Source: a virus | Taxonomy: Duplodnaviria; Heunggongvirae; Uroviricota; Caudoviricetes | Virus record (IMG/VR): IMGVR_UViG_2740892269_000010 | DNA: 17,104 nucleotides | Strand: one strand, 5' to 3' | In this document: positions 1-17,104 of the stretch, piece by piece | Position numbering within the stretch: the stretch's first letter is position 1 | How the letters are laid out: the number at the start of each line of letters is the position of its first letter | Program-made: the position numbers and the translations under genes | Notes under the pieces: generated by a model | The model's database searches: none | Seen by the model: only the letters and a program-made list of their open reading frames with translations | Told to the model about the DNA's origin: nothing

Positions 1-53
1 CTGGGGAATATCTCCCCGGCAGCCTTCAGGGAAAAATATCATCAGATGGCTGC

Positions 54-227
54 TTAAAAAAAGAACAAATGGTAGTGTCCGCTATTGCCAGTACACCTCA
101 GGGTATAAGGGGTTATGGCCACCGGACTACCAAACGGCTGCCAGCCCTCTTTCAGTTTATGTGTCAGCTTTTCCGCAAGATCTGACGGCGGCGCCGCCCT
201 GACAACATCATAGTGTTTAAATGCCAT
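54..227 (-). CDS. Hypothetical small prophage protein (about 57 aa from the internal ATG; the ORF extends to 242)
   Basis: Six-frame ORF 54..242 on the minus strand. The internal ATG at 227-225 is preceded by GGAAAG about 5 nt upstream (reverse complement of 233-238), a plausible Shine-Dalgarno. No motif recognised. Lies in the prophage late-transcription direction. Confidence 0.3.
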   Translation of the reverse strand: MAFKHYDVVRAAPPSDLAEKLTHKLKEGWQPFGSPVAITPYTLRCTGNSGHYHLFFF

Positions 228-487
228 GGTTCTTTCCACCATCTGAAAAATAATTCTTTAAAATACCTGACATGTAATACAGAAAAAACACAAAACCATA
301 CCTTAAATAAAAACCTGATTATCAAGCAGATATGCATGGATAAACTACAAGACGAGATATAAACCACCCTGCATTTAAATAAACAATAAACAACATCAGA
401 AAAATAATTCTGCTCTATGGTTTACATTCAAAAATATCATTTATACTTTTCAGAACATCACCAGCAAGGCATAAACAAGGAAACTAA

Positions 488-823
488 ATGAAGTGGATTG
501 TGATTGATACAGTTATCCAGCCATCATGCGGAATATCTTTTTCAGTCATATGGAGTAAAATAAAATTAATAATCTGGTATCAATCGGATGCTTTCTTACC
601 TCCTGAAAGTATATTTACACTGACTCACACAGGCATCATGCTCAATAACAAAGTGCTACCTGTAACCATTTACAACGTAGTACCATTCAATAAAACATTC
701 TGGAATTCAATCAAAAATAGCCAGGAATGCCCTACAAATACAGATAACGTATTGAATGAATGCTTTAATAACCGTTGCACTCTGCAAATATGTCCTTATG
801 GACTAAAACAACAAAGTCCATAA
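488..823 (+). CDS. Candidate AT-rich cargo (moron-like) ORF, 111 aa, unknown function
   Basis: ATG at 488 preceded by AAGGA (476-480) at 7-nt spacing. Upstream sigma70-like hexamers TTTACA (421-426) and TATACT (442-447). A 9-bp perfect hairpin at 858-879 lies 35 nt after the stop. Very AT-rich compared with flanking DNA. No recognisable domain; in an AT-rich region an ORF of this length could arise by chance. Confidence 0.3.
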
Positions 824-857
824 GGAGTTTACTCACATCTGACAAAATCAATATAAA

Positions 858-879
858 CAGCCCCTCCGGAGAGGGGCTG
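858..879 (-). terminator. Strong GC hairpin, probable rho-independent terminator for minus-strand (phage late-direction) transcripts
   Basis: Stem cagcccctc (858-866), loop cgga, stem gaggggctg (871-879). On the minus strand it is followed by a T-rich tract (complement of aaaatcaatataaa at 844-857). No T-tract on the plus side. Confidence 0.45.
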
Positions 880-1270
880 GAGAGTGGCGCTATGTGCCAT
901 TGCATGGTGCCGGGTGCCTCCCGGTGAATTCAGTACCAGCACCTGAATCCGCGATTATCCCATATACCTACTCGCTGATTGCCCCTCCGCACAGGGGGAT
1001 TCACCATGCCAGTTTCTTTTAACAAACTCCCCGCAAACCAGACAACAGTCAACCGCCTGAATTGTGAAGTATTTAAAAATTTCTCCCGCTAACTGATACC
1101 CGGCTAACAGTCTGGCGTTTTCTTTTTCAGCAACGGGAAAGCAACAACCACCACACCCGCCACCAGCACACCGTCAGCCAGCACTGACATTATCCGGCTG
1201 CTGCAATGCCATTCACAAAAACAGTAAGCAATCACTTTTTACCGTAACAGGTGATAATCCAGATATGTAT

Positions 1271-1624
1271 CTACCCCAGATGAGTAATCCGAAGTTCATC
1301 CATACCACAGGTCCTGGCTATTCTGTTGTACTCCTGAACAAGAGCAAATAATTCTGAATTAGCAACCATGAACTCATCGCAAACCCTCTGTATAGCATCA
1401 CTATTCAGAATAATAACGTCTCTTCCCGAAAGACGATCAGGAGTACAGAACAAAACTGTCAAACGGCTGAAGGCCTTTGCTCGTGCTGCATTGACTATAT
1501 CAATACGCTGCCTAAGGATGAAACACCCCGACGCCTCATCAATATTCACTCTACCCACACCATATGAATGATAAATATTTAATGCTGAAAAAACCATTAG
1601 ACCGTATAACAAACACTCAATCAA
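1271..1624 (-). CDS. Hypothetical ORF (117 aa, TTG-initiated in the ORF track) at the cargo position downstream of the tRNA
   Basis: Six-frame ORF only. The start codon at 1624-1622 is TTG; no clear RBS and no recognisable motif. Could equally be a gene remnant. Confidence 0.22.
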   Translation of the reverse strand: MIECLLYGLMVFSALNIYHSYGVGRVNIDEASGCFILRQRIDIVNAARAKAFSRLTVLFCTPDRLSGRDVIILNSDAIQRVCDEFMVANSELFALVQEYNRIARTCGMDELRITHLG

Positions 1625-1734
1625 TACTTAACAGAACTTTTATTTTTGACAAACATAAAATATTTTCAACAATATCCTGAGCCAGGTATATTTCAGTATA
1701 AGGCTCTGCCGGAAGGAATCTGGAAGAATGAATA

Positions 1735-1811
1735 TGGCGCGCTGTACTGGATTCGAACCAGTGACCGATTGCTTAGAAGGCAATTGNNNNNNNNNNNNNN
1801 NNNNNNNNNNN
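1735..1811 (-). tRNA. tRNA-Arg (anticodon UCU), 3' half visible, 5' part masked by N
   Basis: Reverse complement of 1735-1786 reads caattgccttctaagcaatcggtcactggttcgaatccagtacagcgcgcca. This gives an anticodon stem attgc/gcaat with loop cTTCTAa (anticodon TCT), a T-stem actgg/ccagt with loop TTCGAAT, a 7-nt acceptor 3' strand, discriminator G and an encoded CCA. The 5' end at about 1811 is extrapolated from a 77-nt length. Confidence 0.6.
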
Positions 1812-2077
1812 NNNNNNNNNNNNNNNNNNNNNNNNNNNNNNNNNNNNNNNNNNNNNNNNNNNNNNNNNNNNNNNNNNNNNNNNNNNNNNNNNNNNNNNNN
1901 NNNNNNNNNNNNNNNNNNNNNNNNNNNNNNNNNNNNNNNNNNNNNNNNNNNNNNNNNNNNNNNNNNNNNNNNNNNNNNNNNNNNNNNNNNNNNNNNNNNN
2001 NNNNNNNNNNNNNNNNNNNNNNNNNNNNNNNNNNNNNTGTAGAAACTCTTCTAACGTCAGGCATAAAACGCCCATAG

Positions 2078-2932
2078 TTATGACGAATTTACCACAGATT
2101 CCGGAAAAATCAACCTAGTTACCTTTTTTAACTGCCGCTCAGCCCATGCTTCTTCAATATCAAACCGAGTCACCAGCGCATCATAGAATTTCTTAACTGT
2201 TTTTTCCCATGACGCGCGTGTTATCTGGTTTGTCACCTCGCATATAGCATTAAATGCCTCCGTTGATGGTAGTCTTTCATAGCCACGACCACCACAACGC
2301 TGGCAGTCTCTGATAACAGGCATACCACGTTTTACCGACTCTTCACGATGAATGGCGACACCACGCCCACGGCAATCCTTACAGGCGGTGGAAACCTCAC
2401 CCTTTCCGCCACACTCCGGACAGGCAACTTTTACCACCTCCCTGACTTTTTTCCATTCTTCCCAGTAAGACGGATACACACCTTTCGTACACTTTGCCCA
2501 TACCGGCGGCTTACCATCCGGATACTGGACCTTGTTTGTAAAAACTACGCTTTCAATAAATTTTTCCCCATAGCAACAAGGGCACTGCTTTTTACTCGCT
2601 GCGCTGCGGGCATAATCCTCAAAAGCGTACGAAGCCATAATGCGCATCACTACCGGTTTTATTTCTGCCGGAAGTTTTCTCAACGCCGCCACACGATCGC
2701 ACCGACTGAGTGCATAATCTGCCAGTAATTCTGTTGCCCGCGCCCTGTCATTCATACTGATGCCCATTTTCCCCAGGAACGCAGAAAACCCCATCTCAGC
2801 CCGATTCTGTGTCATGCCCTGCGCGGCCATCACATCAGTGATACTCAGCGCATCTTTTGACGTTGAGGCCGATGCATCGGTCAGGCAAGGGGATTTTGGG
2901 GAGTAGTATTTCGGTAAATCTTCCAGTTTCAT
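2078..2932 (-). CDS. Putative lambdoid late-gene antiterminator (Q-like), 284 aa, with DnaJ-type CxxCxGxG zinc-finger repeats
   Basis: Position is diagnostic: immediately downstream of rusA with a 4-nt overlap (2929-2932) and immediately upstream of the tRNA island, as in lambdoid late-regulatory regions. The protein contains CPECGGKG, CKDCRGRG and CQRCGGRG repeats plus CPCCYGEK. The family assignment is from context, not a recognised alignment. Confidence 0.55.
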   Translation of the reverse strand: MKLEDLPKYYSPKSPCLTDASASTSKDALSITDVMAAQGMTQNRAEMGFSAFLGKMGISMNDRARATELLADYALSRCDRVAALRKLPAEIKPVVMRIMASYAFEDYARSAASKKQCPCCYGEKFIESVVFTNKVQYPDGKPPVWAKCTKGVYPSYWEEWKKVREVVKVACPECGGKGEVSTACKDCRGRGVAIHREESVKRGMPVIRDCQRCGGRGYERLPSTEAFNAICEVTNQITRASWEKTVKKFYDALVTRFDIEEAWAERQLKKVTRLIFPESVVNSS

Positions 2933-3303
2933 TTTTTGACCTGCTCTTCATGCATTATGGGGTAAATCTTCACCCCCAGACGTCCACCAGATACTGGCTG
3001 ACCACGAACGATATTGATTTCATCAAACTGCTCATCGTCCATTAACACTCCCGCATGTGTCAGTGCATCCAGTGGTGCTTTCAGGATATTGTCCAGGTCA
3101 CGACGGCGCTTATCCGGTGGCTCTGCAATAATCTTTATCGCCAGTCTTCCGGACAGGCTTAATTTCAGTCGCTGCTGACGGACAATAAGCGCCACATCCC
3201 GGCGATAACGCTCACCGGCTTTTGATACAAAATATGTGTTGTCACGACGTCGCCAGTAAGTATTCACCGTCGGCGGATAAGGTAAAATAAACTCATGGCG
3301 CAT
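2929..3303 (-). CDS. rusA: RusA-family Holliday junction resolvase (crossover junction endodeoxyribonuclease), 124 aa
   Basis: The protein carries DKRRRDLDN followed by LDAL and an acidic DDEQ cluster, matching the conserved RusA core (K-12 RusA has DRRRRDLDN as I recall it). Typical nin-region position upstream of Q. Confidence 0.85.
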   Translation of the reverse strand: MRHEFILPYPPTVNTYWRRRDNTYFVSKAGERYRRDVALIVRQQRLKLSLSGRLAIKIIAEPPDKRRRDLDNILKAPLDALTHAGVLMDDEQFDEINIVRGQPVSGGRLGVKIYPIMHEEQVKK

Positions 3304-3545
3304 CAGCGCAGCACCTCCTGCACCAGTTTTTCAAACTTTCCGACTCTGGTTTCCAGCTCTGCCACACAGTCCACCAGCTCATCTACTGCTTTCTGTGCGC
3401 GATGCTTCGCCTGCATCAGTTCCCGAAGCGCGGGTACCATATCTTTACGGATAGCGTCTTTTGTTATGCCCGTTTTTTCGAGTTGTTCAGCATGACGCAG
3501 CATTTCCTGCGCGTGTTTACGCAATTGTTCAGGGGTAAAAGTCAT
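3303..3545 (-). CDS. Hypothetical prophage nin-region protein (about 80 aa from the ATG at 3545; the ORF track extends to a TTG at 3560)
   Basis: ORF 3303..3560 on the minus strand. Its stop overlaps the rusA start by 1 nt (TGATG), suggesting translational coupling. Predicted helical, charged protein; no motif recognised. Confidence 0.5.
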   Translation of the reverse strand: MTFTPEQLRKHAQEMLRHAEQLEKTGITKDAIRKDMVPALRELMQAKHRAQKAVDELVDCVAELETRVGKFEKLVQEVLR

Positions 3546-3771
3546 TGTCTGGTTGTTCAAAAGAAACGCTCCATCTTACTGCTGTCAGTTCGTTTATTAC
3601 TGTATCTGCGCGGATTGCCGGGCTTCATGGGAGTGGAAAGCACCCGTGCACTTTCCTGGTCCACAGGCAGAAAATGTCCGTAGACTGGCCCCCTGAATCT
3701 CCAGACAACCAGTATCACTTAAATAAGTGATAGTCTTAATACTAGTTTTTAGACTAGTCATTGGAGTACAG

Positions 3772-4137
3772 ATGATTGATGTCTTAGGGCCGGAGAAACG
3801 CAGACGGCGTACCACACAGGAAAAGATCGCAATTGTGTCAACGCCACGATGTTTGACCGTTATTTGCCATTTTCATGCCCGCTAAATACTTTCGTTAGCC
3901 AGCCAGTTATTTCTCTGGCGTAAGCAATACCAGGAAGGAAGTCTTACTGCTGTCGCCGCCGGAGAACAGGTTGTTCCTGCCTCTGAACTTGCTGCCGCCA
4001 TGAAGCAGATTAAAGAACTCCAGCGCCTGCTCGGCAAGAAAACGATGGAAAATGAACTCCTCAAAGAAGCCGTTGAATATGGACGGGCAAAAAAGTGGAT
4101 AGCGCACGCGCCCTTATTGCCCGGGGATGGGGAGTAA
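3772..4137 (+). pseudogene. insC: IS2 insC (orfA) disrupted by a premature stop at 3883-3885 inside a 60-bp non-homologous block
   Basis: Same start context as copy 2 insC. From 3837 the sequence diverges for exactly 60 nt and carries an in-frame TAA. Homology and frame resume at 3897. Confidence 0.8.
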
Positions 4138-5000
4138 GCTTAGTCAGCCGTTGTCTCCGGGTGTCGCGTGCGCAGTTGCACGTCATTCTCAGACGAACCG
4201 ATGACTGGATGGATGGCCGCCGCAGTCGTCACACTGATGATACGGATGTGCTTCTCCGTATACACCATGTTATCGGAGAGCTGCCCACGTATGGTTATCG
4301 TCGGGTATGGGCGCTGCTTCGCAGACAGGCAGAACTTGATGGTATGCCTGCGATCAATGCCAAACGTGTTTACCGGATCATGCGCCAGAATGCGCTGTTG
4401 CTTGAGCGAAAACCTGCTGTACCGCCATCGAAACGGGCACATACAGGCAGAGTGGCCGTGAAAGAAAGCAATCAGCGATGGTGCTCTGACGGGTTCGAGT
4501 TCTGCTGTGATAACGGAGAGAGACTGCGTGTCACGTTCGCGCTGGACTGCTGTGATCGTGAGGCACTGCACTGGGCGGTGACTACCGGCGGCTTCAACAG
4601 TGAAACAGTACAGGACGTCATGCTGGGAGCGGTGGAACGCCGCTTCGGCAACGATCTTCCGTCGTCTCCAGTGGAGTGGCTGACGGATAATGGTTCATGC
4701 TACCGGGCTAATGAAACACGCCAGTTCGCCCGGATGTTGGGACTTGAACCGAAGAACACGGCGGTGCGGAGTCCGGAGAGTAACGGAATAGCAGAGAGCT
4801 TCGTGAAAACGATAAAGCGTGACTACATCAGTATCATGCCCAAACCAGACGGGTTAACGGCAGCAAAGAACCTTGCAGAGGCGTTCGAGCATTATAACGA
4901 ATGGCATCCGCATAGTGCGCTGGGTTATCGCTCGCCACGGGAATATCTGCGGCAGCGGGCTTGTAATGGGTTAAGTGATAACAGATGTCTGGAAATATAG
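4095..5000 (+). CDS. insD: IS2 transposase OrfB (InsD) reading frame, 301 aa, intact
   Basis: Identical 301-aa translation to copy 2. Normally expressed as an OrfAB fusion by -1 frameshift at the A6G motif (4089-4095); that cannot yield a normal fusion here because orfA is disrupted. Confidence 0.85.
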
Positions 5001-5011
5001 GGGCAAATCCA
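4971..5011 (+). repeat. IS2 right terminal inverted repeat (IRR) of copy 1
   Basis: 41-nt terminus ending in ...ggggcaaatcca. A perfect inverted match to 5248-5288. Confidence 0.9.
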
Positions 5012-5247
5012 NNNNNNNNNNNNNNNNNNNNNNNNNNNNNNNNNNNNNNNNNNNNNNNNNNNNNNNNNNNNNNNNNNNNNNNNNNNNNNNNNNNNNNNNN
5101 NNNNNNNNNNNNNNNNNNNNNNNNNNNNNNNNNNNNNNNNNNNNNNNNNNNNNNNNNNNNNNNNNNNNNNNNNNNNNNNNNNNNNNNNNNNNNNNNNNNN
5201 NNNNNNNNNNNNNNNNNNNNNNNNNNNNNNNNNNNNNNNNNNNNNNN

Positions 5248-5288
5248 TGGATTTGCCCCTATATTTCCAGACATCTGTTATCACTTAA
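5248..5288 (+). repeat. Right-end-type (IRR-like) terminus at the left end of IS2 copy 2
   Basis: tggatttgcccctatatttccagacatctgttatcacttaa is the exact reverse complement of the right ends at 4971-5011 and 6537-6577. From 5289 it continues as normal IS2 left-end interior (ataagtgatagtc...). Confidence 0.85.
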
Positions 5289-5337
5289 ATAAGTGATAGT
5301 CTTAATACTAGTTTTTAGACTAGTCATTGGAGTACAG

Positions 5338-5703
5338 ATGATTGATGTCTTAGGGCCGGAGAAACGCAGACGGCGTACCACACAGGAAAAGATCGCAATT
5401 GTTCAGCAGAGCTTTGAACCGGGGATGACGGTCTCCCTCGTTGCCCGGCAACATGGTGTAGCAGCCAGCCAGTTATTTCTCTGGCGTAAGCAATACCAGG
5501 AAGGAAGTCTTACTGCTGTCGCCGCCGGAGAACAGGTTGTTCCTGCCTCTGAACTTGCTGCCGCCATGAAGCAGATTAAAGAACTCCAGCGCCTGCTCGG
5601 CAAGAAAACGATGGAAAATGAACTCCTCAAAGAAGCCGTTGAATATGGACGGGCAAAAAAGTGGATAGCGCACGCGCCCTTATTGCCCGGGGATGGGGAG
5701 TAA
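5338..5703 (+). CDS. insC: IS2 OrfA (InsC), 121 aa, DNA-binding transposition protein
   Basis: ATG at 5338 ([26 protein letters not shown]...); the ORF track extends upstream to 5293. Ends at 5703, overlapping insD. Confidence 0.9.
5655..5661 (+). other. A6G slippery heptamer for programmed -1 frameshifting between insC and insD
   Basis: aaaaaag at the insC/insD overlap; the same motif is at 4089-4095 in copy 1. Frameshift-dependent OrfAB expression is established for IS2 and the IS3 family. Confidence 0.7.
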
Positions 5704-6566
5704 GCTTAGTCAGCCGTTGTCTCCGGGTGTCGCGTGCGCAGTTGCACGTCATTCTCAGACGAACCGATGACTGGATGGATGGCCGCCGCAGTCGTCACAC
5801 TGATGATACGGATGTGCTTCTCCGTATACACCATGTTATCGGAGAGCTGCCCACGTATGGTTATCGTCGGGTATGGGCGCTGCTTCGCAGACAGGCAGAA
5901 CTTGATGGTATGCCTGCGATCAATGCCAAACGTGTTTACCGGATCATGCGCCAGAATGCGCTGTTGCTTGAGCGAAAACCTGCTGTACCGCCATCGAAAC
6001 GGGCACATACAGGCAGAGTGGCCGTGAAAGAAAGCAATCAGCGATGGTGCTCTGACGGGTTCGAGTTCTGCTGTGATAACGGAGAGAGACTGCGTGTCAC
6101 GTTCGCGCTGGACTGCTGTGATCGTGAGGCACTGCACTGGGCGGTGACTACCGGCGGCTTCAACAGTGAAACAGTACAGGACGTCATGCTGGGAGCGGTG
6201 GAACGCCGCTTCGGCAACGATCTTCCGTCGTCTCCAGTGGAGTGGCTGACGGATAATGGTTCATGCTACCGGGCTAATGAAACACGCCAGTTCGCCCGGA
6301 TGTTGGGACTTGAACCGAAGAACACGGCGGTGCGGAGTCCGGAGAGTAACGGAATAGCAGAGAGCTTCGTGAAAACGATAAAGCGTGACTACATCAGTAT
6401 CATGCCCAAACCAGACGGGTTAACGGCAGCAAAGAACCTTGCAGAGGCGTTCGAGCATTATAACGAATGGCATCCGCATAGTGCGCTGGGTTATCGCTCG
6501 CCACGGGAATATCTGCGGCAGCGGGCTTGTAATGGGTTAAGTGATAACAGATGTCTGGAAATATAG
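5661..6566 (+). CDS. insD: IS2 transposase OrfB (InsD), 301 aa
   Basis: ORF 5661..6566, identical translation to the copy 1 frame. Frame is -1 relative to insC. Confidence 0.9.
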
Positions 6567-6577
6567 GGGCAAATCCA

Positions 6578-6733
6578 GGTACTGCCGAAAATATTCAGAT
6601 AGAGCTGAGGGATGACCAGGATGCTGCGTTAAAAAATGGCGATAGCAAAACGGTTATTGTTGATGAGATCACTCGTAATGCACAGTTTCCACTTAAGGCA
6701 AGAGCTATCACGGTGAATGGAAACGCAAGCTAG
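6578..6733 (+). pseudogene. ydeR: 3' remnant (51 codons) of a fimbrial minor subunit gene truncated by IS2; ydeR-like by gene order
   Basis: In-frame translation from the IS2 boundary reads GTAENIQIELRDDQDAALKNGDSKTVIVDEITRNAQFPLKARAITVNGNAS, a pilin-type C-terminus. It sits directly upstream of the FimH-like ydeQ, the position of ydeR in K-12. No start codon or 5' part is present. Confidence 0.5.
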
Positions 6734-6836
6734 GGAACGATCGAGGCGCTAATCAATGTGATCTACACCTGGCAATAACGTCGATTCGATTTTCTTAGCC
6801 TTCTTTTTAAATCAATTTTTAACCTTAGGATATATC

Positions 6837-7751
6837 ATGGGTAAAACAATCAGTATAAAGGTCCTGTTCGGTATTTATCTTCTATTAATGGCAGGCAAAG
6901 TTTTTGCCTTCAGTTGTAATGTCGATGGCGGGTCAAGTATTGGAGCAGGTACAACCTCTGTTTATGTTAATCTCGACCCTGTAATACAGCCGGGCCAGAA
7001 TCTGGTTGTAGACTTGTCTCAGCATATAAGTTGCTGGAATGATTACGGCGGCTGGTACGACACTGATCATATAAACCTGGTACAAGGCTCAGCTTTCGCA
7101 GGCTCCCTACAGTCATATAAAGGATCGCTGTACTGGAATAATGTGACCTACCCCTTCCCGTTGACGACAAATACCAACGTATTGGATATTGGTGATAAGA
7201 CACCGATGCCATTACCGTTAAAACTCTATATTACCCCAGTTGGGGCGGCCGGTGGAGTTGTCATAAAAGCGGGGGAAGTCATTGCCCGTATTCATATGTA
7301 TAAAATTGCAACATTAGGAAGCGGAAATCCGCGTAATTTTACGTGGAATATTATTTCAAATAACAGTGTTGTTATGCCAACAGGCGGCTGCACCGTTGAT
7401 AGTCGTAATGTCACTGTGGATCTCCCGGACTTTCCTGGAAGCGCAGAAATACCCCTTGGCGTATATTGCTCAAGCGAACAAAAGCTCTCATTTTATCTTT
7501 CGGGTGCCACCACTGACAGTAGCCGACAAGTGTTTGCTAACACAGCACCTGATGCAACAAAAGCATCGGGAGTGGGTGTCACTCTAATGCGTAATGGAAA
7601 AATACTGGCTACGGGAGAAAATGTCTCCCTGGGGACAGTAAATAAAAGCAAAGTACCTCTGGGTTTAAGCGCAACCTATGGACAAACAGGAAACAAGGTT
7701 TCAGCCGGAACCGTCCAGTCAGTCATTGGTGTCACTTTTATCTATGAATAA
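6837..7751 (+). CDS. ydeQ: FimH-family fimbrial tip adhesin homologue, 304 aa
   Basis: Signal-peptide-like N-terminus. Strong collinear similarity to FimH ([51 protein letters not shown]). RBS agga at 6827-6830. Confidence 0.85.
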
Positions 7752-7823
7752 TTGTGATTTTGACCTTAGTCTATGCGCTCCATTCACGAAAATTGCGCAG
7801 ATAATTATTTTGTGAAGGCTATT

Positions 7824-7841
7824 ATCCTACACCTGTAAGAA
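7824..7841 (+). promoter_or_regulatory. Candidate EvgA-box inverted repeat upstream of ydeP
   Basis: ATCCTACA-CC-TGTAAGAA: two half-sites in inverted orientation with a 2-bp spacer, and a near-identical copy upstream of safA (10567-10584). ydeP and safA-ydeO are established EvgA targets. Confidence 0.5.
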
Positions 7842-8084
7842 AATCCGCGCACAATTGAAGCCAGAGTCTTATTTTTTATATTGAAAAATATGTTAATTTA
7901 AACACTATGAGAGATGATGCTTAACTTATCGTATTTAATCTATTGTTTAACGATAATAGATTAAAAATAGAAAGAGAGTAGTCCCCTACTCTTATATATC
8001 CATGTTGGCGATAATCCCTTTGTATGTACTGTGCATCATCGCTATTACAAATCCTAATAATTCATTTCCACACAGGATAAGTAG

Positions 8085-10448
8085 ATGAAGAAAAAAATTG
8101 AATCCTACCAGGGTGCTGCAGGTGGTTGGGGTGCTGTTAAATCCGTAGCGAATGCAGTACGTAAGCAGATGGATATACGCCATGATGTTATTGCCATGTT
8201 TGACATGAATAAGCCAGAGGGCTTTGACTGTCCGGGTTGTGCATGGCCAGATCCTAAGCACAGTGCGTCATTCGACATTTGTGAAAACGGCGCAAAAGCA
8301 ATCGCCTGGGAAGTCACGGATAAGCAGGTAAATGCCTCTTTCTTTGCTGAGAATACGGTTCAATCATTACTTACCTGGGGAGATCACGAGCTTGAGGCTG
8401 CGGGGCGTCTCACTCAGCCTTTGAAATATGATGCCGTCAGCGACTGTTACAAGCCATTAAGCTGGCAACAAGCTTTCGACGAAATTGGCGCACGCCTTCA
8501 AAGCTATAGTGATCCCAATCAGGTTGAATTCTATACTTCGGGCCGCACTTCCAATGAAGCTGCCTTTCTTTATCAGCTTTTTGCCCGTGAATACGGGAGC
8601 AATAACTTTCCCGACTGCTCCAACATGTGCCATGAACCGACAAGCGTGGGTTTGGCAGCGAGTATCGGTGTAGGTAAAGGGACCGTGTTGCTGGAAGACT
8701 TTGAGAAGTGCGATTTAGTCATTTGCATTGGGCATAACCCTGGTACAAACCACCCTCGCATGCTGACTTCGTTGCGCGCTTTAGTGAAACGGGGAGCGAA
8801 AATGATCGCCATCAATCCTCTACAGGAACGTGGCCTGGAGCGATTTACCGCACCGCAAAACCCGTTTGAAATGCTGACGAACTCTGAGACTCAGTTGGCC
8901 AGTGCCTACTACAACGTGCGCATTGGTGGCGATATGGCGTTGCTCAAGGGGATGATGCGCCTGTTAATTGAGCGCGATGATGCTGCAAGTGCCGCAGGTC
9001 GGCCCTCATTGCTTGATGACGAATTTATTCAAACGCATACCGTCGGCTTTGACGAGCTACGCCGTGACGTTCTCAATTCCGAGTGGAAAGATATCGAACG
9101 TATTTCTGGACTAAGTCAGACACAAATCGCCGAACTGGCTGACGCATATGCCGCTGCCGATCGCACCATTATCTGTTACGGAATGGGGATCACTCAGCAC
9201 GAACATGGTACCCAGAATGTACAGCAACTGGTCAATCTGCTGTTGATGAAAGGTAACATTGGCAAGCCTGGTGCGGGTATCTGCCCACTACGAGGTCACT
9301 CTAATGTACAGGGCGACCGAACCGTCGGTATCACCGAGAAACCGTCTGCAGAGTTTCTGGCTCGCCTGGGTGAGCGCTATGGCTTCACCCCACCTCATGC
9401 ACCTGGACATGCTGCAATTGCCAGCATGCAAGCAATATGCACGGGGCAGGCTCGAGCATTGATCTGCATGGGGGGCAACTTTGCACTGGCAATGCCAGAT
9501 CGGGAAGCGAGCGCTGTACCGTTAACGCAATTAGATTTGGCGGTACACGTAGCCACTAAGCTTAACCGCTCTCATCTGCTGACCGCACGGCATAGCTATA
9601 TTCTGCCGGTTCTGGGGCGTAGCGAGATTGACATGCAAAAAAGCGGTGCGCAGGCGGTAACCGTTGAGGATTCAATGTNNNNNNNNNNNNNNNNNNNNNN
9701 NNNNNNNNNNNNNNNNNNNNNNNNNNNNNNNNNNNNNNNNNNNNNNNNNNNNNNNNNNNNNNNNNNNNNNNNNNNNNNNNNNNNNNNNNNNNNNNNNNNN
9801 NNNNNNNNNNNNNNNNNNNNNNNNNNNNNNNNNNNNNNNNNNNNNNNNNNNNNNNNNNNNNNNNNNNNNNNNNNNNNNNNNNNNNNNNNNNNNNNNNNNN
9901 NNNNNNNNNNNNNNNNNNNNNNNNNNNNGTTACCAGAGTTCGCCGACTATAACCAGCGCATCCGACATCCTGGAGGTTTTCACCTGATAAATGCAGCTGC
10001 TGAAAGGCGCTGGATGACGCCGTCAGGTAAGGCTAATTTCATTACCAGCAAAGGGCTGTTAGAAGATCCCTCTTCAGCGTTTAACAGTAAGCTGGTCATG
10101 GCGACAGTACGTAGCCACGATCAGTACAACACGACGATTTATGGTATGGATGATCGCTATCGAGGGGTATTCGGTCAACGAGATGTGGTCTTTATGAGTG
10201 CTAAACAAGCTAAAATTTGCCGTGTAAAAAACGGCGAAAGAGTTAATCTTATTGCGCTTACGCCAGACGGTAAGCGCAGCTCACGCCGCATGGATAGATT
10301 AAAAGTGGTCATTTACCCTATGGCTGACCGCTCACTGGTGACCTATTTTCCAGAATCGAATCACATGCTAACTCTTGATAACCACGATCCATTAAGTGGC
10401 ATTCCTGGTTATAAAAGTATTCCGGTTGAATTAGAACCATCAAATTAA
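8085..10448 (+). CDS. ydeP: YdeP, molybdopterin oxidoreductase family (formate dehydrogenase-like) acid-resistance protein
   Basis: 787-codon ORF; the middle is N-masked (9679-9928) but the frame is preserved. N-terminal Cys cluster CPGCAW...C. AGGA RBS 7 nt before the ATG at 8085; the in-frame ATG at 8169 (MDIRH...) would give the 759-aa form I recall for K-12. Confidence 0.9.
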
Positions 10449-10461
10449 TTCGCCTCCTCAT

Positions 10462-10500
10462 TTCTTCTGCTGTCATCCGCACAGCAGAAGAATTTCTCAT
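10462..10500 (+). terminator. Rho-independent terminator after ydeP
   Basis: Perfect 12-bp stem ttcttctgctgt / acagcagaagaa with loop catccgc, followed by tttctcatt. Confidence 0.6.
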
Positions 10501-10566
10501 TGACTATTATCGCGCAATTTGCTCACATTGATTAAATTAAACCACACACTATAAGATATAAACCTC

Positions 10567-10584
10567 TGCCTACAGCTGTAAGAA
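10567..10584 (+). promoter_or_regulatory. Candidate EvgA-box inverted repeat upstream of safA-ydeO
   Basis: TGCCTACA-GC-TGTAAGAA, 112 nt upstream of the safA ATG. Possible -10 TATATT at 10637-10642. Confidence 0.55.
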
Positions 10585-10695
10585 ACTCCGCTCAGTACTG
10601 AAGTGCCAGTCCTATTTCCTCTTTTCTCCAGCCTGTTATATTAAGCATACTGATTAACGATTTTTAACGTTATCCGCTAAATAAACATATTTGAA

Positions 10696-10893
10696 ATGTA
10701 TGCGACCACAGTGAAAAACAAAATCACGCAAAGAGACAACTATAAAGAAATCATGTCTGTAATTGTGGTTGTCTTATTACTGACCCTTACGTTGATAGCC
10801 ATTTTTTCGGCAATTGATCAGCTGGGTATTTCAGAAATGGGTCGCATTGCAAGAGATCTTACACATTTCATTATCAATAGTTTGCAAGACTGA
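10696..10893 (+). CDS. safA: SafA, small membrane protein linking EvgS/EvgA to PhoQ, 65 aa
   Basis: Translation MYATTVKNKITQRDNYKEIMSVIVVVLLLTLTLIAIFSAIDQLGISEMGRIARDLTHFIINSLQD, with a single central hydrophobic helix. Sits directly upstream of ydeO as in K-12. Confidence 0.85.
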   Translation: MYATTVKNKITQRDNYKEIMSVIVVVLLLTLTLIAIFSAIDQLGISEMGRIARDLTHFIINSLQD

Positions 10894-10967
10894 AAATAAA
10901 CAGCAAATTATAAATATGAAATGTTAAAAAAGTATCGATAAAAACTTTATTGTTTTAAGGAGATAAA

Positions 10968-11735
10968 ATGTCGCTCGTTTGTTCTGTTATATTTATTCAT
11001 CATGCCTTCAACGCTAACATTTTAGATAAAGATTACGCCTTCTCTGACGGCGAGATCCTGATGGTAGATAACGCTGTTCGTACGCATTTTGAACCTTATG
11101 AGCGGCATTTTAAAGAGATCGGATTTACTGAAAATACCATTAAAAAATATCTACAATGCACTAACATNNNNNNNNNNNNNNNNNNNNNNNNNNNNNNNNN
11201 NNNNNNNNNNNNNNNNNNNNNNNNNNNNNNNNNNNNNNNNNNNNNNNNNNNNNNNNNNNNNNNNNNNNNNNNNNNNNNNNNNNNNNNNNNNNNNNNNNNN
11301 NNNNNNNNNNNNNNNNNNNNNNNNNNNNNNNNNNNNNNNNNNNNNNNNNNNNNNNNNNNNNNNNNNNNNNNNNNNNNNNNNNNNNNNNNNNNNNNNNNNN
11401 NNNNNNNNNNNNNNNNNNNNCCATGGAAGCTGAAAGATATTTGTGACTGCCTGTACATCAGTGAAAGCCTGTTGAAGAAAAAACTAAAGCAAGAGCAAAC
11501 GACATTCTCACAGATTCTATTAGATGCCAGAATGCAGCACGCAAAAAATTTGATACGCGTAGAAGGTTCAGTCAATAAAATTGCCGAACAATGTGGTTAT
11601 GCCAGTACATCTTATTTTATTTATGCGTTCCGCAAACATTTCGGCAACAGTCCGAAGAGAGTTTCTAAGGAGTACCGTTGTCAAAGTCACATGGGTATGA
11701 ATACGGGCAACACGATGAGTGCTTTAGCTATTTGA
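10968..11735 (+). CDS. ydeO: YdeO, AraC-family acid-resistance transcriptional activator
   Basis: RBS aaggag at 10957-10962. N-terminus MSLVCSVIFIHHAFNANILDKDYAF and a C-terminal AraC HTH (KIAEQCGYASTSYFIYAFRKHFGNSPKRV). The middle is N-masked (11168-11420). Confidence 0.9.
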   Translation: MSLVCSVIFIHHAFNANILDKDYAFSDGEILMVDNAVRTHFEPYERHFKEIGFTENTIKKYLQCTNXXXXXXXXXXXXXXXXXXXXXXXXXXXXXXXXXXXXXXXXXXXXXXXXXXXXXXXXXXXXXXXXXXXXXXXXXXXXXXXXXXXXXPWKLKDICDCLYISESLLKKKLKQEQTTFSQILLDARMQHAKNLIRVEGSVNKIAEQCGYASTSYFIYAFRKHFGNSPKRVSKEYRCQSHMGMNTGNTMSALAI

Positions 11736-11783
11736 TTATTTGCTAACGAGTAGTCAACCACGCACGCTGCGTAAGAATTAAAT

Positions 11784-11815
11784 GGGGCAGCCATTCCCTG
11801 CCCCGCGTTGTTTTT
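11784..11815 (+). terminator. Rho-independent terminator after ydeO
   Basis: Stem ggggcag / ctgcccc with loop ccattcc, followed by gcgttgttttt. Confidence 0.55.
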
Positions 11816-12135
11816 AGGCGATATATTTATTGAAATAAATAAGTGACATCCATCACATATTTATGCACTTGCATAACCTGTTGCAGATTATTTATGATCT
11901 CAATTCGGCATTTTGTCAGTAAAATGCAATAATTTATTAAATATCAATAAATTAGTTGTTTATCGGCGAGAAATTACTTAATAGAACAGAAAGTAATGTC
12001 AACGCTTTATGGACTGTTATTTCCCTTTTTTTAGCTAAATCTGCTATCTCTTTATGTGACTAACTTCACTTACATCCACTTATTTCTCTTCGTAAAATTA
12101 CTTCGGAATTAAGTACAATAAGAAGAGGAACATTT

Positions 12136-13818
12136 ATGAAGTCTGCATTAAAGAAAAGTGTCGTAAGTACCTCGATATCTTTGATACTGGCATCTGGTAT
12201 GGCTGCATTTGCTGCTCATGCGGCAGATGATGTAAAGCTGAAAGCAACCAAAACAAACGTTGCTTTCTCAGATTTTACGCCGACTGAATACAGTACCAAA
12301 GGAAAGCCAAATATTATCGTACTAACCATGGATGATCTTGGTTATGGACAACTTCCTTTTGATAAGGGATCTTTTGACCCAAAAACAATGGAAAATCGTG
12401 AAGTTGTCGATACCTACAAAATAGGGATAGATAAAGCCATTGAAGCTGCACAAAAATCAACGCCGACGCTCCTTTCATTAATGGATGAAGGCGTACGTTT
12501 TACTAACGGCTATGTGGCACACGGTGTTTCCGGCCCCTCCCGTGCCGCAATAATGACCGGTCGAGCTCCCGCCCGCTTTGGTGTCTATTCCAATACCGAT
12601 GCTCAGGATGGTATTCCGCTAACAGAAACTTTCTTGCCTGAATTATTCCAGAATCATGGTTATTACACTGCAGCAGTAGGTAAATGGCACTTGTCAAAAA
12701 TCAGTAATGTGCCGGTACCGGAAGATAAACAAACGCGTGACTATCATGACAACTTCACCACATTTTCTGCGGAAGAATGGCAACCTCAAAACCGTGGCTT
12801 TGATTACTTTATGGGATTCCACGCTGCAGGAACGGCATATTACAACTCCCCTTCACTGTTCAAAAATCGTGAACGTGTCCCCGCAAAAGGTTATATCAGC
12901 GATCAGTTAACCGATGAGGCAATTGGCGTTGTTGATCGTGCCAAAACACTTGACCAGCCTTTTATGCTTTACCTGGCTTATAATGCTCCGCACCTACCAA
13001 ATGATAATCCTGCACCGGATCAATATCAGAAGCAATTTAATACCGGTAGTCAAACAGCAGATAACTACTACGCTTCCGTTTATTCTGTTGATCAGGGTGT
13101 AAAACGCATTCTCGAACAACTGAAGAAAAACGGACAGTATGACAATACAATTATTCTCTTTACCTCCGATAATGGTGCGGTTATCGATGGTCCTCTGCCG
13201 CTGAACGGGGCGCAAAAAGGCTATAAGAGTCAGACCTATCCTGGCGGTACTCACACCCCAATGTTTATGTGGTGGAAAGGAAAACTTCAACCCGGTAATT
13301 ATGACAAGCTGATTTCCGCAATGGATTTCTACCCAACAGCTCTTGATGCAGCCGATATCAGCATTCCAAAAGACCTTAAGCTGGATGGTGTTTCCTTGCT
13401 GCCCTGGTTGCAAGATAAGAAACAAGGCGCGCCACATAAAAATCTGACCTGGATAACCTCTTATTCTCACTGGTTTGATGAGGAAAATATTCCATTCTGG
13501 GATAATTACCACAAATTTGTTCGCCATCAGTCAGACGATTACCCGCATAACCCCAACACTGAGGACTTAAGCCAATTCTCTTATACGGTGAGAAATAACG
13601 ATTATTCGCTTGTCTATACAGTAGAAAACAATCAGTTAGGTCTCTACAAACTGACGGATCTACAGCAAAAAGATAACCTTGCCGCCGCCAATCCGCAGGT
13701 CGTTAAAGAGATGCAAGGCGTGGTAAGAGAGTTTATCGACAGCAGCCAGCCACCGCTTAGCGAGGTAAATCAGGAGAAGTTTAACAATATCAAGAAAGCA
13801 CTAAGCGAAGCGAAATAA
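12136..13818 (+). CDS. ydeN: YdeN, predicted periplasmic Ser-type sulfatase, 560 aa
   Basis: RBS aggaa. Sec-type signal peptide ending AHAADD. Sulfatase signature S-G-P-S-R at 12529-12543 with Ser at the formylglycine position. Confidence 0.85.
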   Translation: MKSALKKSVVSTSISLILASGMAAFAAHAADDVKLKATKTNVAFSDFTPTEYSTKGKPNIIVLTMDDLGYGQLPFDKGSFDPKTMENREVVDTYKIGIDKAIEAAQKSTPTLLSLMDEGVRFTNGYVAHGVSGPSRAAIMTGRAPARFGVYSNTDAQDGIPLTETFLPELFQNHGYYTAAVGKWHLSKISNVPVPEDKQTRDYHDNFTTFSAEEWQPQNRGFDYFMGFHAAGTAYYNSPSLFKNRERVPAKGYISDQLTDEAIGVVDRAKTLDQPFMLYLAYNAPHLPNDNPAPDQYQKQFNTGSQTADNYYASVYSVDQGVKRILEQLKKNGQYDNTIILFTSDNGAVIDGPLPLNGAQKGYKSQTYPGGTHTPMFMWWKGKLQPGNYDKLISAMDFYPTALDAADISIPKDLKLDGVSLLPWLQDKKQGAPHKNLTWITSYSHWFDEENIPFWDNYHKFVRHQSDDYPHNPNTEDLSQFSYTVRNNDYSLVYTVENNQLGLYKLTDLQQKDNLAAANPQVVKEMQGVVREFIDSSQPPLSEVNQEKFNNIKKALSEAK

Positions 13819-13830
13819 CTAAACCTTCAT

Positions 13831-13850
13831 GCGGCGGATTTTTCCGCCGC
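13831..13850 (+). other. Intercistronic hairpin between ydeN and ydeM (possible weak terminator or attenuator)
   Basis: Perfect 7-bp stem gcggcgg / ccgccgc with loop attttt, followed by a poor T-tract (cttattg). Confidence 0.35.
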
Positions 13851-13869
13851 CTTATTGAGCGAGATAGCG

Positions 13870-15027
13870 ATGCACGTTACAGCCAAGCCCTCCAGTTTTC
13901 AATGTAATCTCAAATGTGATTACTGTTTTTACCTTGAAAAAGAGTCGCAGTTTACTCATGAAAAATGGATGGATGACAGCACTCTGAAAGAGTTCATCAA
14001 ACAATATATCGAAGCGTCTGGCAATCAGGTCTATTTTACCTGGCAAGGCGGTGAACCCACTCTGGCTGGCCTGGATTTTTTCCGTAAAGTTATTCACTAT
14101 CAACAACGCTATGCAGGCCAAAAACGTATTTTTAATGCATTACAAACGAATGGCATTTTATTGAATAATGAATGGTGTGCCTTTCTCAAAGAACATGAAT
14201 TTCTGGTTGGTATCTCGATCGATGGCCCCCTGGAGTTACATGACCGTTACAGACGCAGTAATTCAGGTAACGGTACTTTTGCAAAAGTGATAGCAGCCAT
14301 CGAGCGTCTGAAATCATATCAAGTAGAGTTTAATACGTTAACCGTCATTAATAACGTTAATGTCCATTACCCTCTTGAGGTTTATCATTTTTTAAAATCT
14401 ATCGGCAGTAAACATATGCAATTTATCGAATTGCTAGAAACCGGGACGCCGAATATTGATTTCAGTGGTCATAGTGAGAACACATTCCGTATCATTGATT
14501 TTTCTGTGCCTCCCACGGCTTATGGCAAGTTTATGTCAACCATTTTTATGCAATGGGTTAAAAACGATGTGGGTGAAATTTTCATTCGTCAGTTTGAAAG
14601 CTTTGTCAGCCGTTTTTTGGGGAATGGGCATACAAGTTGTATTTTCCAGGAGTCCTGCAAGGATAATCTGGTTGTTGAAAGTAATGGAGACATTTACGAA
14701 TGCGACCATTTTGTCTATCCACAGTACAAAATTGGAAACATTAATAAATCTGAACTCAAAACGATGAACAGTGTACAACTGACAGCGCAAAAAAAACGGA
14801 TTTCAGCGAAATGTCAGCAATGTGCATATAAACCTATCTGCAATGGCGGTTGTCCTAAGCATCGTATTACTAAAGTAAACAATGAGACTGTTTCTTATTT
14901 TTGCGAAGGTTATAAAATCCTTTTTTCAACCATGGTACCTTATATGAACGCCATGGTTGAGTTAGCTAAGAACAGAGTACCGCTTTACCACATTATGGAT
15001 GTTGCAAAACAAATGGAGAATAATTAA
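13870..15027 (+). CDS. ydeM: YdeM, radical-SAM anaerobic sulfatase-maturating enzyme homologue, 385 aa from the ATG at 13870
   Basis: CxxxCxxC radical-SAM motif CNLKCDYC (13903-13926) and C-terminal Cys clusters (CDHF..., [17 protein letters not shown]). The ORF track extends to a TTG at 13855 inside the hairpin; the ATG at 13870 is preferred. Confidence 0.85.
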
Positions 15028-15080
15028 TAACGCTCTCTTTTAACTCCATTCTTAGCCTCCTTCTTATGACCTTAACAAGG

Positions 15081-15110
15081 CACCCGACATAAATTCCTGT
15101 CGGGTGTTTC
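15081..15110 (+). terminator. Candidate terminator after ydeM
   Basis: 9-bp stem cacccgaca / tgtcgggtg with loop taaattcc, followed by only a short T run (tttc). Confidence 0.4.
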
Positions 15111-15323
15111 GTCATCATCATCTTCCCTTGCGAAAATCCTGGCTTACGTGGTATGCGTCAGGGCATTAGCAATACCCTTGATTATCAATAGCATAACCAT
15201 AACCATAACCACTGAAAATTAAAAATTTCTATATATTTCATATTGTTAAATGATACTTAAATAAATTTCATCAGTAAATCATTGCCATAGATAATCATTG
15301 GATGGCACAATCAATTTTCGCTA

Positions 15324-17009
15324 ATGATAACCATTCCCATTACGTTTTATATGTTGATAGCAAAGTATCTCTGTCTGCTGAAGCCCTTTTGGCTGCGTAA
15401 GAATAATAAAACTTCAGTGTTGTTAATCATTATTATCCTCGCAATGATCCTTGGCGTGGTTAAAATTCAGGTCTGGTTAAACGACTGGAATAATGATTTT
15501 TTCAATGCGCTAAGCCAGAAAGAAACCGATAAGCTTTGGCAGCTTGTTCTTTGGTTCCCTGCCCTGCTGGGGATCTTTGTATTAATATCCGTAAACAAAA
15601 CATGGTTAATTAAACTACTGACTATTCGCTGGCGCGAATGGTTAACAGATTACTACCTTAATCGCTGGTTTGCAGATAAAAACTACTACTTCACGCAGAT
15701 CTACGGCGAGCATAAAAATACAGATAACCCTGACCAACGTATCGCTGAAGACATTCTCTTACTGATCAGCAAAACGCTCAGTCTTTCATTTGGCTTCATC
15801 CAGTCACTTAGCATGCTGATCACCTTTACCGTTATTCTTTGGCAAAGCGCGGGTACGCTCTCATTCACTGTTGGTGGAACAGAATGGAATATCCAGGGGT
15901 ATATGGTCTATACCGTCGTGCTCATTGTGATCGGTGGAACTTTATTTACCCATAAGGTGGGTAAACGTATTCGTCCGCTTAATGTGGAAAAACAACGTAG
16001 CGAAGCGACATTTCGAACTAATCTTGTGCAGCATAATAAGCAGACAGAACTGATTGCGCTAAGCAATGCTGAGTCTCTACAACGCCAGGAGTTGCGCGAC
16101 AATTTTCATACCATTAAAGAGAACTGGCATCGTTTAATGAATCGTCAGCGGTGGCTTGATTACTGGCAAAATATTTATTCGCGCTCGCTTAGCGTTCTTC
16201 CCTACTTTCTGTTATTGCCGCAGTTTATTAGCGGGCAGATCAATCTGGGCGGACTGATGAAATCGCGCCAGGCATTTATGCTAGTATCGAACAATTTAAG
16301 CTGGTTTATTTATAAATATGACGAACTTGCTGAACTGGCTGCGGTTATCGATCGCTTGTATGAGTTCCATCAACTCACTGAACAGCGCCCTACGAATAAG
16401 CCTAAAAATTGCCAACATGCGGTACAAGTGGCTAATGCGAGTATTCGTACGCCTGATAATAAGATCATATTAGAGAACTTGAACTTTCATGTTTCGCCAG
16501 GCAAATGGCTATTACTGAAAGGCTACTCTGGTGCGGGAAAAACCACACTGCTTAAAACATTATCCCACTGCTGGCCGTGGTTTAAAGGTGATATTTCTTC
16601 TCCTGCTGACAGTTGGTATGTGTCACAAACACCGTTAATCAAAAGCGGCTTACTGAAAGAGATTATTTGTAAAGCACTTCCCCTGCCCGTAGACGATAAA
16701 TCGTTGAGCGAAGTACTGCATCAGGTTGGTCTGGGGAAATTGGCTGCGCGTATTCATGACCACGATCGCTGGGGAGATATTCTTTCCAGCGGCGAAAAAC
16801 AACGTATCGCCCTGGCACGATTAATTTTACGACGTCCGAAATGGATATTTCTTGACGAAACTACCTCTCATCTTGAGGAACAAGAGGCTATACGCTTACT
16901 GCGTTTAGTGCGTGAAAAACTACCCACAAGCGGCGTCATTATGGTTACACATCAACCCGGTGTCTGGAACCTGGCTGATGATATTTGTGACATTAGCACG
17001 GTTTTATAA
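15324..17009 (+). CDS. yddA: YddA, fused permease/ATPase ABC transporter, 561 aa
   Basis: N-terminal hydrophobic segments. Walker A GYSGAGKTTLLK, ABC signature LSSGEKQRIALARL and Walker B WIFLDETTSHL. Length and position match K-12 yddA. Confidence 0.85.
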   Translation: MITIPITFYMLIAKYLCLLKPFWLRKNNKTSVLLIIIILAMILGVVKIQVWLNDWNNDFFNALSQKETDKLWQLVLWFPALLGIFVLISVNKTWLIKLLTIRWREWLTDYYLNRWFADKNYYFTQIYGEHKNTDNPDQRIAEDILLLISKTLSLSFGFIQSLSMLITFTVILWQSAGTLSFTVGGTEWNIQGYMVYTVVLIVIGGTLFTHKVGKRIRPLNVEKQRSEATFRTNLVQHNKQTELIALSNAESLQRQELRDNFHTIKENWHRLMNRQRWLDYWQNIYSRSLSVLPYFLLLPQFISGQINLGGLMKSRQAFMLVSNNLSWFIYKYDELAELAAVIDRLYEFHQLTEQRPTNKPKNCQHAVQVANASIRTPDNKIILENLNFHVSPGKWLLLKGYSGAGKTTLLKTLSHCWPWFKGDISSPADSWYVSQTPLIKSGLLKEIICKALPLPVDDKSLSEVLHQVGLGKLAARIHDHDRWGDILSSGEKQRIALARLILRRPKWIFLDETTSHLEEQEAIRLLRLVREKLPTSGVIMVTHQPGVWNLADDICDISTVL

Positions 17010-17040
17010 CAACAATAAAAGCCCTGCTGTACGGAGTAAT

Positions 17041-17074
17041 GCCAGTCAGTTAAGCAACTGACTGGCTCTTTTTC
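17041..17074 (+). terminator. Rho-independent terminator after yddA
   Basis: Stem gccagtcag / ctgactggc with loop ttaagcaa, followed by tctttttc. Confidence 0.7.
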
Positions 17075-17104
17075 GGGGCTGTGGGGTATTTCCAGGGCCT
17101 CTCC

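Follow-up and report, generated by a model that had tools for sequence, protein, structure and literature searches.

The closest described counterpart of the gene discussed here is iraL of CFT073 (c1429; WP_000871291.1; Hryckowian 2014, mBio 5:e01043-14), which was found by screening CFT073 fragments for raised sigma-S-dependent expression (PMC4045071). Deletion of iraL in CFT073 and in S. sonnei reduces the log-phase level of sigma-S, deletion lowers sigma-S half-life from ~5 to ~2.5 min, and sigma-S rises in K-12 when iraL is expressed from its native promoter (PMC4045071). The gene is expressed in log phase without stress, and IraL copurifies with RssB. Two-hybrid data show binding of IraL to RssB's N-terminal domain only, whereas IraM binds both domains (PMC4045071).

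The paralogue IraM of K-12 (YcgW) is PhoP-induced and has been solved in complex with RssB (8TWD). In this structure, residues 1-78 of IraM form a PmrD-like β-barrel that is docked on RssB, at the receiver domain's α4-β5-α5 face. IraM also contacts RssB's segmented helical linker and C-terminal domain, and its docking keeps sigma-S away from RssB (PMC10844676). As a finding, iraL is thus already known, since it was described in 2014 and the complex of its paralogue with RssB is available. A second element of relevance here is STnc100, a known prophage sRNA that is related to PasD and has been reported 75 nt downstream of stx2B.

Here, we discuss an AT-rich segment in a 17,104-nucleotide stretch of viral DNA (IMG/VR record IMGVR_UViG_2740892269_000010), hereafter referred to as the window. 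Our main reading, with a probability of about 0.94, is that the open reading frame (ORF) at 488-823 is iraL, a cargo gene of lambdoid prophages encoding an anti-adaptor against RssB. The identity of the gene, its promoter sequence, the fold and contact residues of its product, the coding constraint, and the anatomy of the locus come from the present analysis, while RssB binding, sigma-S stabilization, and the transcription start site are taken from the cited papers. The features of the locus are as follows.

54-242, minus strand: remnant of a DUF1737 gene with an IS3-family element in place of its 3′ end (Pfam PF08410, E 1.5e-15)
243-830, no strand: AT-rich cargo segment, comprising the iraL promoter region and coding sequence (GC content)
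421-455, plus strand: iraL promoter, with -35 TTTACA at 421-426, a 15-nt spacer, -10 TATACT at 442-447, and predicted start at A455 (CFT073 hexamers, published RACE)
478-481, plus strand: Shine-Dalgarno sequence AGGA, 6 nt 5′ of the ATG (read from the sequence)
488-823, plus strand: coding sequence of iraL, an RssB anti-adaptor of 111 aa (NCBIfam, identity, PDB, AF2, dN/dS)
728-802, plus strand: codons of C81-P82 ... C92 ... C97 ... C102-P103-Y104-G105 (family alignment)
849-1038, minus strand: STnc100-family sRNA gene, convergent with iraL (Rfam RF02076)
858-879, minus strand: STnc100 terminator, a hairpin (9-bp G+C-rich stem, 4-nt loop) with TTTATATTGA behind it on this strand (terminator scan, Rfam)
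1104-1235, minus strand: DUF3927 small-protein gene, upstream of STnc100 and on the late-gene strand (Pfam PF13064, E 1.7e-27)
1787-2037, minus strand: masked stretch of N, the equivalent of which is overlapped by tRNA genes in the identical S. sonnei locus (N run)
2078-2932, minus strand: antiterminator Q (Pfam PF03589, E 7e-55)
2929-3303, minus strand: RusA (Pfam PF05866, E 1.8e-16)

Identity and coding constraint of the ORF

The ORF starts with ATG, stops with TAA, and encodes 111 aa, 110 of which are identical to CFT073 IraL; the sole difference is L74S. Over the 333 bases of the coding region that were compared, two differ from CFT073, one synonymously and one not. Hryckowian (2014) defined iraL by an identity of at least 95% at the nucleotide level to CFT073 iraL across the coding region, with no overlap with iraM, and, for the promoter region, by an upstream region at least 96% identical together with a mapped start site. 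ORF 488-823 falls within this definition with respect to both the coding region and the promoter region. A multispecies Shigella entry named "anti-adapter protein IraM", seen on >999 contigs, has exactly this 111-aa sequence, and S. sonnei 53G encodes it. Moreover, a megablast search with 1-1700 gave 99.4-99.6% identity in many E. coli genomes, in which the gene is annotated under the same name.

At the level of protein families, residues 1-110 score 162 bits with NCBIfam NF007393 ("anti-adapter protein IraM"), for which the curated cutoff is 121 (E 4.7e-48), and a PDB search with the product matched 8TWD (E 6e-31). Pfam was scanned with an E limit of 0.01 and subsequently of 10, and no relevant match was obtained. 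A Nairovirus_NSm match at E 0.056 was judged to be due to chance. The original prediction that the product carries no recognizable domain consequently stands for Pfam, while it fails for NCBIfam and PDB, and its description as an uncharacterized accessory protein has to be replaced, as the product is IraL, a protein already studied in CFT073.

Relative to its paralogues, the ORF has a dN/dS of 0.10-0.15 (K-12 iraM, 0.15; Stx-phage paralogue, 0.12), and the synonymous sites are close to saturation in these comparisons. The frame is intact, and neither frame loss nor an absence of coding constraint was seen when we looked for them. The ORF is a real gene, as predicted; it is coding and under purifying selection.

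Promoter, hairpin, and the convergent STnc100 gene

The segment at 250-830 had been singled out as much more AT-rich than its surroundings, and this holds: its GC content is 32.2%, compared with 44.8% for the whole window, 49% in 1-249, 49% in the Q/RusA genes (2078-3560), and 44% in 831-1700. Within it, GC amounts to 0.286 in 243-487 and 0.345 in the ORF. It is the 581-nt stretch with the lowest GC in the window. Only 0.16% of 13,213 sliding windows of this size are equally low, and all of these begin at 210-251, i.e., they overlap 250-830.

The predicted hexamers TTTACA and TATACT are present at 421-426 and 442-447, and both are identical in the window and in CFT073, while the region 230-487 as a whole differs at 4 positions. 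Differences between the two genes include A for G at -1 and T485 for C in the 5′ UTR, in addition to S74 for L74. The iraL mRNA, the start of which has been mapped, begins with ACATCACCAGCAAGG..., and this sequence maps to base 455. The published 5′ RACE end, ACATCACCAGCAAGGCATAAACAAGGAAAC (Hryckowian 2014, PMC4045071), corresponds to the window from 455 onward, in agreement with the transcript start that had been expected near this position. The good ribosome binding site claimed for the gene is likewise found, as the AGGA motif listed above. A generic promoter scan omits the TTTACA/TATACT pair because its spacer is 15 nt and the scan demands 16-18 nt; the other promoters given by the scan (e.g., 380-408 and 539-566) are no commoner than in shuffles. 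With respect to regulation, iraL has been reported to be raised in a CFT073 fur mutant, and a later paper gives a change in iraL mRNA of +1.6 log2 at 37 °C relative to 23 °C. A candidate Fur box in 243-500 was rejected, as the best match (11/19) was equalled by 478 of 500 shuffles.

The hairpin at 858-879 begins 34 nt past the iraL stop codon, and the plus-strand sequence 824-900 folds at -28.9 kcal/mol (z = -3.5 versus shuffles). A T-run, TTTATATTGA, follows the stem only on the minus strand. In the plus-strand direction, GAGAGTGGCG comes after the stem and a U-run is absent, and the terminator scan reports the hairpin for the minus strand alone. This one-sidedness is what would be expected if the hairpin terminates the minus-strand STnc100 gene. 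Region 849-1038 (minus strand) scores 132.4 bits with RF02076 (E 4e-30; the gathering score is 47) in a match that spans all 206 positions of the model, and the hairpin together with its U-run aligns with the terminator helix of the covariance model. The hairpin is, first of all, the Rho-independent terminator of STnc100.

Could the hairpin instead be the terminator of iraL itself, closing a self-contained cassette of promoter, ORF, and terminator? The inverted repeat is perfect, and hence the stem forms equally in plus-strand RNA. It is positioned shortly after the stop codon, and the scan found no other plus-strand terminator near iraL. However, the stem leads into GAGAGTGGCG rather than a U-run on this strand, and stem plus U-run fit the terminator helix of a full-length STnc100 match. 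We therefore regard a dedicated iraL terminator as possible but doubtful. The two roles are not exclusive: since the stem also forms in plus-strand RNA, the hairpin may partly stop or stabilize the iraL mRNA while terminating STnc100. In terms of the original prediction, a strong hairpin 35 nt downstream does exist (at 34 nt), but its U-run lies on the minus strand and belongs to STnc100.

Returning to the STnc100 gene, the match in the window covers the entire model including the terminator, and lambdoid/Stx prophages are a known location of this sRNA. The difference is that it follows DUF3927 here and stx2B elsewhere. STnc100 is arranged tail-to-tail with an iraL-type gene in 6/6 prophage or phage loci examined, this window included, and it is absent from iraM-type loci. 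The same hairpin adjoins the iraL-like gene of the Stx2c phage 2851.

In our literature search, no paper mentioning both STnc100 and iraL-type genes was found. Nor did we find the pairing of the two reported, including the position directly downstream of stx2B.

It is conceivable, though rather improbable in our judgment, that the iraL-type gene and STnc100 constitute one conserved convergent cargo module of lambdoid and Stx prophages that shares a single hairpin. In this scenario, the hairpin would act as a one-way terminator that, in the lysogen, protects iraL against transcription running leftward, late transcription modified by Q would pass the hairpin and run antisense across iraL, and read-through of the iraL mRNA would be antisense to STnc100.

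Fold, RssB contacts, and the cysteine-rich tail

Irrespective of how its transcript ends, the gene read as iraL encodes a product whose structure can be compared with that of IraM. An AlphaFold2 model of IraL was built from 39 family members (mean pLDDT 88.1) and replaced an earlier 13-sequence model (pLDDT 63, with the tail <50). The model predicts a PmrD-like antiparallel β-barrel with one helix, as in IraM 1-78 (8TWD). Foldseek aligns it with 8twd_A at a TM of 0.91 and an rmsd of 1.2 Å over 78 columns, and PmrD structures rank next. PmrD (4HN7, 2RQX, 2JSO) is similar in having a small β-barrel fold (TM 0.70-0.73) and in binding the receiver domain of a response regulator, but it is only 14-20% identical, its target is PmrA and not RssB, and it has no Cys-rich tail. 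When hmmscan was run directly on the product with an E limit of 10, the PmrD profile PF11183 did not match, and a precomputed PF11183 match is listed for it by the protein database. Taken with the model, this suggests that the likeness to PmrD is one of fold only.

Residues of IraM that contact RssB were taken from PMC10844676. Those touching the receiver domain (I4, I6, W22, K26, and I42) are identical in IraL in five cases out of five. Within the clusters that contact the C-terminal domain and the linker, four of nine positions are changed between IraL and IraM (T13S, L75I, H63N, and I64V). Retained receiver contacts combined with altered C-terminal-domain and linker contacts would fit the reported binding of IraL to the N-terminal domain only. 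The L74S substitution sits in the single helix, adjoining contact residue 75. Position 74 varies freely across the family, and S74 is the common Shigella allele.

K-12 IraM and IraL have in common the family, the fold, the RssB N-terminal-domain contacts, and a 4-Cys tail. The gene is, moreover, named IraM by both PGAP and NCBIfam, contact cluster I is the same as in IraM, and the minus strand at 376-392 carries a PhoP-box-like repeat (TGTTTA-N5-TATTTA, 11/12). These features might suggest that the ORF is the equivalent of K-12 IraM, induced through PhoP/PhoQ upon Mg2+ starvation and clamping both RssB domains. We consider this very unlikely. The product is 61% identical to K-12 IraM (ungapped across 107 aa) compared with 99% to IraL, and the DNA upstream of iraL gives no alignment with the K-12 iraM promoter region. 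The PhoP-box-like repeat is weak, being equalled in 25 of 500 shuffles of the same AT-rich DNA. In addition, stress-free expression in log phase and N-terminal-only RssB binding have been published (PMC4045071), and the changed C-terminal-domain and linker contacts described above set IraL apart from IraM. The K-12 gene also differs in its locus, which is next to e14 and has no STnc100 neighbor, and IraL has four extra C-terminal residues.

As for the tail of IraL, each of its Cys residues is present in 32-33 of the 34 full-length family members, down to ~20-35% identity, and the motif is better conserved among these members than most RssB-contact residues. This part was cut off for the crystallized IraM 1-78 and was described as less conserved and flexible (PMC10844676). 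In the IraL models its pLDDT is 64-78 with the 39-sequence alignment, compared with <50 when 13 sequences were used. The Cys-rich character noticed in the original prediction hence marks a part that is among the best conserved when the wider family is considered. Literature on IraM and cysteine yielded no report of the motif. The four Cys residues may constitute a switch through which metal or redox state sets the stability of the anti-adaptor.

Four points weigh against iraL as the best explanation of the ORF: the proximity of L74S to contact 75, the 15-nt promoter spacer, the lack of a canonical plus-strand terminator in the scan, and the lack of a Pfam match in direct scans.

The prophage remnant, the wider family, and sigma-S

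The gene is positioned in a 3.8-kb prophage remnant that extends from 98 to ~3897. On the left, similarity to intact prophages begins at base 98 (E. coli 042 match), the edge being an IS3-family element that cuts DUF1737; in S. sonnei, the transposase gene ends at the equivalent of window base 57. On the right, the remnant is bounded by IS2 at ~3897, after a short ORF 3′ of RusA. Both breakpoints are common to S. sonnei. The DNA of S. sonnei 53G is 100% identical over 1-1786 and 99.9% over 2038-3897, and that of S. sonnei CP104423.1 is 100% identical over both intervals. With its tRNA region masked as N, the window yielded no tRNA in ARAGORN. In S. sonnei, the locus carries tRNA-Arg(tct) and a tRNA with a CAT anticodon at 11248-11500, which equals window 1735-1987, and a terminator-like hairpin at 11563->11544, inside the equivalent of the N stretch 1787-2037. 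Beyond the remnant, 3680-17036 contains IS2 twice and then E. coli-type chromosome with ydeP, ydeN, ydeM, and yddA. None of the complete E. coli genomes holds the whole arrangement of the window. The DNA is therefore assigned to a genome of the Shigella type.

The gene order Q, tRNAs, small ORFs (DUF3927 among them), STnc100, iraL (antisense), DUF1737, holin, and lysozyme is seen in intact relatives, namely the CFT073 potB prophage, E. coli 042, and phage vB_EcoS-640R1. That is, iraL is inserted antisense in the classic cargo position, between the Q/tRNA block and the lysis cassette. The CFT073 locus has the same neighbors as the window (DUF1737, STnc100, DUF3927, tRNAs, Q, and RusA) and the same antisense orientation of iraL, and a few bases are changed in the flanking 770 nt. 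The difference is that CFT073 has an intact prophage where the window has an IS-bounded remnant. The claim that the ORF runs against the phage late genes is confirmed, as DUF1737, DUF3927, Q, and RusA are all on the minus strand. Its proposed classification as a moron with its own promoter and terminator agrees with the position as cargo between phage modules, with the deviant GC content, and with the promoter; as to the terminator, a hairpin is present, with its U-run on the opposite strand, and it is that of STnc100. Collectively, these data support the view that iraL is horizontally acquired, AT-rich prophage cargo (a "moron").

The remnant retains iraL, STnc100, DUF3927, the tRNAs, Q, and RusA, whereas all lysis and structural genes are lost. 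Maintenance of iraL under these circumstances fits a benefit to the host rather than to the phage. That the ORF is an uncharacterized moron with a phage-centred role in superinfection exclusion or toxicity is extremely improbable: layout and composition are typical of morons, but the family has a known target and a solved complex, the ORF is kept in Shigella remnants devoid of phage structural and lysis genes, and the evidence gathered shows no sign of toxicity or phage exclusion.

Regarding the distribution of the anti-adaptor gene, the 5426 complete E. coli genomes include 1439 with the iraL locus, in up to five places per genome. The IraM/IraL/RssC family is small: a set of 5.8 billion proteins gives 20 clusters of it at 90% identity, and one of 1.84 billion gives ~95 representatives at 50% identity. 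Scanning species-representative genomes with the family alignment identified seven loci, only in Escherichia, Shigella, and one Citrobacter. The Citrobacter member lies on the chromosome, with purB on one side and an OmpR-type response regulator on the other.

Stx2c and Stx2a phages encode a 107-aa IraL homologue (73% identical), antisense and immediately behind stx2B and STnc100. Most records leave it unannotated, and we did not find it reported in the literature, nor did we find a functional test of it there. In phage 2851 (Stx2c; FM180578.1, 24233-24562), this homologue resembles iraL in being an antisense ORF followed by the hairpin and STnc100, downstream of Q and tRNAs, with similar upstream DNA. 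Apart from the shorter product, the difference is that stx2AB is inserted between the tRNAs and STnc100.

Combining the published data with the features of this locus, we infer that this iraL copy is expressed and active. It would be transcribed from its own sigma-70-type promoter, starting at 455, and the resulting mRNA would give a 111-aa IraL with a PmrD-like β-barrel core. IraL would then bind RssB, a response-regulator-like adaptor, at the receiver domain's α4-β5-α5 face. With RssB blocked, sigma-S (RpoS) would not be delivered to ClpXP and would build up even in growing cells.

Recognizing iraL matters for annotation. Because PGAP labels the gene IraM and Pfam is silent, readers who work from sequence only will go on flagging it as unknown. 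Moreover, should the iraL-type gene and STnc100 prove to be a single module with one hairpin, the state of the prophage, the sRNA, and the stability of sigma-S would be coupled.

The STnc100–iraL pair and its counterpart in Stx2 phages

The anti-adaptor gene iraL converges on a full-length STnc100 sRNA gene, and the hairpin at 858-879 is the terminator of the latter.

849-1038, minus strand: STnc100 (Rfam RF02076, 132 bits)
858-879, minus strand: STnc100 terminator hairpin

The same tail-to-tail pairing of STnc100 with an iraL-type gene is found in E. coli 042, S. sonnei, and a second E. coli genome, twice in E. albertii, and in the Stx2c phage 2851. The iraM-type loci examined lack a paired STnc100, and a literature search returned no paper in which STnc100 and IraM are named together. 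In phage 2851, the iraL-type gene lies antisense, directly after stx2cB and STnc100.

L004 (phage 2851 locus) 5001-5324, FM180578.1 24233-24562, antisense: 107-aa IraL/IraM homologue, 73% identical to IraL

This homologue is present in 41 phage records (Stx2, Stx2a, and Stx2c), in most of which it carries no annotation. The DNA upstream of the phage 2851 gene resembles the iraL promoter region, with TATAAT as the -10 hexamer. Farther upstream of iraL in the window, a direct repeat resembles a PhoP box.

376-392, minus strand: TGTTTA-TTGTT-TATTTA (11/12), ~63-79 nt upstream of the iraL start

Since 25 of 500 shuffles reach the same score, this repeat is at most weakly suggestive of a PhoP box.

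The Cys-rich tail and the PmrD annotation

The C-terminal part of IraL carries a conserved motif, each of whose four cysteines is kept in 32-33 of the 34 full-length family members.

728-802, plus strand: C-P-x9-C-x4-C-x4-C-P-Y-G, IraL residues 81-105

In the IraM structure paper, the tail was described as less conserved and flexible, and it was cut off the construct (PMC10844676). With a deeper alignment, the AF2 confidence of the IraL tail rises from <50 to 64-78. For all IraL/IraM clusters in the protein collection, a precomputed Pfam match to PF11183 (PmrD) is given; direct hmmscan against the current Pfam-A returned no match to this profile, even at E up to 10.

Genomic setting and decay of the family

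Insertion sequences bound the prophage remnant on both sides (1-97 and 3897-6580). At the left border, the DUF1737 gene has lost its 3′ end, and the end of an IS3-family element stands in its place; two IS2 copies follow on the right.

4095-5000 and 5661-6566: 301-aa ORFs of the two IS2 copies
1787-2037, 5012-5247, 9679-9928, and 11168-11420: masked N runs

S. sonnei has the same two remnant breakpoints, but unlike the window it carries an additional IS21 at the right one. In S. sonnei, whose locus is identical, the stretch corresponding to the run 1787-2037 is overlapped by prophage genes for tRNA-Arg(tct) and for a tRNA with a CAT anticodon, and it contains a terminator-like hairpin just downstream of the antiterminator gene Q.

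Two further family members are the following.

L018 (Citrobacter sp. ANG330) 6001-6330: chromosomal member, 54% identical
L019 (E. coli strain ECGI0523) 6001-6318: iraM-type copy broken by frameshifts and stop codons

The Citrobacter copy is flanked by purB and a histidine phosphatase gene on one side and by LpxR and OmpR-type response regulator genes on the other, with neither a prophage around it nor STnc100 at the locus. This site may represent an older, non-phage home of the IraL/IraM family. As the disrupted ECGI0523 copy shows, family members can degenerate in some lineages.

Follow-up and report, generated by a model that had tools for sequence, protein, structure and literature searches.

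Introduction

The closest described counterparts of the locus analyzed in this study are the late regions of Stx-converting and other lambdoid phages, from which the order of Q antiterminator gene, tRNA genes, cargo, and lysis genes is already known. In Stx phages of the 933W type, the tRNA genes are named ileZ, argN, and argO. The slot behind such tRNA genes is where phages carry toxins and other host-modifying cargo. In the present case, the slot is occupied by an uncharacterised late-region cargo gene, hereafter called X, and the locus does not represent a new kind of system. The gene, its start, its neighbors, and its relation to the upstream tRNAs were analyzed by computational means.

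The DNA analyzed is a stretch of 17,104 nucleotides (IMG/VR virus record IMGVR_UViG_2740892269_000010), which is referred to as the window in its whole length. The features of the late region, in the order of late transcription, are as follows.

2078-2932, minus strand: gene for a Q antiterminator of the lambda-Q family (Pfam PF03589 Antiterm, E 7e-55; phrog_127, E 1e-110)
2074-2113, minus strand: predicted late promoter of the lambda pR' type (alignment with lambda just past the end of lambda Q)
1787-2037, minus strand: masked stretch of 251 nt (contents predicted by homology with relatives)
1735-1786, minus strand: 3' 52 nt of a tRNA-Arg(UCU), including the anticodon (identical to positions 4836-4887 of the prophage L001)
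1550-1624, minus strand: in-frame extension of the 117-aa open reading frame (TTG at 1624, ATG at 1597), probably untranslated
1271-1549, minus strand: gene X, 92 aa with a GTG start (phrog_2873, E 5.6e-58; homologues of 91-95 aa with the same start)
1104-1235, minus strand: gene for a DUF3927/TciB-like small hydrophobic protein (PF13064, E 1.7e-27; phrog_1470, E 7.8e-13)
849-1038, minus strand: prophage sRNA of the STnc100 family (Rfam RF02076, 132.4 bits against a gathering score of 47, E 4e-30)

Results and Discussion

State of the prophage

Two relatives, an E. coli prophage (L001) and phage mEp460_ev081 (L002), were approximately 98% identical to the window over positions 900-3306, and no end-to-end match to the window was found among complete E. 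coli genomes. The window contains four runs of N, at 1787-2037, 5012-5247, 9679-9928, and 11168-11420. The prophage is cut by IS2, with the end of the phage DNA lying some 0.4 kb upstream of rusA. IS2 is present there in two copies, at roughly 3680-5011 and 5247-6577, with a start-to-start distance of 1566 bp; orfA is broken in the first of them. Beyond IS2, chromosomal homologues of ydeQ, ydeP, ydeO, ydeN, ydeM, and yddA were recognized by domain content. The best explanation, taken jointly with all its parts, is that the late operon of a remnant lambda-like prophage begins in the late region listed above, and it was considered likely to be right.

The initial annotation also expected the genes at this locus to be expressed on prophage induction. 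An early and immunity region is not adjacent to Q in the window, and none feeds Q. Q may therefore stay silent in this IS2-cut copy, and induction-dependent expression from it is doubtful, unless another prophage supplies a Q of the same type, as one conceivably could.

Q gene and late promoter

The Q protein was 31% identical to lambda Q (BLASTP, E 4e-41) and carries a zinc-ribbon-rich insert of about 70 residues with many CxxC motifs, which also matches DnaJ zinc-finger models. Because of an 8-bp difference, its frame is 11 codons longer in the window than in L001. The frame runs into the promoter, and its stop codon (TAA, 2080-2078) lies inside the promoter-proximal region.

The minus strand at the end of Q reads TTGATT, 16 nt, TGgTAAATT, CGTCAT, AACTAT, and GGG. 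In this stretch, the -35 element TTGATT was assigned to 2113-2108, the extended -10 element TGgTAAATT was found to end at 2086, and a -10-like pause element, AACTAT, was placed at 2079-2074. The lambda stretch aligned with it, TTGACT...GGGTAAATT...AACGATGGG, lies directly past lambda Q; segmented as above, it reads TTGACT...GGGTAAATT TGACTC AACGAT GGG. This lambda stretch is pR' with its sigma-70-dependent pause element. A lambda-type module, consisting of a promoter and a promoter-proximal pause element directly after Q, is thus predicted for the window. Since the sequence at the end of Q aligns with lambda pR', the tRNAs and the open reading frame would be located downstream of a switch of the pR'/tR' type, in line with the initial annotation.

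tRNA genes and the masked stretch

The stretch 1735-1786 contains the CCA end, the T arm, the variable loop, and an anticodon arm with UCU. It is identical to the 3' 52 nt of the complete 77-nt tRNA-Arg(tct) in both L001 and L002, and the L001 copy scored 68 bits in Rfam. As the CCA end, T arm, and anticodon arm can all be read, the tRNA-Arg(UCU) read here in the initial annotation is considered real. ARAGORN called no tRNA on the window as given because of its N runs, 1787-2037 being masked; when the mask was filled with the L001 sequence, tRNA-Arg(tct) and tRNA(cat) were both called.

In L001, a G+C-rich terminator hairpin followed by a T run (5152-5133) lies downstream of Q on the late strand. 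A promoter-like site, TTGCGA-17-TATTAT (5127-5099), then precedes a 76-nt tRNA with a CAT anticodon (5089-5014), and a spacer of about 100 nt separates the latter from the tRNA-Arg (4912-4836). The CAT tRNA is annotated as Ile by NCBI and was called Met by ARAGORN; the Ile identity of a CAU tRNA hinges on the lysidine modification. Among the 82 close viral-contig loci, tRNA(cat) and tRNA-Arg(tct) were found upstream of X in 73. A third tRNA, Arg(tcg), was present in two of the 82 (as a trio of CAT, TCG, and TCT) and absent in 73.

Thus, the mask most likely holds a tR' terminator, a promoter-like site, one CAU tRNA, a roughly 100-nt spacer, and the missing 25 nt at the 5' end of the tRNA-Arg, as judged from the relatives. 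The masked stretch had been proposed to have room for the rest of the tRNA-Arg and about two more tRNAs. The first part agrees with the relatives, and two more tRNAs are unlikely, since 73 of the 82 loci carry two tRNAs in total and the terminator and spacer fill the remainder. Between the bordering anchors, the matching stretch measured 261-270 nt in 58 relatives vs 251 nt in the window. The mask is 10-19 nt shorter than in any of these 58, which points to a small deletion of uncertain position. The promoter-like sites near the tRNAs and X were no commoner than in shuffled sequence, and the best of them matched the consensus at 9 of 12 positions.

Coding status and start of gene X

The open reading frame first described at this locus (1271-1624, minus strand, TTG start, 117 aa) is present in the window. 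Its conservation was examined in 77 close relatives, and the 92-aa frame of X was intact in all of them. Variable sites amounted to 3.6% in the X coding sequence vs 9.7% upstream and 7.1% downstream. Six of the 10 variable sites in the coding sequence fell at third codon positions, and the changes comprised six synonymous and five non-synonymous ones. In comparison with homologues of approximately 60% identity, the dN/dS of X was 0.22-0.32, a value to be read with synonymous sites near saturation. Moreover, when seven homologues were compared, no frame other than the sense frame of X was open in every one. By these comparisons of sequence, X is a genuine protein gene under purifying selection, and the check on conservation proposed with the initial annotation therefore came out in favor of the gene.

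The alternative that the frame is open by chance, in an AT-rich spacer between the tRNAs and the DUF3927 gene, was considered very unlikely. It draws on the weak ribosome-binding site of the GTG in the window, on the lack of a Pfam or NCBIfam family for X, and on the lack of a RefSeq feature under X among the matches listed, for DNA that 1314 E. coli genomes carry. A chance frame is, however, difficult to reconcile with intactness in 77 of 77 relatives, with a coding sequence less variable than its flanks, and with the dN/dS given above. The frame is also kept down to 33% identity across five gene contexts, sister branches are annotated as proteins of 91-92 aa, and the fold of X was predicted with confidence (see below). 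Two other elements overlapping X were rejected: a plus-strand 67-aa open reading frame (1368-1571) has no family and is broken in the homologues, and a terminator-like hairpin at 1435-1417 has three G-C pairs, lies within the coding frame, and is probably due to chance.

In the case of the start, the homologues of 91-95 aa all begin at the VNIDE of the window protein. The extension upstream of this point is in another frame in L003, where a stop precedes the GTG by six codons, and it is missing from more distant homologues. It is also more variable than the X coding sequence, and one close haplotype carries an indel in it. Because of the homologue starts, the stop in L003, and the haplotype indel, GTG 1549 is the best start, and X probably encodes 92 aa from there instead of 117 aa from TTG 1624. 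The 117-aa frame thus exists as first described, whereas the size and start of its product had to be revised. The weak ribosome-binding site in the window may be set beside the good Shine-Dalgarno sequence, AAGGGA, of a 95-aa Citrobacter homologue.

A longer product, of 117 aa (TTG 1624) or 108 aa (ATG 1597), is suggested by the phrog_2873 profile, whose 108 positions match residues 10-117 of the 117-aa frame, by many metagenome gene calls of 108-118 aa, and by a homologue of about 55% identity (P0005) that retains the extension in frame. Against these points stand the out-of-frame extension and the stop in L003, the 91-95 aa length of all homologues below 45% identity and of the annotated sister branches, and the indel and higher variability of the extension. 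Accordingly, the long form was regarded as improbable, and the 92-aa product (acidic, 10.4 kDa, pI 5.7) is used hereafter.

Distribution and annotation of X

The profile search proposed for the 117-aa frame returned phrog_2873, a family whose function is unknown (E 3.8e-70, residues 10-117; for X itself, residues 1-92 against profile positions 17-108), and no Pfam, NCBIfam, or PADLOC family. The same profile was matched by all 12 aligned homologues of X, and scans of X and these 12 against Pfam, NCBIfam, and PADLOC gave no family. An exhaustive search of 1.84 billion representative proteins yielded 20 clusters matching X, and a profile search yielded 31 clusters at 90% identity. The matches with a source name were all hypothetical proteins from Escherichia, Shigella, Citrobacter, or Salmonella; a match to P0019, a 313-aa repeat protein, was spurious.

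Of 5426 complete E. coli genomes, 1314 carry the DNA of X, in most cases with at least 99% identity; CFT073 (X at NC_004431.1, 1342739-1343017) and an O55:H7 strain are among them. Every window-type match listed from these genomes was free of RefSeq/NCBI annotation, while the sister branches are annotated as hypothetical proteins of 91-92 aa. Among 50,697 phage records searched by tblastn, one, mEp460_ev081, carried a close form of X. Literature searches found no mention of WP_001017777 or of the tRNA gene names. Among the matches listed, X is therefore invisible to pangenome, proteome, and transcriptome analyses that start from RefSeq features.

The Q proteins that precede homologues of X belong to three different Pfam families (PF03589, PF06323, and PF06530), yet the homologues lie in the same slot, between Q and the holin gene and in late orientation. 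The gene orders are as follows.

L001 and L095: Q, tRNA-Ile, tRNA-Arg, unannotated gap, DUF3927, and further on holin and lysozyme on the same strand
L012 and L013: PF03589 Q, methyltransferase, AraC-type gene, X, TerB-like gene, DUF3927, holin
L003: PF06323 Q, further on an AraC-type gene, then X
L005 (Citrobacter): PF06530 Q, further on tRNA-Thr, X, TerB-like gene, DUF3927, holins
L098: Q, methyltransferase, X, holin
L097 (STEC strain): tRNA-Ile, tRNA-Arg, tolA-like gene, AraC-type gene, X, esterase, holin

L012 has an intrinsic terminator immediately past X. Distant members of the family were also found on plasmids, one beside a PapB-type fimbrial operon and one closing a type IV pilus operon. 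The former has a tRNA-Thr 596 nt upstream. As both this plasmid copy and the Citrobacter prophage copy have a tRNA-Thr upstream, a transplanted phage fragment is suggested, and there are hints that the copy beside the fimbrial operon derives from one.

These contexts bear on the possibility that X is a small modulator of neighboring AraC-family regulators and thereby affects the expression of adhesin or virulence genes. In L003, L004, L012, L013, and L097, a gene for a 241-aa AraC-type (HTH_18) protein precedes the X homologue by 90-130 nt, and the plasmid homologues adjoin a PapB-regulated fimbrial operon or end a type IV pilus operon. However, the prophage part of the window has no AraC-type gene, L005 and L098 have none beside X, and X has no sequence match to any regulator family. 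The tRNA-Thr upstream of the plasmid and Citrobacter copies likewise suggests a transplanted phage fragment, not a functional linkage. A role as an AraC modulator was thus judged unlikely.

The cargo cassette

The DUF3927 gene starts 35 nt downstream of X and is annotated in L001. STnc100, which follows, is an already known prophage sRNA. A strong intrinsic terminator at 879-858, with nine pairs of which seven are G-C, forms the 3' end of STnc100 and closes the cassette. The G+C content of the cassette was 0.44 vs 0.49 in the neighboring phage genes. The set of X, DUF3927, STnc100, and terminator is classed as an ordinary mobile cargo (moron) cassette in a known layout.

The order of Q, tRNA, cargo, and lysis genes that had been likened to Stx phages was borne out. 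The tRNA-Arg fragment (1735-1786), Q (2078-2932), and the promoter (2113-2074) are all on the minus, or late, strand of the window, and the holin and lysozyme genes follow further on in L001 and L095. The STEC strain locus (L097) has homologous tRNAs and a homologue of X upstream of an esterase and a holin that also flank stx in Stx phages.

Predicted structure and possible function of X

The AlphaFold model of X was built from a 12-sequence alignment and reached a pLDDT of 91.2, compared with 43 for a single-sequence model. It consists of a helix (residues 3-34), a beta-hairpin (39-46), a second helix (50-81), and a less certain C-terminal tail. X is accordingly predicted to form a coiled-coil hairpin of two helices with a beta-hairpin between them. 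In a Foldseek search against the PDB, prefoldin beta subunits ranked at the top, with a TM score of about 0.7 and a best E of 0.038, and no match reached E 0.001. The BFVD viral structure library returned uncharacterised proteins at E above 0.1, and a PDB sequence profile search gave a chance match (E 0.42). No signal, N-terminal hydrophobic or membrane segment, catalytic family, or toxin or defence family was seen in X by Pfam, NCBIfam, PADLOC, or the model.

The position of X raises the question of whether it is a counterpart of Stx, as a toxin-like cargo or a secreted virulence cargo, because it occupies the place that stx takes between the tRNAs and the lysis genes. Three tRNAs have been described around stx2a (PMC7946995). 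The product, on the other hand, is acidic and about 10 kDa, lacks a partner B subunit gene, and matches no toxin or defence family, and its model is all helix with one hairpin and no N-terminal hydrophobic segment. The earlier remark that nothing Stx-like is seen also stands, since Pfam, NCBIfam, PADLOC, and PDB sequence searches gave no match to StxA, StxB, or a toxin family. A toxin role was therefore regarded as extremely unlikely.

As X shows no catalytic, secretion, or membrane features, we weakly infer that it may be an oligomeric protein-binding accessory factor rather than an enzyme or toxin. A bolder and improbable extension is that phrog_2873 and phrog_4827 form a new coiled-coil accessory family of prefoldin-like shape in enterobacterial prophages and plasmids, tRNA-gated in the window-type X. 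If this were true, members of the family would have a host or phage protein as their binding partner, such as a defence component or a regulator that controls adhesin or stress genes, and the window-type X would be made efficiently only when the tRNAs of the phage itself are expressed.

Rare codons and a proposed mechanism

Eight of the 92 codons of X are AGA, AGG, or AUA; 5 of its 10 Arg codons are AGA or AGG, and 3 of its 9 Ile codons are AUA. This corresponds to 8.7 rare codons per 100 in X vs 0.8-2.3 in the chromosomal genes of the window, a comparison of small numbers that involves eight codons in X. The value of X was the highest among its homologues. A tRNA-Arg(UCU) reads AGA and AGG, and a CAU tRNA, if it is an Ile tRNA, is expected to read AUA. 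Given the share of AGA, AGG, and AUA codons, the upstream tRNAs should aid the translation of X, provided that the CAU tRNA is an Ile tRNA.

The following mechanism is proposed. The late switch would consist of a lambda-Q homologue, a promoter of the pR' type that carries a sigma-70 pause element, and a short leader up to a terminator, the last being masked in the window and placed from the relatives. The leader would be followed by two tRNA genes for codons rare in E. coli and then by the moron cassette. Q-modified RNA polymerase would pass the terminators and transcribe first the cassette and then the lysis genes. When Q is missing, any transcripts begun at the weak promoter-like sites that precede the tRNAs or X would stop at 879-858.

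These results do not overturn the current understanding of such late regions. What they add is modest, namely a widespread gene, left unannotated in the matches listed, whose fold is predicted with confidence and whose rare codons tie it to the adjoining tRNAs. Since X is rich in rare codons and lies behind matching tRNAs, it offers a tractable case for whether phage tRNAs serve neighboring cargo.

Comparison with known systems

In the case of prefoldin beta, the archaeal and eukaryotic subunits matched X at E 0.04 or worse and at 8-16% identity. Unlike prefoldin beta, X has no sequence family match in Pfam and no gene for an alpha-subunit partner. The likeness is thus one of shape only, and thousands of unrelated helical hairpins score alike.

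Compared with Stx phages, the locus of the window likewise has its tRNAs between the late promoter and terminator and the cargo and lysis genes. The anticodons CAU (seen in the relatives only) and UCU are shared, and the trio of CAU, UCG, and UCU occurs in two relatives. The differences are that relatives of the locus have two tRNAs instead of three, that Q belongs to the lambda family (PF03589) and not to the 933W type, that no stx gene follows, and that the prophage is a remnant cut by IS2.

The switch differs from that of lambda in the CxxC-rich insertion of about 70 residues in Q and in the overlap of the Q reading frame with the promoter. The leader up to the terminator is about 60-70 nt in the relatives of the window, whereas that of lambda is roughly 194 nt. 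The likeness to lambda Q/pR'/tR' is seen in Q, at 31% identity, and in the aligned -35, extended -10 (TAAATT), and pause AAC(G/T)ATGGG elements. An intrinsic terminator after a short leader, as in the lambda switch, is also seen in the relatives (L001, 5152-5133).

With regard to morons, the promoter candidates of the cassette in the window are unconvincing, as they match the consensus at only 9 of 12 positions and are no commoner than in shuffles. The other properties of the cassette are those of morons: X, DUF3927, and STnc100 are present or absent among otherwise related late regions, X is found behind three Q families and on plasmids, and the cassette ends in a strong terminator (879-858 in the window, and right after X in L012).

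Distribution of the phrog_2873 gene in E. coli

The 279-bp coding sequence of the phrog_2873 gene was found in 1314 of 5426 complete E. coli genomes, and 1172 complete genomes carried it at at least 99% identity. One example was as follows.

NC_004431.1, 1342739-1343017: phrog_2873 coding sequence in CFT073

Among the matches listed with at least 99% identity, a RefSeq feature under the coding sequence was absent in 36 of 36. Two of the four divergent matches listed (74-76% identity) were annotated as "hypothetical protein".

Flanking elements on the late strand

Upstream, the late-promoter pause element was overlapped by the Q stop codon (2080-2078). Relatives (L001, an E. coli prophage) had 8 additional bases within the 2078-2113 region (minus strand), which brought in a stop codon; because the window was without those bases, its Q was 11 codons longer. 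Downstream of the DUF3927 gene, a strong sRNA match was obtained.

849-1038, minus strand: STnc100-family prophage sRNA (Rfam RF02076; 132 bits, where the gathering score is 47)

In the window, this match began 66 nt past the DUF3927 stop codon, and its 3' end was the terminator at 879-858. It could represent a 3'-end-derived sRNA from the transcript of the phrog_2873 and DUF3927 genes. In L001, the RefSeq annotation of the corresponding site is a pseudogene, "partial hypothetical protein", which lies on the other strand.

Decay of the prophage and further late-region features

A pair of IS2 copies cut the prophage a short distance upstream of rusA and of an ORF of 85 aa (3303-3560), and beyond them chromosomal genes were found, from a FimH-like gene through an ABC transporter gene.

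About 3680-6577: two IS2 copies, 1566 bp from start to start

The orfA of the first copy was disrupted in the window, and the gap between the copies, roughly 235 nt, coincided exactly with one masked stretch (5012-5247). Two further genes were located in the late region.

54-242, minus strand: DUF1737 ORF (E 1.5e-15)
488-823, plus strand: full-length IraM homologue (NF007393 at E 4.7e-48; phrog_4407)

In relatives, the DUF1737 ORF carries the annotation of a truncated pseudogene, which again points to decay of the late region here. IraM is an anti-adaptor protecting RpoS; its homologue, AT-rich with a G+C of 0.35, was located within the prophage late region and was convergent with the late strand.

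Gene neighbourhoods of phrog_2873 homologues

Distant homologues were found in the following settings.

L009-L011 (E. coli plasmid contigs), 6001-6276: homologues about 34% identical
L014, 6001-6285: another distant homologue, 86 nt past the gene that ends a type IV pilus operon

On the plasmid contigs, a PapB-type fimbrial operon lay about 1.2 kb from the homologues, and tRNA-Thr(tgt) lay 596 nt upstream of them, as in the Citrobacter prophage L005. These plasmid settings may reflect either function or mosaic phage debris.

In the O157-like lambdoid prophages L003, L004, L012, L013, and L097 (the last from an STEC strain), the homologue was regularly preceded by a 241-aa AraC-type (HTH_18) gene, and in L012 and L013 the order was AraC-type gene, homologue, TerB-like gene, DUF3927, and then holin. 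This small gene neighbourhood is a recurrent one.

Follow-up and report, generated by a model that had tools for sequence, protein, structure and literature searches.

A lambda-family Q antiterminator gene of the phi80-like long-arm form next to a predicted late promoter in a decayed Shigella/E. coli prophage

The closest structurally described relative of the protein considered here is the Q protein of phage lambda (207 aa; PDB entries 4mo1 and 7ubj-7ubn), whose family, Q-lambda, is represented by Pfam PF03589 (Yin et al. 2022, PMC9388147). Residues 61-113 and 153-207 of lambda Q make up an HTH body of four helices, and residues 114-152 an arm classified as a 'type I shuffled zinc ribbon', which is formed by a pair of CxxCxGxG motifs (PMC9388147). 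Together with NusA, residues 1-44 are rearranged to form a nozzle within the RNA-exit channel; residues 110-112, 117 and 122-126 touch the beta' zinc-binding domain, and the ribbon blocks swivelling; the C-terminus likewise refolds, making contact with the flap-tip helix and the torus, and its residues 202 and 206 are important for function (PMC9388147). The two motifs of lambda Q are CRDCHGTG at residue 118 and CGRCKGVG at residue 144. A further relative is the Q protein of phage phi80 (gp17, 269 aa), which was reportedly studied experimentally by Guo and Roberts in 2004. The phi80 sequence record also annotates a pR' promoter with its -35 element, Q-binding site and -10 element.

The window analyzed in this study is a stretch of phage DNA of 17,104 nucleotides. 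Its minus strand encodes, at positions 2078-2932, a protein of 284 aa (TAA stop at 2078-2080), referred to as the window Q, which includes a read-through tail of 11 residues. The reading frame is located between rusA (PF05866; 2929-3303, minus strand), the upstream neighbor, with an overlap of 4 nt at the Q start codon, and a masked tRNA island. An earlier note on this DNA had described a reading frame at this place carrying the motifs CPCCYGEK, CPECGGKG, CKDCRGRG and CQRCGGRG. Location and motifs were confirmed, with the corrections that the gene lies on the minus strand and that its last 11 codons do not belong to the normal 273-aa protein.

Profile searches with the 284-aa protein yielded a match to Pfam PF03589 (Antitermination protein Q) with 183.6 bits at a cutoff of 26.7 (E=7e-55) and to the PHROG family phrog_127 ('anti-termination protein Q-like') at 1e-110. 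In a phmmer search against PDB sequences, lambda Q (7ubm_Q) was the best match (E=1.8e-40). Residues 1-113 of the window Q align to residues 1-113 of lambda Q (84 bits) and residues 182-273 to lambda residues 116-207, with about 40% identity over the shared segments. Identity reaches 52% within the N-terminal residues 1-44 (2801-2932, minus strand), which are homologous to the torus (nozzle) segment that lambda Q places in the RNA-exit channel. Besides this segment, both proteins have in common the HTH body and a Cys4 ribbon that contains two CxxCxGxG motifs; at its normal length of 273 aa, the window Q also shares with lambda Q a C-terminus ending in VTR. Furthermore, an AlphaFold2 model calculated from 55 homologues (mean pLDDT 87.5) was compared to PDB structures by means of Foldseek, and the best fold match was the NusA-engaged form of Q-lambda, 7ubn_Q (E=2e-14, TM 0.80 normalised to the target). 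The analysis shows that the window Q is a full-length lambda Q homologue within the Q-lambda family; its fold, the conservation of its motifs and the layout of the promoter (see below) were likewise shown.

These results bear out the previous assignment of the protein in the Q position to the late antiterminators. They do not agree with the additional suggestion that it may constitute an antiterminator family of its own or be some other regulator merely residing in the Q slot. Such a reading could draw on the length of the window Q, which exceeds that of lambda Q by 66-77 aa, on its four Cys motifs as compared to two, and on a sub-threshold match to DnaJ_CXXCXGXG (29.2 bits). However, homology to lambda Q is collinear along the whole length, the PF03589 score is far above threshold, the fold matches that of 7ubn_Q, and the extra length consists of one insertion that is common to phi80 Q. 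The idea of a distinct family was refuted on these grounds and is considered highly improbable; the protein is a very common lambda-family Q in the phi80-like long-arm form. The profile search against antiterminator Q families and the structure prediction, both proposed beforehand, thus led to PF03589 and phrog_127 and to 7ubn_Q, respectively, and the confident match is to the lambda Q family rather than to one unrelated to late promoters. Moreover, the exact 284-aa sequence is already annotated as "antitermination protein [Shigella]" and occurs on at least 1000 contigs. The value of the locus as a discovery is low: thousands of genomes of E. coli and Shigella carry the gene under the annotation of an antitermination protein, and structures and mechanism of the family are known.

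The Cys pairs of the window Q start at residues 117 (CPCCYGEK; pair a), 171 (CPECGGKG; pair b), 184 (CKDCRGRG; pair c) and 210 (CQRCGGRG; pair d). Among 55 aligned homologues, C117, C120, C171, C174, C184 and C187 are kept in at least 90% of the sequences and C210 and C213 are invariant, and because of this conservation the motifs are not a product of chance. The presence of zinc motifs of the CxxCxGxG type, as stated in the earlier note, was therefore verified for four conserved pairs. C184, C187, C210 and C213 align with C118, C121, C144 and C147 of lambda Q, pairs c and d thereby corresponding to the crystallographic zinc site of that protein. Judging from this alignment, a Cys4 zinc-ribbon arm of the lambda type (residues 182-218; 2279-2389, minus strand) is present in the window Q and is predicted to bind zinc. 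The CxxCxGxG signature is a normal feature of lambda Q, since lambda Q itself carries CRDCHGTG and CGRCKGVG; the picture of lambda Q in the earlier note, with which such repeats did not agree, was incomplete.

What sets the window Q apart from lambda Q is a single insertion of 68 residues (114-181; 2390-2593, minus strand), located exactly at the junction between body and arm, between positions 113 and 116 of lambda Q. It contributes two more Cys pairs, a (C117/C120) and b (C171/C174), and a long beta hairpin. The order of elements in the AlphaFold2 model is strand 114-116, pair a, hairpin 125-136/159-170, pair b and then the lambda-type ribbon, in which pair c, helix 196-202 and pair d follow each other; the hairpin tip is of lower confidence. 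Pairs a and b are placed at the two ends, i.e., the base, of one antiparallel hairpin. Since a and b occupy this position and c and d represent the lambda zinc site, the model points to two sequential ribbons rather than to the nested arrangement of DnaJ. Based on this topology and on the co-occurrence of both pairs, a and b would form a second zinc ribbon, whereas lambda Q, without the insertion, possesses one. Insertion and lambda-type ribbon show weak internal similarity (E=0.001), and PF03589 matches the window Q in two stretches. Both observations suggest that the second Cys4 ribbon most likely arose by tandem duplication of the first.

The repeats had also been interpreted as the signature of the DnaJ cysteine-rich domain (PF00684), with which the window Q indeed shares CxxCxGxG repeats of the zinc-binding type. 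A DnaJ-like zinc-finger chaperone or redox protein carried by the prophage would fit the scores obtained for TIGR02349 (DnaJ_bact; 28 bits) and, over residues 163-218, for PF00684 (29.2 bits). It would also fit the label 'chaperone protein DnaJ' that a submitter gave to one homologue (P0033) and the Foldseek match to DnaJA2 (7zhs), which is weak (E about 0.4). However, these scores remain below the curated cutoffs of 377 bits for TIGR02349 and 32.7 bits for PF00684, and neither a J domain nor a DnaJ C-terminal domain was found in the window Q by Pfam and NCBIfam searches. Moreover, the modeled strand order, in which a and b share the base of a single hairpin, would suggest sequential pairing, whereas zinc topology in DnaJ is nested (motifs 1+4 and 2+3), and the motifs of the window Q belong to a DNA- and RNAP-binding arm, unlike those of DnaJ. 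The probability of a DnaJ-like protein is regarded as negligible.

In order to describe the spread of the lambda-family Q with the long arm, 1.84 billion cluster representatives were searched exhaustively with HMMER, resulting in 235 clusters at E-values up to 0.001. The best 150 of these 235 clusters included 36 whose representative (at the 50%-identity level) was full-length, and motifs were counted in these 36 sequences. Four C-x(1,2)-C-x-G motifs were detected in 26 of them, 3 further ones also featured four Cys pairs but had a motif that was variant or spurious, and the two-pair lambda form was found in 6. About 80% of the full-length clusters examined contain the insertion. Pair b was always accompanied by pair a in this set, and the distance between the two ranged from 14 to 63 residues; the length of the hairpin is therefore variable. 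The long form is represented in mEp460, the Stx2a-converting phage, mEp237, phiEt88, ES18, SfV, Fels-1 and phi80, and the short form in lambda, P22 (gp23), HK97, HK022 and HK620.

Phi80 Q, which is 41% identical to the window Q overall, has all four Cys pairs and an insertion homologous to that of the window Q. The two systems differ in pair c (CxC in phi80 Q, CxxC in the window Q), in the promoter hexamers and in the C-terminal body, where identity drops to 24%. No other segment is as well conserved between both proteins as the insertion, with 54% identity as compared to 24-47% elsewhere, and this speaks for functional constraint. A more far-reaching hypothesis, which is regarded as rather unlikely when taken as a whole, holds that the tandem-ribbon arm is the majority form of Q-lambda and possibly ancestral, that lambda Q is a reduced derivative, and that the additional ribbon and hairpin might provide a contact to RNAP, NusA or upstream DNA altering loading or anti-pausing. 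A mildly new point is that the structurally characterized lambda Q represents the minority single-ribbon form, and that the common double-ribbon arm is without an experimental structure.

Directly past the normal Q stop, a candidate pR'-like late promoter was recognized in a pattern-anchored comparison across phages, including lambda and phi80. On the minus strand, it is composed of the -35 element TTGATT (2108-2113), the putative Q-binding element TTCCGGA (2100-2106), the -10 element TAAATT (2086-2091), preceded by TGG in the manner of an extended -10, and the -10-like sigma-dependent pause element AACTAT (2074-2079), which starts 6 nt past the -10 element and is followed by GGG. The corresponding elements of lambda pR' are TTGACT, a 17-nt spacer, TAAATT, TGACTC, AACGAT and GGG. 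The -10 element is thus identical to that of lambda and the AAC(G/T)AT-GGG pause element has the same spacing, whereas the spacer sequence containing the Q-binding element differs. In phi80, the annotated elements are arranged as in the window, and the annotated gp17(Q) site TCGCGGA, located at the same offset from the -35 element, is the counterpart of TTCCGGA. E. coli 042, mEp460 and the window have in common TTGATT, TTTCCGGAATCTGTGG, TAAATT, CGTCAT, AAC(G/T)AT and GGG.

The same layout recurs after Q in mEp460, the Stx2a phage, mEp237, Klebsiella phage Kpn_R1, Erwinia phage phiEt88 and SfV, followed by an intrinsic terminator in each case, and the spacer keeps TTTCC(C/G)GAA in those relatives whose Q shares 50% identity or more. 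The pause element is AACGAT in lambda, E. coli 042, the Stx2a phage, mEp237, Kpn_R1 and SfV; AACTAT of the window is one base off and retains A2 and T6 of the -10-like element. A generic promoter scan did not report the pR'-like site, which scored 8/12 at a threshold of 9. A late promoter had been expected at 2038-2077; the site recognized is at 2074-2113 instead, where it overlaps the 3' end of the extended Q reading frame. As far as can be read from motifs, the Q gene is situated directly upstream of a late promoter with a putative Q-binding element and a pause element, and the terminator is deduced from homologues only.

The terminator would be located in the masked block (1787-2037, minus strand), whose counterpart in E. 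coli 042 encodes an intrinsic terminator (AACCCGCCGCCGAGCGGGTTTTTT), tRNA-Ile and the 5' part of tRNA-Arg. Unmasked letters restart at 1733-1787 (minus strand) and match the 3' half of the E. coli 042 tRNA-Arg with the anticodon loop CTTCTAA. Since this restart lies within a tRNA, the mask cuts the gene and hides it from ARAGORN, which predicted no tRNA in the window owing to the masking of the island. Just downstream of the tRNA island, a reading frame of 117 aa with a TTG start was observed (1271-1624, minus strand). It has neither an NCBIfam match nor an annotated counterpart in the E. coli 042 record and may be spurious or an unannotated late-region moron.

Overall, the window Q is very probably a late antiterminator of the Q-lambda family, in the long-arm form as in phi80, and would act like lambda Q. 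By homology with lambda Q, its HTH body and zinc-ribbon arm would bind the putative spacer element TTCCGGA while sigma-70 holds RNA polymerase at the pause AACTAT. The N-terminal 44 residues would then fold, together with NusA, into the nozzle of the RNA-exit channel, and RNA polymerase would pass the terminator downstream and continue into the tRNA genes and the late genes. Since lambda residues 113 and 116 flank the entry point of the insertion, its ribbon and hairpin should emerge beside the contact with the beta' zinc-binding domain; speculatively, they may extend this contact or touch DNA or NusA. Zinc binding by the two extra pairs, the pairing of a with b, the role of the insertion and the activity of the 284-aa allele are what we infer.

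The closest orthologues of the window Q are 273-aa proteins of mEp460 (98.9% identical) and of the Stx2a-converting phage Stx2_EH1910 (91% identical; gene named quuQ). In both phages, the order of rusA, Q, promoter, pause element and terminator is the same as in the window, and for mEp460 also the -35 element, the -10 element and the spacer motif are identical. Both retain the normal Q stop and feature AACGAT or AATGAT, whereas the window has AACTAT and an 8-bp deletion. In the Stx2_EH1910 region inspected (L003, 3501-7579), the gene for the 91% identical Q precedes stx2AB by about 2 kb, and three tRNAs separate the two. Since Q, promoter, pause element and terminator precede stx2AB, this Q type drives Shiga toxin expression in some phages. 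Near-identical Q genes thus control stx2 in some Stx2a phages, which makes the properties of this Q type relevant to how the toxin is expressed.

In comparison to E. coli 042 and mEp460, the window has lost 8 bp (AGGTAACA, within the direct repeat GGTAAC-N-AGGTAAC; 2081-2118, minus strand), and the deletion removed the TAG stop codon. Because the stop is missing, translation of Q runs on for 11 codons through -35 element, spacer and -10 element. The usual length of Q is 273 aa, and the tail LIFPESVVNSS (2081-2113, minus strand), representing translated late promoter DNA, is foreign to the normal protein. In the AlphaFold2 model, its 11 residues have pLDDT values below 50 and are predicted to be disordered. 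The gap-free allele is shared by only 4 of 2385 matching E. coli records.

The state of this allele raises the question whether the family assignment is right and the 284-aa protein nevertheless is an inactive relic that no longer antiterminates in its host. We rate this as a serious possibility, somewhat short of an even chance. The lost stop codon is consistent with it, as residues 202 and 206 near the C-terminus of lambda Q are functionally important (PMC9388147), and so are the pause element altered by one base and the early region cut by two IS2 copies at about 3.6-6.6 kb. Few of the matching E. coli records have the gap-free allele, and the occurrence of the exact protein, the Shigella form, on at least 1000 contigs is consistent with fixation in a clonal lineage. 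On the other hand, the reading frame is otherwise intact at 98-99% identity to mEp460 Q, the -35 element, -10 element and spacer motif are those of mEp460, AACTAT keeps the A2 and T6 positions, and a flexible tail of 11 residues may well be tolerated. The Q gene itself belongs to the ordinary late-gene antiterminators for which annotation already exists, and within this decayed prophage of Shigella/E. coli it adjoins its own predicted late promoter.

Only a remnant of the prophage is left: upstream of rusA, IS2 copies cut its early region at a distance of about 300 bp from this gene. Position 3306, where homology to the best E. coli matches ends, marks a mosaic junction. An 85-aa coiled-coil-like reading frame upstream of rusA (3303-3560, minus strand) could be assigned to no family with confidence. 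Between about 3600 and 6600, two IS2 copies are present in tandem orientation. The copy at 5293-6566 encodes intact TnpA and TnpB (NF006928, NF006918). In the copy at about 3727-5000, an identical TnpB of 301 aa is encoded and TnpA is broken into pieces of 52 and 45 aa. A masked block at about 5010-5270 separates the two.

Past the IS2 copies, large ordinary-looking reading frames of 304, 787, 255, 560, 390 and 561 aa follow on the plus strand (6837-17009). A scan of the first, the 304-aa frame, gave a weak, sub-threshold match to a fimbrial protein. The six frames presumably resemble the ydeQ-ydeP-ydeO-ydeN-ydeM-yddA region of E. coli. If this likeness holds true, the prophage remnant abuts chromosomal genes through IS2.

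Follow-up and report, generated by a model that had tools for sequence, protein, structure and literature searches.

The closest described relatives of the locus analysed here are the insertion sequence IS2, an IS3-family element of about 1,331 bp, and laboratory versions of it with two right ends. In these versions both ends act as donors and most circle junctions (~90%) have spacers of 2 to 3 bp; Pjunc, which forms from a right end (IRR) next to a left end (IRL), needs a 1-bp spacer (Lewis and co-workers, PMC3299598). Here, we analysed two IS2 copies within a window of 17,104 nt, by which we mean the whole stretch of DNA under study. Both copies agree with IS2 in length, termini and coding layout. 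Copy 2 differs by an IRR-type left end in place of the 42-bp IRL, and copy 1 by 60 nt of IS21-family sequence at element positions 157-216 and a truncated orfA. Copy 2 shares IRR sequence at both termini with the laboratory two-right-end IS2, but the latter are engineered plasmid constructs, whereas the copy in the window would be a chromosomal one of unproven existence.

Two arrangements in other genomes were also compared with the window. The IS2::IS21 composite at a prophage locus (Site A) in L001, L003, L010, L011 and other loci shares with copy 1 the left flank, GTCCG, the initial 156 positions of IS2 and the 60 nt at the tip of the IS21-family element, but it contains a whole istA/istB element of ~2 kb, whereas in the window the istB stop codon is followed directly by IS2 position 217. 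Nested or adjacent IS2 copies, in which IS2 lies in or beside another IS2 and ends are closely spaced, were found in finished genomes (L025, L071, L024 and L026), yet every IS2 end there is a canonical IRL or IRR and none is chimeric as in the window.

Layout of the window and its N runs

Direct repeats at an offset of 1,566 nt correspond to copy 1 (3681-5011) and copy 2 (5248-6577), in agreement with the first-pass annotation, whose coordinates and orientation for two direct copies were borne out (Table 1). Between 3897 and 5011 copy 1 shows no difference from copy 2, and the sequence underlying the IS2 matches carries the annotation "IS3-like element IS2 family transposase." Outside the pair, the sequence reads GTCCG before copy 1 and GGTAC after copy 2, while the inner flanks of both copies, where the partner half of any 5-bp target-site duplication would lie, are under Ns. 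At its left edge the window begins 100 nt within an IS3-family end, at its right edge it breaks off 72 to 82 nt within an IS4-family end, and such edges inside other IS elements are typical of a whole draft contig or scaffold. Two complete 1.3-kb repeats are not normal in one short-read contig. The record resembles a short scaffold from a draft Shigella sonnei-type genome. Its unique left flank is base-identical to finished S. sonnei sequences (L001, L003 and L010), its right flank is 99.9 to 100% identical, and the flanks contain no strain-specific variant; the sampling of S. sonnei chromosomes was limited to 22 loci from two junction look-ups.

Table 1. Features around the two IS2 copies, in window coordinates
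Feature	Position	Strand	Remark
GTCCG, left copy of the 5-bp target-site duplication, Site A	3676..3680	+	right copy would be under the N run
IS2 copy 1	3681..5011	+	1,331 nt; canonical 42-bp IRL and 41-bp IRR; defective
Non-IS2 patch, 60 nt	3837..3896	+	istB-proximal IS21-family terminus, tip to istB stop codon
IRR of copy 1	4971..5011	+	outer tip at 5011 adjoins the N run
N run, 236 Ns	5012..5247	.	possibly original scaffold gap; both edges exactly at IS2 termini
IS2 copy 2	5248..6577	+	1,330 nt; coding-intact
Left end of copy 2	5248..5288	+	exact inverted 41-bp IRR replacing the 42-bp IRL
TATCACTTAA core	5279..5288	+	common to IRL and inverted IRR; holds the switch point; from alignment
IRR of copy 2	6537..6577	+	canonical right end
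ydeR 3' remnant (fimbrial gene), Site B	6578..6733	+	IS2 joined after ...AATGAA, before GGTACTGCC, of intact ydeR

The stretch between the copies had been read earlier as a spacer of 236 nt, but it is merely an N run. The window holds four such runs, and for three of them the real bases could be read from near-identical genomes: 251, 250 and 253 Ns conceal 263, 166 and 247 bases, respectively. Since these run lengths misstate the real lengths, the true length at 5012-5247 cannot be read from its 236 Ns, and N runs in windows of this kind should not be taken as a report of real distances. A "159-nt inverted repeat" returned by the repeat search was N matching N and was discarded. Both edges of the run at 5012-5247 coincide exactly with IS2 termini, whereas the other three runs cut through a tRNA and coding sequence. 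Coinciding edges would be expected from an extension that halts on entering a repeat, but not from a mask placed at random.

The left end of copy 2

Positions 5248-5288 are 100% complementary to the right end of copy 2 (6537-6577) and likewise to that of copy 1 (4971-5011), which bears out both the exact inverted 41-nt IRR noted earlier at the start of copy 2 and the perfect 41-bp inverted repeat formed by 4971-5011 and 5248-5288. The match is far beyond chance, yet it is simply the right end of IS2 itself. In the terminus alignment that had been suggested as a check, IRL and inverted IRR agree at 29 of 42 columns, and the switch to the IS2 left interior, also noted before, falls exactly within TATCACTTAA, the sole stretch of perfect homology between the two. 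Copy 1 has canonical termini on both sides (TAGACTGG... and ...CAAATCCA), whereas in copy 2 the IRR is canonical and the left terminus is the inverted IRR.

Apart from this end, copy 2 is intact. It encodes an orfA of 121 aa and an orfB of 301 aa with an A6G frameshift window (AAAAAAG) at 5654-5660, that is, the full IS2 arrangement in which a -1 frameshift yields the OrfAB transposase. It also retains the PIRL region and the OrfA site TAAATAA (element positions according to PMC3299598). Over 5256-9678, identity to the finished S. sonnei locus L013 is 99.8%, with seven of the eight differences lying within the swapped end.

No counterpart of the chimeric end was detected. A 35-mer over the switch (CCAGACATCTGTTATCACTTAAATAAGTGATAGTC) gave no match in species-representative genomes, JGI metagenomes or IMG/VR, and searches of 5,426 complete E. 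coli genomes and of PLSDB gave no match over the full length of the end; as a control, the canonical IRL was found in 33 stretches of the species-representative genomes and in 60 stretches within the fetched loci. The genome search for IS2 with an IRR-type left end, as proposed in the first-pass annotation, thus yielded none in the collections searched, and an exact-protein look-up of the 40-aa ORF spanning the end returned no record. Two-piece matches (H66-H68 and H126) turned out to be nested or adjacent canonical IS2 copies.

IS21-family sequence in copy 1 and the two insertion sites

The patch in copy 1 replaces IS2 positions 157-216 exactly in register, so that the copy still measures 1,331 nt, and it differs from copy 2 at 45 of 60 positions. 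It had been passed over in the earlier description of copy 1, of which the canonical termini stand; canonical IS2 throughout does not, given the patch and an orfA that ends after 37 codons. Copy 1 accordingly lacks the orfA/orfB arrangement of IS2. L011 as well as Site-B loci contain the same 60 nt as the stretch from tip to istB stop codon, and in L011 they continue into istB. In these loci the terminal sequence is contiguous with istB and istA, genes named "IS21-like element IS21 family" by PGAP, as expected for an IS21-family end, whereas the window itself contains neither gene. Shuffling, reversal or complementation of the replaced IS2 segment was ruled out by comparison as a source of the patch.

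At Site A, where a prophage gene occupies 3303-3560, the window corresponds to L011 in two blocks (2038-3897 to 3259-5118, and 3897-5011 to 7136-8250), and 2,018 nt are absent here. All nine S. sonnei Site-A loci carry the full ~2-kb IS21-family insertion at the patch site within an IS2::IS21 composite of 3,349 nt from tip to tip with a GTCCG duplication, and none of the nine contains the patch junction of copy 1. In L001, L003, L010 and L011, the left flank reads ...AATGTCCG before the IRL, and GTCCGTTATAAAAACGCC follows the IRR tip. GTCCG lies on both sides of the Site-A IS2 in finished genomes, and a unique island of 41 nt separates its IRR from the next IS. The C/G difference at 3954/5520 (C in finished Site-A copies, G in the draft L011) does not discriminate site-specific from generic IS2.

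The odd junctions of the window, CTTTCGTTA followed by GCCAGCC and CTGTTATCACTTAA followed by ATAAGTG (spanning k-mers CTTTCGTTAGCCAGCC and CTGTTATCACTTAAATAAGTG), were both otherwise absent from every collection searched. Exact-protein look-ups matched the 37-aa truncated OrfA only in two S. sonnei drafts, both with the full IS21 element; they gave no record for the 60-aa ORF spanning the patch junction and only unrelated IS2 copies for a 45-aa OrfA remnant. Of the two-piece matches to the patch region (H106 and H108), one was an IS2 lying within another IS2 and the other an IS21 insertion elsewhere in IS2.

To the right of copy 2, the window joins ydeR (Site B), followed by ydeQ at 6837-7751; for ydeR, locus L023 of the K-12 derivative C600 provided an intact version. 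The same IS2-ydeR junction occurs in 2,444 collection blocks and is widespread in S. sonnei assemblies. In L013, ydeR carries a full direct IS2 (8696-10027) without target duplication, and ~2.6 kb upstream of it lies an inverted IS2 3' fragment (inverted IRR tip at 6072). The arrangement of Site B differs among the finished genomes L013, L014, L016 and L020. A 4-nt shared flank (GGTA) at the inverted fragment proved to be a chance BLAST extension, and a simple two-right-end composite with target duplication was rejected for the cluster, as the left flank of the fragment is not ydeR. Sites A and B lie ~365 kb apart in CP049169.1, the sole finished genome found in both look-ups, whose left flank is identical to that of the window.

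Origin of the two-right-end arrangement

Most likely, the region from ~3897 to 6301 is not a faithful copy of a chromosome, and the IS21-type patch is the best indication that the record cannot be relied on here. A natural deletion of 2,018 nt is very unlikely, since it would have restored the length of IS2 to the base without homology at the joint, whereas the exact 1,331 nt would be the natural outcome of a coordinate-based overlay or of iterative polishing. From the sequence itself, the junctions unique to this window, the exact coincidence in length and the separation of the two sites, all of them observed, we infer an artefact of scaffolding, gap filling or polishing in an IS-dense region. 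We rank this explanation first and hold it somewhat probable; assembly collapse had been mentioned before as one option among several.

In such an event, contigs from the lambdoid prophage (Site A) and from ydeR'-ydeQ-ydeP (Site B) would have been brought together via multicopy IS2, and generic IS2 sequence would then have been laid on each side of an unresolved gap. Draft assemblies readily miss a piece as short as the 41-nt island at Site A, and the resulting gap would lie exactly at the tip of IS2. True local junctions would be visible only at the edges of the overlaid region: on the left, the junction between IS2 position 156 and the IS21-family tip, which finished genomes have at Site A; on the right, the inverted IRR tip, which in such genomes delimits the Site-B IS cluster. 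The two-right-end IS2 and the palindrome may then be by-products of in-register overlay or polishing and not a new end structure.

Several points speak against an artefact. Because no new k-mers can arise in a plain de Bruijn-graph assembler, this reading must assume post-processing such as merging, gap filling, polishing or reference guidance. The two edges are also unlike, as the left one keeps a 60-nt unaligned tail and the right one switches at the end of the IRL/IRR similarity; a single assembly procedure giving both alike was sought, and none was derived. Moreover, IS elements have extensively rearranged the chromosomes of S. sonnei, and with the variation seen at Site B, a joining of Sites A and B is not implausible by itself.

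A real, rare rearrangement in S. sonnei, in which an authentic IS2 came to carry an inverted IRR in place of its IRL, is the next candidate, although we consider it unlikely. In the arrangement of L013, a deletion between the TATCACTTAA of the inverted Site-B fragment and that in the IRL of the full IS2 would yield the window from 5248 onwards exactly; alternatively, repair of an IRL/IRR snap-back duplex could have homogenised the imperfect terminal repeats. The position of the switch in the only stretch of perfect homology, the otherwise intact copy 2 and the documented behaviour of two-right-end constructs (PMC3299598) speak for a real structure. However, the deletion predicts a unique flank, ...ATCTAAACTATC, to the left of 5248 and gives no reason for readable sequence to end at the tip. 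The chimeric junction is missing from all collections searched, and a second, independent in-register anomaly without a natural mechanism lies close by in copy 1; three unusual events would be needed within 3 kb. A natural chromosomal S. sonnei IS2 with a perfect 41-bp IRR at both ends, created by microhomology deletion or repeat homogenisation, appears doubtful, a shade more so than a real rearrangement as such.

We regard as very improbable that the IRR tips at 5011 and 5248, which face each other over the N run, are a relic or active end-to-end junction of the minicircle or IS-dimer type. IRR-IRR junctions do form from two-right-end IS2 constructs, but their functional spacing is 1 to 3 bp (PMC3299598), and a spacer of a few bp is unlikely because the other three N runs hide 166 to 263 real bases. 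Facing IRR tips within 700 nt were not found in 810 kb of fetched loci, and at Site A the IRR is followed by GTCCG and by prophage and IS sequence in all finished genomes. The facing partner in the window is of the IRR type and not the IRL of an IRR-IRL Pjunc junction.

A small MITE-like element of ~318 bp bounded by IS2 ends, proposed in the first-pass annotation and with the perfect 41-bp inverted repeat as its sole support, has a negligible chance and is refuted by orientation: a MITE requires its tips on the outside, whereas here the outer termini of the arms (...AAATCCA at 5011 and TGGATTT... at 5248) adjoin the N run and the inner ends point away, so that the arms are the ends of the flanking IS2 copies and the hidden stretch lies outside both.

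Returning to the favoured artefact, the locus calls for caution, as gap-adjacent sequence in IS-dense Shigella drafts may be generic repeat laid in register. A real copy 2 would be the equivalent in nature of the two-right-end mutants made in the laboratory. The earlier suggestion that such a copy could behave differently is mechanistically sensible and has been explored in those constructs, while its existence in a cell is unproven. Judging from PIRL, the OrfA site and the intact reading frames, it would be expression-competent, and by analogy with the constructs either of its ends should serve as donor and its circles should lack a working Pjunc. Transposition should start from either side and fail at the integration step. 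For specialists of the IS3 family, such a copy would allow a test in nature of why the two ends of IS2 have stayed unlike, a question that the laboratory versions have mostly answered already.

Structure of the two IS2 copies and the N runs

Both IS2 copies in the window are plain IS2 in family and form direct repeats whose matching positions are always 1,566 nt apart. Analysis of the left end of copy 2, the copy to the right of the Ns, bore out the first-pass annotation: the sequence over 5248-5288 matches, without a mismatch, the reverse complement of the 41-bp IS2 right end (IRR) seen at 4971-5011 and 6537-6577, and normal left-interior sequence follows from 5289. Of the 42 columns in an alignment of the 42-bp IS2 left end (IRL) with the inverted IRR, 29 are identical; copy 2 changes from right-end to left-end sequence within TATCACTTAA, the sole long stretch that is identical in both. 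Copy 1 is a defective IS2. At 3837-3896, 45 of 60 bases are unlike copy 2, and these 60 nt reproduce exactly one terminus of an IS21-family element, spanning its tip through the istB stop codon, so that orfA of copy 1 ends after 37 codons.

IS2 copies and N runs of the window, and order of the Site-B IS cluster in finished genomes
Feature	Position	Length in window	Real bases	Remarks
IS2 copy 1	3681-5011	1,331 nt		Direct repeat of copy 2
IS2 copy 2	5248-6577	1,330 nt		Direct repeat of copy 1
N run	1787-2037	251 Ns	263	
N run	5012-5247	236 Ns		Separates both IS2 copies
N run	9679-9928	250 Ns	166	
N run	11168-11420	253 Ns	247	
Site-B cluster 1	Leftmost			Inverted IS2 3' fragment; IRR tip is the left boundary
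Site-B cluster 2				Partial IS3-family element
Site-B cluster 3				IS21-family element
Site-B cluster 4	Rightmost			276-nt IS2 end, or (L013) full IS2 joined to ydeR

Three of the four N runs (236 to 253 nt each) were recoverable from near-identical Shigella genomes. The number of Ns differed from the number of real bases in all three, so the length of a run is uninformative on how much it replaces; neither the 236-nt spacer nor the insert of about 318 bp proposed earlier is a measurement. Because of these differences, the ydeP and ydeO frames are inflated in the window (787 versus 759 and 255 versus 253 amino acids, respectively). The run at 1787-2037, corresponding to 2996-3258 in the comparison locus L011, masks part of a prophage tRNA cluster; its edge severs a tRNA-Arg(tct) gene (L011 2944-3020), and a tRNA-Met(cat) gene (L011 3121-3196) lies within it.

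Sites A and B in finished genomes

On both flanks, the window consists of Shigella sonnei chromosomal DNA. Site A, the left flank (1-3680), is a lambdoid prophage region with the Q antiterminator, RusA, and neighboring genes and is base-identical to three finished genomes (L001, L003, and L010). Site B, the right flank, retains the 3' part of the fimbrial gene ydeR and then ydeQ, ydeP, safA, ydeO, and further genes; it is 99.9 to 100% identical to many S. sonnei genomes. In CP049169.1, the sole finished genome in both junction look-ups, ~365 kb separate the two sites, which share one orientation. The ydeR remnant reads TAG at 6731-6733 versus CAG in the K-12 derivative C600; this change, too, is inactivating, in a gene that was disrupted already.

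At each of the nine Site-A loci, a complete ~2-kb IS21-family element sits within the IS2; the composite measures 3,349 nt between its IRL and IRR tips and lies between the two copies of a GTCCG duplication. Set against every one of these loci, the window is 2,018 nt short: the missing stretch begins directly after the istB stop codon and finishes 14 nt into the resumed IS2, with no homology at the joint, and copy 1 still measures the canonical 1,331 nt to the base. In finished genomes, the unique DNA between the Site-A IS2 and the IS that follows it amounts to only 41 nt. Comparison of L011 (5058-7121) with intact IS2 shows that IS2 is 46 nt shorter (positions 157-202 are missing) where the IS21-family element inserted, in lieu of a simple target duplication. 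The same IS21-family element was found at a different IS2 position in Escherichia coli FDAARGOS_1303 (NZ_CP070045.1, 1018565-1024963); IS2 has therefore been targeted by it more than once.

Site B is an IS cluster in finished genomes. In two of the loci (L013, 6072-10027; L016, 7092-10027), an IS2 right end closes this ydeR-adjacent cluster on either side, as an inverted IRR tip at the left and a direct IRR at the right. The cluster has no target duplication, its left flank is not ydeR, and pieces of IS2, IS3-family, and IS21-family elements make it up as a natural mosaic.

Origin of the two anomalies

A 35-mer across the switch in copy 2 had no match in 185,579 species-representative genomes, JGI metagenomes, IMG/VR viral contigs, or 810 kb of fetched loci, and a full-length match to the chimeric left end was not found in 5,426 complete E. 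coli genomes or PLSDB plasmids. The canonical IRL pattern, searched for as a control, gave 33 stretches in the species-representative genomes and 60 in the fetched loci. The other junction, from the IS21 tip into IS2 position 217, was not found in any collection searched, including the fetched loci; for both junctions, the S. sonnei chromosome was sampled through only 22 loci from two junction look-ups. In E. coli WG1 and on a plasmid of E. coli CH425, full IS2 elements sit inside other copies or fragments of IS2, which brings canonical IS2 ends close together.

On balance, we lean towards the middle of the window being an artefact, judging from the patch in copy 1, the gap edges, the window edges, and the edge junctions. 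The in-register patch could readily result from coordinate-based merging of a junction contig with generic IS2, or alternatively from repeated in-register polishing; we know of no natural process favoring an in-register loss of 2,018 nt with a 1,331-nt result. The edges of 5012-5247 are exact IS2 termini, the point at which extension into the repeat would stop; at the other three N runs, the cuts fall at arbitrary positions in a tRNA gene and coding sequence. The first 100 nt of the window are the right end of an IS3-family element (1-100; orfA of 100 and orfB of 272 amino acids in L012), which we take to be IS600-like, and the last 72 to 82 nt belong to an IS4-family element (17023-17104), suggesting that the window is an entire draft scaffold. 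The two anomalies would then be true local junction sequences, namely, the IS2(156)/IS21-tip junction as present at Site A and the inverted IRR tip as at the left boundary of the Site-B cluster, with generic IS2 filling the interval. The 41-nt unique piece at Site A may easily have been dropped in a draft, leaving a gap at the IS2 tip. No single procedure known to us would handle the two edges alike. The observation of the first-pass annotation is confirmed in part, and its interpretation is supported in part because assembly collapse was on its list; the special end that it ascribed to copy 2 is most likely not real.

It is doubtful, if conceivable, that copy 2 is a real IS2 with an IRR-type left end. 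In the layout of L013, removal of 2.6 kb between two TATCACTTAA cores would yield copy 2 exactly, and repair of an IRL/IRR snap-back duplex could likewise do so. An end-to-end junction of the facing IRR tips is unlikely, since it requires 1 to 3 bp between the tips and the other N runs hide 166 to 263 bases. The previously suggested MITE-like insert bounded by IS2 ends is ruled out, as each 41-nt arm has its outer tip turned towards the hidden stretch.

Expected behavior of an IS2 with two right ends

The reading frames of copy 2 are intact, and both the OrfA docking site (TAAATAA) and the PIRL region are retained; if real, copy 2 would thus be expressed. The IRL of IS2 is an exclusive recipient end without donor function; in IS2 elements with two right ends both ends act as donors, and ~90% of the circle junctions have 2- to 3-bp spacers; Pjunc is functional only with a 1-bp spacer (Lewis et al., PMC3299598). 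The change of the IRL tip from TAGACT to TGGATT would presumably also abolish the Pjunc -10 element. As two-right-end constructs have been characterized (PMC3299598), the predicted behavior of copy 2 is already known. If real, copy 2 would be a natural IS2 variant whose behavior has been explored in the laboratory, and a natural two-right-end IS2 would be a modest addition to the work on such constructs.

Follow-up and report, generated by a model that had tools for sequence, protein, structure and literature searches.

How did lambdoid prophage DNA come to lie beside the remains of a fimbrial operon, with two copies of IS2 between them? The question is raised by the virus record IMGVR_UViG_2740892269_000010 of IMG/VR, the whole 17,104-nucleotide stretch of which is referred to here as the window. 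An earlier note, made from the sequence, took the IS2 array to be a junction between a prophage and a decapitated fimbrial operon. Since the 5 nt on the two sides of the array differ, it argued for an IS2-mediated deletion, inversion, or recombination. Comparison with complete relatives points elsewhere. The window probably holds two independent, conventional IS2 insertions which were joined across a run of N by a scaffold join or other sequence loss, and a biological junction is the less likely origin.

To judge by its sequence, the window is Shigella sonnei-type chromosome loaded with IS elements. Both of its sides are 99.9-100% identical to the complete relatives S. sonnei 75/02 (CP019689.1; PMC5447701) and CP049169.1. 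It starts inside one repeat and ends inside another. The first 100 nucleotides (1-100, plus strand) are the last 100 bp of an IS600, 100% identical to the annotated IS600 end in locus L001 and to the IS600 ends in L004-L016. The last ones (17023-17104) are the terminus of an IS4-family element, matching the IS4 ends in L005, L008, L009, and L010, and IS4 ends in the relatives adjoin Nterm_IS4/DDE_Tnp_1 genes of 442-448 aa. No tRNA was found in the window by ARAGORN, because the prophage tRNA cluster lies under the first run of N. In Shigella, expansion of IS1, IS2, IS4, IS600, and IS911 with gene interruption, deletion, and rearrangement has been described (Hawkey et al., 2020, PMC7373316), and the findings reported here are ordinary, already-known IS-driven decay. 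As in that description, prophage and fimbrial genes have been broken up or lost through IS2, IS600, IS4, and IS21-like elements, and a truncated ydeR junction is common to thousands of assemblies; there is no essential difference.

Both elements of the array are IS2, as had been noted. Copy 1 (3681-5011, 1331 bp) and copy 2 (5248-6577, 1330 bp) lie on the plus strand and are identical from IS2 position 217 onward (3897-5011 in copy 1). The ends of IS2 are a 42-bp IRL and a 41-bp IRR (PMC3299598). Copy 1 has both in canonical form, with an IRL of TAGACTGGCCCCCTGAATCTCC... and an IRR of ...GGAAATATAGGGGCAAATCCA, its left end reading TAGACTGG... and its right end ...GGGGCAAATCCA. Its orfB and A6G frameshift site (4089) are intact, and orfA is destroyed by a stop after 37 codons, inside a 61-nt patch of IS21-like DNA, leaving the element without an intact orfA/orfB pair. 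In copy 2, orfA (5338-5703), the A6G site (5655), and orfB (5661-6566) are all intact, and the products pass the NCBIfam cutoffs (TnpA, NF006928, 276 bits against a cutoff of 229; TnpB, NF006918, 728 bits against 597). Its left end is of IRR type. The pair resembles simple IS2 insertions in length, TnpA/TnpB ORFs, A6G site, canonical IRR, and target sites duplicated over 5 bp in relatives. It departs from them in the patch at IS2 positions 156-216 and missing OrfA of copy 1, in the left end of copy 2, and in showing one flank for each element. That both copies are non-canonical was missed in the earlier note, and these oddities were found in no other genome searched.

The left side had been described as a prophage late-regulatory region, and the genes found there bear this out. 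To the left of copy 1, all on the minus strand, lie genes for a Q-type antitermination protein of 284 aa (2078-2932; annotated as 'antitermination protein' in FDAARGOS_944, with PF03589 Antiterm on a gene of identical length in L014-L016) and a RusA Holliday-junction resolvase of 124 aa (2929-3303; PF05866; NF007305, E = 8e-23). These are followed by an 85-aa phage ORF without family assignment (3303-3560), the exact protein of which occurs in 2758 collection blocks, and by the 3′ end of a DnaB-like replicative helicase gene. The earlier note had recognized that a phage gene is truncated at the IS2 boundary, but its 26-codon remnant (3597-3680, minus strand) was read in the wrong frame. The true remnant, cut by copy 1, occupies 3557-3680 on the minus strand and consists of 40 codons and a stop. 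In translation it gives GHFLPVDQESARVLSTPMKPGNPRRYSNKRTDSSKMERFF, which agrees at every residue with the C-terminal end of the replicative DNA helicase annotated in FDAARGOS_944 (L001), and an intact DnaB_C helicase of 463 aa is present in L023 and L028.

In the relatives, the helicase gene is interrupted at IS2, not ended by it. After the element come 42 bp of helicase and then IS600-like sequence. GTCCG flanks the helicase IS2 on both sides in all ten long (complete) S. sonnei-type loci, and the empty site with a single GTCCG, reading ...AAAATGTCCGTTATAAAAACG..., is found in three genomes (L001/L027, L023, and L028), including FDAARGOS_944. In the window, the left copy of this 5-bp target duplication is visible at 3676-3680 and the right flank of copy 1 lies under N. 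A prophage replication gene has here been hit by nested IS2, IS21, and IS600 insertions, which fits established IS-driven decay.

The right side resumes in the middle of a pilin gene, as the earlier note had stated. It starts at codon 102 of ydeR, the gene of a FimG-like minor pilin of 167 aa, and the 3′ remnant (6578-6778, plus strand, codons 102-167) runs to the native stop at 6776-6778. An additional premature TAG (Q153*) lies within it at 6731-6733, and it was this codon that had been taken as the end of the feature at 6733. The remnant is followed by an intact ydeQ (6837-7751, plus strand), which encodes a FimH-like adhesin of 304 aa (PF09160 FimH_man-bind), and then by ydeP, safA, ydeO, ydeN, ydeM, and yddA. 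Compared with the E. coli ydeQRST/FimA-like operon, ydeQ and the 3′ third of ydeR are 97-99.8% identical and hold the same position relative to ydeP. In contrast to that operon, the window lacks the chaperone, the usher, ydeS, and the 5′ part of ydeR, and its ydeR remnant has the added nonsense codon. The earlier observation that chaperone, usher, and upstream subunits are missing is therefore correct. With only ydeQ and ydeR codons 102-167 in the window, there is no functional chaperone-usher operon, and ydeQ is left without its promoter-proximal operon, chaperone, and usher. E. coli 5283 has a complete ydeQRST-type operon, and SHP24 a partial one that is K-12-like.

The ydeR target site is likewise known in both states. 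E. coli 5283 carries IS2 at the identical base of ydeR, with GGTAC on both sides and the operon intact, and L003 has the site empty, as AATGAAGGTACTGCCG. In the window, the right copy of the duplication is visible at 6578-6582, and the left flank of copy 2 is under N; the S. sonnei-type relatives have lost the left one of the pair. In complete relatives, debris of IS2, IS600, and IS21 stands in place of about 4.47 kb that would hold the chaperone and usher genes, ydeS, and codons 1-101 of ydeR, which agrees with the earlier suggestion that an IS-associated deletion decapitated the operon. The left neighbor of this IS cluster in complete relatives is hipBA with a fimA-like 3′ remnant, not phage DNA. 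In relatives, the hip/fimA-like DNA on that side reads ...ATCTAAACTATC. A 60-aa ORF across the IS2/ydeR junction (6551-6733) occurs in 2444 collection blocks, and the truncation of ydeR is therefore lineage-wide. The decapitation is a lineage-wide IS-associated deletion and not a prophage fusion, by which one more fimbrial operon, of the ydeQRST type, is inactivated throughout S. sonnei-type genomes.

What, then, do the unequal flanks mean? The sequences gtccg (3676-3680) and ggtac (6578-6582) had been read correctly. However, the comparison set the left flank of one IS2 against the right flank of another. Because the flanks belong to two different elements, the argument from their inequality to a rearrangement joint fails. 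In relatives, each of the two outer flanks is what normally borders the IS2 in question, and matching 5-bp duplications, which the earlier note itself had said would speak against its reading, are found there for both elements. Where N separates the members of an IS pair, a difference between the outer flanks is no evidence of rearrangement. Between the two copies lies a run of 236 N (5012-5247), both edges of which are IS2 termini to the base. Both inner flanks, that on the right of copy 1 and that on the left of copy 2, lie beneath it, so that whether the array is continuous cannot be seen. Three more N runs in the window (251, 250, and 253 N), all within unique genes, stand for 263, 166, and 247 bp in relatives. 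None of these lengths equals that of the DNA replaced, and the figure of 236 is therefore uninformative on the spacing of the IS2 copies.

The distance between the two loci bears directly on the proposed junction. In S. sonnei 75/02, the end of the helicase IS2 at 4,041,831 is 420.6 kb from the start of the ydeR IS2 remnant at 4,462,442, and the two have the same orientation. In CP049169.1, the loci are 361 kb apart. These are the two complete genomes that allowed both loci to be placed, and the loci are colinear in each. Moreover, the phage flank was found joined to IS2 in no E. coli complete genome, the 40-mer across the phage/IS2 junction is absent from the GTDB representatives, and two window junction ORFs are not on record. 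With such separation, and with N in the middle of the array, the prophage-to-fimbrial junction as originally claimed stays unproven and is more likely a product of assembly.

The internal structure of copy 1 was found to be unusual as well. A 61-nt istB-proximal terminus of an IS21-like element (3836-3896, minus strand) replaces IS2 positions 156-216 in exact register. The patch matches 'AAA family ATPase'/IstB ends at 100%. Inversion, reversal, complement, and shuffling of IS2 were each tested as its source and none fits, so that it is real IS21-like terminal DNA. The same terminus opens an IS21-like insert of ~2.06 kb at that IS2 position in 10 of 10 complete relatives, and in none of these ten does the sequence return from the patch to IS2 as it does in the window. 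Draft contigs of relatives stop or branch at this IS2/IS21 point of copy 1. Copy 1 is thus a register-preserving mosaic of a plain-IS2 path and an IS21 path. We know of no recombination or transposition reaction which yields an in-register IS21 patch of 61 nt, and we infer that the patch is an assembly product.

A series of conventional events would account for the window. Copy 1 would have inserted into the DnaB-like helicase gene of a lambdoid prophage, duplicating GTCCG, and copy 2 into the minor-pilin gene ydeR, duplicating GGTAC. Later, in the ancestor common to the lineage, IS-associated deletion or rearrangement would have removed the genes of chaperone and usher together with ydeS and the 5′ part of ydeR, leaving ydeQ without assembly machinery. 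A repeat-induced scaffold join, or other sequence loss, would then have put loci that are hundreds of kb apart side by side. The strain of the window presumably shares the long-range order of its relatives, with the join being an assembly product. IS-rich Shigella drafts readily yield apparent junctions between distant loci. The gap edges at IS termini, the window ends in IS600 and IS4, and the mosaic IS copy at a contig break point are all like such joins, while the three other N runs in unique genes are unlike them, and the likeness falls short of proof.

Some observations count against an artefact. The strain could differ from its relatives, its own inner flanks being hidden, and real rearrangements do occur at the ydeR IS cluster, as in CP049167.1. 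The position of the other three N runs means that N may represent masks, and neither the 61-nt patch nor the left end of IRR type has been traced to an assembler step. If the N runs are masks and not assembler gaps, the coincidence of the N edges with IS2 termini is unexplained.

The alternative that survives best, although we regard it as unlikely, is that the junction is real. IS-mediated rearrangement, by successive inversions, by translocation, or by recombination among IS2, IS600, and IS21, would have brought the prophage beside ydeR, with a few hundred bp between the two IS2 copies. Genome rearrangement by Shigella IS elements is known (PMC7373316), and both loci hold IS2, IS600, and IS21-like pieces able to recombine. 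However, with colinear loci 361-421 kb apart, a single inversion cannot give the arrangement of the window, and a simple deletion would cost about 8% of the chromosome. The left neighbor of the ydeR IS cluster does vary among complete S. sonnei, being the dmsC-ynfM region in CP049167.1 (L011) rather than hipBA as in L004-L010, but none of the long loci fetched has the phage-ydeR arrangement. Similarly, the non-canonical left end of copy 2 shows that something unusual took place at or near that element, whereas the in-register patch in copy 1 casts doubt on the fidelity of this part of the sequence. Recombination between IS600 elements of the two loci was considered separately and rejected. Such an event would leave parts of IS600 and IS21 in the space separating the two IS2 copies and would give copy 2 an IRL or a junction with IS21, neither of which matches the window.

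It was also considered that the window holds only one IS2, a hybrid. The helicase IS2 and the ydeR IS2, as direct repeats, would have recombined homologously with loss of the DNA between them, leaving one element between GTCCG and GGTAC, and the assembly would have written this element twice. This would explain the unequal outer flanks and the identity of the copies from position 217 onward. Nevertheless, it is very improbable, as it needs the loss of 361-421 kb, which very probably includes essential genes, and as the copies differ at their left ends and in the IS21 patch and so are not one sequence duplicated. The idea of an active tandem IS2 dimer or transposition intermediate, whose abutted ends drive further transposition, finds some appeal in two direct copies close together and in the reactive IRR-IRL junctions of IS3-family elements, yet it is scarcely credible where a junction needing an IRR-IRL spacer of 1-2 bp (PMC3299598) is replaced by a run of N and a second end of IRR type, and where copy 1 lacks OrfA/OrfAB.

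Whichever way the two copies came together, the left end of copy 2 can be considered by itself. Its 41 nt (5248-5288, plus strand) are the exact reverse complement of the IRR, a perfect inverted copy, joined to the IS2 interior within a shared TATCACTTAA. They differ from the IRL at 13 positions, and the 42-bp IRL is not found there. In IS2, the IRR acts as the donor end and the IRL as the recipient end, and the IRL carries promoter function. The IRR-type left end is absent from E. coli genomes, plasmids (including those of Shigella), GTDB representatives, and JGI metagenomes, as well as from the fetched loci, where 17 left ends of IS2 were compared. Outside this end, copy 2 has one mismatch to the ydeR-adjacent IS2 of CP023645.1, and the two apparent mismatches in the ydeR-adjacent IS2 comparison were alignment edges at the IS21 junction. 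A test of whether copy 2 is a collapsed consensus revealed no locus-specific SNPs in the ydeR-adjacent IS2.

An inverted IS2 fragment lies near the ydeR IS2 in CP023645.1, with a fimA-like remnant to its left, and a modelled deletion of 2,626 bp in L004 reproduces the IRR-type left end. It is conceivable, if rather doubtful, that copy 2 is a true IS2 variant of natural origin with IRR-type sequence at both ends, which arose by a 2.6-kb deletion between direct TATCACTTAA 10-mers. One of these repeats would be located in the neighboring inverted IS2 fragment and the other in the IRL of copy 2 itself. If the end is real, it would be the only point of modest curiosity in the window. An IRR-IRR element could be altered in its transposition behavior and would parallel, in nature, the swapping of ends by engineering.

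Within 3597-6733 the window contains two plus-strand copies of IS2, copy 1 at 3681-5011 (1331 bp) and copy 2 at 5248-6577 (1330 bp), with a run of 236 N between them (5012-5247). Copy 2 encodes IS2 TnpA and TnpB scoring well over the NCBIfam cutoffs and contains the A6G frameshift site, and copy 1 matches it without a difference from IS2 position 217 onward to the right end. The earlier note had correctly read the 5 nt outside the pair as gtccg (3676-3680) on the left and ggtac (6578-6582) on the right; it took their inequality as evidence of an IS2-mediated rearrangement between a prophage and a fimbrial operon. That argument fails on the target sites. At the helicase site, three genomes have the target (...AAAATGTCCGTTATAAAAACG...) without interruption, and in 10/10 long loci having the window's left junction the right end of IS2 runs from ...CAAATCCA through GTCCG into TTATAAAAACG..., giving a clean 5-bp duplication of GTCCG beyond which the helicase sequence resumes. 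The empty ydeR site (AATGAAGGTACTGCCG) is found in most E. coli, and in E. coli 5283 an IS2 lies in ydeR at exactly the window's base, in the same orientation and with GGTAC on both sides; the operon is otherwise complete (fimA-like subunit, chaperone, usher, ydeS, ydeR, ydeQ). Both elements are ordinary insertions, each at a site of its own. Since both sites have target duplications in relatives, the unequal flanks come from two different insertions, the left of one and the right of the other, as expected with two elements, and they give no evidence of rearrangement. The earlier observations largely stand, but the interpretation overreaches. The best-supported reading, which we consider moderately probable, is that two independent IS2 insertions of a Shigella sonnei-type genome have been juxtaposed over an unresolved gap; the decapitation of the fimbrial operon would be an earlier event, through IS-associated deletion.

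Left of copy 1 lies a lambdoid prophage remnant comprising the terminal 100 bp of an IS600, an IraM homologue, a tRNA cluster (beneath an N run), a Q-type antiterminator, RusA and an 85-aa ORF; it closes with the 40 C-terminal codons of a gene for a DnaB-like replicative helicase (3557-3680, minus strand). A 26-codon peptide had been proposed here, in the wrong frame; the helicase frame (GHFLPVDQ...KMERFF*) is identical to the annotated helicase C-terminus of E. coli FDAARGOS_944. The IraM homologue (488-823), an anti-adaptor and RssB inhibitor, scores 162 bits against a cutoff of 121 (NF007393). The tRNA cluster, with tRNA-Arg TCT and a CAT-anticodon tRNA, has its counterpart in the S. sonnei 75/02 locus (L015) at 8127-8379 of the reverse complement; because it lies beneath the first N run or at its edge, ARAGORN reported no tRNA genes for the window. 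The helicase gene of S. sonnei 75/02 continues for only 42 bp past IS2 (L015 reverse complement 13434-13520), followed by what we take to be the left end of an IS600. This putative IS600 is itself interrupted by IS1, so that nested IS insertions lie inside about 5 kb.

Right of copy 2, the sequence opens at codon 102 of the minor pilin YdeR (167 aa), and the remnant has an additional premature TAG at 6731-6733 (CAG to TAG, Q153*) ahead of the native stop at 6776-6778. Q153* is common to all fetched S. sonnei-type loci, consistent with long-standing pseudogene status. The remnant is followed by ydeQ, ydeP, safA, ydeO, ydeN, ydeM, yddA and the IS4 tip. In complete genomes, the IS cluster at ydeR is bordered on its left by hipBA and the last ~100 bp of a fimA-like gene; it then runs through an inverted right-end fragment of IS2, pieces of IS600 and of an IS21-like element and, lastly, an IS2 that is either complete or a 276-bp remnant. 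About 4.47 kb are absent compared with E. coli 5283, covering the chaperone, usher, ydeS and ydeR codons 1-101, and in the public collection 2444 blocks contain a 60-aa ORF that spans the IS2/ydeR junction. The loss, the IS cluster and this distribution establish that the operon was decapitated through IS-associated events, lineage-wide; the earlier note was right about the decapitation, and its prophage partner does not hold in the complete genomes examined. Decay is ongoing in relatives. An IS4 insertion cuts ydeQ to 274 aa in L005 and L010 (11100-12446), and yddA is shortened to 324 aa in L008 and L009 (about 19650), with an IS630-like (DDE_3) transposase gene adjoining the break in L008; both genes are intact in the window.

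Copy 1 carries at 3836-3896 a patch of 61 nt from the terminus of an IS21-like element, on the istB-proximal side; the patch keeps the IS2 register exactly, replaces IS2 positions 156-216 and cuts OrfA to 37 aa. The same terminus opens an insert of ~2.06 kb at the matching IS2 position in 10/10 complete relatives, in which IS2 positions ~156-200 are also missing; the window is without the remaining 2017 bp. Its return junction from IS21 to IS2 (...CTTTCGTTA to GCCAGCCAG...) was found in 0/10 complete relatives. Public draft contigs of relatives split at exactly the patch point, two continuing into plain IS2 and one into IS21. A length-preserving swap of 61 nt is no product of transposition or homologous recombination, and the patch has the look of two assembly paths spliced into a mosaic. 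The 236-N run abuts both copies, opening directly behind the final base of copy 1 and closing directly ahead of the initial base of copy 2. Three further runs, at 1787-2037 (251 N), 9679-9928 (250 N) and 11168-11420 (253 N), fall at arbitrary positions in the tRNA cluster, ydeP and ydeO, and replace 263, 166 and 247 bp of unremarkable sequence in relatives, respectively. As run lengths differ from the sequence replaced, the lengths of ydeP (787 aa vs 759) and ydeO (255 aa vs 253) are artefactual. The window starts 100 bp inside an IS600 end (1-100) and stops about 80 bp inside an IS4-family end (17023-17104), which suggests a complete repeat-bounded contig or scaffold.

A 72-aa ORF spanning the phage/IS2 junction was found in five chromosomes and three short contigs, the chromosomes including S. 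sonnei 75/02 (CP019689.1) and S. sonnei 866 (CP022672.1) (PMC5447701, PMC6128377). The IpaH-type LRR/NEL genes close to the phage locus are in keeping with Shigella. On each side, the window agrees with these complete relatives at 99.9-100% identity, and the two IS2 sites are colinear, 420.6 kb apart in S. sonnei 75/02 and 361 kb apart in CP049169.1. A true rearrangement specific to this strain is unlikely: between colinear loci a single inversion cannot yield the window's arrangement and a deletion would cost 361-421 kb, although at least one complete genome does have a different left neighbour at the ydeR IS cluster. There (L011, CP049167.1, 1-9751) the dmsC-dmsD-clcB-mlc-ynfLM region is the left neighbour, followed by IS2 positions 1-702 and then an IS21-like element, a real IS-associated rearrangement at this cluster. 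The limits on inversion and deletion, the N-run edges at the IS2 termini, the bounding repeats and the IS21-like patch together make the phage/ydeR join doubtful. Under either reading, the window follows the pattern already described for Shigella, in which IS elements drive decay and rearrangement (PMC7373316).

At its left end (5248-5288), copy 2 has the 41-bp right end (IRR) in inverted orientation and without a mismatch, in place of the 42-bp left end (IRL); the inverted IRR meets the IS2 interior within the common TATCACTTAA. This left end was not found among 30,090 IS2 places in 5,426 E. coli genomes, in at least 5,000 plasmids (Shigella plasmids included), in GTDB representatives or in JGI metagenomes, and accounts for 0/17 IS2 left ends across 29 fetched loci. 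In IS2, IRR serves as the donor end and IRL, which has promoter function, as the recipient (PMC3299598), so an IRR-ended IS2, if real, would be mildly interesting. In CP023645.1, the complete IS2 adjoining ydeR has an inverted right-end fragment of IS2 upstream of it; the TATCACTTAA 10-mer occurs in that fragment and again in IRL, as direct repeats at a distance of 2,626 bp. A modelled deletion between them reproduces window 5248-6678 except for a single mismatch. Should the end be real, the flank expected beneath the N run is ...ATCTAAACTATC, from the hip/fimA side, and phage DNA would therefore not be the neighbour of copy 2.

Follow-up and report, generated by a model that had tools for sequence, protein, structure and literature searches.

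How does one of two nearly identical IS2 copies come to hold, within orfA, sixty bases of unrelated sequence in exactly the place of sixty of its own? The window, by which we mean the whole 17,104-nt stretch of DNA that was analysed (IMG/VR record IMGVR_UViG_2740892269_000010), contains IS2 copies at 3681-5011 and 5248-6577, spaced 1566 nt apart. The initial annotation described a non-homologous block of exactly equal length at 3837-3896 in copy 1, and our comparison agrees. The counterpart of the block is the canonical orfA stretch of copy 2 (5403-5462, plus strand), with which it agrees at 15 of 60 positions and mismatches at 45; the earlier reading of chance-level identity is retained, while the figure of about 28% is corrected to 25%. 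When the copies were compared at the offset of 1566, the block was the sole difference across 3713-5011, as the initial annotation had it for the entire element outside the block. That description does not extend to the first 32 nt, where the copies differ at 13 positions because the left end of copy 2 carries right-end sequence, as described below. Simple derivations of the block from the canonical 60 nt were ruled out: its reverse, complement and reverse complement gave 11-13 matches of 60, and a shuffle would have kept a base composition that in fact differs. Elsewhere in the window no possible source shared a k-mer of 11 nt or longer with the block.

The remainder of copy 1 is ordinary IS2, labelled by PGAP on near-identical copies as "IS3-like element IS2 family transposase". 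A 5-bp target duplication, GTCCG, lies on its left at 3676-3680 (the flank reads ...aaaatGTCCG and then tagactgg) and is followed on the plus strand by IS2 nt 1-155 (3681-3835), which comprise the canonical left inverted repeat and, from its ATG at 3772, the beginning of orfA, are continuous with the prophage flank and are 100% identical to three complete genomes (L020-L022 among the loci fetched for comparison). IS2 nt 217-1331 (3897-5011, plus strand) carry the remaining orfA, orfB and the right inverted repeat, and are 100% identical both to L020-L022 and to copy 2. The right-hand GTCCG position falls under a run of N in the window; in the complete genome L021, GTCCGttataaaa stands directly after the IS2 right end, so that the left copy of the duplication is read in the window and the right copy in L021. 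The IS2 at the prophage site is a simple insertion with a GTCCG duplication. With its imperfect terminal repeats, the left from 3681 and the right to 5011, its orfB and a total length of exactly 1,331 bp, copy 1 is like canonical IS2 of the IS3 family, and it differs in the 60 foreign bases held by orfA.

What do these bases do to the coding capacity of copy 1? The ORF list gives a truncated orfA (insC) at 3772-3885 on the plus strand, with 37 codons and a TAA, matching the early observation that an in-frame TAA at 3883-3885 ends OrfA after 37 codons, of which the final 15 are read, like the stop, from the foreign block. The orfB of copy 1 (4095-5000, 301 codons) is intact, as are both orfA and orfB of copy 2. 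Production of the OrfAB transposase by frameshifting requires both genes to be intact, and orfA of copy 1 ends at codon 37. As written, copy 1 is predicted to be incapable of making either OrfA or the OrfAB transposase.

To identify the donor, which the initial annotation had left as unknown, the 60-mer was searched against 5,426 complete E. coli genomes. A match at 100% was found in 1,733 records, the majority of them plasmids, where it lies under remnants annotated as "AAA family ATPase" or IS21. In the matching records the block is preceded by a T and followed by a reverse-strand istB stop codon, and it sits between an istB remnant and unrelated DNA. The match to the donor extends to T3836 and A3897, which makes the foreign piece 61-62 nt long and places its true left edge at T3836. 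In each of four unrelated contexts (L001, L004, L007 and L011) the neighbouring DNA departs exactly at TGTCAACGCC, which identifies TGTCAACGCC as the terminus of the element. An intact IS21-family copy (L007) is 2,130 bp long, with inverted ends TGTCAACGCCA and TGGCGCTGACA and a TATA target duplication, and its genes are named by PGAP "IS21-like element IS21 family transposase" and "helper ATPase IstB". The block end starts with TGT, as does the opposite end of the element, and the block together with T3836 equals, at 100%, nt 1-61 of this element with terminal inverted repeats. On this identity we assign 3836-3896 (minus strand) to the outermost 61 nt at the right end of an IS21-family element, in the non-coding terminal inverted-repeat region immediately beyond the istB stop; the element is leftward, and istB and istA would be on the minus strand.

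The two genes that define IS21, istA and istB, are both absent from the window, so the window holds a fragment and not a member element of the family. At the same spot, relatives encode a 390-aa product with rve and Mu-transpos_C_2 domains and a 265-aa product with an IstB_IS21 domain. Compared with the IS21-like element itself, with its istA transposase and istB AAA+ helper, the window shares right-end nt 1-61; it differs in being limited to 61-62 of the 2,130 bp and in lacking istA, istB, a second end and a target duplication. A target duplication of the nested IS21 is not visible because the distal junction is deleted in all relatives. As a single end without istA and istB, the 61-nt tip is presumably inert. 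Among the 5,426 E. coli genomes, the PLSDB plasmids and the phage records, we found no IS2 that carries the block, which speaks against a common IS2 allele. Both IS2 and IS21 are among the 12 IS types listed for S. sonnei 53G, and a very high IS load has been described for Shigella (Hawkey et al., PMC7373316).

The position of the IS21 tip proved to be occupied in other genomes by much more of the same element. At least five public assemblies and two IMG/VR contigs share with the window the prophage flank, the IS2 and the left junction at which IS21 enters IS2 (3835/3836; GCAATTG followed by TGTCAACGCC; L002, L003, L004, L005/L027, L020, L021 and L022). In the two IMG/VR contigs the exact sequence is GATCGCAATTG followed by TGTCAACGCC..., with the prophage flank in place. 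The carriers include the drafts ADUU01000128.1 and AKNE01000030.1, in both of which the identical 37-aa OrfA product is a called gene, and the complete chromosomes CP037997.1, CP022459.1 and CP041322.1, which were found through the neighbouring 80-aa prophage protein. Judging from sister plasmid records named S. sonnei, the carrier genomes are probably S. sonnei. Common to at least seven public sequences, the left junction is a genuine insertion junction.

The order of the locus is the same in all relatives: Q, RusA, the 80-aa gene, IS2 nt 1-155 and the IS21-like element. Those relatives that reach the far end show 2,065 bp of IS21 (istB of 265 aa and istA of 390 aa) and then IS2 nt 203-1331. 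The natural distal junction reads ...ccttaaggaaaCAACATGgtgtagc, and the 7-nt CAACATG is present in both IS21 and IS2, the mark of a microhomology deletion, through which IS21 lost its last 65 nt and IS2 lost 46 nt. The stretches concerned are 7085-7140 of L004 and 2440-2475 of L007. Since the left terminal repeat of the nested IS21 was lost in this deletion, the nested IS21 would itself be immobile, and copy 1 in these real genomes is likewise predicted to be dead. From these comparisons the real locus is a nested, dead IS2::IS21. The window shares with it the prophage flank, the IS2, the insertion point and the 37-aa OrfA, and the common parts are 100% identical: segments 1-1786, 2038-3897 and 3897-5011 each match L020-L022 perfectly. 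The difference is that L020-L022 have 2,017 more bases between the second and third of these segments, and that IS2 resumes there at nt 203 through the 7-nt microhomology, whereas in the window it resumes at nt 217, in register.

Draft contigs of the locus typically break off tens to hundreds of bases into IS21, after 73 nt in L003, about 150 nt in L002 and about 320 nt in AKNE01000030.1. L002 (IMGVR_UViG_2671180603_000013) is itself a stitched scaffold at about 2230-2290: after some 150 nt of IS21 it crosses a single N and continues in another, diverged copy of the Q-gene region.

These findings bear directly on two of the origins first proposed for the block. An edit to the file that had nothing to do with the locus, for instance the exchange of a 60-column FASTA line or the planting of an arbitrary block, would account for exactly 60 differing bases, a common FASTA line width, and would not be out of keeping with N masks that fail to preserve length in the same window. 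The true foreign piece, however, is 61-62 nt, the block is the exact continuation of the left junction in real genomes, and an arbitrary line would not start at a transposon terminus lying at a natural insertion site. We regard such an edit as very unlikely, and the suggestion of an engineered change, in the sense of an arbitrary planted block, is rejected on the same grounds. Gene conversion or recombination, pasting 60 bp from a donor locus into the orfA of IS2, would provide a replacement of equal length from a donor present in the same gene pool. Yet homology between donor and recipient extends no further than 1 nt to either side of the block, whose left edge falls on a transposon terminus, and relatives carry the full IS21 element at the very same spot; an intact IS2 acting as donor would moreover erase the whole insert and not spare 61 nt of it. 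Gene conversion, also raised in the initial annotation, is for these reasons extremely improbable.

The right-hand edge of the block is of a different kind. At 3896/3897 the window joins CTTTCGTT to AGCCAGCC, that is, IS21 nt 61/62 to IS2 nt 217 in register, and this junction is seen in the window only. The spanning sequence as written is CTTTCGTTAGCCAGCC, where IS21 would continue into istB with ACTGATGCTGTCC.... The window is without 2,017 nt (L004 5119-7135), made up of IS21 nt 62-2065 and IS2 nt 203-216, and 61 nt of IS21 fill exactly the place of 61 nt of IS2. The right junction was absent from the 5,426 E. coli genomes, the PLSDB plasmids and the phage records, and it was not found in IMG/VR, in the JGI metagenomes or in any locus fetched. 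Likewise, its 221-nt context was nowhere intact in the complete E. coli genomes, PLSDB or the phage records. As a second approach, exact-protein look-ups were performed for a 60-aa antisense ORF across 3896/3897 and for a 52-aa GTG form of OrfA, neither of which gave a match, while a 45-aa downstream ORF was too common to be informative. Shigella chromosomes were reached by these look-ups only, so that a strain with a real right junction could be missed. In the GTDB species genomes, neither the left junction nor the prophage/IS2 junction had a match. A false join would be one that neither reads nor independent sequences support, and no independent sequence in the collections compared carries the right junction.

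Could the junction nevertheless record a real event? IS-rich Shigella genomes have many real IS-adjacent deletions. A genuine 2,017-bp deletion in the source strain, removing IS21 nt 62-2065 and IS2 nt 203-216, would leave a 61-nt footprint and restore 1,331 bp by coincidence. The left junction and both flanks are authentic, the lineage already shows one real deletion at the other edge of IS21, and IS-linked variation is known in IS-dense Shigella genomes (PMC7373316). Against such a deletion stands first its exact register, which we estimate would arise about once in 1,000 if a deletion ran at random from IS21 into the 3' part of IS2. The junction has 1 nt of microhomology, compared with 7 nt at the natural distal junction, it is missing from every collection searched, and all seven other copies of the locus have kept IS21. 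A second in-register chimera and a jump between loci are moreover found in the same window. We consider a genuine deletion unlikely, although less so than an edit to the file or gene conversion.

The second chimera is at the left end of IS2 copy 2. The first 41 nt of this copy (5248-5288, plus strand) are the exact reverse complement of its right end (6537-6577), a perfect inverse in the place where canonical IS2 has the sequence seen at 3681-3721. Copy 2 returns to IS2 left-interior sequence within the shared TATCACTTAA, again in register. Canonical IS2 has asymmetric ends, with a left repeat unlike the right repeat, and copy 2 departs from this by bearing right-end sequence at its left end, an arrangement unseen in public IS2. 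The chimeric left end was absent from the 5,426 E. coli genomes, IMG/VR, the metagenomes and the gene-position index, and a 40-aa ORF across 5279-5288 had no match in the exact-protein look-up. In CP023645.1 (L008) the same ydeR::IS2 copy has the canonical left repeat and is otherwise identical to the window over 5289-9678.

The jump between loci lies between the two IS2 copies, where a run of 236 N (5012-5247) extends from the last base of copy 1 to the first base of copy 2. Complete genomes have GTCCGTTATAAAA and an IS600-like element after the right end of the prophage IS2, rather than a further IS2. Window 1-5011 and window 5248-17104 correspond to loci about 363 kb apart in CP037997.1 (at about 2.66 and about 3.03 Mb), in the same orientation: the former is a lambdoid prophage with Q and RusA, and the latter is ydeR-ydeQ-ydeP-safA-ydeO-ydeN-ydeM-yddA. 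By this mapping the change of locus would fall somewhere inside the N run at 5012-5247.

This run is one of four of 236-253 nt (1787-2037, 5012-5247, 9679-9928 and 11168-11420). Sized against genomes of 100% identity, the runs of 251, 250 and 253 N stand for 263, 166 and 247 nt, respectively; the N runs therefore do not keep length. That they hide special sequence was ruled out for the three that are recoverable, which cover ordinary tRNA, ydeP and ydeO sequence. The first of these runs cuts into the prophage genes for tRNA-Arg(tct) and tRNA-Met (window 1737-1786, minus strand; L004 2944-3196), breaking off the first tRNA gene after about 50 nt. Taken as a whole, the window is best described as a mosaic of authentic segments, whose joins find support in no other sequence to which it was compared.

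The neighbourhood of copy 2 shows IS21 ends of its own. Copy 2 interrupts the fimbrial gene ydeR (window 6578-6733), and a 60-aa fusion ORF over the IS2 end and ydeR was found in 2,444 blocks of the assembly collection, from which we take the ydeR insertion to be widespread and old in the lineage. In most of the complete genomes fetched (L009-L017, at about 9697-9760), the ydeR IS2 is down to its last 276 nt, and this remnant abuts another IS21 right end (...GGCGTTGACA and then CTTGAACC). In CP023645.1 (L008 8660-8700) a full IS2 abuts an IS21 right end that is cut 17 nt past the istB stop. Together with the prophage case, IS21 right ends thus lie beside IS2 pieces at two separate loci in the lineage.

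We hypothesize that the block stems from a real, already known insertion of one IS into another, and that a non-biological, in-register join removed the inner part, and on the sequence comparisons reported here we hold this to be the probable explanation by a good measure. An IS2 copy adjoining the Q and RusA genes of a lambdoid prophage in Shigella sonnei-type chromosomes received an IS21-like element after nt 155, and a later deletion at CAACATG produced IS2[1-155]-IS21[1-2065]-IS2[203-1331], in which OrfA ends at codon 37 on a TAA within the IS21 tip. The window follows this real locus perfectly up to IS21 nt 61/62 and then proceeds with generic IS2 from nt 217. Probably an alignment superimposed a sequence that ended a few tens of bases into the repeated IS21 on an IS2 copy, or fused the two, and this may have occurred in assembly, scaffolding, gap filling or preparation of the window. 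Exact register favours such alignment-based merging because merging yields register automatically, and merging is plausible because draft contigs of the locus do end inside IS21. That the right junction is an artefact, and the process behind it, we infer from these features.

Other routes to such a join were considered. A single k-mer overhang is opposed by the different overhangs at the two anomalies, 61-62 nt at one and 31-41 nt at the other. A chimera of the de Bruijn graph is unlikely, as the sequences at the two false joins share only 1 nt and 10 nt. An intact IS2 at the prophage site could have been the reference for guided assembly, but in GPEC1405, which came closest among E. coli, IS2 occupies a different site, inside Q. 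The favoured in-register merging has the features of false joins at collapsed or nested repeats, namely a multi-copy repeat, perfect register, gaps, a second in-register chimera in the window and a join without support from any other sequence, a likeness drawn from sequence comparison. Of the origins listed in the initial annotation, it is the data artefact that the evidence favours, for the equal length of the block; the donor, far from unknown, is an IS21-family element that contributes its outermost 61 nt here and stands at greater length in the same position in public genomes.

Equal length is the sole unusual aspect of this locus, and it is most likely artefactual. The finding matters mainly as quality control: at least two joins in the window are unsupported elsewhere and its N runs are not true to length, and caution is needed with any result from the window that depends on spacing or on the arrangement of two IS2 copies. 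It would be a mistake to interpret the equal-length "replacement" as gene conversion, as engineering or as a new IS2 allele.

It is quite improbable, in our judgement, that the sequence is real as written, that is, an IS2 derivative of full-length size with both IS2 ends and a 61-bp IS21 terminal repeat in orfA, lying beside an IS2 with two right ends. If it were, the embedded 61-bp repeat would be an IstA-binding end left behind by a precise-looking loss of 2,017 bp, and the non-autonomous IS2 could move in trans, taking a single IS21 end to new sites, while the two right ends of its neighbour would make that copy interesting with respect to the asymmetry of IS2 transposition. Mobilisation of copy 1 in trans by copy 2, as first proposed, matters only if the written sequence exists in a cell, which is doubtful. 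What the locus otherwise reflects is a routine event, one IS inserted into another in an IS-saturated Shigella-type genome, and public assemblies already contain it.
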